This document shows, one piece after another, positions 1 to 64,000 of a stretch of 64,000 nucleotides of DNA (position 1 is its first letter; each line of letters opens with the position of its first letter). Source of the DNA: Piromyces finnis finn (Eukaryota > Fungi > Neocallimastigomycota). The position numbers and the translations under genes were made by a program. The stretch lies in assembly GCA_002104945.1 (NCBI GenBank), contig MCFH01000059.1:1-64000 (forward strand), written 5' to 3'. The notes beneath the pieces are model-generated. The model did no database searches and was not told the origin of the DNA. It saw only the letters and a program-made list of their open reading frames with translations.

Positions 1-1
1 C

Positions 2-1561
2 CGCTCTGGTTCATCTAATGGTAAACCTGATGCGCTTTCACGAAGACCTGATTATATGGATTCCTCTCTTCCTTCTGATGCTCCTTTTTCGGTTTTACGC
101 CCTGAGAATTTCTGCGCTTTGATTTGTTCCATTTCTTCTCTTAATGATGAAATATTATCTGAATATGTGAACGACTCTTTTTACATTGACATTTGCAATT
201 TTCTTGAAAATAAGAATCTCCCAGCTCCACATCCACAAAGTAATAAATTCTCCCTTAGTAATAGTTTTCTTCTTTTTGATAGTAGAATCTATGTCCCTTT
301 AAAATGCCGTCCCTCCGTTTTGAAACTCTGTCATGATTCCCCCTCTGCCGGTCATTTTGGTATCCGCAAAACTATTTCTTTGATCTCTCGTGACTTTTGG
401 TGGCCATCCATTTCTATTGATGTTAAGAATTATATCCGATCTTGCGAGATTTGTTGCCGCTCCAAGCCTTCTCGTCATAAACCATATGGTTTACTTCAAC
501 CCCTTGAGATTAGTGACCATCCTTGGGCTTCTATTTCTATGGATTTCATTACTGACCTCCCTCCTTCGGATGGATTTAACACTATTCTTGTTGTAGTTGA
601 CCGCCTTACTAAAATGTGCCACCTCATTCCCTTTAAAGGTATTCCTTCTGCTTCTGATACTGCTTTTGCTTTTTTGAATTATATTTTCAAAATTCACGGT
701 CTCCCCTCTGAAATTATTTCCGATAGAGGCGCGCAATTCACTTCGAAATTTTGGAAATCTATTTGTCAATCTTTGGACGTCAATGTTAAATATTCTTCAC
801 CATATCATCATCAATCCAATGGCCAAACGGAGAGGGTAAACTCCGTTGTTGAACAATATTTAAGATGCTTTTCTAATTATAAAGGAACAAACTGGATCAA
901 CTTTCTTCCATTGGCAGAATTCAGTTACAATAATGCTGTTCAAGACTCAACAAAATTCTCACCATTCTTCCTAAATTATGGTTATCACCCAAAATACTCT
1001 CCGGTAATTCCTGACCAAACGAATGTTCCAAGAGCTGAAGAGTTTACAAGAGACTTTGAAGACCTAATGGAGAAACTAAAAGAAAACTTAAAGAAGGCCA
1101 TCCAAGTTCAAAAGAAATATGCCGACAAGTATAGACAAGAACCTCCGACATTCAAGACTGGTGACAAAGTATGGTTGGATAGCTCCTTGATAATTCATAA
1201 AGGAAATAAAAAATTTAATCCTAGGAAACTTGGCCCGTTTAGGATAATTAGTAAAATCTCTAATCTCACTTATAAATTAGAATTACCAAAATCGCTGAAG
1301 ATTTACCCAATTGTTCATGTTTCAAACCTAGAACCGTATTATGAAGATAGTTTTGGAAGAATCAAAGATCCACCTCCACCTATAATAGTAAATGAAGAAG
1401 AAGAATACGAAGTAGAAGAAATACTTGATAAAAGAAAGCATTATGGGAAGATTCAATATCTAATAAAATGGAAAGGTTATCCGCTTTCAGAAGCATCTTG
1501 GGAACCTGAAAGTAATTTAAACTGCGATGAACTAATTAAAAACTTTAATAATTCACATTAG
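2..1561 (+). CDS. Gypsy Pol polyprotein C-terminus (end of RNase H, integrase HHCC/DDE/GPY-F, chromodomain); 5'-partial
   Basis: The frame is open from base 2 (RSGSSNGKPDALSRRPDY, RNase H end motif). It contains CHDSPSAGHFG..CEIC, SMDF/VVDRL/SDRG/GQTER, LGPFRII..LELP..IYPIVHVSNL and the chromodomain EYEVEEILDKR..YLIKWKGY..SWEPESNL. No stops. Confidence 0.95.
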   Translation, partial: RSGSSNGKPDALSRRPDYMDSSLPSDAPFSVLRPENFCALICSISSLNDEILSEYVNDSFYIDICNFLENKNLPAPHPQSNKFSLSNSFLLFDSRIYVPLKCRPSVLKLCHDSPSAGHFGIRKTISLISRDFWWPSISIDVKNYIRSCEICCRSKPSRHKPYGLLQPLEISDHPWASISMDFITDLPPSDGFNTILVVVDRLTKMCHLIPFKGIPSASDTAFAFLNYIFKIHGLPSEIISDRGAQFTSKFWKSICQSLDVNVKYSSPYHHQSNGQTERVNSVVEQYLRCFSNYKGTNWINFLPLAEFSYNNAVQDSTKFSPFFLNYGYHPKYSPVIPDQTNVPRAEEFTRDFEDLMEKLKENLKKAIQVQKKYADKYRQEPPTFKTGDKVWLDSSLIIHKGNKKFNPRKLGPFRIISKISNLTYKLELPKSLKIYPIVHVSNLEPYYEDSFGRIKDPPPPIIVNEEEEYEVEEILDKRKHYGKIQYLIKWKGYPLSEASWEPESNLNCDELIKNFNNSH

Positions 1562-1664
1562 TAATAGTTATTAATTTAAAAAAAAATTAGTAATTGATAA
1601 GAGAAAAAGAGAATAGAAAATAGAAAATAGAAAATGAAAAAATATATTTATAATTTAATATTCA

Positions 1665-1710
<46 letters not shown>

Positions 1711-1808
1711 TTCAAAATGTATTCACTCGTTTCAATTATTTCTTTTATAATAAAGTAACAAATAAATTTAGTTGATTCGTCTGGTATCCGAATCCTGGAG
1801 GAGGACCA

Positions 1809-2217
1809 TGTAACGAATCATAGAAATTAGTAACCTGTCTTAGTGGTTAGTAACTAAGACCTTGGTTTGAACTACTCGAGTTCGAAACCTCATTAATATC
1901 TTTTTTTTAATTATTAAAATATTTTATAACGAAATTTTACCAAAGAAGATAATTTCTGATTGGCTTAAAAAATTAAGTTGTAAAATTTTTATAAATTTAC
2001 TTTTAAAAACATTTATATAAATACGAGTGAAATTTCTCAAAAAATTATTTTGAATTCGAGTTTTTATTAACAAAGAAATTTTATAATAAAAATAAAATTA
2101 TTAAACACTAACCTGTTATAATTTTGTTAAGTGTTCAATAATAAAATTTTTATTTGCTTTTATTATTTTCCTTTTTATATATTTGTGTTTTTATTTATTG
2201 AACATTAGTTCTTTACA
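1809..2217 (+). repeat. 3' LTR of element 1 (~409 bp)
   Basis: Starts TGTAACGAA directly after the PPT and ends TTCTTTACA (imperfect terminal inverted repeat), immediately followed by coding sequence of another integrase. The partner LTR is outside the window. Confidence 0.8.
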
Positions 2218-3271
2218 GTATGGTTGAAAAGATACTACTTTACCAACGAACCCGCTAAAAAACTTTCATCTCAATATCTTGGTCCTTTTAAAATCGTCGA
2301 GGAGAGAAATAGAATGAATTACCGGCTTGAATTACCTGAAAACCTACATATTCATCCGGTATTTCATATCTCACAATTGGAACCTTACACAAAGAGAAAT
2401 CCAGAACTGGAATAACAATGTTTTTTTTAAAAGGGAGCAATGTAAGAATTAATAATTATTTTTTGTATAAATTAATTCTTATTTAATTATTTTTTAATTA
2501 TTAAATTAATTATTTATTTAAACTATTAGCATACATTCATTTAAATTACTATAAACATTTATCTATATTGATATTAATTATTCATTTACTTAATTTAAAA
2601 TTTATTTAATTACTATATTAATTATTTATTTATTTAATTTAGTAATATATTTAAAATAATAGTAAACATTCATTTATTTTTTAATTAATAATTTTTGTAT
2701 TACATTTTATAAGAAACATTATATATTTTATTTTACGTTTGTATTTTATATTTATGTATCGTATCTTGAAATAACTTATAGAAACAATTAGAAAATATAA
2801 ATACATATTAGGACAATCGGATATTAAGGTTTTTCCGAATTTTAATCGGTTTTACTTAATATTACGATGATTGATATATTAGTTATCAATCGAATATCTT
2901 TTTAGGTTTTTCTTCTAGTCTTTTCCTAAAAAGATTATTTGTTAAGATTAGAAATTCTTTATTAAACTTTAAATTATCAAAAAATTATAAATATAAGGAC
3001 TCTGGAATTCCACTAAAGAATCCAGAGTTATTATTTTAAGACAATTATAATAAATAACCCTTTCAAAAACTATATTCATAAAAAATATTTACATTAAAGA
3101 TAGTCTTAATATTTTGTGTTTGTTATTATAATTCACTTATAATAAACTCTTTAAGATAAGTATTCATTTTTATTTACTATTAAGAAACTTCTCAATTTAA
3201 TAATACATATTACGATTTGTATTATTATATTGTAGATAATAATTATTATTAAATATATAATAATTATTACA
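2218..3271 (+). mobile_element. Second Ty3/Gypsy element, 3' end (integrase tail without chromodomain, PPT, 3' LTR), interrupted by element 1
   Basis: 2218-2415 reads VWLKRYYFTNEPAKKLSSQYLGPFKIVEERNRMNYRLELPENLHIHPVFHISQLEPY (GPY/F module) then stops. PPT AAAAGGGAGCAA at 2429-2440; TGTAAG at 2441. Confidence 0.88.
2441..3271 (+). repeat. Putative 3' LTR of element 2 (~830 bp)
   Basis: Starts TGTAAGAATTAAT after the PPT. The candidate end AATAATTATTACA (3271) has reverse complement TGTAATAATTATT, matching the start at 11/13. The end point cannot be confirmed without the 5' LTR. Confidence 0.65.
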
Positions 3272-3288
3272 CACAAAAATTAGTAATT

Positions 3289-3360
3289 GGGGTGTTAGCT
3301 CAGCGGTAGAGCAATTGACTGCAGATCAATAGGTCTTCGGTTCAAATCCGGAACGCCCCT
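3289..3360 (+). tRNA. tRNA-Cys (GCA), intronless
   Basis: Full cloverleaf: acceptor GGGGTGT/ACGCCCC, D arm GCTC/GAGC, anticodon arm ATTGA-CTGCAGA-TCAAT, T arm TTCGG-TTCAAAT-CCGGA, discriminator T. Confidence 0.97.
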
Positions 3361-3789
3361 AATTATTTTTATAAACAATAAAATTTTTTTATAATAAATT
3401 ATAAAATTGATATAAAGGTAAAAAAGAATAAAATAAAATATATATTATATTATTATTATTATCATTATTATTATTATTATTATTTTTACTTATATTTTAT
3501 GTTTTAAATTTCAACAATCTTAAAATTAATTAAAAATATATAAAATTAATGTCCAATTTTTATGTCCAAAAATTGATTTTACTATATATAGGATTAGTAC
3601 AATTTGTATAGTTGGTCATACTATATTATTAAATTATTATTTAATAGAATAGAATGATAGAATGACTTAAAATTTATTGGTTTATAAATATTTTTTATGA
3701 AACCATTTTTTATTTATAAGGAACAACGATTCTCTATTTTTTTTTTTTTTATTATTTTTATTCATTTGGTATGTTAATAAAAATTTCAA

Positions 3790-6700
3790 ATGTCTACAAT
3801 ACATAATTTTATAATTAATAATCATAAGGAACTTATAGATATAATTTCAAAATGGAATTTAACAAATAGTAAGTATCCTATTGATTTTCCTAAAGATAAA
3901 ATAAAACCATTATTAAATGAATATATTTCTGTCGAGGACTATAGATTGGTATTATATTAATAAATTCTTTATTTTAGTAGAATATCATTATATTTCAACT
4001 ACAAAATACTAAAAACATACAAAAATTACTAGAAATTTGAAATATTTTTTTATTTAGAAGCTTGGGAACCATTTAAAGATTTTAACACTAGATTAAATAA
4101 AAGGGAAATTAATTTCGAAGAAAATGCTGTAGATGTTAGGATAGAAGACTTTACAGTTATGGAAGATATATCCACTTCTGTTAATGATAATAAGTTGTTT
4201 GATTGTTACTTTACAATATTAATGCCAAATTACTTCATATATGGTTATCAGGGTATGAAATTTTCTAAAAAATCAATAGAAGATACTGATATAGAGAGAA
4301 GAACTTCTGGGGATATTAAAAAACATGATTTTATATTCCTTGCAAAAATGGATAAATCATTAAAAAAAATACATTATAAAACTATAGTAATGTCTAATAT
4401 TCAAAAAGAGTTCGATAAAAACCTAGTTACCATTTCTAAAAGAACAAATTTATGTAAATATTCACCAGTAGTTTGTACTAAACGTATGACTAAAAAAGAA
4501 ATAACTGAATTTAAAAACATGTATAGAAAAAAAAGAGACAATGATAGTTGTTGGATATGTTATCATGTAATGACATTTGGAACAATAAAAAAAGAATTTA
4601 AAACAATGGATTTATTGGTTACAATGCCAAATTTAAAAATTCGAAAGGAAATAACAACAGGAAAATGTAGAAATGAAAATACACTTTCCAAAGATAAATC
4701 TAAAGATATTCTAAGTAAAATTATGTGTGATTACAATTTAGATGATCAAAAGACTTCGCTAATATTAAAAATATATAAGAATAATATTCTTTTTCGTGAT
4801 GAAAGAAATATTCTTGTTAATTTATTAATGCCTGACGGAAGTCAAAATATTGATAATACTGTTATTCGTGTTATTAATAATATCCAAAAGGGTATTTTTC
4901 CTTTTCCGTTGCAAGATAAAAAAATTTTATATAAAAATATTATTTCTTCAGAAAATCAAGAAATAGATAATGAACTTGAGAACTTATTATATAATTCTGA
5001 TGAAAAGATAAAATTTAACAAAATAGTTAGTGAAGTAATCCAACAATATGGTTTAAATACAACCCAAGCTACTATTCTTGCTGCAGTAAATAATGAAGAA
5101 CATCTTTCTTTAATTCAAGGACCTCCTGGTACTGGCAAAACTAAAATGATTTTAGCATTTACTTATCAAGAACTTCGGTTAGCTAAAATTAAAAGAAAAA
5201 AATCAAAAATTTTGATTTGTGCTCCAAGTAATGCTGCATGTAATGAAATTACTCGCAGATTGAAAAAAGGTATATTTATATTAAATAAATTAACTAGTTT
5301 ATTCTATAATTTTATTAATATAATTATATTATTATATTTTTGTAAATACAATAATGTAATATAATTTTTATTTTAAATTATTTTATTTATTTTTTGTAAA
5401 ATTAGAAAATATTAATACAAATATTATGACGGTTCGATTTATAGTTGATGATAATGCTGATAATACCATTAGTCATGTTTCAGTAGATAAAGTTGCATTG
5501 AGAAAGCTATACAATATAATACGTAATGAGGTAATTGATTTTGCAAAATCAATTTCCATGTCAGATACAATAATTGAAGAATTAGATTTCCATATTAATA
5601 GCATTCAAAATAAAATTAAAGAACTATTAAGTAATAGAAAAGGCTTGAATATTGTAATTTCATCAAAAGCAAAAAATAAGAAAAAAATCATTAATAAATT
5701 ATATCAAAGAGTTTGTCTTCTTGAAAATGAATTAGACCAGCTTATTCAGATGTTTATTGATTATTTATTATTGATTGATGATAATGCTTTTGAGGATTAC
5801 AAAGACCATATTATAGCAACTGCTAAAGAATATAGAATGAGTATTTTTGAAGAGGCAGATGTTATAATTACAACTTTAAGTAGTAGTAATAGTGAATATT
5901 TTAAAAATATTAAGAACAAATTTACTCTTTTAGTAATTGATGAAGCTAGTCAAGCTTCCGAATTAACAACTTTAATTCCATTCTGTCATAATATACCTAA
6001 AGCTATCTTAATTGGTGATCCCAATCAACTTCCACCAACTATTTTAAATTCCGAGGCTGCAGATAACTTTTATGGAAAAAGCTTATTTCAACGACTACAA
6101 GAAAACTCTCCTAATTCTGTTCATCTTTTAAATATTCAATACCGTATGCATCCAAATATTAGTAAACTTTCTTCCCGATGTTTCTATTCTAATGAAATTA
6201 TTAATGGTGAAAATGTTAAATCTTCTAATTGGAATAAGCCATGGTGTAACAATTCAAATTTTGGGCCATTAATGTTTTATGATATAAAGGGTGTCACTAA
6301 TAAAAGTAATAACTCTTTAAATAATGTAACAGAATCTAATCAAATTTTAAATTTCATTACTCAACTACTTCTAATGACTCCAAAACTTATTTATAGTTAC
6401 AAAATTTCAATTATTTCTCCATATCGTGCTCAAGTTTTACTTATTAGAAATAGATTAAGACAATATTACAAAGAAATGCTTGATCAATTAAAACTTGATC
6501 ATACTAATGAATTTGACTTTTTAGGAGAAAAAGTAGTTATATCAGATGAAAATAAAGAATTATTAAAGAAAATAAATATCTTGGATTTTATTAATGTAAA
6601 TACTATAGATAGTTTTCAAGGTCAAGAAAGTGACATTGTCCTTTTATCTTGTGTTCGTTCAGGTACTAAAAGTGTAGGTTTCTTGTCAGATAAAAGAAGA

Positions 6701-7009
6701 CTAAACGTTGCTATTACTCGTGCTCGTTATTCTTTAATTATTTTTGGAGATTCAGAAACTTTATGTAAAGATAAATATTGGAATAATATTATAACCGAAA
6801 TGAAACATGATAAATGTTTCAAGGCAGTAAATATAGCTTTTTTTTAATTAATTATATATTTATTTTATTATTATATTTTTAAGAATAGTAAAAATTTATA
6901 ATTAACAATTTTATTATATTATTTTTAATATTTATAGAATGCTAAGGACTATTTTAAATACTCAAAACATTTCCCTAAAAATTTATTCCCAAAAAGTTTC
7001 TTTAAATAA
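3790..7009 (+). CDS. Sen1/UPF1-like SF1 helicase, paralog A (~962 aa; exons 3790-3948, 4033-5269, 5406-6826, 6938-7009)
   Basis: Motifs QGPPGTGKT, ICAPSNAAC, VIDEASQ, LIGDPNQLPP, LNIQYRMHP, ISPYRAQ, TIDSFQGQE, RRLNVAITRAR. The hand-spliced GT-AG model totals 2889 nt and stays in frame. Confidence 0.9.
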
Positions 7010-7330
7010 TTTATATTCACTTACCTCTATTTTGATATTAATAATAATTTCAACGAAAAATAATTAAAAAATTTTAAACGTGAATTTTTTTTTATCAAAT
7101 TCAATAATATAATTTAATATTAATTTTATTATTTTTGGAGAGTGAAAAAAAAGCTAATAAATAAATAAATAAATAAATAAATAAATATATGAATATATAA
7201 ATAATGAAATAATGTATATTGAATATTAAATAAGCAAATAAACAAAATAAGCAAAAAAAACAACGACAACAAAAAAATTGTCATTAATAAGCCTATATTA
7301 TATGTGAGACAAAAATCATTGTTTTTTTAT

Positions 7331-7412
7331 ACCCTGCTGAGCTTGACTCTAATTGTGAAAGAACTTAGAGGCATAAGTGGGAACTTCGGCGATCTTGAAA
7401 TACCACTATCTT
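7331..7412 (+). pseudogene. Isolated degenerate 28S (LSU) rRNA fragment
   Basis: ACCCTGCTGAGCTTGACTCTA..ATTGTGAA..TAGAG..CATAAGTGGGAACTTCGGCG..TGAAATACCACTA matches the recalled conserved eukaryotic LSU stretch ACCCTGTTGAGCTTGACTCTAGTTTGACATTGTGAA...AAGTGGGAGCTTCGGCG...GTGAAATACCACTA, with two short internal deletions. Confidence 0.85.
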
Positions 7413-7797
7413 ACTATTTTTTTTTTTTTATAAAATCATTGCTTTTTTTTATTTCCTGCTTACATTTAATTTAAATTATGTTATCATTTTATACTATAAA
7501 CTTTTAATTTTTAAAAGATCAATTATTTTCATTAATATTAAATTATATTAAACTTTTTATTATATTATATTTTTATTTCTTGGAATTTTTTATGCTGTTT
7601 ATTAATAACAATATTAAAATATGAATAAATATTTACATAGATATAAATTATTTTCTTTAAATTAATAAATATAAAAATTAATAAAATAATGCATACATTA
7701 ATATTATGAGAAGCTAATATATAAATTAATAACAGTATGATAGTATACAAGATTAAAAATAAAAAATTAAATTTACGATTTTTTGATAAATACAGAA

Positions 7798-8729
7798 TTA
7801 AATATTTAATTCAAATAAGCAGTTAGTAATAAATGCCGAATTTGGTATATTTTCAATTTTTAATTTCTTAACTTCTTTATATGATGGAATTTTAAATTGA
7901 GATATTGCTATATCTTTTTTAGTTTTTAAGCTATCAAAAAAATCAATCAGTTTTTTATTTTCATTGGCTAGACAATTTAAACTACTAGTAGAAGTAATAA
8001 TTTGTAAAAACTCTTCACAAATCATATAATTAGATATATTATTATTAATACACCATTGTATTAATTTTTTTAAGTTTTGTTGAATATATTTTTTATAATT
8101 TTCTTTTAAAGTATTATTTTTCTTTAGTTTGTAATATTTGAGCATTGAATAACTAATTAATTCAATGCAATGATTTAAAAGTTGCTTACTAAACAAGTCT
8201 TCAATATAAAAGTAATTTAATTTATTAAAAGTTCTTTTCATAAAGTAAACAGTATCGTGATTTAATTTATTGTTATTAGTATTAACCACATTATTAATAC
8301 GATTATTTGATAATTTTCACATGTTATTATATAATTCAATAATAATGTCATTTAATTTTTTTAATACATTTAAAATTATATCAACATTCTGTTTTCCCTT
8401 ATATTCCATTTCTTTATTGTAAATTGTTTCAACTACACATTTAATTTCGAAAGTATTAGATAACCAAAAATACTCGTCTTTTTTATTTTTGGAACCAACC
8501 TCCCTAATAGCATCAATAATTTTAGAGGCAAATTGTTCCAATCGATCAAATAAATTAAATTCCACAATTTCTTGAATACACGAACCAATAATTTGTGATG
8601 GGAATAATAAGTCATTTTTTTCTATTTTTTCAATTTTACTACTGTAAGTAGGAACATTATAATTTAAAATAAATTCCTCAGAAACTTCAATTTCAAGAGA
8701 TTCACTTAATAAAATTTCCCTTTTTACAT
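7798..8729 (-). CDS. Divergent myosin-V cargo-binding/Dilute (DIL) domain exon with one in-frame TGA at 8317-8319; probable terminal exon of the upstream helicase
   Basis: ORFs 8317-8565 and 7798-8289 share a frame that is open up to 8730, interrupted by a single TGA. FPSQIIGSCIQE..FASKIIDAIREV..FWLSNTFE and FYIEDLF..IQQNLKKLIQWC resemble recalled Myo2/MyoVa tail motifs (YPARIL..FLAQVLTTIQKV..FWLAN / FWLSNT; FHIE..LNYNVTRLEEWC). Confidence 0.62.
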
Positions 8730-8730
<1 letters not shown>

Positions 8731-8766
<36 letters not shown>

Positions 8767-9317
8767 ATAGTATTAAAAAATAATAAAGGTAATAAAAATT
8801 AATATATATGTAACTATATATAATATTATATCTTATTTATAATAATATTTACCATTTACTTTTTCATATTCAATAAATTCATTAGAAATTTCGGATTCGC
8901 TTAATTCACTTATTGAATTTTCTTTTTAACGTTTTTTTTTTTTTTTTTTAAATTTTTTATAGTATTAAAAAATAATAAAGGTAATAAAAATTAATATATA
9001 TGTAAATATATAAAATATTATATCTTATTTATAATAATATTTACCATTTATTTTTTCATATTCAATAAATTCATTAGAAATTTCGGATTCGCTTAATTCA
9101 CTTATTGAATTTTCTTTTTAACGTTTTTTTTTTTTTTTTTTTTAAATTTTTATAGTATTAAAAAATAATAAAGGTAATAAAAATTAATATATATATGTAA
9201 ATATATAAAATATTATATTTTATTTATAATAATATTTACCATTTACTTTTTCATATTCAATAAATTCCTTACAAATTTCAGTTTCAATTAATTCACTTGT
9301 TGAATTTTCCTTTTTTT
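8731..9317 (-). repeat. Three tandem ~190-200 bp exon+intron units
   Basis: Near-identical units at about 8731-8931, 8932-9123 and 9124-9317, each with a poly-T run and TTTTTATAGTATTAAAAAATAATAAAGGT. On the minus strand each encodes ENSxSELxExEIxxEFIEYEKxNG, followed by GTAAAT. Confidence 0.9.
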
Positions 9318-9467
9318 CTTTATTTTTTTTTTATATAAAATTTTTGAGCATTATAAAATAAATTTATGAAATATAATAAAAAACAATAAAAAAAATGTAA
9401 AATGTAAGTGTATATAAAAAATATTGTAATATTACTATTTAATATTTTTATTTACAATAATATTTAC

Positions 9468-12282
9468 TATTAAGTTTTTCCCATTCAATTCGTTTTTTTA
9501 ATGCTTTAAAAAATTTTTTTGGTAGTAAATTTGAAGGGAAACTGTAATGATTATCAAAATAATTGGTAAGATTCTATTATATTGAATATATATTAATTAA
9601 AAAAGATAAATTAAATTAATAGGTAAAAAATATCTATCTATTAAAGGATATTTTTAATAATAAAAAAAATATATAAAGAAAGAATAAATATAAATATACC
9701 AATTTGAGGCATTTCATAGATTCAATTATAGTAATTATTTTTCTCCATTCGTCATTTTTCAATAAAGTAAAAGGATCGCCAAAAATAATTAATGAATAAC
9801 GGGAACGACTAATAGAAACGTTCAATCTTCCTTTATTTTTTAAAAACCCAATTTTCATGTCTGTTCGAACAGTAGAAACAATAACAATATCATTTTCTTG
9901 ACCCTGAAAACCATCAATTGTATTCACACTAATATTATTAAAAAGATCTATATTTTTTAGTTTTTCCTCATATCTTTTATCGGATCCAATCTCAACAGTA
10001 TCATCATAAAATTTCATGGTCTTATCATTACTTGAATGCATATCATTTAATAAAATGTCCAAAGTTGATAAATATAGTTCTTTTAATTTTTTTTTAATAA
10101 GAAAAACTTGAGCACTATAAGGTGAAATAACCGAAATTTTTTTATTGAAGCATACGTCAGGATTAGATCTAAGAATTTCAAAAATACAATTAACGACTTG
10201 ATTAGCCTCTTCTTCATTGGAAAATGAAGACCCACAATTGTTTGAAACCTCGCCTCTTACATAATAAAACGCAACAGGACCAAATTTTGAATTATTATTT
10301 TTAGTCCATTCTTTGATCCATTGATTTGACTTGACATTCTCCATCAATGATTTTTCCATCATAGAAACATTGAGAGGAAAGTTTACTAATATTCGGATGC
10401 ATACGATATTGAACATTTAATAAAAATATTTCTTCTGATAAAGACTCTTCTTGGATTCTTTCAAATAAACTTTTACCATAACCACATTTTTCAATTTTAT
10501 GACTTTTTATAATTGGAGGTAGTTGTTTTGGATCACCAATTAAAATAGCTTGATTAATATTATAACAAAAAAGGATTAAGCAAGTTAATTCGGTACATTG
10601 GCAAGCTTCATCAATAATTAAAAAATTAAATAATAATTCTCTTATGTATTTGTTTCCACTAAAATATAAAGTACAAATAACTACATTGGCCTTATTTAAT
10701 TCTTCTTCTAATTTTATTTCGGTTAAATTATTATCTGCTTTACATCTGAAGGGTCTAATATATTCTTTGTTTTCTTTCTCTATATATATTTAATATTATT
10801 ATAATTAGTAAAAAAAAATTAATTAGTAGTAGTAATTATCGTGAATTTGATTCATATTATTTATACTAAATAAACCATAAAGATAATTAGTATTAAATAT
10901 TTATTTTTTTAATGTCATTTTTGTATTTAGATGATATTTTAATTTAATATCTAATAAATTAGTTTTTTTTTACCTTTCTCTAGTCTTTTAGCAATTTCAT
11001 CACATGCATAATTACTTGGAGTACAAACTAAAATTTTAAATGGATTATTGGTTAAGAATGATTCTGTTAATTCTCTTATAATTGTAGCTATAATGGTAGT
11101 AGTTTTTCCAGTACCAGGGGGTCCTTGTACTAATGATAATTTTCTATTTTTAACTTTTTTTAAAACATTAGCTTGAGATGGATTTAAATGGTATTCATCA
11201 ATAATATTATTTGTAATATCGTCACTTAACATTGGATCTTGTCCTTGGATTTTAAAGTCATTATTAATACTTTTAATATTTCCTGAGGTAATAATATTAC
11301 ATATAGGAAGTGAAGGTTTTTCAGTTAATGTAAGTAATGTTTTATATTCCTTTCTAATTGAACCAAATGACATAATATGATAACATATCCATTGTCCTCT
11401 TATCATATGCTGTTCATTTAAAAATTTTTGATAATTATCTATTGTCATTCTAGCTTTACATAAGACTAATAATTTATCCTTAGGATTAAGTTTCTCAGTT
11501 AGATGCATTAATTTTATTTCCTCATCCAATTCATCATCATCATCATCATCTTTTTTTGAAGAAGTTGAAGAATTATTAGTGAGAAAGAACTCAATATTTT
11601 TTTCGTTTTTATGCATACTTGTAACTATGGTATCATTGAAGAATAAAAGTGTTTCAAAATACCTTTCTTCGAAATTGTTACTCACTTTCGCTAAATAAAG
11701 TAAATCCAAATTTTTTATATATCCGGAAGATCTTTTTTCCTTATTCTTAATTTTTTTTGGATTATAATCTATACCGTTATATCCTAATAAAAAAATATAT
11801 CGGCATTTTTAAGACTACGATATAGGAATTATGAGTTTCTGATAAAGAACATTTTTTAGTTTCAATAGTTTTTAAAACATCTACATTAACTGCATTTTTT
11901 TTAAAGTTAAAATATCCTTTATATAATTTTTCATTAAAATCTCTAAGCGGTTCCTTGCATTCTACATGAAATAATGGTTCAATAAACTATTATTATTTAA
12001 TATATAATTGGTCTTAATCATCAAGATAAAATGTACAATAATAAATAAATACTATTTATAGGTTTTAAAAAAAATTACACTAACATTTTTATAATCATTT
12101 ATTGAGGAATATCTATTTTTTAACTTATTAAAATTTTTATTCCTTATGTCATTATATGGATCATCGCATAATTCCCAATTATATGGACTATTTAAACATG
12201 AAAAATAATTCTCTTCCTTCTCTTCCTCATTTGTCTTTATACTATTAATTTTCTCTGAATATAGATTATATGAACTAAGCAT
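9468..12282 (-). pseudogene. Sen1/UPF1-like SF1 helicase, paralog B (exons 12282-12085, 11986-10974, 10779-9700, 9573-9468); two frameshifts, so pseudogene or assembly error
   Basis: Motifs VQGPPGTGKT, VCTPSNYACDE, IIDEACQ, LIGDPKQLPP, LNVQYRMHP, TIDGFQGQE, RLNVSISRSR. It has the same three intron positions and phases as paralog A. There is an extra T in a T7 run near 11790 and a shift at GE/NVKS near 10340. Confidence 0.85.
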
Positions 12283-13952
12283 ATTGAGTTTATCTTTTAA
12301 TTATAAAATTTTCTTATTTTCTATATTTATTTGTTTTTTTATCTATTATAATAATAATATATATATTTTTTAAGGAAAGAGCTTTTGTTTTATAAATATT
12401 AACAAAAAAAAAATAAAAAAAAATATTTAAAAAAAGGTTGATATAAATTATTGGTTAATTAAATTTTTTAATTAAAAAAATATAAAAATCTTTCATTAAA
12501 GTTTATTTAAAAATTTTAATGAGGAAAAAAGAAAAAAGGAAAAAAAAAAAAAAACATGAATTTATAAAGGATAAACCTATTTCAATAGTATTTTAATAAA
12601 ATATAAGAAAAGTGTCATTTATATATTTATAGTTTAATATTTTAATATTATATAATTGATATTTATTTTATATATAATATGTACTGTACTATTATTGAAA
12701 AAAAAAAAAAATGGTCATTTTACATTATAACTTTTTAAAGTAAATTATATTTAATTAAAATATACACATATTTTAACTGGAAAAATAAGCATATTTAGTA
12801 AATTTAATTTTAAAGGTTAGAAAAACAATTAATATTAACATTGGTAAAATATATACATTACATATATTTTTATTTTTTTTTTAAAATATCATTTCACTAA
12901 ACCATTGATTTCTGAGGAGTTAGAAGTTAACGAAGTTTTATAAAAATAAAAAATATAATGAAACTTAACGATTGTCATATAAAAATTACAATAAAAGAAG
13001 CTTCTTTAAAACTTTTTTATTTAAAAAAAAAAGTTATATTATTACTTATTTATTTATTTAATAATTATTGTTATTATTATCGAATATCTTATTGTTATTA
13101 TTGTTATTATTATAATTAATATTAATAGTATCTTTTTTTTTTTTTTTTTTTACAACCATATATTTATTAATCAATATTTAAATTGAAAATGTTTTATTAG
13201 CCACAGAAATGAACTATATGTCCAATAATAAAGTTAAAAAGAAAGAGTATAATAAATAACAAAAAAAAAGTAAATATTTCTTTTAGTATTTCATTTATAT
13301 AATATTTTTTTTAAATCATCATTACACACAAAAAGACATAGAAAGACAAGGCAAGATAGTATTTTTTCTTTTTTTCTTTTTTTTTTTTTTTTTTTTTTTT
13401 GATATTCTCTAAAAATGTAATTTTAAAGTTTTCTTTTTAAAAATTCATATATATTGCTTTAATATATTACATTATAATTAAATATATAATATTCTATTGC
13501 AAATAGTGTAAAGTAATAATATATTTGTTATCTTATTATTTTATATTTTTATACAATTATTAATTTTAAAACATTGATTAAAATTTAATTATAATTAATT
13601 TATTTTAAAATAATACTATTTTTAATAAATAAATAAATAATAAAATATCTTCTTTTTTTATTTTTATTACTAATCAAAAGAAATTAAAATCTTTGAAATA
13701 AAAAAGATAACTTATTAAAGTTATTGTTAATTTAAAGGAAAGCTTTTAAAAAGTAATAAACCTTTTAAAACAAAACAAAAAAAAAACTAAAAAAATTCAA
13801 TTTTAAAAGAATAATATTAATATATATCTTTTAAAATAAATGAAAAAATAACAAACATAGAAATAGCAAGAAAAAAAAAGCTAATAATAAATTTATTTTT
13901 TCATTAAAGACTTTATTTTTTCCCCTTATATAAAAGACTTTCAAATATCAAA

Positions 13953-14585
13953 ATGAATTTTTTAAGTGGTAAATCAAAAGACAAAGATGATGACTTTTAT
14001 ACTTTAATTGACTATTATGCAATTCTTGGCGTTCCATCCAATGCCACACCAGAACAAATTCGTGAAGCATATATTGAACTTGCTGTAAAGAATCATCCAG
14101 ATAATATATATCAAGATGAAGCTTACAGTGAACATTGGGATAATCCAGAACATCAATTAGCTATTAAGAAACGTTTCCAACAAATTAATCAAGCTTATTT
14201 CATTTTATCTGATCCAGAACGTCGTCAAATATATGATACTCAATATAATGAATATTGTACTGTTGCTGGTGATAATTTTGAAAAAGAACAAGAATATTCT
14301 AAAAGATGTAAAAAAAATGTTAACTCTTCTAATATTTATAAATATGAAAGAGAAGCAAACCCTGACAAGATTTTTGGAAATGTATTTGAAGAACTTTTTA
14401 ATCCTGAAGTACCAAAACCACATAGTTTTTGGAAACCATTAGGTGGAGCAGCTGGTATCGTTCTTGGTTTTATTTGTATGAATATTACTGGTGCTGTTGC
14501 TGGTGCTGTCGTTGGTGCTAAACTCGGTCAAATTAGAGATAATAAAGGTAAAAAAAAAAAAAAAAGGAAATATAAAAGAAATATA

Positions 14586-14645
<60 letters not shown>

Positions 14646-14834
14646 TAAAAATGCAAATTATCCAGTCATTTATATATAATTTATAAAAAAACATTAATGT
14701 TAATTTTCAACTCTTTTTTAATAGGTTGCAGTGTATACGAAGCTTTTAAAAAATTAGATAAAGGTAAAAAGGCTGAAATTTTATCTGAAATAACAAAGCA
14801 AGTTGTTCAACGTGCTGCACAAATTAAAAAATAA
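13953..14834 (+). CDS. DnaJ-domain protein (exons 13953-14547, 14725-14834)
   Basis: DYYAILGV..QIREAY..KNHPD..RFQQINQAYFILSDPERRQIYD. Gly/Ala-rich hydrophobic segment, then GQIRDNKG|CSVYEAF after splicing out an A/(AAT)n-rich intron. Confidence 0.9.
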
Positions 14835-15577
14835 GAACAATTAATTTATTCTTTTTTAATTACAGTAAAAATAAGCATAAATACATTCAAAATAAAAAAA
14901 AGATACAAAGCAAAATAATATATAATTATATGTTAAAATATTTAAATAAGAAATAAAGAAGTATTTTAGTTTACTTTTTTTTTTTCTTTTTTTTTTTTAT
15001 ATTTTTACGGTATAGAACATGATTATAAATATCTAATATATTGAGAAAAATGAATAAGTGTAAAGCTAACTTTATATATCAAGTATATTAAATGACAACA
15101 CATTAATTCATATCTTTAATATTTCATACACAAGAACACATGATAAACAATTCCTTTCATTAAATTTATATTTTTTAATTATTATTAAAATTTTACTACG
15201 ATTCACAATGCAGTATATTTTTGGCAATCATTTAATATCTTACAAAACAAGTGTAAATGTTTATTTAATAAAGAAGAAAAATAAATAATTAAACAAACTT
15301 TATAATAAAAAAAACTCTATATTTAAAAACACGATTTTTATTCAACAATTAATATATAATTTAATAAATAAATATATAAGAAAGAACAATAAAAATAATA
15401 AAAATTAATATACATAATTTAATTAATACTTAAATATTTTATTTTTATTGATGTCTATTAAATATATGGTATCCTTTTTTTTTAACTGTGAATTTTTTTT
15501 TTTTTTTTTTCTAATTTTAAGAGTTGGGTTAACTACTAATAGATTAATAATGATTAAAAAGAAGGTCATTATTTGAT

Positions 15578-16299
15578 TTAAAGTTTTGAGATTGTAATTT
15601 GTCTAGATGGTTTTTTAATTTTTTCAATTTTAATCTTTTAAGAGTTATTTATATAAGAAATCAATTAACATCTTGTTTCAAATAATATTAAAAAAAATGA
15701 TAAAATAAATTGGGGATTCTTCTAGATACTTACATTTAAAATTTCATTTTTAAAAGTGGCTTCAACCTTATCTAAACATGGAAATTTAAAAGAGTAACGA
15801 AAACTTTTGTATTTTTTACTTTTGATATTAACTTTTTTAGTATCGTTTTCAGAATTTTTATCTTTGATGTTTTGTTCTTTTGATTCATTTTCTTCCTTTT
15901 TTGATTTAATAATTAAGGTACCATCTGCTTCACATTCAATAATAATATCAAATACAGAAAATCCGGGAACAACTTTTGAAGATTAAGGAAATGAAAGAAA
16001 TATTATAATAAATATTATAAATAACGATAATAAAGAAAATAATAATATTAAATATATGAATATAGTTTTATTAAAATTACGAATTAAGATATATGTAAAA
16101 AAAATATTTTATTAATATAATTCTATTTAAAAACTATTTTCGAAGATTTACCCATTTCAATAAGATATTCTTTATCATTTTCTGAAATATCATACTTTAT
16201 TTGTTTTTCGACTAATTCTAAAAAACGGTCACTAGCATCAAATATTATATTTGGAAAAAGAAGCTCTGGAATAAGACGATATGGATAAAATAATGACAT
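15578..16299 (-). CDS. Small heat-shock protein (HSP20/alpha-crystallin); exons 16299-16152, 15972-15734, 15634-15578
   Basis: Not in the ORF track. The hand-spliced model reads MSLFYP...ISENDKEYLIEMVVPGFSVFDIIIECEADGTLIIKSKKE...KSFRYSFKFP..DKVEATFKNEILNIKIEKIKKPSRQITISKL*, with GT-AG introns in frame and a C-terminal IxI motif. Confidence 0.82.
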
Positions 16300-17549
16300 T
16301 TTTTTTTATTATTTTTTGGAATGAAATAATTTTTCTTTAATGTATATATTTTCTTTTTATTTTAAATATTTAAATCGAAATTTAATATAGCTTTTTTTAG
16401 TTTTTTTTTTTTTAAAAAAATTTAAAATTTAAATAAAATTACAGTTGTAAAAGAATATAAAGTAATTTAGGGGATTTATATTTTTTATATTTTAGTATAT
16501 TTCTATTTAATGACAGGGTTTTGAAAATTTACATTGTACAACATATCCTTAAAAAAAAATAGGGTTAGGAGTTACATAAATTTTAAAATAAAAATATTTA
16601 TATATAATAGCAAAATTGTCAGCAATAAATTTACACTTAAATTTATTTATATAATTATTTGGGTTTTAATATTCTTTTATTTATTTATATTTGTTGTTAA
16701 CTTTCTTAAATCTTTTAAAAATAACCAAAGAATAAAAAATGTGGTACATTATTAATTTATAATTTTATAAAATACAAATATATAAAAAATAAATGAATAT
16801 TATTTTGGAATGTATTTTTCACCGGGTTAGGTGTTACATGGTTTTAAATTTTAAAATAAAAATATTTATATTTAATAGCAAGACAAATTTAAATAATATA
16901 TTCAATAAAGTTATCTATATATTTCTAATAAAATTATATAATATTATATAAATATATTTTCATGTTATGGAAATTGGAGATATTCCATGAGGCAAGCTTT
17001 TATTTTGTTTCTATATCTCATTTATATTGGCTTATTGCTATTGATAAAATCTTCAAATGTAATTAATATTAAATGTTTATGTAAGATTTTAAAAGTTATC
17101 TAACTTTTTTTTTTCAATTAAAAATTCATTTGTCTTGTTATTAATGTAAAATATATATTTTATCTTTTAATTAAATAAATGAAATCAAAAACTTTTAAAT
17201 ATATGAAAATGAAAAGGTATATATTGAAATAAAAACTTTAATCTTAAATATAAATCAAGATTATTATTCTTTTGTTTTTTTTTTTAATTAATTATTAAGA
17301 TGTAATTTAATAGTTATAAAAGGTAAAATGACTGAGTGGCAAATAGAAATAGAAAAACACTAATTAAAAATATTAATTAATAACTACTTTAATAATTGTA
17401 GTATATAAATGAAAAAAAAAAAAAAAGAAATTAATAAAATGGACATTGATTCCAATAATTTAATTAGACTGTGTTTTTAAAAAAATTTATATATATAGAG
17501 AAAAAAATCAAAAAATTTTTTTTAATATTCATATTAGAAAGTAAAAAAA

Positions 17550-18437
17550 ATGGTTTGTGGAGAAAATAATACTTTAAATAATGAAAACAAAACTTTAAAT
17601 AACATTGATTGTAGTTATAGTACTTTTGAAATAAAGCCTATTGGAGTTTTAAAAGATATTTCTATAATTAATGATGTTGATGCTATTAATAAAGAAACAA
17701 CTGAAACAAATAATACCGAGGTCTTTATTGAAAATAGTTTTTTAATGAATGATAATAATATAACTGAAGAAAATGAAATCGTTAAATTTAAGGATACTAT
17801 ATCTGATATTACAACCGTAGAAGAAGAAGCTGAAATAAATGAGTTTTCTATTGTGAAGAATAATGATACTATAGAAAATAATGAATCGGAAGAAACAATT
17901 TGTGAAAAAAATACTAATAAATCAAAATATAAGAGAATGAGTGTTATTAGTGTTTTAGAAAAATTTAATGAAATAAGCAAAATCATTGATAATAATATGA
18001 AAAATAGTAAAACCATTAATAAAAAATATGAAAAACTTTCATCAGAAGCAATTAAAGGAAAGGAAGAGATTATAAGATTAAATAACGCTGTGAAGGTTCA
18101 AACTAATCAATACAATGAAATGAAATTACGAAAAAAACAATCTGAAAATGAACTGAATATTAAAATGAAAGAAATCCAAAAATTATTGGATATAAATATT
18201 AGTATTAGAAATGATTTGAATAGAGCCAAAGAATTGTGTGAAGAAAAAAATAATATTATTAAAAAAAAAGATGAGGAAATCCAAGAATTATTGGATAAAA
18301 ACATTAGTATTAGAAATGATTTAGATAGAGCCAATAATACTATTAAAGAAAAGGATGAAGAAATACATGAATTAGAGGATTATATAAAAAAAATAGAGAA
18401 ATCTATTAAAAATTTCTTCGGTAAATTTGATAGTTAA
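17550..18437 (+). CDS. Hypothetical acidic/coiled-coil protein with an internal 35-aa repeat
   Basis: Intronless 295-codon ORF with a C-terminal heptad pattern. EIQxLLDxNISIRNDLxRA occurs twice, 105 bp apart. Confidence 0.7.
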   Translation: MVCGENNTLNNENKTLNNIDCSYSTFEIKPIGVLKDISIINDVDAINKETTETNNTEVFIENSFLMNDNNITEENEIVKFKDTISDITTVEEEAEINEFSIVKNNDTIENNESEETICEKNTNKSKYKRMSVISVLEKFNEISKIIDNNMKNSKTINKKYEKLSSEAIKGKEEIIRLNNAVKVQTNQYNEMKLRKKQSENELNIKMKEIQKLLDINISIRNDLNRAKELCEEKNNIIKKKDEEIQELLDKNISIRNDLDRANNTIKEKDEEIHELEDYIKKIEKSIKNFFGKFDS

Positions 18438-19532
18438 ATAAACAAACAAATAAATAATATAATAGTGCTTTTTTTTTTTTTTTTTTCTGTTAGCTGTTAG
18501 TTTTTTTTTAATTATTTTAAAAATCGTTTTAAATAAAATAGTTTTTTTAATAAAATGTTTCTGAATAGTTAAAGTATAATAAAACAAAACAAAAACCGAT
18601 ATATTTAAATATTAATAAAAAATAGTAAAAAAGTTTAAACTTTTTATAAAGTCCATTTTTCAATTAATCATTGAAATATTTACAATACTTACTACAATTA
18701 AAACATAATGATAAGTTGTTTTATAAAGAAAAAATATGGTTTAATGAAATCTTAAAAAAAAAAATTAATCGATATTCTAAATAAATAAATTATTGGAGTG
18801 AATTAAAAAAAAAAAAGTTTATGCATAATATATATAGAAATAAGATAGTAAATGCTTATTTTTATTTTTTTTTCAAATATACAAAAAATTCAATTTTCTT
18901 TTTATTTAAATACTTTTATATACCAATAATAATTATAAAATAAAATAATAATTATAAAATAATCATGTTTTAATTTTAAATACTAATGAATTTTAAAAAA
19001 GCCATATTAAAAGAGTTATTTAGTACATAATGAAAAAACAATATTATAAATATAAATATTATTAACTTTAATAGATTATTATTAATAAATAATTATTTCT
19101 TTTATTGTTATATTTGATAAAATTTTAACTACTTCTCCAAATATTTCATCCTTTGCCAAGATAAAATTTAATAACTAAAAAACAAAAAAACAAAAAAAAA
19201 AAAACAAAACAAAACAAAAAATATCTAAATCTATATAATTATTTATTACATTTTCTTTTTTAAAAAAGTATTCGTTTTTATAAAAATAAAATTCTAAATT
19301 ATTTATAAATGAAACTTTGTTTTTAAAAAATGGTGTTAATAAACCTTTTTTATTATTTATCCATTTCTTTTTTTATTTTTCATACTATAATTTTATAACA
19401 TTAAGGTTTTATTATAAACCTTAATTTAAAAATAAAGACATATTTTTGATTTTTAAAATTTAGTATTTAATATTTATATGATAGATTAACAAAAAGAAAT
19501 GGAATAGAAAATAAATAATAAAATAGAATAAA

Positions 19533-21561
19533 ATGGACCTAAAAGTTATTTACATCTATATTATATTAATATTATATTTCATTTCAGAAAGTTATGAAAA
19601 GGAATTTATTATAAGGAATAGTGATAACACCTTTATAAATTTAAAAAAAATAATAAATGATAATCAAAATGAAGAGTTGATATTAAATTTTGTAGATTCT
19701 TATTATGATATGTCGATACATGATTATGTAGTAGAGGTGACAATTTTAGAAAATACAATAATTAGAGGAAATATAAATGGAACATTATTTGATTATAATG
19801 GTCAACGAAGATGTAGTATGATTTTTTTAATTTCAAATATTAATAAGGGGAAGACTGTGATAATCGAAAACATCATTTTTGAAAATTATATCCCAAAAGA
19901 TTATAATAATAACAATCAAATTCTTCAAATAAAATCAGAATCATCAATTAATTATTATTTTAAATTTAATAATTGTACATTTCGAAATAATAATCAAGAT
20001 ATTTTATCAGTTAATATTGAAGAAAATAAAAACATATTTGATGATTTTTCTGTAGAATTTAACCATTGTAACTTTTTGTAAGATGTTATTTAATACATAT
20101 ATATATAAATATTTTAATAAGGATATTAATATATATATGAAATATTTAATTTATTGTAAAAAAAAAAAAAAAAAAGGAATAATTCTCAAAAAATACTAAA
20201 GTTATACAATCATGGAAGATTTTCTGAAAAAGATCCGTATTTAAAATATATAAAAGTAAAAATGAAAAATTGTACATTTATAAATAACCGAGGCTTATTT
20301 TATATAATAAAGTCTTCTCTATCAATTGAAAAATGTATACTATATATTACATATTTTACGACAGTTGTAATTTTTTTTTATTAAATATTTATATAAATAT
20401 ATTTTAAAGGTTATTTCTCAGGAATGGAAAAAGACACAGATAAAGATATAAATAATGTATTTATCTTTTCAATTGATAAATATGGTTATATTGACATTAA
20501 AGAAAGTGTATTTGAAAATATTAATGTAAAAAGTAATTATCCATTAATCTTTGGTGAATACCTTACTGTCAAGTAAATATAATTTAAATTTATATATAAT
20601 ATATTAAAAAATAATATAACTTTATATATTAATTAATATTTGTATTTAATAAAGTATTGAAGATTCAAAATTTGATAATTGTCATAGTAGTATTGGATAT
20701 TTATTTCATTTTAAACAATCGGATAGTGATGATGGATATAGTATAAAAATAAATAATTCTACATTTACAAGTATGAGTATTTATTTTATAATATAATAAT
20801 TATTTAATTATTAACTTGTTATGTATATATCTGTAGATACTTCTACATTAGTATATGGATTTAAAAATAACTATTTAATTTCTGATTCCTCGTTTCAAAA
20901 TATAACATTGAAGAGCTCATTACCTGCTATTATTGATTCTAAATATTCAAATTTTACAATTAACAATATAAGAATTAGTAATTTAAAGTAAATTCAAAAT
21001 TTTAAAAATAAGATCAAATATATAAATTAAATATTTATATATTAATATATATATATATTAATTGAAAATCTTAATCTATACTTTAAAATATAGTTTATTT
21101 GGTGGTTTGTTTAATGAAGAATCAAACTATTTATTTAACAATGTCATAATGAAAGATATTACTACGACTTCAAGATATTTGTTATTCTTTACTTATCATA
21201 ATACCATCTTTAATAATGTAAAATTTGATAATATAAATTGTTATGGAGATAGTGGTGATTCTTCATTAATATTTTTTGATTCAGGTGAAAAGAAGAAATT
21301 AGATATGAATGAAATAATTATTCAAAATATTTGGTCAAATGGCCCACTTATTAAAATAAAAGGAAGTAGTAGTGAATTAATTATTCAAAATTCAACAATA
21401 GAAAAAACCACAATATTTGGTCCTATGATTGAAAATAATAGTGATAAGGTACATAGATGTTCAAAATATTATATTAAAAAAAACATAACAATTTATTAAT
21501 GATAAAATATATATAAAAACTATATAATATATACACATACATACATACATACATACATACA

Positions 21562-21597
<36 letters not shown>

Positions 21598-24500
21598 TAC
21601 ATCATATATGCAAATATATATTACACTTAGTCAATTACTTTTATATCAAATGTTAATTTTATGAATAATGTAAATAATAATAAAGGAAATTGTGGAAGTA
21701 TTCATTTGAATTATGATATGAACATTACTATTTTGGAATCATCTTTTATTAATAATAATATAAAAAGCAACGGAGGAGTAATGTAATTAAAAAAATAAAT
21801 AAATATTTATAAAATTAAAAAATATGAACATAAAATAGACTAATGTTTATCCTTTTTTTTTTATATTTATAAACAAATGATTTTTTATATTAAAAAAGAT
21901 GCATTGACAATATTAATAATTTAGAACTTAATATAATAAACAACACGTTTATAAAAAATAATGCTATTAATGGGGGTGCTCTTTATCTAAGAGAAAATAA
22001 TGAAAATAAAAATTATGACGATGGATCAATAATAATCAAAAATAATGTATTTAAGGAAAATAAAGCAGAAAATTTTGGTGGTGCTATTTATTCTGAATAT
22101 AATAAAATGTATTTAGCAAACGTTGAAAATAATACCTTTTCTTTAAATAATGCTGGTATTATGGGTAACATTGGGTATTCTCCAAAGAATATTGAAAAAA
22201 CCCTTTTTAATATTAAAGAATTTAATAGTTCAATAAATGATTTTACAAGTTTAACCACAAAACCAGCATATATTAATATTACTATCGATACTACTTTAAG
22301 ATCAGAAATATATACAGGTGATTTATTTCCATTAAAGTTTTTTTTATATGATGAGTTAGGTCACTTATATGAAGATAAAACAAAATACTATTCTTCAATG
22401 ACTATTAAAGTATTATTAAGAGAAAAATACGATGAAAATAATGAAATGCATTATAAGGCAATTGAAAATATTTGTTCATTTGTAAATGGTAAAAGAATAA
22501 AAATAACATTACTTATATATATAATTACTGATTTTTGAATAAATTATATACTATAATGATAGTAGTAATAATAATAGGAAAAATATTATTATTTTTTAAA
22601 TATATAACTTTATTTTTCAAATGAAATTACTAAAAAAAAAACAATAGGTATATGTGAATTAAATAATTTAAGAATATATGCTTTTCCTAATATATACTAT
22701 TTAATGCCAGTTATTGATGGTTATCAAGACCCTATTCAATTTAATTTTGATTCAATAGAGGTAAAAATAAATGATTGTAATAGTAAACAAATAAAAATTA
22801 AAGATCGATACGGCGTTCCTGAATGCAAAAACCCAGTTTGTGATGAGAGGTGTCTTGTTGGCATAAATGCAGAATGTGTATATAATCCAATGGCAAAAAA
22901 TAATAATACATTTAATATTTGCCATTGTTTTCCTGGATACCAGGGTGAATATTGTGAAGAAAAGGTTTTCATTGATTTTAGGTAATATTTTTGTATAAAT
23001 AGTAAAGATCAATTAATATATTTAATATATTTATAAAAATTTATTAATACAATTTTTTTTTTTTTTTTTAAATTATTCCTTATTAATAAACATATCTTTA
23101 GTCCTCTCCGAAAAATAATTAAAAAGGTGGTCATTGTTACTCTTCTTATATTGGCAACATATATTATTTTCATTGCTTTAAATTATAAAAATCAAATTAT
23201 TAATGATATTGGTTATTTAAAATTAATTTTTATGGCAGTTGGCCTGGAATTTTATTTTATAAGTAATTTTTTTTCAGCTTTTACTGATTATTTTGGCGCA
23301 TCTATTCAATTACTTATGAAACATGTTGGATTGTCTCTTTTTTTAACAATTTTTTATTTAATGGTTATTCTTAATTATGAATTAGGCCAGTCAATATATG
23401 ATAATAAATCCTATACACAATTTAACATTAATAAGATGACCGAAATGTCTGATTGTGATACTGAAACAGAAATAAGAATTAATAATAATTATAGTAATTA
23501 CAATAGAGGTAGTATTGATAGTGGATATCAATATGAATTTAAGCCTAAGAGATCTATTAATATTAGAAGTACTTTAATAGAGGTAAAAAAAGTGGAACTA
23601 AGTCTAAGTAAAGTTGAAGAAGAAAAATCCGAATTTTCTGGAGTGAATGAATTAATAATAAAAAAAATGAGAAAAGTGAAATCTCTTTATTTAGAAGCAA
23701 TATTTTTTTATATTATATATATTAGCAGTATCATCATTATTATAATAAGCAATATTAAAACAGATGATAATCCTGTAAAAGATGATATAGGAAAATGGTT
23801 TTATAAAAGTCCATTAGAAAATTATGATTTTTTATGTAATTCATTGGAATTCCTATTTCTTCTAATTATTCGAATTAAAAGCAATAAGTTGTTCAATTTT
23901 AATGAAATATTTAAATATACCAAATTCATATCTTATTCAACATTAATTGGGTTATTTTTAGGACCACTAATAAATGTAATATACCATAAATATATATAAA
24001 TTAAAAATGTAATTTTATAGTATCTTTTTTTTTTTTTCAATATTAAATACTAAAATATTTATTATATAATATATATATATATATAATTATAAATTATAAA
24101 TTTAATTACTTAGTTAATTAGTTTTACTGCTTTAAATAATCAACCTTATGCCAAAATTATATTTAATACTTCATTAAATTCAATAGGGTATTTAGCTATG
24201 CTTATAATGTTCTCATGGAATACCCTTTACATAATAATCAAGAGAAAAAATTGTCCTCAGGAATATTTTATTTTTAAAAGACATGAAAAATGTATGATTC
24301 ACCAATCATTTTCTTGTCCATGTACACTTAATATATCTATAGAAACTTTTTACAAAAATATTAGAAAATCCATTGATTTTTACAAAATTAGTTCATCATT
24401 TTTCGAAATAGTGAACAATAAATTACTATATATTAATATTTCTTCAAAAATAAAGCTTGTAAATTTCAATTATGAAAATAATTATGATTATGATAAGTAA
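19533..24500 (+). CDS. Multi-exon class C GPCR-like receptor: signal peptide, parallel beta-helix (Pmp/pectin-lyase-like) ectodomain, EGF-like domain, ~7 TM
   Basis: Hydrophobic N-terminus; repeated FxNCTFxNN and GGALYL/GGAIYS motifs (~21970-22100); CKNPVC..C..C..CHCFPGYQGEYC; seven hydrophobic segments across 23127-24240. Exon boundaries were not all resolved. Confidence 0.78.
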
Positions 24501-25619
24501 TTTTATTTTTTTTTTTTACAGTCACAATCATATATATCATCTATACCATCATCACTTTTCACAACACATTAACTTTTACATAAGTATTTAATCATTATCT
24601 ATAAATATTATATAGATATGATATAATAATATAATAATTTTTATTGAAATAAATGAATATTTATTCATAAATATAATTAAATATAATATTATGGATACAG
24701 AATTTTAAAAGTATCATTAAATTTGAATCATATAATAATAATAAAAAAAAATAAATTATATATAAAGTCTTAAAATATAATTTTATTTTATATTAATATA
24801 TTTTGATAATTATAAAACTAGATATTTCAGATCTATTGATTTATTTTTTATCTATATTTTTTATATATAAAAATAAAATTATTGGTAATTAAATCGAAAG
24901 AAAAATTTTGGAAATAATAGGAATTATAATTAAAAATATAAAGATTTAAATAAAAATTATTATTTATCTGGGAATTGTTTGATATAAAATAAAATATGAC
25001 CAAAAAAAATATTTACTTTATATCACCATTATTATATTACTATAGTCATATAATAGTAAGAGCAGTGTTTCTTAAAATATATACCAATAGTGTTGTTATA
25101 TAACTATAATTGCATTAATTGTACTATTGAATATTTTTTTTTTTTATTTTACTACATTTTATATAATTTCAAACTAGTCCACAATTCATCATTCGTTACA
25201 CTTTGATATATTTGTCTTGATTTAAAATACGTATATTAGTTTAGTTTTTAAGTAGAATTATTTTCATATTAATTATTAAGTCATCGATAAAAATATCAGC
25301 TTTATTTTAAATAATAGTCATCTTCCTTTGAGAAGAATAGTAGAAAATTTAGATTTTTACTTATTGCTATTTTTTTCTATTATAACAGAACTAAGGAACT
25401 TAGGGTCAAATATTTAAATAATCTATTAAAATATATATTTGTAATATGTTAAATATACAATATTTTTTTTAAGGTTATTTTTTTTTATTTTGTTATGTTT
25501 TATTACCATAACTATAGACTTTATTAATTTATAAGGAAATAAATTACTACAAATGAATTATAAACAATAAAATTATAATTCATGTCCTTTATTCAAGTCA
25601 AGCTCATATATAAATATAT

Positions 25620-26460
25620 TTTAAATTTAAAGAAGCATTACTTAGAATTTTCTTAGGAACACTAAAGGCATTAGAAAAATTATCCATAGGAATAATTTTA
25701 CCATTAATAAGGAGTGGCTTATGATCTGATACAGAATAAAAATAATCTATAAATGATTCTGAGTGAATAAGACCTTTCATCTTCGAATTAACAAGAGCAT
25801 GATCATTGCATTGTCGGAAGATTGTTCACTTCTCATCCAAGAGATAGAAGAACCTTTAAGTGGAAGAATTTCCCAATCGCCTAATCCATTAAATGATAAC
25901 CAGTTGGATAATTTTACTTTAGACATATTAACCGATGAATGGGATGAGTGAGTTTGTAACCACAAGCGAACTTCTAACTTTGCATGATCAACATAGATGT
26001 TGTGATGACTATGAGGCATATAAACATTTCCAATCGAGTATTTGAATCTATCCCAAAGGCTAAAAGTATAAATAGAAATAATATGCTTTCCAGAAAAGTT
26101 TTCAAGTGAGGCTTGACAAGAACTGTGAAAACCTAAATATAAACCTCTCATGTCGGGCACTGATTTATCAACTTTTTTGAAAAAGTGGCTATAGTTTCGT
26201 ATAGTAACGCAACATCTATATTTGATCCAGAACCATTACTAGTTTCTTGAGAATATAAAAATAATGGTTTGAAAATAGCTGTGAATTAATTAATATTATC
26301 TTTCCTCTTGTGATTCCAACCATTGGTATTCCAACTAAGACAAAATGAAAAATTATCGGGTTTGTTGGATTAGAAAGAATCGTTGCTATTATTGTTATTA
26401 TAACCATCATTATTAATAGATGATGTGTCAGAGGAATTAGTTGAACTATTATTAGATGAT
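25620..26460 (-). mobile_element. Degenerate non-LTR (LINE) retrotransposon fragment: AP-endonuclease domain
   Basis: GC-enriched island. Across frameshifts the minus strand gives CLSWNTNGW..YSQET (~26340-26240), SIGNVYMP, DHALVN and SVSDHKPL (~25730), which are the EEP/APE motifs in order. Stops and shifts are present and no RT is visible. Degenerate sequence may extend to ~26950. Confidence 0.75.
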
Positions 26461-27442
26461 TGTGTAACTTGAATAAGTTTCTTACAGGAAACAATTCAAT
26501 AATAGCTACATAAGTATAAAAAATACATTGCGAATGCTAAAGTTGATTACATTGGATTCTTACAAGAGAAGAGTATACATGAATACATGAATTAAAAGAA
26601 AAAAATGCAGCAACAATAATGTATAACTCTTCTAATTAAATACTATACAAACTTACCTGAATACCAAACATTTAATCTATCCATCTAATAAACCTAATAC
26701 TCGATGGAAAAGTGTTATTTTGTTCGCTTAGTACCATGAGCTTAGACCTTATAGTATTTCCCAATAAAGGCTAACCAAGCATCCATTGTGCAATGCTTGG
26801 ATTTATTTCTACTCTCTCAGTACCACATGAGCTTGAATAGAGCCCTTGAGAAACTTCATTTATTAAATAAATGAATACACGTTCCCAAGATGAATTGGAA
26901 TCCTTAAAATCTTACAAAATAAGGAATGTGATAATGAAATAGGACAATTGATGGATTTTAGATTATAATGTTATAAAGGAATTCAATATAAAATTGTAAG
27001 AAACAATTATTAATAATCTATTTAAAAATTTATATTAATTTTTAACCAATTATTCTTATAAAGATAGAAACATATAAATAATTATTAAATAAAAGAAAAT
27101 AAATAAATTTATTAAATATATATATAATTTATTTAATTTTATTGTTATATAGATATATTTAATTAAGATAATTAATAGATAATTTATTTAATTTTAGGGG
27201 CTATAGATATGTATAGTTAAGATAATTAATAGATATACTTATTATTGATTTTGATATATATATATATTTTGTACTATAAACTATTATTTAAAATAAATAT
27301 ATACTATTTATAATTGTAGAATAATGATGAGTGGCTATTAATAAAATATAATTATCTTTTATCTTTTAATATTACATTAGTAGTAATATCAATTTTTTTT
27401 GACTTAACTGAAATAAAATTATTTTATTCTTTTCTTTTTTTT

Positions 27443-29028
27443 TTAATTACAGCCTCCAAATTCTTTTTGACAGCCTGAGCCGCAATAAATTTCTCCGGTA
27501 CCACACCAACCATATTTACTACAACATTGACCTGAACGACATTTACCATCTTCATTACCACATTTGCCAGTGGTAGTGTATTTATCATCTTCTATAGGTG
27601 AGTCATTTTGATCACAACCACCAAATTCTTTTTGACAACCAGCACCACAGTATTTTTCACCTTTTCCACACCAACCGTATTTACTACAACAATAACCGTT
27701 AGAACATCTACCATGACCATTTCCGCATTGACCATCAACAGATATTGGTTCACATTCTTCATATCCATAATTATTATTTTTTAAACATTTAATATCATTT
27801 CTAGGTAAACATAACTTGTAATTTGTATCGTATATACAAGTTTCAAGATTGGAGTTAGTTAAAACTTTTCCAGTAATTTTGGGATTTCTACTAACGTCAA
27901 TATATTTAAGGTTTTTAAAGTCATTAAGGTATTCAGGAAGTTCATCAGTAATATTATTATAATATAAATCAAGATACTCAAGATTCTTAAAGTCTTTTAG
28001 ATAATCAAAGATATTAGTTAAACCACAGCCACTTAAACGAAGATACTTAAGTTTTGTTAATTGAGAGAAATCTTTAGAAATTTTAGTAATACTATGAGAT
28101 GTAATGACTAAATGAGTCAAAGTCTTAGAGGAAGAATAAACTACTTTTGGCATATCACCAAGTATTGTATAACCACTATTTGCCATTTCTAAAGATTTAA
28201 GTTTGTTTAGACTCTTTAATGGATCCATATCAAAACTTTCATCTGGGCGATTAAAATAAGATAAATGTAATGTTTCAAGATTAGTTAAAGTAGAGATTTC
28301 ATTTATATTAGATTGAGAAATAACAATTCCCCTAAAAGATAATTTCTTCATAGATTTAGAAAGATTTAATACACCATCTTCAATACCAGTTTTTATATAA
28401 TCCTTATATCCAGTAAAAGTATAAGAACTAAAAAAAAAATAAATACATATTAATGTGATGAAATTATAAAAAAGTATAAATGTTTATGAAAACATACAAT
28501 TCTTCAAGATTTGTTAAGTTCGCAATTTCTGGTGGGAATTTATTATATTTAGGACTATAGTAAGGTGTAGAACCATATTTATGGTATTCACTTTGATAAT
28601 AATAGATAAATATTTAAAAAAATTAATATTTTTCACTTTCAGGGTTTTTTTTTTTCGTTTTATAAATATAAAGAATTTAATTATAATTCATACAGTTTAG
28701 TAATAGAGTTATAAGATAACGCCTTTTTAATACATTCTTCAGATATACCATTATTAAGTTCACTATTTTAAAAAAGTAATATAATAATATTATATAAAAT
28801 AGTTTATCAATATTGAAAAAAAGGTATTTATATGCATTTTATTGTTTTTTTTTTTACATACATTATTACTACTTCTCCTTTACTATTAACTTCACAGATA
28901 CCTACGCTTGTATTTCTTTCTTTAAAGAAATCATCTATTTCTTTACAATCTCCAGACAATTCTTGCCTTTCTTCAGCAAAAACAAAATAAAAGAATAAAA
29001 TTAGTAGTAGACTTTTAAGAAAAAACAT
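27443..29028 (-). CDS. Secreted LRR protein with two C-terminal CBM18 (hevein/chitin-binding) modules; multi-exon
   Basis: Signal peptide MFFLKSLLLILFFYFVFA. LRRs LTNLETLHL, LTKLKYLRLSGCGL, LEYLDLYYNNI. Two C..G.C..G.CCSKYGWCG.G..YCG.GCQ modules. Small intervening exons at ~28770-28695 and ~28600-28500. Confidence 0.9.
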
Positions 29029-31369
29029 TTTTTTTCTAAAATTGATTAAAAATTATTATTTAAAATTAATTATAATTATTAATTATAAAATAATTATATT
29101 TAAAGTATGAATAAAACATTTATTTTTTAGAAAAAAAAGGATTTTATTTATACTTTTTTTTTTTTAAAAAAAGATTTTTCTAAAAGACGATTATAAAAAT
29201 AAACGATTATTTTTTGATATAATATATAAAATATATTATAAATATAATAATACTATACTAGAAAAGTATTATTCATCATAAATAATTAAAATTACCTTTT
29301 TAGCATAATGGAAATATTGTCATTTGATTGGAGGAAAAGAGAGAATAAAGTATATTCTTTTTTTAATTAAAAAGATTTTCTTTTTATTAAAATATTTTAA
29401 TTAAAGAATTTTTATATTAATAATATATTATTTATTAATACACTAATATAAAAAATGGAATAGATTATATATTAAAAATAGTTAAAATACTTTATTTCGC
29501 GGTATATTAAGAAGTAGTCATTCTTGATATTATTGATAAAAAAATCATTTAAAGACATTTCTTTATCTATTAACATTTTCTTTTTCATTTTTATTACGTT
29601 ATTTAATGTATTAACAAACAAAATTATTGGATTGTATCATACAATTTATAATATCAATGCACCTTTTGTATACATTAATTCTAAGAATGATAAGAAAAAA
29701 AAATAAAATCTTTATTATTTTTAAAGATTCTTCCTTTTTCAAAATAACTATTTCACCAAAAATTGTAATCTATTAATTTTCCTTTTTTTCCTATATTATA
29801 AAAAAAGATATTAATAATTTTAAAATTACTATAGTTTAAGTAATTATAATTTCTTATAATTTTTTATCTTTAATTATAACTATAATGTTAAGGAATTAAA
29901 ATATTTAAAAAAAATAATACATTAACTTTAATCTATATGTTACATATGTCATAATATATAAATGTATGCATTCATTACTATTAATATTATTGGTTTTAGT
30001 TTTCTATTCAAATAATAACTCATTAAAACTTTATTTTATTTCATGTATAGTTTAATTGAATGCATTATCTTGTTCTACTTAAATTTAATTCTTTTATTTT
30101 ATTAAAAAAGAAATAACATAAATATTTATACATATTAATTCCAAAAGGTTAGATCACTCCATTAAATATTAATTAAACCATTCAATTCAAATATATACAA
30201 TTTTTAAATAAAAAAAGTGGTATTATTGTTTTTTATTATTTAGTCAGAATTATAAGAAATATTTAAAATATATTATCTATAATTACAGTTATAATGAAAG
30301 TGCTAATGAATATAAAGTAAAATAATATAGAGTAATATTAGAATAATTTACCTAAAATAAATGTATTAGTCATAAGACATAACAAAACTATGGTATATGG
30401 TATAGTATGCTATAGCAAAAATAAAGTAGATGTATAATTCATATAATTCCAGCCCTATCATTATACAATGTAATGTATTCATAATATAGGAATACTAATA
30501 TTAAATAGGATAATATATTTTATAATATATTTAAATGAAATATTATTATAAATGTAATGTAATACAAATTTATATTACAATAAAATATTACTACATTTAA
30601 TAAGGAATGAATAAATACTAATATATAATATTAATATATGAGAATATTATTAAATATGTTAATTTATTCTATAATTAATATATAAATAATGTATTATAAT
30701 ATTATAATATATATCAATTATTATAAAATACTATATTATTATAAAATATTTATATATAAATTTTTAAATATGAAATTGAATATTTTAAATAATAAAAATT
30801 ATTTTAAATAGGACTACATATTAGTTTCATATCAACTATATGATGTAGAAAAATAAAATTGTATGTCATAAATTTTTACATAAATAAAGTTATTAATAAA
30901 AACATATATTATTTAAGGTTACATTTTTTCTACATAAAAACTGAAATAATAAAAAGTAGAATTATAATATGTAAAACGTAAATGTATTACGTAAACACAT
31001 TACATATTTAAATTTATATTTATATTTGATAAATAAAATTATAAAACTGCATTTATATAAAAATTGTATTCATTAATATATTAACAATAAACATCAATGT
31101 ATGATACTAAAATATATTGAAAACTGATTTTTATTGGTTTATATTGCTTTACAATATTTGATTTAATAATTTTTTTTATATTGAAAAATGATTTTTATTG
31201 GTTTATATTGTTTTACAATGTTAATATATATTTTATTTAATAATTTTTTTTTAAAGTTTAAAAGAATAAAAAATGAATAAAATAGTTTTTTTTTTTTAAT
31301 TATTTATAAGAAAAGTAATATTATAAATAATTAGCATTAATACAACTAAAAGTCAGAATTGAAAGTGCC

Positions 31370-33058
31370 ATGGAAGAAATTATAAAGACAAAGTTTAATG
31401 AGATATTAAATTCAGAAATTTGAAATCTTTTTTTTCCCGTAGAGTCAAAAATAAGCATATCTTTTGCATTTTAAAAAACAATATATATCAAAATGAAAGA
31501 AAGTATCCACATATTAATAATATAAGAGATTTGTATGAACGTTCTCAAAAACTCACCAATCCTCTAGTACATAAAAATAATTCTTTTGGCCATATTTTAA
31601 ATATCTTTTATAATGATCAAAATCAAAATCAAGAAGTAAATTTCTTGGAATATAACTTTTTATTAAAGAATGTTGCTGAGAATGAACAATTCTTTTTATT
31701 GGAAACTGATTCTTATTCAAGTCATTGCAAAACTATTAATGATATAATAAATAGAAATAAAATTTTTAAAAAGCAAGGCATTGAAATACATTTAGAATGC
31801 AGAAAAGTGCTTTTAAATCCATCAGATAATTATTATAAAAAACTATCTGAATGCTTAAAAAAAAAATGGCACTCAAAAGAAAAGAAAGCGTACTATTTAT
31901 TGTATTGCTACTGTTGTTAATAATGAAATTAAATATTTAAGTGACTTTTTTTCGTTAATGAGCCACAAAAATTTATTTAAAAGAAAAAGCCACAAAAATA
32001 AAAGTAAAAGAAGAAATAGCACCTCATTTATACAAAAACAATATAACCAACTGGAAAATAGATTGGAAAACAATTTTTATTATTATATTAACACTATTTT
32101 TGAAGAATATAAAGAAGGAATAGCATATCAAAATTTTAAAAAATACTTTTTATTTAGAATAAATTTTTATAATGTTGAAAACAATTACTTTGAGGAAACA
32201 GTCAACGAACTAGATAAAGATGTTGAGAAGGAGATTTTGGCTTATTTAATTAAACAAGAAAACTCATCTCAAAATAAAAATATAAATTCTTCACAGTCAT
32301 ATATTTCTGATAAAATTTTAATTGATGGCAGTGATTGCATTCTATCAGAAATAAATGGTACAGCTGAAGTAAACGTTCATGAAAATACAAATTCTCCACA
32401 GTTATATGTTACTGATTCTGAAGAAAGTTTTAGTGACAGGACTTTAGTTAATAATATAAATAGTGTTAATTTTTCAGAAAGTAATTATTTATCTAATAAT
32501 TATAATTTAGTTAACAATGTATTGAATAATGTTAGTAATGAATTTGAAAACCAGTATATGATTGGTGAAGTAGTTTATTATAACAGAAACAATATTAGTA
32601 GAATAATAGGAAAATTATTCAACTGTAATGGTGAGATTGAGATTTATTCAATAGATCATAGAAAAATTGGTACTTTTAATTTTAATGCTAATAATTTTAA
32701 TTTTAATGCTAATAATTTTATTAGAGAGAGTAATCATATTATTCTCTCTAATAAAATTATTGAAATAGTATTTGACAAAAACAATTATTGGCTAGTAGAA
32801 GATTCAAATACTATTGGGTTATTAAGTTTAACAAACAATAAATTAAAAATAGGTATGAATATTTTAGATAATAATTCATTAGCATTGGATTTTCTTATCC
32901 CACAAGAAACTGTTGTTTCAACAAATGATTTATTAGACTTGAAGATAAATCTGCAAAAATATGAAAGCGTTGAAAGAACCGTTAAAAGAACAATGCTAAA
33001 TGAAAACCAACTCTTTTTCAGTAATGGATTATCCATTAATAATTTTGATCCTTTTTAA
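31370..33058 (+). CDS. Unknown protein, probably one ~560-aa intronless ORF broken by two short homopolymer frameshifts
   Basis: ATG at 31370 (MEEIIKTKFNEILNSEI) joins ORF 31420 by adding one T to a T3 run. ORF 31958 is open upstream to the A10 run at ~31857-31866 (NGTQKKRKRTIYCIATVV). No family recognised. Confidence 0.5.
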
Positions 33059-34980
33059 AATTGTGAAGTCTTATATTTATAATTTTATTTTATTTCTTTT
33101 TCAAAAAGGAATTAAATATTATAAATATGTTGATGGAATTAAACTATTTAATAAGTAATATTGCTCTTGACATTCGTAATTCTGACTTTTATGACAAATA
33201 ATTTTTATATCATGTATATTTGATTATTTTCTAAAAGTTTATAATTTTGAGAGAAGAGAGCGAGATATATTTATTTTATTTTTATTTTTTTTATTTTTTT
33301 TTAAAAAAAGTATATATCATCAGTAGTAGTATCATGCTTTTATTATTATCATTATTATTTTTTTTTTTTTATTTATTTTTAATATTGTTATTTTTAAAAA
33401 AAAAATATTAATAAAAATTCATTTTCTATTTGAAAATGTAAATGCCTTTTTTTTTTTTTTTTTTTTTATTGTTGTTGTATATATATTGTGTGTCTTTGCT
33501 CTTGTATTATACTTTATATTTTCAGTTTGTGTTGTATTAGATTTTATAGTTATAAAATTGTAATATATATATTTTCCATTTTAGGAAGTATAGCTTATTT
33601 TTCGAAAAAAAAAAAAAGGCTAAACAATATATATATACATATAACTAATTGTAGTATTGATTTAATAGCAATAGATATTTTTTTTTTATATACAATAAAC
33701 GTTCAATAAGCCTACCTCTTTATTATTATTTAAAACATAAAAATTGTTGATTTGACTTTTTATGATTTTCCATTATGGCATTAAGATAAAAGTTATTGTT
33801 GTGATCTTTTTTTTTTTTTTTTTTTAAAAAAAAGTTAAACTATTTTATAGACTATAAAAATAAAAGAGTTTTATTTTTTATTATAAAAAGTTTTTTTTTT
33901 TTTTTTTTTTTTTTTTATAGAATTCATAAAAAGTTATTTTTAAAAATGGTATTTTTTTGATTTATATATTTTTAATTTAAGAACAGTTTTATTTTTTAAT
34001 CATATTTTAATTAAAAAAAAAATAGACAGAAAAAAAAAAAAAAAGGACATTAACTCTTCAATAAGACATTATTTAGGTTATAAACGCATAAAACTATATA
34101 AATAAAATATTTTTTAAAATTCTATTTCACTATTAAGAAATACTGATAAATCATCATCATCATTATTATAATAGAAATGCTAGAGTTAATAATTTAGACA
34201 TTAATTTTATTAAAAAAAAAAAAAAATAAAATAAAATATAATACTTTTTTATATATAAAAAAGATTTATATAAAAATAAAATGTAAAATTGAAAATAAAA
34301 AAAAGTAATAAGCAGATAAGCAAATATAAAAATAATTAATATTATTTTTATATTTTTTTTCTTGGTCATTAGTTTTTTTTTAAATAAAACACTTAAATAT
34401 TGGAGCTGTTTTGTGAAATAGTTTCAATATTTAAGGAAAAAGTTTGTTATCTATACATTAAAATAGAAAACGAATGTATATATCTTTTTTATTTTTAAAC
34501 GCATTACCAAATAAAATACTAAAAAAAAGAGAAAGTAACCGATGTTTTTTTTAATGCTTAAGATAGTTTTATTACTATTATTTATATTAAATATAGTTGA
34601 AATATTAGAATATCATGGTAAAAATTATCATTATTTCTATTATTATTATTTTTTTTAAAACAATATTCTTTGTATATTTCCTAAGAGTCTTTGATAAATA
34701 TAAAATTTTCTATTATAAACATTATATATAATTATCAATAAAGGCTTACTACTGGAAATGGTTCGAGGGCATGTACTTTCCACCTTCCTACTTATACTTT
34801 TTAAAAAGTAATTTTGTATTACATATTTAATTATGTATTCAAAATAAAATCTTTTTCTTTTTTTTTTTTTCATATCAAATATACTAATATACAAATATAC
34901 AATATAATATTTTAAAAGTAACTTAATGTATATTATAATCATCATTTTTATGCATTATTATATCATACTCTTTCTTTATG

Positions 34981-35223
<243 letters not shown>

Positions 35224-36192
35224 TTGTTTAATTCTACCGATGGAATAGTATTATTTATTATCTATTACTTCAAGTATTACAAATGTTTGTAGTTGTCGAA
35301 TTATTTATACTAATATTATTATTCATATTGGCATTCATATTTATAATTATTATGCATTGAATCCATCCCTTTCATATTTCCATTCATATTATTTATACTA
35401 TTAGACATACTAGAAGAATCATTATTATAATTACTTAGGCTATTTGTATTACGATTACTACATAATTCATGATTCATTATATTATTTTGTTCTGAACTTG
35501 TCCCTTAATCCACAGAATTTCTATTTTTATAATCTTGTTTTTTTTATTATTCGTCAAGTTCAAGCTTTTCATTTTATTAAATAAGAAATGGATAATAATT
35601 TTAATTTTTAATATTTTATAGATTTATTCTATGAAAAGAACATTATGATCCATTTTATAAAAATAAGTATAATGATAGCTTTAATAAAAATAAAAATTGG
35701 TTTAGTTAATACCACCACTTATACTATTTTTTAAATTACAACTTACTATATACGTTTGTTTAGAATTTTATAAAAATCAAAAAAAAAAAAAAAAAAAAAA
35801 GCTTAAATACACTACAAGAAAATATTAAAAATGAACACTAATCCATTATATTTTATTACATTTATTATATATATATTTTTATTAGTATATAATTTTTTTT
35901 ATTAGTGTTATTATTTATTAATTATTCATAATATTTTTTTATAATATATAAATATTTTTTTTCTCTCCTTATTTTTTTTTTTTAATTTGTAAAATTACTT
36001 TTTTTTTTAAATAAAGAAAGGAAAAAAAAATAATAATTTTATTGTTATATTTTTTAATGTTTTTCTTTCAATAATGTTAATTATTTAACTTTGCCTTGAG
36101 TATGACATATTGATAGTGTTTTTATTAAATATAATAGAAGGTACTAAGAATGATCAAAAATAACTAAATAAAGAGTTTATTCACTACTAAAT

Positions 36193-36828
36193 TTATTCAC
36201 TGATACAAACAGAGTAGTATGGGTTACGTCTTTGACACTTTAAGCCTTCTTGACAGCAGTGTGGAGCACTAGCGTATAAACTTCCACCACATGGTTCATT
36301 TTCAGCAGCACATTCTTGAGTAGCCTTAAGGTTAGACTTGAGTGGGGAGTTGCTAGATCCCTTTCTAATAATGGTTGGAACAACAGTAGCAGTAGTAGTT
36401 GGAGCAGCTAAAGTTTTGGTTTCAATAGTGCTCTTTAATTCATTAACTAAGGAAGATGAAATTTCTTCAAGTTGTTCCATACCCATAGAGATTAAAAGAC
36501 ATTGCTTGTAATCGTAATATTTCTTATCAGATTGACAAACATCAATATTAGATTGAATATCACAGTAATATTGACCCTTAGTGTAGAAACGTAATGACTT
36601 TGTAGTTGGAATACTGTCAGTGGAACATGGAACCATACAAACGTATTCTAAGGCACAAGAGTCATCTGAACGTGAATAGTAGTAAGAACCGTTAAGCTTG
36701 TTAATACAATTTTCAGCAACTAAAACGTTGTCAATACCACATTCTTTGGCATATTCAGAAATTTTAGCATTCTTAGCAGCAGCAACTAAACCTAAACATA
36801 AAGAGGCAATTGAAAGATTGAATTTCAT
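36193..36828 (-). CDS. Secreted protein: Cys-rich unknown N-terminal domain, Thr/Ser linker, C-terminal CBM1
   Basis: Signal peptide MKFNLSIASLCLGLVAA; TTTATVVPT linker; CAAENEPCGGSLY..PHCCQEGLKCQRRNPYYSVC (fungal CBM1 pattern). Confidence 0.85.
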   Translation of the reverse strand: MKFNLSIASLCLGLVAAAKNAKISEYAKECGIDNVLVAENCINKLNGSYYYSRSDDSCALEYVCMVPCSTDSIPTTKSLRFYTKGQYYCDIQSNIDVCQSDKKYYDYKQCLLISMGMEQLEEISSSLVNELKSTIETKTLAAPTTTATVVPTIIRKGSSNSPLKSNLKATQECAAENEPCGGSLYASAPHCCQEGLKCQRRNPYYSVCISE

Positions 36829-39800
36829 TTTGAATTTTTATTTATTGATTAAAAAGAGATAATTATGTTGTTTTAATAATGAGTGAGAATAATATATTTT
36901 TACAGATGAGAAATTTTTGAATTATTTTATTTTATTTATGTTATATATATAAATTTCCTGAAATATTTATAATAATATCAAATTATTATTTTTTATTGAT
37001 TTCAACTTTATTGGATATATATATATATATTGTTAATATTTATTTTATTTTTTTATATAAGAAAATTTTCTTTAAATGAAAGGAAAATCTATTTCCTTTT
37101 ATAGGTTCTTTTCTATTGAATATAAATTTATTAATTATTATATAATACGCTATTATATTATTAAATAACCTTTTTATATAATAAAACTATCATAATAGTA
37201 ATCAATCAATAATAATACTAAAGTAAATAAATGAATAAATAAATAATAAATAAATAAATAAATAAATAATAAAAATAATAATATTTACAAAGAAGAAGAA
37301 TAATAATAATATTAATAAAGAATAGTAATCTTAATTAATAATAAAAATTAAAAATTCATATTAATTAAATTAGTGTTTTAATTTATATTCAATTTTATTT
37401 TATATATTATATTATATATTAATGATATAATAAATAGTACTTTTTATATATTATACAAAAAAATAATCATTGTTATTTAGTGAACCGTTCTTTTATCTAC
37501 ATCAATATTTTAATTTTAATTTAATTTATATTAATACTTTTTTCATTTAAAACCTTACACTGAAATTTTATTGGTTTTGACCAATTTATTTAGAAAAAAT
37601 AGTTTGGATATAAAGTTGCACAAACTTTAATTACTAATAAAAGGAAAATTAATTTGATTTAAGCAGTTTTTGATTATAAATTGAAAAACAAAAACAATAA
37701 GGAAATGTTATGAGTTTTATTTTACTTTTTCTATTATTATAAATTATAATTTGAATTTTAAAAAGATAATAAATTAAATTTAATTTATTAAAGTTTCATT
37801 CAAAAACCTTATTTATTAATTAAAATATAAATTAATGATTTATATTAATAAATTAAAAATGTTTCAAAACACATGAAAAAGTTTAATAAATAATAAAAAT
37901 AAAGGTAATCCTTGAAATTTGAACTTTTTAACCAAAAGTTAAAAATAAACCAGCTAAAAGAATTTTGAACCAGCAGGTTTTTGAAAAAAAATGTAGGAGA
38001 ATATTTATTTATTGATTAGTTAATATTATTTTCTTTTAAAAAAATTGTATTAGTATTTTAAATACCTTTTTAAAAAAGTGTAATGATAAAATGATAAAAG
38101 TTAAAAACAAACAAACAAAAAAAAAAGAATAATATTAAAAACTTTTATTTTAAATTAAAAAGAATTTAATTTTGCAATTTCAAAATAAGAATTTTTATAT
38201 AGAATTTCTCATTTTTAATTTAAAATTTTTGTTTGCAAATTTTAAAATTTTTTAAATTAAATAAAAAAAATACAAAAAACTAAAAATAGATAGATTGCTA
38301 TATAAAAACCATAATAATCCTATCCTATTTAAATAAAAATATTATTTAGTGTTTTTTTTTTTCTTTTTAAAAAATACTTATTCCTATATATATTTTTAAG
38401 AAAAAATAGTCTTTTACTATCGCGTTTATTTGTATTAAAAAAAGAAGTAAAATGGAAATTTTTTGATTCTAGAATTCAATTGTTTTAAATTAAAATTTAA
38501 CAAATAATAATTAAATTATTTTTATGTAATATTTGCATACATTGTATACATTACATAAATTGTATACATTATATTCAGAAATGTATATAATGTTTTTGAA
38601 TTGAAACTTTTTGTGAAAGATACAACAAGCAACAATAATAATTTTATAAAGATTAAATGGCATTAATATTTGTTATAAATATTATAAATATTATATAACA
38701 ACAATAACAATCCGCAATCCTTAAAAATAATATAAATTGTTAGTTTTAAAACAAAAAAATTACTAATCAAGAATTACTTTTAATGCTTTTTTTTTTTTAT
38801 GCTAAATAATGAATTATTATATCATTTATTCTTTATTAATTATTGTATTTTAGCTATTCACTTTGTTATTATTTATATTATAATAATGATTTTTTTTTTT
38901 TAAAGAATATAGAATTATAATAAATTAGACTATTATCATTTGAAATAAAAATTATGTAACGACTTTTTTTTTTTCCCAAACTTTTATCTTTAAATAACCG
39001 CAATTAGTTACAAATAAAATATTTAAATTTTGTCAATCGTTTTTTATCATAATAGTAAAAATTAAAAAAAGGTCAATAGTAATAATAACTTTTGTAAAAC
39101 TTTTTTTTTTTTAAAATCCTAACCACCATAACAATGCTAAAAAAGTTAAAATTTTAACCAGAGCTTTTACCAAAAATTAATTTCCTTTTTTTCTAAAAAA
39201 TAAATTTTTTATTGGTGAAATGTTTCATTTAAAGTTTTTAATAATGAAAAATCCTGAATTTTATTGGTTATAATTTAATTTATTATTATAGAAATAAAAT
39301 TTAATTAAATAAAAAATTTAAAAAATTGAAAAATTTTATTTACTATTTTATTGGAAAAAAAAACCATTCATTTTCTTGGTTTAAAATAAAAAAAAGAAAT
39401 CTCAAAATTCATGTGACTGACAAGAACTAAAAAAAAAAAAAAGTAATGGGAAGAGGAGGCATTTTTCAACCTAACCCATATCCATAAAATAAATGATTGA
39501 TTTCATATGTTTTATTATTGTAAATTTTATTACATTAAATTATGTACAATTATTTATGTAATGATGATAAATGTATTAATCTTATTAATCAACGAATATT
39601 GTTCACATTGTTCATATTGTTCATCCAAGTAAAAAAAAAATTTTTGATAGATATATATATATTTTCAACAATTATTTAATACCGTCTCTCTCTCTTTTTC
39701 TATATATATATATTGAGGAGTATGTAGTGAAAAAAGATATTTTAAAAGATAAGTACTCTTTCCTAAAGGTACTGATCCTTAATACCATTTCAATTGAGTA

Positions 39801-40758
39801 TTGTCAGAGTTTTAATTAGCTAAACTATACACATACACGAGTTTACTATCTATCCGTTCAAAAGAAGAGTAATTAAAATAAAGTTGTATTTTTTAATTGT
39901 TTTTATTTTCTTTTACCTGGAATGTAAAATTGTTACATTAGAAAGGATATATATTATATATATATATAATAATGATATAGTATATAAATAACAATTAGAA
40001 TAAAAGTGTTAAATATTACTATAAAGCTTTATTATAGTTTTATCATTTTAATTTTTTTTTATGATAATTAGTGTTAGAGATGTTGAACTTAAAAGAAATA
40101 TTATAAAAGTAGTATTATTGGTGTTACAAATAAGGTTTTGTTTAGAAGAAACTAATAATTATATATGTATATATCTACAAGAAAATCATGTAGTAGTAAT
40201 AATTATGTTAAAAAGGTGAAATTAAATGGTGGTTCGATATACATTTATTATATAGTTCAATGCTTTATTTCTAGTTTTAACATATGTATTATACCTTAAA
40301 AAAAAAAGTTTAAATAAAAATAGATAATAAATACTTTTTCAAAGATTATTATGAATGAAGTTTTAATATATGAATATTATCTTAATATTCATAGTTATTG
40401 ACTTGAAATTAGTAATAGCAATATTCTTATTTATAGTTATAAAAATAAGGTGTATATTATAAAGTAGTTTTGAATAATGGTAAATGAAAGTTGTCACAAT
40501 GTCACTTGTATAATTCTTTTCAAAAGCTTTTTTTTTTTTTTTTTTTTGAATTTATGTATGTATAAAATAAATATTTATTTTATTTTTTATAAATAAAGCA
40601 ACAGAGTAAATCCCAATATATATTAATTTTTCTTTTAGTTTCATATAGCAATACTTTATTGAAAAGTCTTTAGTATAACCAAACATACAAACAAACAAAT
40701 TTTATTTTATTAAAATTTGCATTTTTATTCTAAAATAGTACTACTAATTATTTCTATT

Positions 40759-40789
<31 letters not shown>

Positions 40790-41301
40790 TTCTTATTATT
40801 CTTATTACTATTATTTTGTAAATTACAAAAAAAAAAAAAAAAAAAAAACACTTAAATTAAAAACAAAAGCAGTTAAATAATTTTGTCTTTTAATTTTTAT
40901 TTGGTAATGAATAAATAAAGTAAATAGAATTATACAATTTTATATAAAATTAAAAAAAATTTACAAAGGGTTTAAAGAATTTGTAAATTATATATTTTGA
41001 TTGTCTTATATAATAAATAATAAATATAATAATTAAAAAAAAAAAAAAAAAAGAAAATACCTTTTTATTCTTTTGTCTATTGTTATATATTAATTTTTTT
41101 ATATAAAGTAGAAGATATAAAATATATATTATATCTTTCATTTAAAATATTTACATTTTATATTATATTTAAGATCTTTAAAATATCAAATTATAAAATA
41201 AAGTCTAATGTTTATTTAATGAAAGTTTGTTTAATGAAAATTTAAAATTGTATTTTTTTTTCCAATTTTCTATTGTAATATAGGTTATTAAAAAAATTAA
41301 T

Positions 41302-41922
41302 TTAATGTTCAATTGGAACTTGTTCAACATCTTCTTCCAAGTTTTCTAAATATTCATACATACAATCATCAATATTTTGTTCATCAATACGAAGATAACC
41401 GTTACCCTTAGTATCATCATTTTCAATAACAATAATGTTGTTGAAACCGTGAAGTTCACCTTCTTCATTGAAATATCTTCTGTCAGTAGTATCAAGCTTA
41501 TAATCACCAATAGCATCAAGTAAAAGTGGAATCCATTCCTTAGCAGAAGCTATAAGAATGTTATCAGAAGAATCCTTATTTAAGGTATGCTTAACAAATT
41601 GTCTTACCTCTGGATCGTATTTGTGGAATTGTTTTACTTTAAGATTGTAATAATCAGCAAGTGGCTTTACAGTATCATAAGGTCTGTGAGAACGAGTACC
41701 TTTATGATTAGCATAAATACTACCTGGTTTACCATAGATAGTATTGTCATTGAAAACTTGGTATAAACAATGAGCTCTAGCAGTACCTTCATTACTTAAA
41801 GTTTTGAAATCGTCACTTATTTTTTCACCATGACGAATAACAATAATTCTACGAAGTTTTTTAGCATTAATAACTGAGCAAAGACAGAAGGCTAATAAAG
41901 TAACAAATAAATATAATTTCAT
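41302..41922 (-). CDS. Secreted histidine phosphatase (phosphoglycerate mutase-like) family protein
   Basis: Signal peptide, then IIVIRHGEK, LSNEGTARA and RPYDTVKPLA. Confidence 0.85.
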   Translation of the reverse strand: MKLYLFVTLLAFCLCSVINAKKLRRIIVIRHGEKISDDFKTLSNEGTARAHCLYQVFNDNTIYGKPGSIYANHKGTRSHRPYDTVKPLADYYNLKVKQFHKYDPEVRQFVKHTLNKDSSDNILIASAKEWIPLLLDAIGDYKLDTTDRRYFNEEGELHGFNNIIVIENDDTKGNGYLRIDEQNIDDCMYEYLENLEEDVEQVPIEH

Positions 41923-41990
41923 TTTGTTTCTATCAATACTTTTTTTTACTTATGAATTGTTATTTTTATTGCTGTTCTTTGTTTCTCTTC

Positions 41991-42021
<31 letters not shown>

Positions 42022-43348
42022 ATAATGATAATATGTATATTATATATTCTTATTTTTTTAATTTAATTTCAACAAAGTGATGAAATTTCAAACTATTTAT
42101 ATATAAAATAAATATAAAATATAAAAAAGAAAAAAAATATTGGCATTTTTTTTTAGTTTAAATTTTTATTAAAAAGAATTAAATTTAATATATTTAATAA
42201 TACAGTTAATATTTAAATTCAATGTAATACTTTACAATTAAATTTAAAGCCATTATCTACAACAAAATACATAATTTATTAAATACATAGAAATATAATA
42301 TTCTATTATTTTGGAACCATCAGCCATAATAAACAATATATTAATTAATTAAAATTTAATAATTTTCAATTTAAAATGCGGCAGTTTTTTTTTATGAAAT
42401 TATTAAATTTTAATAAATAAAAAAATGGCAAATATTGAAGAAATTCAAAAGAAAAAAGTATCAAAGTATATGCAAGTATATCCATATATACGATAGTATA
42501 CGATGGACCTCTATGATTAGTATATATATTATTTATTATTATTTGTTTTAAGGAAAGATAAAGTATATATATACGATAGTATACGATCCTCTATGATATA
42601 TATTATTTATTATTATTATTATTATTTTCAAGTTAATACTATATTATAAATCAAATAAAAGTTTTACAGATTATACTTTGAGTAATTATTTTTATTCTCT
42701 TATTTTTAAACCTAAACCTTTTGTTTTTTCTTTAAATACTTTATCTATTTTTTTTAATGCGATGAAATTTTATATTAAATATTTATAATTATTATATTTG
42801 TTGTAATAGTTTAATAGACCTATTTTATTCAAAGCATCTTATTCATCCGATGTTTTAACAATCGAAATCATTAAAGATAAAACATTTTCTTGTTTATATA
42901 ATAATGAATGATATAATTCTTTTTTTTTTTTTAACTTTTTTTATTTTATTTTATTTAAAAGTAAAGTTTAAAAATTACTTTTTTTTTTTTTACATTTTAT
43001 AAAAATAAAGTATTATTAATAATAAAATATATATTTTTTTTTTTACAATTAAAAAGAAAGTCTTCAAAATTATTTGTATCGTTTAAAGGAATATTTTTAT
43101 AGGTTATTTTATTTATTCTTTTTTTTTTTTTTTGTTAACTTTATAATATATAATTATAATTATATATGGATTATTCAAGAGATAAAATATTTTTAATTAG
43201 GATATTATTTATTTTTACTTTATAATATAAATACTTTAAAGTTAAAAATAGTGATAAAGAAAAAAAAAATCATAATAGTTAATACATTCATTATTTTTAC
43301 TTTTATTTTTTAAAATAATTAATATTTAAATTACAAAGTTTCTCTCTC

Positions 43349-43379
<31 letters not shown>

Positions 43380-43474
43380 TTTTATTTATTTTTCTAATAT
43401 ATAGAAAAATTCTTTATATAAAAAATATTATTATATATTTTGTAGATAGTGTATTATAGTATTATATTGTAAAT

Positions 43475-44339
43475 ATGAAGGTTAATTTAATAGTGTTAAT
43501 TTTTACCACCATTATTCTATCTTTTCATTTTAGATTAAACTATGCGTATCCAGAGTATATGAATATTAGAAATGATAATGATGATGATTTTGAAGGTAAA
43601 AACCAATGTATCATTAAAATTTTTATAATAATATAAAGATAATAATAATAAATAACATCTAAAATAAAAAAATCAATTATTATTTTTCAATATAGAATTT
43701 AACATAGGAAAAAGAGGATATAATGTTAAAGTTAGTATAGTTATACCAGCTTATAACTTAGAAGATAAAATTGGTAGATGTATTGAATCAGCATTAAATC
43801 AAACTTTAAAAGATATTGAAATAATAGTTATTGATGATAAATCCACAGATGCAACAAAATCAGTTATACAAGAATACGAAAGAATGGATGATAGAATAAA
43901 AGCTATTTATTCAAAAACAAATAATGGTGCAGGATATTCAAGAAATTTAGGAATTGAAAAAGCTGAAGGAAAATTTATTGGTTTTATTGATGGAGATGAT
44001 TACGTTGATCCAGGATGGTTTGAACATTTATATAATAATAAAAAGAGAAAGGATATTGTTCATGGTGTAAGAGTTATTCATAATTTTAGTGAGACTTTTA
44101 CAAAATCAGAGGAAAAACCTTATGGCTGTATTATCCCTTCTATTATTAGAAAAAGATTTTTAATGAGAAGAAATATTAGATTCCCTACATTTAAAGAAAA
44201 TTGTGAAGATGTAGTTTTTAAAAAAAGACTTTATAGAAAAAAACCAAGAAAAGCTTTTGCACCAGATACTGGTGTTTATTATCATTATGATTTGAGAGAA
44301 GGATCCTTAAGTAACTATACTAATCCTAATATAAATTAA
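43475..44339 (+). CDS. Glycosyltransferase family 2 with N-terminal signal/TM exon (exons 43475-43595, 43696-44339)
   Basis: VSIVIPAYN..CIESALNQTLKDIEIIVIDDKSTD..NGAGYSRNLGIE..FIGFIDGDDY. The upstream exon MKVNLIVLIFTTIILSF splices in frame (phase 1). Confidence 0.88.
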
Positions 44340-44829
44340 ATAAAATAAGTTGATGCTAAAAAAAATATATTTGAATTAAATCAATTTATCAAAAATGATA
44401 AAAAAAAAAAAGTATTATGTTAAAATGTTAATAAAAATTATATTTTAATTATTAAATTTATTTATTCATTTTAATATATACTTTATTTATTTACTATGAG
44501 TTATCTCAAGTAAATATGCGTAAATATAAATAATATCAATAGTTATAAAAAAATATTTAATAATACTTTTAAATAATATTTCATTTTTATCAAAGGAAAA
44601 GAAAATGATAAAGAGGGTGAAAGCCATAAATTAGGAATAATCAAATTGATGTATAAAGAAAAAAAAAAAAAATATTTAAAATGGGACATCTTAAATATAT
44701 ATATATAAACAATTATTTCGATTATTATTATTTTTTGTTAAACTTTATAGGTGTTTTTGCATTATAAAAGAAAAATACGTCTAACAAAAGAAAAATAATG
44801 ATTATACTTTTAAATATTTTATTTATTTC

Positions 44830-44863
<34 letters not shown>

Positions 44864-45361
44864 TCATATATAGTATATATATATTTGGTATTTAATTTTT
44901 ATAGAAGATGGAAAATAAAGTAAAAAGGAAAAAGAATTTAATCAATTATATATTAAAAGTAAAAAAAAAAAAAAATTTTTTTAAACGAATGAATTAAATA
45001 TAATTATTATGAATTTATATTGTTGCTTATATTTATAAACTAAACTATATTAACATGGATATAAAGAAGTAATGGTAGTATTAGAAAAAGAATGAATTCT
45101 ATGAAAAGGGTTAACCGATAAAATAATAAGATAATAATATATTATTTTTATGTTTATCTTTTTATTTTTTATCATTTTTAAAATCATAATAATTAATAAA
45201 TATAAATAAAAAAGGGAAAAGAAGTAAAAAAAAAAAAAAAAAGTATGATTACATTATTTTATTTATATTAGTTTTAAATTTAAATATATAGAGGAAAATG
45301 AATTTTTTTTTTTTATATTGCTATTTAATTTTTTTATTTTATTTTATTATTATTATTTTTT

Positions 45362-47589
45362 TTAGAGAGCTATAGGGAAAAGGAAAAGACTTGTAATGAA
45401 TACAAGTATACAGGTAATATTAATTGTAGTTAAAGAGTTGACTGCAGCACTTGCTTTAAGATTCATTTTATTTTCATCAGTAATTGTGTTATTTTTATCA
45501 TCATCATCGTCATCATCATCATCTGGAATTGGAATATTCTTTGGAGATGGATCTAATGGTTCTTGATCCCATTCAAATCCAAATTCTTTTGCTACAGCTT
45601 GTGAACGCATTTTAATCCATCTCATTAAACCCCATTGAGCACTTTTAACCTTGGTATCACCTAAATTGGCATAATAATCATCCATGGTAAAAACGTAACG
45701 TGTATGATTTGGATTATTAGCTATACGTAAACGTTCAATGGTGTAATCCCATTTAACTTCTTCTGTGTAACGATCAACATATTCGCTTAAACGACGTCCT
45801 AAAGCAACTGGATTGAAGACATGCTTAACAATATCGATTAAATGCTTTTCAAACATGGTTGTGGTTACCCCTCCACGTAAGAAGATATCAATGGCTTCAC
45901 GATTTGCTGGATCCTTTGAACCAACGTTCCATGTACGGTCAACTAAAGTTTTATAGGATTGAGATGGGAAAGCGTCTCCATAAAAATTGACTTTGTGAGA
46001 TAAACCAATACCAAAGGTTAAATCAAAATCTTGATCAATGAAATAATATTTTAAGGTGGAATCAGTAGATTCTTCTGGAGCATCGTACATAACAAAGTTA
46101 CAAGTATCCATCCAATAGGAATCCCAATCCCCGGTTAAATATTCTAAGGCCATAGATCTTAAGAAAACGTCTAAATCAAACCATTCTTTATTGAATCTTT
46201 GAACATCAGCTTCATCATAAACATTGACTTCATGCATAGCTTTAGATAAGTAGGCAATTCCTTCATTAGTTTCACCTTCAGAATATATAAATTGATCATA
46301 TGGTCCATTTGGATAGAAATCAGAACCGCTACGACAATCTAATGGAAAACCTAATCTCTTATTTGGAACTTTTACTTTTTCAGAAATTTCATTACCATAA
46401 AACTGTGTCCTAATAAAGGATCGAGAACTAGTGACTTCAATCATTAAATATAAACCAATAGGAGTACCATCACTTAAGTAAACACGACAAATAACTTGAT
46501 TATGAACTGGATTACCAACGGCTGCAGCCATATCACCATATAAGGATTGACGGAAAAAGGTAGGATCAACAGCATTTGCTCTAAATTTAAATACACTTCT
46601 CTTATGAATTTTATGTTGAAGTTTAACTCTCCATTGGAATTTATCTTCGTAACGATTTTGACATTTGGTTGGAACATTTTCTTCGGTAAAAATTTCATCC
46701 TTTAAAATCATAGTAAATCTACCTAAAGTCCAAGTATCATTACCAGAAACAAAATATTCTCTAGAACCAGAGTCAACAATAATAGTTGGAATATAGGAAT
46801 CATCAAATACTTCTGTTTTACCAATAGAACGAACCCACTGAGGCTTGTCTGGTGGATATCCCATTCCCTTTAATGGTCTAATAGTTTTTTCTCTGCCAAA
46901 AAATTCAATGTGTGATGTGATAGCTGTAGAATCAAGTGTTCTAATATATTGTTCACTTTGACCATCTACAGTATAATAATATCTTTATTGTCATTTAAAC
47001 AATTTGAGAATAAATAAATTTATATTATTATTTTGTGGGATTTTTGAAAGCATTTTGTTTAATTAAATTTTTATTATAATAAAGAATAAATAAATTTATA
47101 TTATTTTGTGGGATTTTTGAATGCATTTTGTTTAATTGAAATTTTATAATAATTTAATGTCATATATATAAATTAATGAAATTTTATTTTGAAAAAAAAA
47201 AAAAAAAAACATTGATAAAATGAATTAATGAATCACATGAATTATGGATTGATATAAATTAATGATAGTTTTTTTTTTAAATGGTGTATTTATGAATTTA
47301 TAAATATATATTTAAAAAAATTAGTTATAGACATATAAACAAGTAATAGTTAATATATAAAGTTATTTTAAAATATTTAAAATATAACTTACTCAAGTGG
47401 TACTTCTTCAAGCATAGCAGTAACAGCATGAACATTTGAATAATCATCTATACGTTTCATAGGATAAACAATACCATTAATTGTAACGGACGCTTCATTA
47501 CCAAAAGCAATAACACTAAAAGTAACCATACGTCCATATATGCTATTTAGAATAGCAAGAAAAATTATTGATAAATGAAAGTAATTCAT
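45362..47589 (-). CDS. cotH: CotH kinase-family protein with signal peptide and GPI-like tail (exons 47589-47393, 46982-45362)
   Basis: FKFRANAVDPTFFRQ, GLYLMIE, EYLTGDWDSYW, YFIDQDFDLTFG; hydrophobic C-terminus ITCILVFITSLFLFPIAL; no dockerin seen. Confidence 0.9.
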
Positions 47590-48329
47590 TTTTTTTTTAT
47601 CTATTTATTTTCTAAAATTTTTCTAGTTTATAGTTTTTATTTTCTTTAACTCTTAAATTTTATTATAGGTGTTATGTTATTTAATTATTTAGTATTTTAT
47701 TTACAAGATTTTTCTTGAATATAATTTTTGAAAATGAAATTGTTAGAATAAGAATTATATATTATATATTATCTTTCATTCTTTAAAGATAAAGATTACT
47801 ACTTCTTTTTATTTTTAATTTTATTATTATTATTATTAAAATATTAATGATTAATTTATAGCAAAGATATTTTCTCCTCTGTATTTTTTAATGTATTTTG
47901 TTTTTATATTTTCATTATATATTTTTTTTAAAACTTCTTTTTTTTTTATTTTAAAAAGTACACATACACAAGTATAAAATAATGAAAAAGTATCTTTTTA
48001 AAGAAATAAAAAAAAAAAATAAAAAAATTTAAAGTAATATTATATTTTTATAAATATATTATAATTATATTACTATAATATATTATAATATAAAGCTTTA
48101 TTATAAACATTTAATAAAATTGTAATATTTAATATATTTAATTTTTTTAAATTTTATTAAAATTTATTTTAAATGAAATTAATATTGTTTTATAACAGAT
48201 TGGTTACACAAAATAATAAATAATGACATTCATTTATTGTTTCACATGTATTATAATACACACGTGATTTTACATTATTTTAATTAAAATTTCATAAATT
48301 TATTATTTTTAAAGATTAAACATAATCTT

Positions 48330-48536
48330 CCATTTACTAAAAACCTCAGTTTTTCAAAGGATAGTCTTTATGAAATTGGGATCATTTTTCAGTTTTTTTG
48401 TTAACTTAAGATCAAAATTTATAGGTTCTTGATAACTACAAATCTTATAATTAAATTTAATAATTAAGACATTTTCATTTCCGTCTTCTTTTTCTATTAT
48501 AACATTTCTTTTAAGACATTCTGTAAAATAAAACAA
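48330..48536 (-). pseudogene. Truncated copy of tandem orphan family (copy A)
   Basis: FTECLKRNVIIEKEDGNENVLIIKFNYKICSYQEPINFDLKL is homologous to the 48732 and 50381 ORFs. The 5' half is missing and there is an early stop. Confidence 0.7.
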
Positions 48537-48731
48537 TAATAATTATTAGAATTATTATTTATCTATTAATAAAAAAAAAAAAAAAAAGAAGAAACAAAAA
48601 AGTTGAAGTTTAAATATTTATATTTTTGTTATTATTTATTTTTAAACTAAAAAATAAAATGTAGTCATTTTAAATATATATTTAATTCTTTTTATTTTAT
48701 TTTTTAAGGTGAGAGTTAAATCGATTTTACT

Positions 48732-49274
48732 TTATTTTTTTTTCTCATATTCTTTTTTTTTTCTATTATTTTCAATTTTTTTCTTAATATTTGTAATTTT
48801 ACTATATAAAAATTTCAAATTTTCACAGATAACTTCTATAAAATTGTAGTTTTCTTTCATTTCTCTTTTCAACTTAATATCTAATTTTATAGGTTCTCGA
48901 TAACCCAAAATTTTATAATTAAAATTAATAATTAAAACATCTTCAATTCCATCTTCCTTTTTTATTATAATATTTCTTTCTTGAACACATTCAGTAAAAA
49001 AGTTAAATTTTAATTCTGGGGTTGAATAAATTCTATGGAATGGTCCTTGATTTAATACAGGATCATTATTACAATTCATTATTATTTGATAATGGTAACA
49101 TAAAATTTTGTTTGCTTTCTTAGCTTTTATAATAATAGTTTTAATATTATTTAAAGTAACAAGAGAAACCTTTACTTTATATAATTTATCATCAATACTC
49201 TTAATATTAATAGTTGGTGAGTTATCTTTCAAAAGTTCCTTTTTATTTTTTATTATTCCTTTTCTAGTAGGCAT
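48732..49274 (-). CDS. Tandem orphan family protein (copy B), beta-rich head plus C-terminal coiled coil
   Basis: 180-aa ORF sharing IMNCNNDPVL..FHxIY..EC.QE..FNYKI.GY..I...KLK.E.K with copy D. Confidence 0.78.
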   Translation of the reverse strand: MPTRKGIIKNKKELLKDNSPTINIKSIDDKLYKVKVSLVTLNNIKTIIIKAKKANKILCYHYQIIMNCNNDPVLNQGPFHRIYSTPELKFNFFTECVQERNIIIKKEDGIEDVLIINFNYKILGYREPIKLDIKLKREMKENYNFIEVICENLKFLYSKITNIKKKIENNRKKKEYEKKK

Positions 49275-49754
49275 TTTGTAGTTTAAAATAATAAACTTTC
49301 TCTTATATATGAATTAACAATTTAGTTAAAAACAAATAAATACTAATTATTTATACACTATATATATATTATTATTACATTTTTTTTTTCTCATTACTTG
49401 ATGCTAAAAATTATGTACTTTTTTTTTTATACTAAAAATAACATTTTTTTAATTTATAATATTAGAACAAACTTTTTTTTTTTTTTTTTTTTTTATGGTT
49501 AAATAGATTACTTTTAATGGACTTATTATTTTTTAATAGTATTATGGACATATCATTTCCCTTTTTTTTACAAAAAATTTTTTATATAATATATCATAAT
49601 ATTAAAACCATAGTACACAATACATATTTTTTGCCAATCCAATTTAAAAGTAAAAATAATGTAAAATAATATTTAATACATTTACTTCTTCATAATACAC
49701 AAACATTTCAATAAAATATTATTAGTTTTTTAAAATTATTGTTTATCTATTTGT

Positions 49755-49900
49755 GAGAGTTAACTATGGATTTTAATTCGTATTTTTATATATTATCTAT
49801 TCAGATTGTCTAAATGTCTAATTTTTCTTTAAGATATTTAATTTTTCGCAGATAGAAGTTGGTATTCTTTTCTATACTTACGATTTTGTAGTTTAAAATA
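49755..49900 (-). pseudogene. Internally deleted remnant of tandem orphan family (copy C)
   Basis: It retains the shared 3' flank GTGAGAGT (cf. 48710, 50340), a stretch homologous to the ICEKLK C-terminus, and the shared 5' flank TTTTGTAGTTTAAAATAATA (cf. 49275), but lacks the middle. Confidence 0.55.
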
Positions 49901-50380
49901 ATAGACTATATATTATATAAATTAATGATTTCGATATAAGCAAATAAACAACTTATATAAGTGTATCATTCTACCTTTTTTATTTTTTTTTTTGAATTGA
50001 CAATACAAATTTAAATAATATATCCTTTAATAATAATATAATAACAATGCTTCTTTTTATGCCAATCCAAAGTAAAAGTAAAATAGTAAGTAATAATAAG
50101 TAATTCATTTATTTCTTTATTAAATACAACAAACATTTCAATGTAACAATAATGATTTTAAAATACATGAATTATCTTATATTCATTTAATAATAATAAA
50201 AAAAAATAAAAAAATTTATCTTTATGAAAAGATTTTTAAACTTGTATTTTAATTATTATTTTAAAATAGTATTAAGCTTCAAAGAAATAATGATTTTAAA
50301 AATATAATTAATATTAATCTTTTTATTTAATTATTATGGTGAGAGTCAAATATAATTAAATTCTTATTTTTCTATATTAT

Positions 50381-50887
50381 CTATTCCTTTTTTTCTAATT
50401 TTTCCAATCTTTCTTTAATACTACTGACTTCATTTAATAAATGTTTCAATTTTTCACAGATAGTTTCCATGAAATCGGGATCATTTTTCAATTCCTTTTT
50501 TAACTTAAGATTGAATTTTATAGGATCATAACCACAAATCTTATAATTAAATTTAACAATTATGGCGTCTTCATAATCATCCTTTTCTATAGTAACTTTA
50601 TTTTCTTGAAAGCATTCATGAATAAATGAGACTTTTGAATTTATGGTTGGATAAATTTGATGAAATATTTGATTCCTTAATACAGGATCATTATTACAAT
50701 TCATTATTGTTTTATAAATATAGTATGAAAATTCGTTTATTTCCTCAATAACTATGATAATAACATTTACATTTTCTATAGTATTAAGAGAAATATATAC
50801 TTTGTATGATTTTCCTTCACTAATAAAATTAACTAAATAATTGATATCCTTTACCGATTTTACAATTTCGGTGTTGCTTGGAGCCAT
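50381..50887 (-). CDS. Tandem orphan family protein (copy D)
   Basis: 168-aa ORF homologous to copy B along its length, with conserved flanks. Confidence 0.8.
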   Translation of the reverse strand: MAPSNTEIVKSVKDINYLVNFISEGKSYKVYISLNTIENVNVIIIVIEEINEFSYYIYKTIMNCNNDPVLRNQIFHQIYPTINSKVSFIHECFQENKVTIEKDDYEDAIIVKFNYKICGYDPIKFNLKLKKELKNDPDFMETICEKLKHLLNEVSSIKERLEKLEKKE

Positions 50888-53679
50888 TTTTTAGTTTAAT
50901 AATAATAAACCTTATATAAATAAATATATAATGATTTAGTTAAATGTAAATAAATATTTTTTATTTTATACTTTTTTTTTTATATATTTAAAATATTTAC
51001 CTCTTTTTTTTATAATATAAAGAATTTAAAAAGAGAATCTTTCTTCTTTTTATACTAAAAATGATATTTTTTAAATTAAAAAACCGGTTTTTTTTTTTTT
51101 TAATAGTTAGATAAAATACTTTAATATATTTTCTATAATTTTCTGGACGAAATATTTTCTTCTTTTTTTAATATATTCATTGATTTAAAAATAAATAATA
51201 ATATATAAATTAAAATATTAGAAGAAAAATACAATAAAATATGAAAGACCGATTTATTAATATATTTTATAATTGATTATTTTTTTAATCATACAATGAT
51301 AAAAAAGATTTTTTTTTTTATTATAATGTATTTCCAAATAATTACAATATTAGACATGTTTTAATTGACTTTATTTAATAAATGTGTCCATTATTCAATT
51401 ATCCAATATATGTAATGATTCATTAAATGTATTAATAATTAATAATTAATGATTATATATTTAATTGTAGCATTTTATAATAACGATACTATTTTTTTTT
51501 TTTTAAATATTTTTAACTAATTTCTTAATTATAAAGTTTAAATATATTAAATATTGTTGTAATATTTTTAAGGAAAAAAAATTATATTTGTTGTTGAAAT
51601 TATATAAATATACTTTTTTTTTTTTTTTTTTTTAAAATTTAAATGTTAAATTTAAATTTTATTACTATTTGAAGTATTAAATGGTGAAGAAACTATATTA
51701 TCAAAAAGTGATTTAGTAGAAAATATATTGAATACAAGCTCATTAACTGTAGATATTTTTTGCAATGCATTTTCATAGACACAAGTACCTAATAAATTAA
51801 TTAAAAGGTGTATTTGTGTATGAATATTATTATTTTGATAAAGTATATATCAGAACTTTTATGGTATGTTTTAATTGCTCGAGATAAAATTAAAACGTAT
51901 AAAAAATTTTTTTTTTTATTTTTTAGCAAAGGAAAGATTATAAAAAACAATTTATTTTTTCTTATATCTATTTTAACTTTTATAATGGAAAGAAACAATA
52001 TTCATATGGATAATATTACTTTATAATTATAATGATATAAAAAATAATAAATTTTTATACTTTTCTTTTTCTTATAAAGTATGTAATAATCAATGCTTTT
52101 ATTTCTTTTTATTATTTATCAATTATTAAAATATTTTAAAAAATTAGAGAATAATAATTAAAAAAAATAAATAATAGTTATAATAATAGTAGTAATAACT
52201 GTTAACATAGTTTTAAAAAATGTTTTTCTTTTACTCCAAAATTAAAAGTTAATGGATTAAATAACAAATGAAAATGAAATATTTCAATTTTAATAATAAA
52301 AAAATATCCCACTTTCTTTTCTTTTTATTATTAATTAAAGTTTTCATTTCATTTGATTTTTAAAATTTTATTTGATAAAAAAATAAATGAAATGAAACAT
52401 AACAATCAATAAAAAAATATTTAAAGTTACACAAAATAAATTAAAATTATAAATAAAAAAAATTAATAATAAAAAAAATTTACTCAAAAATTAAGAAGGA
52501 ATATTATTAAAATATCACTTTTACAAAAATTCGGTTTTGAATGATAAACATATAATTAAAGGTTTAAATAAAAATTTTACATTAATATTTCATTTAATTA
52601 CCTTGTATAATCTTTGTATTTTTGAAAAATAAAAACTCTTTTTTTTTAAAAAGAAATATATTATTAGTCATCCTTTTTATAAATATATTAATTTATTATT
52701 TGATCAATATAATTTAAGATATATTACAATAATATTTAATTATATTAAAATCATTAATTAAATATTAAAAAATTTTAATAAAAAATTTCCCTGTAAAAAA
52801 TTAGTTTGATTTAGTATTATTATAATTAAAAGTTCGATTTTAAATTTGGTTATATTAATTTGAAGAATGTTATAAGTGATCGGTCGGTTATGCATTAGGT
52901 TTTATAGATGAATTATTAGAATATCTTTATTTAACATGACTATTGATATATAATCATCAAATTCGAAAAAAAATATATTTATACATATATGTAAATTTCT
53001 ACTATTTAGTATTTTATAAAATGCTTATTGCTTATTAATATTATCTGTAAAAATAAAGATATAAGATATTCAGATATTCAATAGACAATATAGTATTAAC
53101 TAATATTTAATATATTAATATATTATACAATAGATAATACAATATATAAAATATAATAAAATAATATATTTATTAATTAAAATATATTAATTTTAATATT
53201 AAAAATTTTTATTTAAAAAATGAAATCTTTATTGATTAAAAAAAAAAAAAAAAGATAAGGAGGAGAAGGATAAGGATCTAAAAGTAAAAAAGTAAAAAAA
53301 GAATAAAGTAATCGCCAGTATTTATTTGCTATTCTTATTTATTACAAGAGATAATAATAGCAAGTATTTAATAAAAATATATAAAAGTAACAACTTAAAA
53401 AACTAATTATAATTGACCGCTTCAATCTAATTAGTTTTATCACTATCTTGTGAATTTAAAGAACAAATTATTGAAAATATTACAAAATCATTTTACTTGA
53501 AGAAAACATAGAAAAAAAGAATAATATCTAAATATGAAAATATAATTTAAAAAGTAAAATGATTAATTATTTATTCTAAGTTTTTAACTTAATTTTTACG
53601 TTAACTGAAACAATTTAAAAAAAAAAAATAAAGCATTTATATTTTAATACATTAACCAGTGTAAATTTATTTATTTATT

Positions 53680-53710
<31 letters not shown>

Positions 53711-53943
53711 CGGTATGTATATTCAATATTATGTTTTTTAAATATTTATTAATTATGAAAATTAAAAAAGTTTATTAATTTTTTATATTTTAAATATAAT
53801 ATTAAACCTTTAAATGCAATTACTATTTCATTAGCATATCTACAATATTATATAGTAAAAAACATATTTAAGCTTGATTCATAATTTATTTATTTAATTT
53901 AAAAGCCAACAATTAATAGATTATATACTATAAACAAAAAATT

Positions 53944-54261
53944 ATGACTTCGAATAATATTTCTTTAGTAAAATTATACATTTTTATTGTAATGCTTATT
54001 CTAAAGGTCTTTGCTGGAAAAGACTATTCTATGGAAAAGGAAGAAATCAAATATAAAAACCCATTTATATATAATATTACAGATAAAAATTTCACAGAGA
54101 TTGTAAATAAAAACGATGATTCAATATTAAGAAACTTTGATACATCTATATTATATGTAATTTTGCTATTTGTCATTGTTATTTTAGGATTAAAATGTTT
54201 GATAAGTATCATATCTAGACAAATTAAAGAGGAAATGAGAAATGATTATTTACTTATATAA
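53944..54261 (+). CDS. Small putative single-pass membrane protein
   Basis: 105-aa ATG ORF with an N-terminal hydrophobic stretch ending VFA and a second TM-like segment (ILYVILLFVIVILGLKCLISII). It could be spurious in AT-rich DNA. Confidence 0.45.
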   Translation: MTSNNISLVKLYIFIVMLILKVFAGKDYSMEKEEIKYKNPFIYNITDKNFTEIVNKNDDSILRNFDTSILYVILLFVIVILGLKCLISIISRQIKEEMRNDYLLI

Positions 54262-55815
54262 TTCAATAGGAATATTTAAATAATATATATTTAAATATTA
54301 ATGAAAAAGTTACGTTCAATCCTAAGTCTATTAAAGTCAAAAAAAAAAAAAAAAAGGCTATCGATTTTTTATATTAATATATAAAAAAATATTCAGTAAA
54401 AATTTGTTATAAAATGTTGTTCTCTTTTCATTAATTTATTATAAACTTTTTATACACTTATTTCAATAATAGTATTTATACAGCTACATAATTCATTTTA
54501 AGAGTACATATTATTATTATTATTTTTTTTTTTAAAAAAAATAAGAAAGTAAATAAAAAAGTAAATAAATTACAATTTAAAACATTCAGTATTAATAAGT
54601 TAAATGAATATATATATGCCATTGGAAAAATGTTGAAGAAAGTAAAATATAATTACAGATGTTGTTTGTAATTAATGTGTAAAAATGTGAAAAATTATTA
54701 AATTATATATTTAAAAATGTATATTTAAAGCACACATACTTTTTAGTAATGTAAGTTAAATTATAAATAAAAGATACTAAAATATATTTGAATATTTTGA
54801 ATCTTGTATATATCAGAATTAGAGTTAATAAAAAAATATTTTTTTTTTTTTTTTTTTTTTTTAAATGATGGATAAATCTAGTCTCCTAAGATAATGGAAT
54901 AGCATTTATGTATTTTCTATTGTATTTTGAATTACATATTGAATATAATACTCTAAACAACAGTATTATATTCAATAATACTGTTGTTTAGAGTACAATT
55001 TCAAAGTGTAATTCAATAAAGGACAATCATTATTAAAGCTTTTATTATGGCTTGTAATAATTGTACTTGTAGCTTTTATTTTGTTTTTATTATTGGAAGT
55101 TGAAAGACAAAAAAGATATTTGGATATGCATACATAAAATGATATAGGATAATTAATAATAATCCAGAAAAGATTATCTTCGAGTAATGAAAAGTATTAG
55201 AGAGTTGAACTTTACTCTTTATTTATTAAACAATTAAATACTTTTTTTTTTTTTATAGATAATATTTATATCCTTATTTTTTGATTAGAACTTTTTTTTT
55301 TTTTTTTATTTTAATTTGGTGTATTGATGTATTCTATAGTAATTAAAAATTAATTTAAATTTTTATAATAAATATATATTAAAAGATTAAAGAATAATAT
55401 TTAAAGAAAAGTCTTTTAAAATTTAATTCATTGAATTTTATTTTTTATTTTATTTTTTTTTTTTTTTAAAAGGTTTTATTAATTATACCATTAAAATAAC
55501 AAATATTAATAAACAAATTAAAAGAAAAGAAAAGAAAAGAAAAAAAAAAAAAAAACAACAACGAAGCATAAATATATATAATATATCCTAAGAATATAAT
55601 TATTTATAATATATTTCATCATTGGTTAAATTTTTGGAATTGATTTAAATTAAAAGTTAACTACAAGCAAATAAACATTAATACTTAGTATAAAATCATA
55701 CTTTATAAAAGAATTGCCTTTTTTTTTTTTTTTTTTTTTTTCCCAATTCATATTAAAAAGATAATAAAAATTAGTTGTAATTGAACAAATTTGCAGTATT
55801 GAAATAACAATTACT

Positions 55816-56570
55816 ATGGTGGACAAAATCAATTCCGCGTTTCCCTCTTGGATTAGTTATCAATTAATACCTTCTGATTTTGGTTGTTTTACCGGTGAAC
55901 GAATATTTAATAAAAATTCAGGTAAAATTATATAAAATTATTAAGTAATTTATATATATATATATATAATAATTCAAAATTGTAATTTTTATTAAGTATA
56001 ATTATTAATTTTTATGACGAAAATTATTCGATTATATAATTTCAAATTTTATTATTACTAATAATTGATTGCCTTTTTTTTTTTTATCTATTAAAAAGAT
56101 AAATTAACATTAGAAACTCATAAATCAATCAAAAAAATTTATACTTCATCAAATAATTATATTTATAAAAATAGTAATATAAAAACAAAGGTAGTATAAA
56201 TCAAGAAATTTAATAATGAATTGTAGAATTAATTGAAAATTTTCTGTAATGTATTAATTTAGCATTGCTAACATGTACAATTATTTCATAATTATTTTTA
56301 CTCTCAATTTTATATAATTATTATTTTTAATGATAAAGTTAAATTGTGATTATTATCGTAGCAATTATGGTTCGGCTTATGTACCAGATAAAATTATTAA
56401 TAATATTTTTGAAAAAGAAGGGCAAAATGAAAATGATTTGTATTTTAATGCCAATACTAATAATAATTTAATTCCAAAAAATTTACTCACTTTATACCAA
56501 ACATCTGGAGGGAATCAAAATAAAACTTATTTAATTTCAGTATCAGGAACTTATGATTCAGAAATATGTA

Positions 56571-56612
<42 letters not shown>

Positions 56613-57394
56613 TTTAAAAAAAAATAAAAATAAAATTCTAAATCAATAAAATTAGTATGAATTTAAAATAAATTATTTAAAAAGGAAACAATCCATGTTT
56701 TGAATTTATTTTTAGTGCATTTAAATTTATTATTTCATTCAATGAATTAATTTTAACATTAAATATAACAATATATAATAATATACTCTTTCTCCCCTAA
56801 TTTATAAATTAAATAGCATTTTATAACTTTAATAAAGAAAAAAATGATGAAAAATGCCATTTACTTTCAAATAATCATCCGTTAAAATTTAAAAATAGTA
56901 TAAATCAAATTACCAATGTTGTTTCTCAAAATGGAATATCAGTTTTTGGTGTTAAGCTTCCTGATAAAGTTTCCTTTATTCAATTTGATTTATCATCAAC
57001 CAATAATAATGATAATGAAAGAGTTTATACCTCCTTTTTCGGTCATTATCAAAGCTTATATACTTCTATTGCTTCAATTGACATTAATCGTTACCAAATT
57101 GAAGAAGCTGTTATTACTGAAAATGATGGTATAGTAAAACTTTTTAATATAAATACCCAAAGGTAAGAAAAATAAAGCAATGAATAAATATATTTTAAAT
57201 ATATACTAATTTATAAATATAATCGTTTTATTTTATATTTTTTATATTCATCATTATCATAATTATTTTTTGAATAGTCATGACATTATAAATACCCATA
57301 ATAATTATACATTTAATGATTGTGCTTATATGAATCATCCAAAGTTATTACTTTATACCAATAATAAATCTATAAATTTATTAGATTCAAGAGT

Positions 57395-57450
<56 letters not shown>

Positions 57451-60400
57451 ATAATTCATTCTCATAAGGAATCTAAATATTAATTTTTTTTCTTCATATT
57501 TTATTATTCACTTTCATTTTTAATTATATTTAAAAAGATACCAAGAGGATGTAATAGTCGAGAAATAAATGTATTATTTGACCCAAATAAAAACTTTTTT
57601 ATATCCAAACCACACCCTATCAATGTAAAAAATGTATATACTCTTACTGAAAATGAGATTTTATTGCATGATATTCGTTACTCTAAACATCCACTTCTTT
57701 CCATTAATCATAATTATGGTGATAATATTCCAAATGGAATGGACATCACTCCTACATATTATAATAATTTAGCATCAGGTAAAAAAAAAAAAAAAAAAAA
57801 AAAATAAAAGTAGAGATATAAGAATTTTTATTTTAACAATTTAAGCAAATATCTTTATTAATTATTATTATTATTATTTAAAGATATGGTATTTTTATGG
57901 AATTCTTATACTGGTGCTAGTGCTATAAATATTATTCACCCATATTCTAAAAATAAAAATAATGAAACCCAATATGATGTACCATTTATTAATCATTACA
58001 ATTTTTCTATTGAATCATATAATCAAGAACATTATTCTACCAAAGAATTACTTTCCAAAAAACAATATTTAAAAATTAATTCTGAAGATCTCATTCACCA
58101 TTCTTCACCTTTGAAAGGTTTCACAAGCCTTTCCTCACATCATGATACCAATACTGATGAAATTCATATATTTCAACTGTCGGATCGTGGTAATATCTTT
58201 TATAATACATTACTAGTAAAATGTCATACTAAATCAACCTTATCAAATGATGCTAAAGAAAATGTATCAGCAACAAATTTTTCATCAAGTGTTCTTTCAT
58301 TAAATGACTATGATAAAAATTCGAAATTATTTAGTGTTCCTTTAGAAAAGAAAGTAATATCACCATTATCAAAAAGCATATCCCAACTTACTTTAGTTAA
58401 TGAAGATTCTTCTTCTTTTGACTCCTTTCTTAATCCTTCACAAAATAATACCTTCGATTCTAGCAGTCAAAATACAATAATAAATGAACAAGATGATTCT
58501 CAAGGAAATCAAAAATTAAACATTAATAATTTATTATTATTAGAAGATGAAAGTGAAGAAGAGGAAACCAAAAGCATGAAAAATGATAATCATGATGATT
58601 TATCTAGTCCAGATATGACTTTTACCACATTATCATCTTCACATTCTCGTCAATCACGGGATCGTAAAAATTCAGTTCCTTCTTTATCATTAAGTGAGGA
58701 TGCTAATCTTGAAAATACAGTTAATTTAAATAATTTACCAATTGATAAGAAAAAACCAGCGAGTAAAAAAATGAAAGATAAAATTGAAGTAAAAACTTCA
58801 ATTGAGGATCGAAAAAACTTTATTAACAATGAATCTATGGTGCGTGATCGTATGGCGTATAGTTCACAAGATTACACATCTCTATATCAATATCTTACTA
58901 AGGATACATTACTTCCTCGAGATATTTCTTCTATACATGGATTTATTCAATATTTTAATCGGGAAGTTATTCAACATGAAGTAAAGGATAGTGTTAATTT
59001 AATGAAAAATAATATTATGGTGAAATCATTGTAAGTTGCCTATTTAAATAATATTAAATTTAAGTAAAAACATGTTTTTTTTTAAATTAATTATTATTAA
59101 TTTTTTTTTATTTAAGAAATGAAATACATCAAAGATTATCTGATCATGACAATCAATATTCTAGTTCTACAAAAACAATGACTGAACTTCCTGAACAAAA
59201 TTATAACCCAAATATTGATTGGACTAATCCACTTTTTAGAAAAGAATTCAATCAATTATTAAAAAAATATTTCCCAAAAGAAAAAATTATTAAAATAAAT
59301 CAACGTTTTCTTCCTTTTAAAGAATGCGATGAAGATTTGGTAAATTTTTTCAAGCTCAGAGAAAGCTTAGATATAGTATTACCTAACCAAGAAACTTTTC
59401 AACCATCAGATTCATGTTATGATGAAAATGGACAAGTTAGTGGTCATGAAGCGTTAAAAAATTTTATAGCCTATTCTATTTGGTCAGCATCTCAAGTTTG
59501 TAATCCTCATCATGAAACAGAGATTTCTCATGAATCTATCTATCGAATGATTCATGATTATCTAGAAGAATTAAGTCTCAATCAAGTTTCTCTGGATAAT
59601 AAAGCAAATGAGAATAAAGATGAAGTTGATAATGATAATAAAGATAAAACTATATCGAAAAAACAACAATTCCAAGAACACACTTCGGATGAATTTCAAG
59701 CGTTAATTGAAGCATTTAGTGAGTACGAGAAAGCCTATAATAAATACAAAAATGCTAAACGTGTCGTATCAAAAAAAGAAAAGGAATTAGGTGTAGATTT
59801 AATTTCAAAAAAGTATTATGAATTGGAAGAAGAAAAAGAAGGAATAGAAGAAAATCAAGAAGGAGAAAATAAAGATGAAATGAATAATCATGAAATAAAT
59901 GAAGTGAAATCAAATCTAAGAATAAAGCTAAAAACGAAGCATCTACCAAAAGAAAAGAAAAAATTACGAAAGAAATGGAAGAAAAAAATGAAATCAGAAT
60001 TAAGACGAATTCGAAAATTTGATCGAGAAGTACTTCCCTTTGTAAAACGAAAATTATTTGTATCTGAATTATCACCCTATGTTATACCCATTTCTGAGCA
60101 AACACGTATTTTATTAAGTCATTATGAACATGAAAATCTAGTTTTGCCAAATCAACAAAAAGGACGAGAAAGTAAAGATAATTACTCTGATTTTGTAAAT
60201 GAAAAGGAAGAATTGTATAATAATTATACCAAAGATTCTTCTTTATCCTTTAAAAAAGAAGAAAAGAATCCATGGGCATATTTAGAAAATATTGATTTAG
60301 ATCAATTGATTCAAGATGATAGTGAAAACTTTAAATTCAATCAAAAAGAAAAAGAGGATGATGAATTTTTAAGTTATATGAAATCTCAAAATCTTATCAA

Positions 60401-61784
60401 AGAAGATTTAGAAAATAATGAAAATAGAATGATAGTCAAAGAAGAAGAGGAACATACGAACTCATTGAATCATAATTCTGAAATGTCTGATAGGTTGCAG
60501 GAAAATGATATAAATACCCAACTAATTGAAGATTCCAATTCAATATCAACAATGGAGCATAATATAAGAAATATGAATAATAATACTGAAGAAGATATAA
60601 AGGTTGATACCACTAATGAAAAAGGAAGTAATTTACCAAGTTTACAAGATCGACAAAAAGAGAATACCAATGATACTCTTCAAGAAATTATTATTCGAGA
60701 TGTAAAAGAAAATGAATTAACTAAAAATGAAACGGAAAGTATTTCTATGAGAATTGATCATACAGAAAAACAAAATTCGTTAGAATTCATTTCTCCCACA
60801 CCCGATTATTTCTCTAATCTCATTTCAGAATCGATAGAGGATTTAGACCCCATGATCCATTCTCAATTTAATAATATTGAAAAGAAAATAAGTACTCCAA
60901 TATCAAATGAGAATGACCAAAAAGATAAAACAAAGGAAACTATTGTGATGACAGAAGAGAATAAGAACAAAGAAATAGATCCTAAAGAGAATGAAAATAA
61001 AGAAAAAATAAAGGCTATGATAGAAAGTACTGAAAATGAGATTAATGTATTAATAAATGAAAAAGATAAACAAGTTGATTTTGTAAAAGAAGGTGAAAAA
61101 GAAGAAAATAGAATTGAAATTGACGAAAAAGATGAAGAAGACAACTCTCATCCAACAACAACACCAACAATTTATCAATCCTTCCCTAATATCTTTAATA
61201 CTGAACAATATAAACAACTTTTACTACATCATCCAGATCTTTGTAACATTCATATTAATACTCAATATCTTTCTATTCTTTTTGATATTTCTCTATTAGG
61301 CATGAATTATTTTAATATCGAGAAAAAAAGTAATAATAGATCACGTTCTCATTCTCATAACCATAAAAATTCTTTAAAGCCAAATCAAATACAGTCCCAT
61401 TCCTTTTCTCTTGTTCCTTCTAAACGGTCTTATTCAAGTTCACATACCAGCGGCTTATTCCACCAAAATTATCAAGAATCAAAATTAAGAAAGTTAGCCT
61501 CACCTCCATCTTCTGGATCATCAAAACCAATGTCATTATTATTTGAAGAACCAGAGCCTAATTCCAATTTCCAAGAAGATCATTCTTTAATACATTCTAA
61601 ATTGAAAAAAGAGGTATCTTTTGGCGATGGTGCCACTCCATCTACTCCTACTAAAATTAAAAATTCTAACTTGGAACAATCTCAAGCTAGTTCTTCAATA
61701 CCAATTGTTATACCTTTTTCAAATGATACCATCCATACTAATCATGAAATATTTCATCGAAAAAGAAGACGTTATGCTTTTTAA
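55816..61784 (+). CDS. RRN6: Probable RNA polymerase I core factor subunit RRN6/TAF1C with long low-complexity C-terminus; multi-exon
   Basis: Start MVDKINSAFPSW at 55816 is tentative. Exon peptides CAYMNHPKLLLYTNNKSINLLDSR (~57320-57392) and YTLTENEILLHDIRYSKHPLLSINH (~57640-57712) resemble recalled TAF1C motifs ADFTAHPRVLTVGDRTGVKMLD and LYLVDERLPLVPMLKWNH. Continues through ORFs 57886-59034 and 59178-61784. Confidence 0.62.
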
Positions 61785-62308
61785 AAAAAAAAAAAAAACT
61801 TTTTTTTATTTTTAAATCTCACCTTCTCCCCCCCCCAAAAAAAATGTATTATATCCAAGAATAAATTTTATATAAAAAAAAAAAAGAAAAAAAAAATTTT
61901 TATAATATTATTTAAATCTATTATATGTTTAAACGACAATAATTTTAAGTAATAATAGTATTTCTATTGAATATGTAGCTCTTATATTTTAAAATAACAA
62001 ATAATTTTTGATTTTATTTATCTTTTTTTTTTTTTTTTTTTTATTATATATATAAAAAATATTTTATATATTAAAATAAAAATTACTTTGCCTATTTATA
62101 AAATTTATTTTTTATTTGTGTATTTATTATTATTATCTATTTTTTTTTACCTATATGGAAAAGATGAAAACACACTAAAATATTTAAAAAAAAAAAAAAA
62201 AAAAAAAATAAAAATATAAAATTGTATCTTTTTGTAATAAATATTAATTATTTATTGGTATATAAAATTTAACAATTTCTTTCTTTTTCTTTTTTTTTTA
62301 TATACTTT

Positions 62309-62341
<33 letters not shown>

Positions 62342-62988
62342 ATTAATTATCTAATTCACAAAAAAATTAAAAATTTTCTATTTTTATAAAATGTTTTTTT
62401 TATTTTTTTATTTTATTTTTTTTATTTTTTTTTTTTTTTAATTTTATAAAACTATTTTTTTCAATTTCTATAATGGTATTAATTATATAATCATTTAAAA
62501 AGAATAACTTTTATAAAAGGTTATTAGTTAAAATAGTTTTATAAAATATATTTTTTCTTTTTCCTTTGTAATAATTATTTGTAAATAAGGTTTTAATTTT
62601 TTTTTTAATCTTTTTTTGTTTGTTTTAAAGTTGTTTTATTCCTTTTTCATCGTAAAAGTGAATGACTATTTTGATGATGTTTCATTTTTTATTTATTTTT
62701 ATTTTTTATTTTTTTTTTTTTTTCATTGTTTTTAATCATTATTTTATTTTATTTATTATTTTATTTTTTATTTTTTTATTTTTTTTTTTTTACTTTTATT
62801 TTGTTCTTATTTTTAATGTCTTTGATTGATGGATTTATCTTTTATCTAATATTCTTTAAACTATCTATAACTTGGTTATAATACTCATTTTATTAATCGA
62901 ATAGATGATACTATTTAATTGCTAAAAATATATATATAACTTTTTACTCTTTGGAATTTTTTTTTTCGGAAATAAATAAATAATAATA

Positions 62989-63019
<31 letters not shown>

Positions 63020-63660
63020 TTCTATATATATATATATTTTAATATTGATAAAGAATAAATACTTTTTTTATTCTTAGGTATAAAATAAAAAACTATATAT
63101 ATAAAAATATAGTTTAGTTAAAATGATTTATTTGGTATATTAAAAAAAGTATTTTCTTTTTTTCTAGGAAATCTGATGGGTTTTTCTTTCATTTATATTA
63201 TATATTACATATGTATATAAACTGTCTAGTCTTTTAACTGTTGAAGTGTTGATTAAATTTTATATATATTAAATAAAAACGATATATTATTATTATTATT
63301 ACTGTTATTATTTCTTTTGGTGATGGTGATAAAAATGTACTTTTATTAATTTCTAATAGAATCAAAAATATGATATATGTTAAAAAAAAAAAAAGAATTT
63401 AAAAATTTCAATGTTTTTATTACTTCTTTTTCCCTCTTTTGTAGCCTTAAATTTATTTTCAAATGATAAATAGAAATTTAAAACTTTATATTTTTTCTTT
63501 CTCCAATATAATTTCTACTTTATGACAATACCACTAATATTACCTTCTCCATAACCTTTCATTTTCTTATATTTTGATTTCTGCTTTTTTTTTTTTTTAA
63601 TTGTTTCTTTTTCCCTTTCTTCTTCCCCTTTATACATTTATAATCAGTGTCGTCATTTTT

Positions 63661-64000
63661 TTAATTCTTTGAAATTAAGGAATCAACCCATCCCATGATA
63701 TTATTTTGAATATCTTTCATATCATAAAGATGAAAAATTCTTAGTACAGCTTCCAATTCATTTAAATGATCCATTGTGTAATCAGTAAAGTTGTCTTGAA
63801 TGGAAGGACGATGTTGATAATCATCAACCAACTTCAGTGCTTGTATCCATTTCTCTGGAAGATTAGGATTAATACGTTGAATGGTATCATGAAGAGCTTC
63901 CATACGAATCTGATGATTTACTTTATGATTATTATTATGTAATATGTTAAGAATTGAAGATTCTGATGGTAACAATATACTTGCGGAAAAAGGATTAATT
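63661..64000 (-). CDS. Terminal part of an unknown gene running off the right edge
   Basis: The frame is open from the window end (INPFSASILLPSESS...GWVDSLISKN*), with coding-like GC content. Confidence 0.6.
   Translation of the reverse strand, partial: INPFSASILLPSESSILNILHNNNHKVNHQIRMEALHDTIQRINPNLPEKWIQALKLVDDYQHRPSIQDNFTDYTMDHLNELEAVLRIFHLYDMKDIQNNIMGWVDSLISKN

Follow-up and report, generated by a model that had tools for sequence, protein, structure and literature searches.

A predicted Sen1-like helicase with a myosin-V-type tail in anaerobic gut fungi and its probably degenerate copy in Piromyces finnis

The 64,000-nucleotide stretch of Piromyces finnis contig MCFH01000059.1 analysed here (the window) contains, at 7798-12282, a locus that is read, with a probability of about three in four, as the degenerate P. 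finnis ortholog of a Sen1-like helicase gene ending in a myosin-V-type globular tail domain (GTD), a gene restricted to gut fungi and carrying a mini-exon duplication in this copy. Genome comparison with five other taxa supports a single gene encoding both domains. A first-pass annotation had predicted a helicase with a myosin-V tail at this locus; the architecture stands, by its recurrence in the five taxa and by the profile and fold of the GTD, whereas an intact protein from this copy does not, given three lesions, and the mini-exons that it included proved to be a local duplication.

Gene structure and lesions in the window

The locus, paralog B, lies 790 nt from a second Sen1-like helicase gene, paralog A (Table 1). 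Exon 1 of paralog B is homologous to exon 1 of an intact ortholog from a metagenome contig (L003), with the common motif FSC.NSPYNWEL..DPYNDIR. The following exons have Pfam matches to AAA_11 (E 4.5e-16 in exon 2 and 3.6e-24 in exon 3; 59.8 and 86.4 bits) and to AAA_12 (E 5.6e-34 and 1.5e-13 in exon 3; 117.8 and 51.2 bits), against a gathering cut-off of 27 bits, and their translations include the catalytic motifs Walker A (GPPGTGKT), motif II (IIDEACQ) and motif VI (NVSISRSR). From these above-threshold domains and its nearest solved relatives, the protein is classified by sequence as a Sen1-like (Upf1-like) SF1B helicase. In exon 3, paralog A is 51-56% identical to every B-type helicase, and the B-type helicases are 67-75% identical to each other.

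Table 1. Features of the two helicase paralogs in the window.
Feature	Position	Strand	Description
Paralog A	3790..7009	+	Intact, tail-less Sen1-like helicase, annotated 962 aa; convergent with paralog B
Helicase B exon 1	12079..12282	-	ATG at 12282; ends ...YKNVS, then GTAATT
Helicase B exon 2	10974..11986	-	N-terminal region and start of SF1 core, with Walker A
Frameshift 1	11789-11795 (exon 2)	-	Extra T in a T7 run; placed against L002, L003 and paralog A
Helicase B exon 3	9700..10779	-	Remaining AAA_11, and AAA_12
Frameshift 2	~10336-10340 (exon 3)	-	Loss of 2 nt
Helicase B exon 4	9468..9573	-	Without the stop of paralog A; extra ALKKRIEWEKLN; phase-1 GTAAAT donor
192-bp tandem repeat	8740..9361	.	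3.2 copies, 92% matches, TRF score 1040
Mini-exon 1	9240..9317	-	78 nt; phase 1 / phase 1
Mini-exon 2	9045..9113	-	69 nt
Mini-exon 3	8853..8921	-	69 nt
Terminal GTD exon	7798..8729	-	Myosin-V-type globular tail domain; no ATG at exon start
Nonsense lesion	8317-8319 (GTD exon)	-	TGA at a conserved Trp; TGG in L001, L002 and L003

The two paralogs differ at their ends as had been described: paralog A closes with ...FPKNLFPKSFFK followed by TAA, and exon 4 of paralog B reads ...FPSNLLPKKFFKALKKRIEWEKLN and ends in A/GTAAAT. The proposed GT-AG joins from exon 4 through the three mini-exons to the GTD exon were re-read from the sequence and keep the frame over 1254 nt, with the TGA in the GTD exon as the sole internal stop. 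All donors and acceptors from 9573 to 7798 are in phase 1, so the frame would be kept with any subset of the mini-exons, or with none. The acceptors are preceded by A-rich rather than pyrimidine tracts, as had been cautioned, but the orthologs and the bona fide introns further upstream in this gene have the same context.

The unit of the tandem repeat corresponds to one mini-exon plus one intron copy, with identities between copies of 88-99% for the mini-exons and 93-98% for the introns. At their heads the mini-exons match the GTD-exon head with 71% identity, and at their tails the exon-4 tail with 77%. By sequence comparison, the three mini-exons are specific to the P. finnis genome and derive from a tandem duplication spanning the fusion intron. 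The duplicated segment would have comprised the exon-4 tail, the fusion intron and the GTD-exon head, and its tandem duplication would give three in-frame mini-exons, each joining the head of the GTD exon to the tail of exon 4. Such a duplication across an intron offers a clean example of how in-frame mini-exons may be born.

The two frameshifts and the TGA reported earlier for paralog B are present in the assembly. At the second frameshift, where paralog B has GGAGAAT, the sequence is GGA CCA AAT in the orthologs and GGT GAA AAT in paralog A. All three lesions are confined to the window copy, being missing from the orthologs, and paralog A is intact. The use of TGA as a sense codon and small introns bridging the frameshifts were considered and rejected, since the orthologs have continuous exons at these places. 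As to the kinds of change, errors of long reads typically include an added T in a T run, and less typically a 2-nt deletion or a G>A change.

Because of the added T, the 2-nt deletion and the TGG>TGA change, the window copy is probably a recently inactivated pseudogene, possibly still transcribed. The lesions could instead be long-read assembly errors in an intact and functional gene, the less probable reading by a clear distance and still the best placed of the alternatives. It would account for the first lesion, a +1 in a T7 homopolymer, and would fit the little extra decay of the B copy, which is 67-73% identical to the orthologs when these are 70-75% identical to each other; also, sequencing run X1, if it is RNA, has about 70% of the words of the locus, which thus seems transcribed. 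Against it, neither a G>A change nor the loss of 2 nt away from any long homopolymer is typical of consensus errors, three lesions fall in about 3.5 kb of coding sequence, and neither paralog A nor the window's 501-aa integrase ORF is interrupted.

Recurrence of the helicase-GTD layout in other gut fungi

A search for helicase and GTD together in related gut fungi, as the first-pass annotation had proposed, found the layout in five other taxa, namely Piromyces sp. E2, Anaeromyces robustus and three fungi known from metagenomes, where the phase-1 splice sites are conserved as well. A B-type helicase is followed immediately, on its own strand, by a GTD-like ORF in Piromyces sp. E2 (L001), in ENA contig k141_76551 (L002), in JGI contigs (L003-L006, L008-L011), in JGI/ENA contigs (L016-L018; hhalign E 1e-83) and in A. 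robustus (L019; tblastn E 7e-44), where the ORF is unannotated. The cluster members and contigs related to L003 represent the same strain, with one mismatch in 2.4 kb. The paralog-A-like helicase of Neocallimastix sp. 'constans' (L020, 56% identity) has no GTD exon within 5 kb downstream.

The helicase-GTD junction is sequenced in four of these taxa (L002, L003, L016 and L019). In each of them the final helicase exon, without the stop seen in paralog A, continues for 12-16 further codons (SLKKKIEYEKRI, SLEKEKGKGKAKGKLN, SLKKQIEREKQI and SLKKKIKNENND) to a phase-1 donor, GTAAAT or GTATAT, placed as in paralog B (at 7073 in L003 and about 6336 in L019), and, after an intron of 180-245 nt, a phase-1 AG acceptor opens a GTD ORF of about 306 aa. 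Piromyces sp. E2 has the matching phase-1 acceptor, with exon 4 and its donor falling in an assembly gap. Intact orthologous GTD ORFs of 306-322 codons, with 37-49% identity, are present in all five taxa. None of the GTD exons starts with ATG (the 'M' of model P0004 is a TTG codon), and in L003 the conserved GTD sequence reaches 55 codons upstream of the first Met. When L003 is spliced in silico, with introns of 112, 161, 157 and 180 nt and boundaries that are alike, a stop-free ORF of 1,106 aa is obtained.

The window and the four taxa with a sequenced junction thus have in common a phase-compatible donor and acceptor, a stop-less upstream exon and a start-less downstream exon, and it is inferred from these sequence features that the helicase and GTD exons are spliced into one mRNA. 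No single protein in a 15-billion-sequence collection spans helicase and GTD, which means that the two are joined neither in any annotation nor in any transcript assembly on record. A search of 1.84 billion library representatives with the GTD exon returned only four matches, none weaker than E 2.4e-17. One is the 147-aa model of the window itself; the others are three further clusters, each of which lies 3' of a helicase. The same four clusters were the only ones found by a profile search of a 5.8-billion-cluster collection (176-560 aa), which returned no junction-spanning Logan or other transcript-derived fragment, and a scan of JGI metagenome contigs found nothing. If exon 4 is left unspliced, the frame closes after 8 more codons in the window (...EKLNSKYYCK, stop) and after about 40 in L002 and L003, so a tail-less helicase isoform produced by exon-4 read-through is possible.

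Two separate genes, the helicase ending by read-through into the 'intron' and the GTD ORF having a promoter of its own and a small first exon that has gone unnoticed, are an unlikely explanation. Public annotations do give separate partial models, and no recorded protein covers both domains, but the GTD models in these annotations either carry a partial flag or begin at non-ATG or internal codons, and the conserved part of the GTD ORF lacks an ATG in every taxon. Additionally, the interval between the two is only 180-245 nt in four taxa, neither the position nor the phase of the donor varies, and no stop interrupts the exon-4 extension, whose length differs by whole codons only, in DNA of about 80% A+T. 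The sharing of sequence words with two sequencing runs, whose nature was guessed (X1 as RNA, X5 as DNA), gives an indirect hint that fits splicing at the 9468 donor, on 20 sampled words: for 9318-9573 the share was 0.30 in X1 and 1.00 in X5, where 0.34 is expected if exon 4 alone is present and about 0.5 or more if the segment is 3' UTR (roughly 0.6-1.0 at typical 3' UTR lengths). For the whole of 7798-12282, X1 had a share of 0.70, close to the approximately 0.72-0.74 expected with all exons, including the GTD exon. A single helicase-GTD gene remains the preferred reading.

Identity of the C-terminal tail

The C-terminal part in the window matches the Pfam DIL family (PF01843) only below threshold (E 0.097; 13.3 bits versus a cut-off of 24), and none of five orthologs gives a Pfam DIL match. 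Despite this, the earlier 'Dilute-like' call is upheld by profile and by fold. A profile built from five GTD sequences matches the GTDs of Myo2p (E 3.6e-10) and Myo4p (E 7e-5) in the PDB; all sequence matches at E <= 7e-5 are class V myosin GTDs, and no other family falls below E 0.05. In a structural search with the AlphaFold model of the tail (pLDDT 67.9, pTM 0.68), the top 22 matches are class V/XI GTDs (Z 14.0-16.4, over about 250-270 of the 306 residues), with MyoVa and Myo2p at Z 16, and a second tier of MUN and exocyst domains has Z <= 12.7. Furthermore, the top 34 Foldseek matches are all GTDs, and an ESM feature search on the tail gives DIL at 0.93. Judged by profile and predicted fold, the tail of paralog B is a true myosin-V globular tail domain.

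That the 7798-9573 model is an AT-rich artefact, with frame and GT/AG sites arising by chance and 'DIL' an effect of composition, is very improbable: the sub-threshold Pfam match and mini-exon copies conserved no better than the intron copies would agree with it, but it is refuted for the GTD exon by the intact orthologous ORFs in five other taxa and by the profile match to Myo2p and a fold match at Z 16 across nearly the whole domain, and it could apply solely to the inclusion of the mini-exons in the mRNA.

Proposed role and comparison with known systems

The product of the gene would comprise an N-terminal region, the AAA_11/AAA_12 core and, beyond the last, phase-1 intron, a complete myosin-V-type GTD exon, reaching about 1,100 aa in the intact orthologs. 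Here it is proposed that the GTD may serve as a docking module for partners of the kind bound by myosin-V tails (Rab GTPases or adaptors specific to organelles or RNPs, for example); a 5'-3' RNA/DNA helicase would then sit on a cargo/adaptor complex without a motor. The fusion protein could in this way tether RNA remodelling to cargo adaptors, as the earlier annotation had suggested. A functional, motor-less 'cargo-docked helicase' in gut fungi, delivered by its GTD to vesicles, organelles or transported RNPs that bear Rab or adaptor marks, is put forward tentatively, at slightly under even odds; it could work beside myosin V or rival it for the same receptors. If true, it would connect RNA or R-loop remodelling directly to the cargo-adaptor code, a link not known before. 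Should the fusion protein be produced, it would be a directly testable case of a helicase that uses the myosin-V cargo-receptor system without the motor, with a bearing on RNP and mRNA positioning in fungi.

No earlier description of a helicase combined with a myosin-V GTD was found in the literature, and Pfam cannot detect the tail, which together explain why the architecture had not been recognised at first. Both domains are well known, and the novelty appears to lie in their combination. The analysis also corrects the annotation of at least three public genomes: the existing models are fragments in P. finnis and Piromyces sp. E2, and in A. robustus the GTD exon had been left unannotated.

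Among known helicases, the best solved relatives are of the Sen1 type (PDB 5mzn, 8ram; E 1e-51 to 1e-58), followed by Upf1 (1e-40). The gut-fungus helicase has the AAA_11 and AAA_12 core of the Sen1/senataxin-type SF1B helicases with the motifs GPPGTGKT, DEA, QYRMHP and SRSR/TRAR, but it is far shorter than Sen1: the long N-terminal domain is missing, and the N-terminal region present, of about 250 aa, is unrelated. Among these helicases, the C-terminal myosin-V GTD is found in the gut-fungus one only, and the GTD-bearing form is confined to anaerobic gut fungi within reach of the searches.

The tail resembles the class V GTDs (Myo2p, 2f6h and 6ixo; Myo4p, 3mmi; MyoVa, 3wb8) over profile positions 3-269 (E 3.6e-10), and residues 4-301 of its model align to the whole GTD (Z 15.5-16.4). 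It differs from them in an identity of just about 15-17%, in its length of about 306 aa versus about 380-420 aa, in its sub-threshold Pfam DIL match, and in its partner, which is a helicase where the myosins have a motor, lever arm and coiled coil.

A GTD/DIL module outside myosin has a precedent in Afadin/AF-6 and other non-myosin DIL proteins, which are metazoan and have other partner domains (RA, FHA, PDZ) and no helicase. By analogy, a link between a myosin-V GTD and RNA biology may be seen in the Myo4p-She3p-She2p system of mRNA transport in budding yeast, where the GTD recruits the RNP through an adaptor. There, the GTD is on the motor and the RNA-binding proteins are separate, whereas in the gut-fungus protein the helicase would be covalently fused to the GTD and motor-less.

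Locus layout and reading frame

Piromyces finnis Pirfi3 is an anaerobic gut fungus from horse (strain table, PMC6712302), and the window has a G+C content of about 15-25%. Two Sen1-like helicase paralogs, the tail-less A and B, which is predicted to carry a myosin-V globular tail (cargo-binding) domain (GTD), are arranged tail to tail in it. The GTD exon of B converges with paralog A (window 7009-7798), their stop codons being about 790 bp apart, and a tRNA gene precedes paralog A by about 430 bp. The ORF at the contig start occupies the sole G+C-rich kilobase (0.38); because it has, by eye, integrase-core motifs and a C-terminal chromodomain-like segment (...YLIKWKGYPLSEASWEP...), it looks like the pol end of a Ty3/Gypsy chromovirus.

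Coordinates of features in the window and in related contigs
Feature	Position	Strand	Remark
ORF at contig start	56-1561	+	501 aa, uninterrupted
tRNA-Cys (GCA)	3289-3360	+	
Paralog A	3790-7009	+	annotated, 962-aa protein
Paralog B	12282 downward	-	Sen1-like helicase
B, lesion 1	11789-11795		T7 run
B, lesion 2	~10336-10340		2-nt loss
B, exon 4	9573-9468	-	
B, mini-exons	9317-9240, 9113-9045, 8921-8853	-	
Tandem repeat	8740-9361		192-bp unit, 3.2 copies, 92% matches
B, GTD exon	8729-7798	-	
B, lesion 3	8317-8319		TGA
Piromyces sp. E2 (KZ150941.1), gap	L001:7062-7926		N run between long T runs
Helicase region with the exon 3/exon 4 intron	L016:5001-6188		intron stop-free in frame
Anaeromyces robustus (MCFG01000469.1), GTD ORF/exon	L019:6556-7473		intact, ~306 codons

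Paralog A terminates in ...FPKNLFPKSFFK, followed by TAA, whereas exon 4 of B, the counterpart of its last exon, runs on as ALKKRIEWEKLN and ends at A/GTAAAT, so that the stop in A and the GT donor in B described in the first-pass annotation are both present. The joins 9468>9317, 9240>9113, 9045>8921 and 8853>8729, said to keep the frame, do so: linked through GT..AG introns, exon 4, the mini-exons and the GTD exon form a single frame of 1254 nt whose sole in-frame stop is the TGA of lesion 3. Left unspliced, exon 4 reaches a stop after 8 more codons. Every splice site between exon 4 and the GTD exon is phase 1, so any combination of mini-exons preserves the frame.

The three candidate mini-exons, each with its intron, correspond to units of the tandem repeat. 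The head of each mini-exon matches the start of the GTD exon at 34/48 nt and the tail matches the exon 4 end at 17/22 nt (FIEYEKVN vs RIEWEKLN, with KIEYEKRI in the metagenome contig L002), and each mini-exon is followed by a copy of the fusion intron. A tandem duplication that began within exon 4, crossed the fusion intron and ended in the GTD exon would leave this pattern, and probably yielded the mini-exons. At this place L002, L003, L016 and L019, the intact orthologs, show one intron each and lack mini-exons. Copies are 88-99% identical in the mini-exons vs 93-98% in the introns, and because the former are no better conserved than the latter, nothing in these alignments suggests selection on the mini-exons.

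The predicted fusion gene in other taxa

When the C-terminal part of the window GTD was searched against 1.84 billion representatives, four proteins came back: the 147-aa model of the window itself, plus three further ORFs, 252-322 aa long, from Piromyces sp. E2 (L001), an ENA metagenome contig (L002) and JGI contigs (L003-L006). All four sit directly 3' of an AAA_11/AAA_12 helicase, in the same orientation. A helicase-based search added a fifth taxon, L016-L018, with a downstream ORF of 306 aa (hhalign E 1e-83 to the GTD family), and A. robustus (L019), whose GTD exon (tblastn E 7e-44) lies 3' of the annotated helicase fragment P0016 and is missing from the public gene models. The helicase and GTD layout sought in related genomes is thus found in Piromyces sp. 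E2, A. robustus and metagenome taxa. No GTD exon was found within 5 kb downstream of the helicase of Neocallimastix sp. 'constans' (L020, JBODTK010000016.1). That contig has several AAA_11/AAA_12 helicase genes in tandem within 11 kb, and the family appears to be expanded in anaerobic gut fungi.

In L002, L003, L016 and L019, the last helicase exon lacks the paralog A stop, is extended by 12-16 codons and ends in a phase-1 donor (GTAAAT or GTATAT) whose position is homologous with window 9468, and a phase-1 AG acceptor 180-245 nt past the donor opens the GTD ORF. L001 has the same acceptor, and an assembly gap covers exon 4. None of the GTD ORFs has an ATG start: the "M" codon of the annotated protein P0004 is TTG, P0002 is flagged partial, and in L003 conserved GTD sequence reaches 55 codons upstream of the first Met. 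In length and boundary motifs the fusion intron resembles the gene's three undisputed upstream introns; when L003 is spliced in silico, its five exons, parted by introns of 112, 161, 157 and 180 nt, form an unbroken 1,106-aa ORF. The L001 gap falls at the expected exon 4 and fusion intron, a region that may be repetitive like its P. finnis counterpart. As the L016 intron between helicase exons 3 and 4 has no in-frame stop, the prokaryotic gene caller output a 395-aa read-through ORF.

In exon 3, B and its orthologs share 67-75% identity and paralog A is equidistant from each (51-56%); judged from these values, the A/B duplication predates the taxa compared and the GTD tail characterises the B lineage.

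Word-index searches hint indirectly at splicing. In run X1 (same organism; guessed to be RNA), 0.70 of the sampled words of 7798-12282 were present, where our own arithmetic gives 0.72-0.74 for all exons including the GTD exon, without introns, and ~0.51-0.55 for helicase exons only. For 9318-9573 (exon 4 plus post-donor sequence), the share was 0.30 in X1 and 1.00 in X5 (guessed to be DNA), with 0.34 expected for exon 4 only and at least ~0.5 (some 0.6-1.0 with a 3' UTR of typical length) for continuation as 3' UTR. The nearness of 0.30 to 0.34 hints at use of the 9468 donor, faintly so because 20 sampled words and guessed run types underlie it.

State of the window copy

The two frameshifts and one TGA reported earlier were located by comparison with intact orthologs and paralog A, and all three are window-specific. 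Lesion 1 is an extra T (TAT TTT TT(T) vs TAT TT[TC] TT[GA] TTA GGA in orthologs), lesion 2 gives GGAGAAT vs GGA CCA AAT in orthologs and GGT GAA AAT in paralog A, and lesion 3 replaces the TGG of L001, L002 and L003 in the conserved IW[KR]SL motif. Assembly errors in a live gene would account for them, a less likely reading; because paralog A and the 501-aa integrase ORF are unbroken, errors are not rife in the window assembly. The window copy is instead read as a pseudogene (probability roughly 0.65-0.7), and as a recent one because its divergence from the orthologs scarcely exceeds that among them.

Domain identity and possible role

The "Dilute-like" domain of the first-pass annotation is upheld, although Pfam DIL was sub-threshold on the window piece (E 0.097) and had no match on the orthologs. 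A protein-language-model feature search placed the window piece among DIL clusters (0.93; 189/256 features). In the PDB, a three-sequence profile matched GTDs of class V myosins and nothing else (Myo2p E 2e-6), and a five-sequence profile matched the Myo2p GTD with E 3.6e-10 (profile positions 3-269 vs GTD residues 21-306). Given these matches and those of fold, the GTD of the terminal exon is compact but complete, and begins right at the exon boundary.

The sequences thus show a Sen1-like helicase core, a linker of ~45 aa and a GTD. Of the Sen1/UPF1-like helicase with a myosin-V tail first proposed, the layout, domain identities and conservation in other taxa stand; two or more named Neocallimastigomycota genera share the layout. 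The copy in the window is probably dead. A full-text literature search found no paper joining the DIL domain with helicases in anaerobic gut fungi, and none of roughly 15 billion proteins on record covers both parts; it is a new domain architecture built from known kinds.

Myosin-V GTDs (Myo2p, Myo4p, MyoVa) bind Rab GTPases and organelle- or RNP-specific adaptors. A GTD-bearing helicase might be recruited, without a motor, to the receptors of myosin-V tails, or might compete with myosin V for them.

Catalytic motifs are readable in B-type helicase translations, Pfam AAA_11 and AAA_12 score well over threshold in B, and among solved structures it comes closest to Sen1-type helicases (E 1e-51 to 1e-58), with Upf1 (1e-40), IGHMBP2 and Dna2 further off. 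For the tail, an AlphaFold2 model of the L016 ortholog (pLDDT 67.9, pTM 0.68) aligned over ~250-270 residues, spanning model residues 4-301, with the GTDs of MyoVa, MyoVb, MyoVc, Myo2p, Myo4p and plant MyoXI (Z 14.0-16.4), ahead of the related MUN and exocyst folds (Z <=12.7), and Foldseek was concordant; the tail thus shares the fold of these GTDs and a significant profile match, and is more compact.
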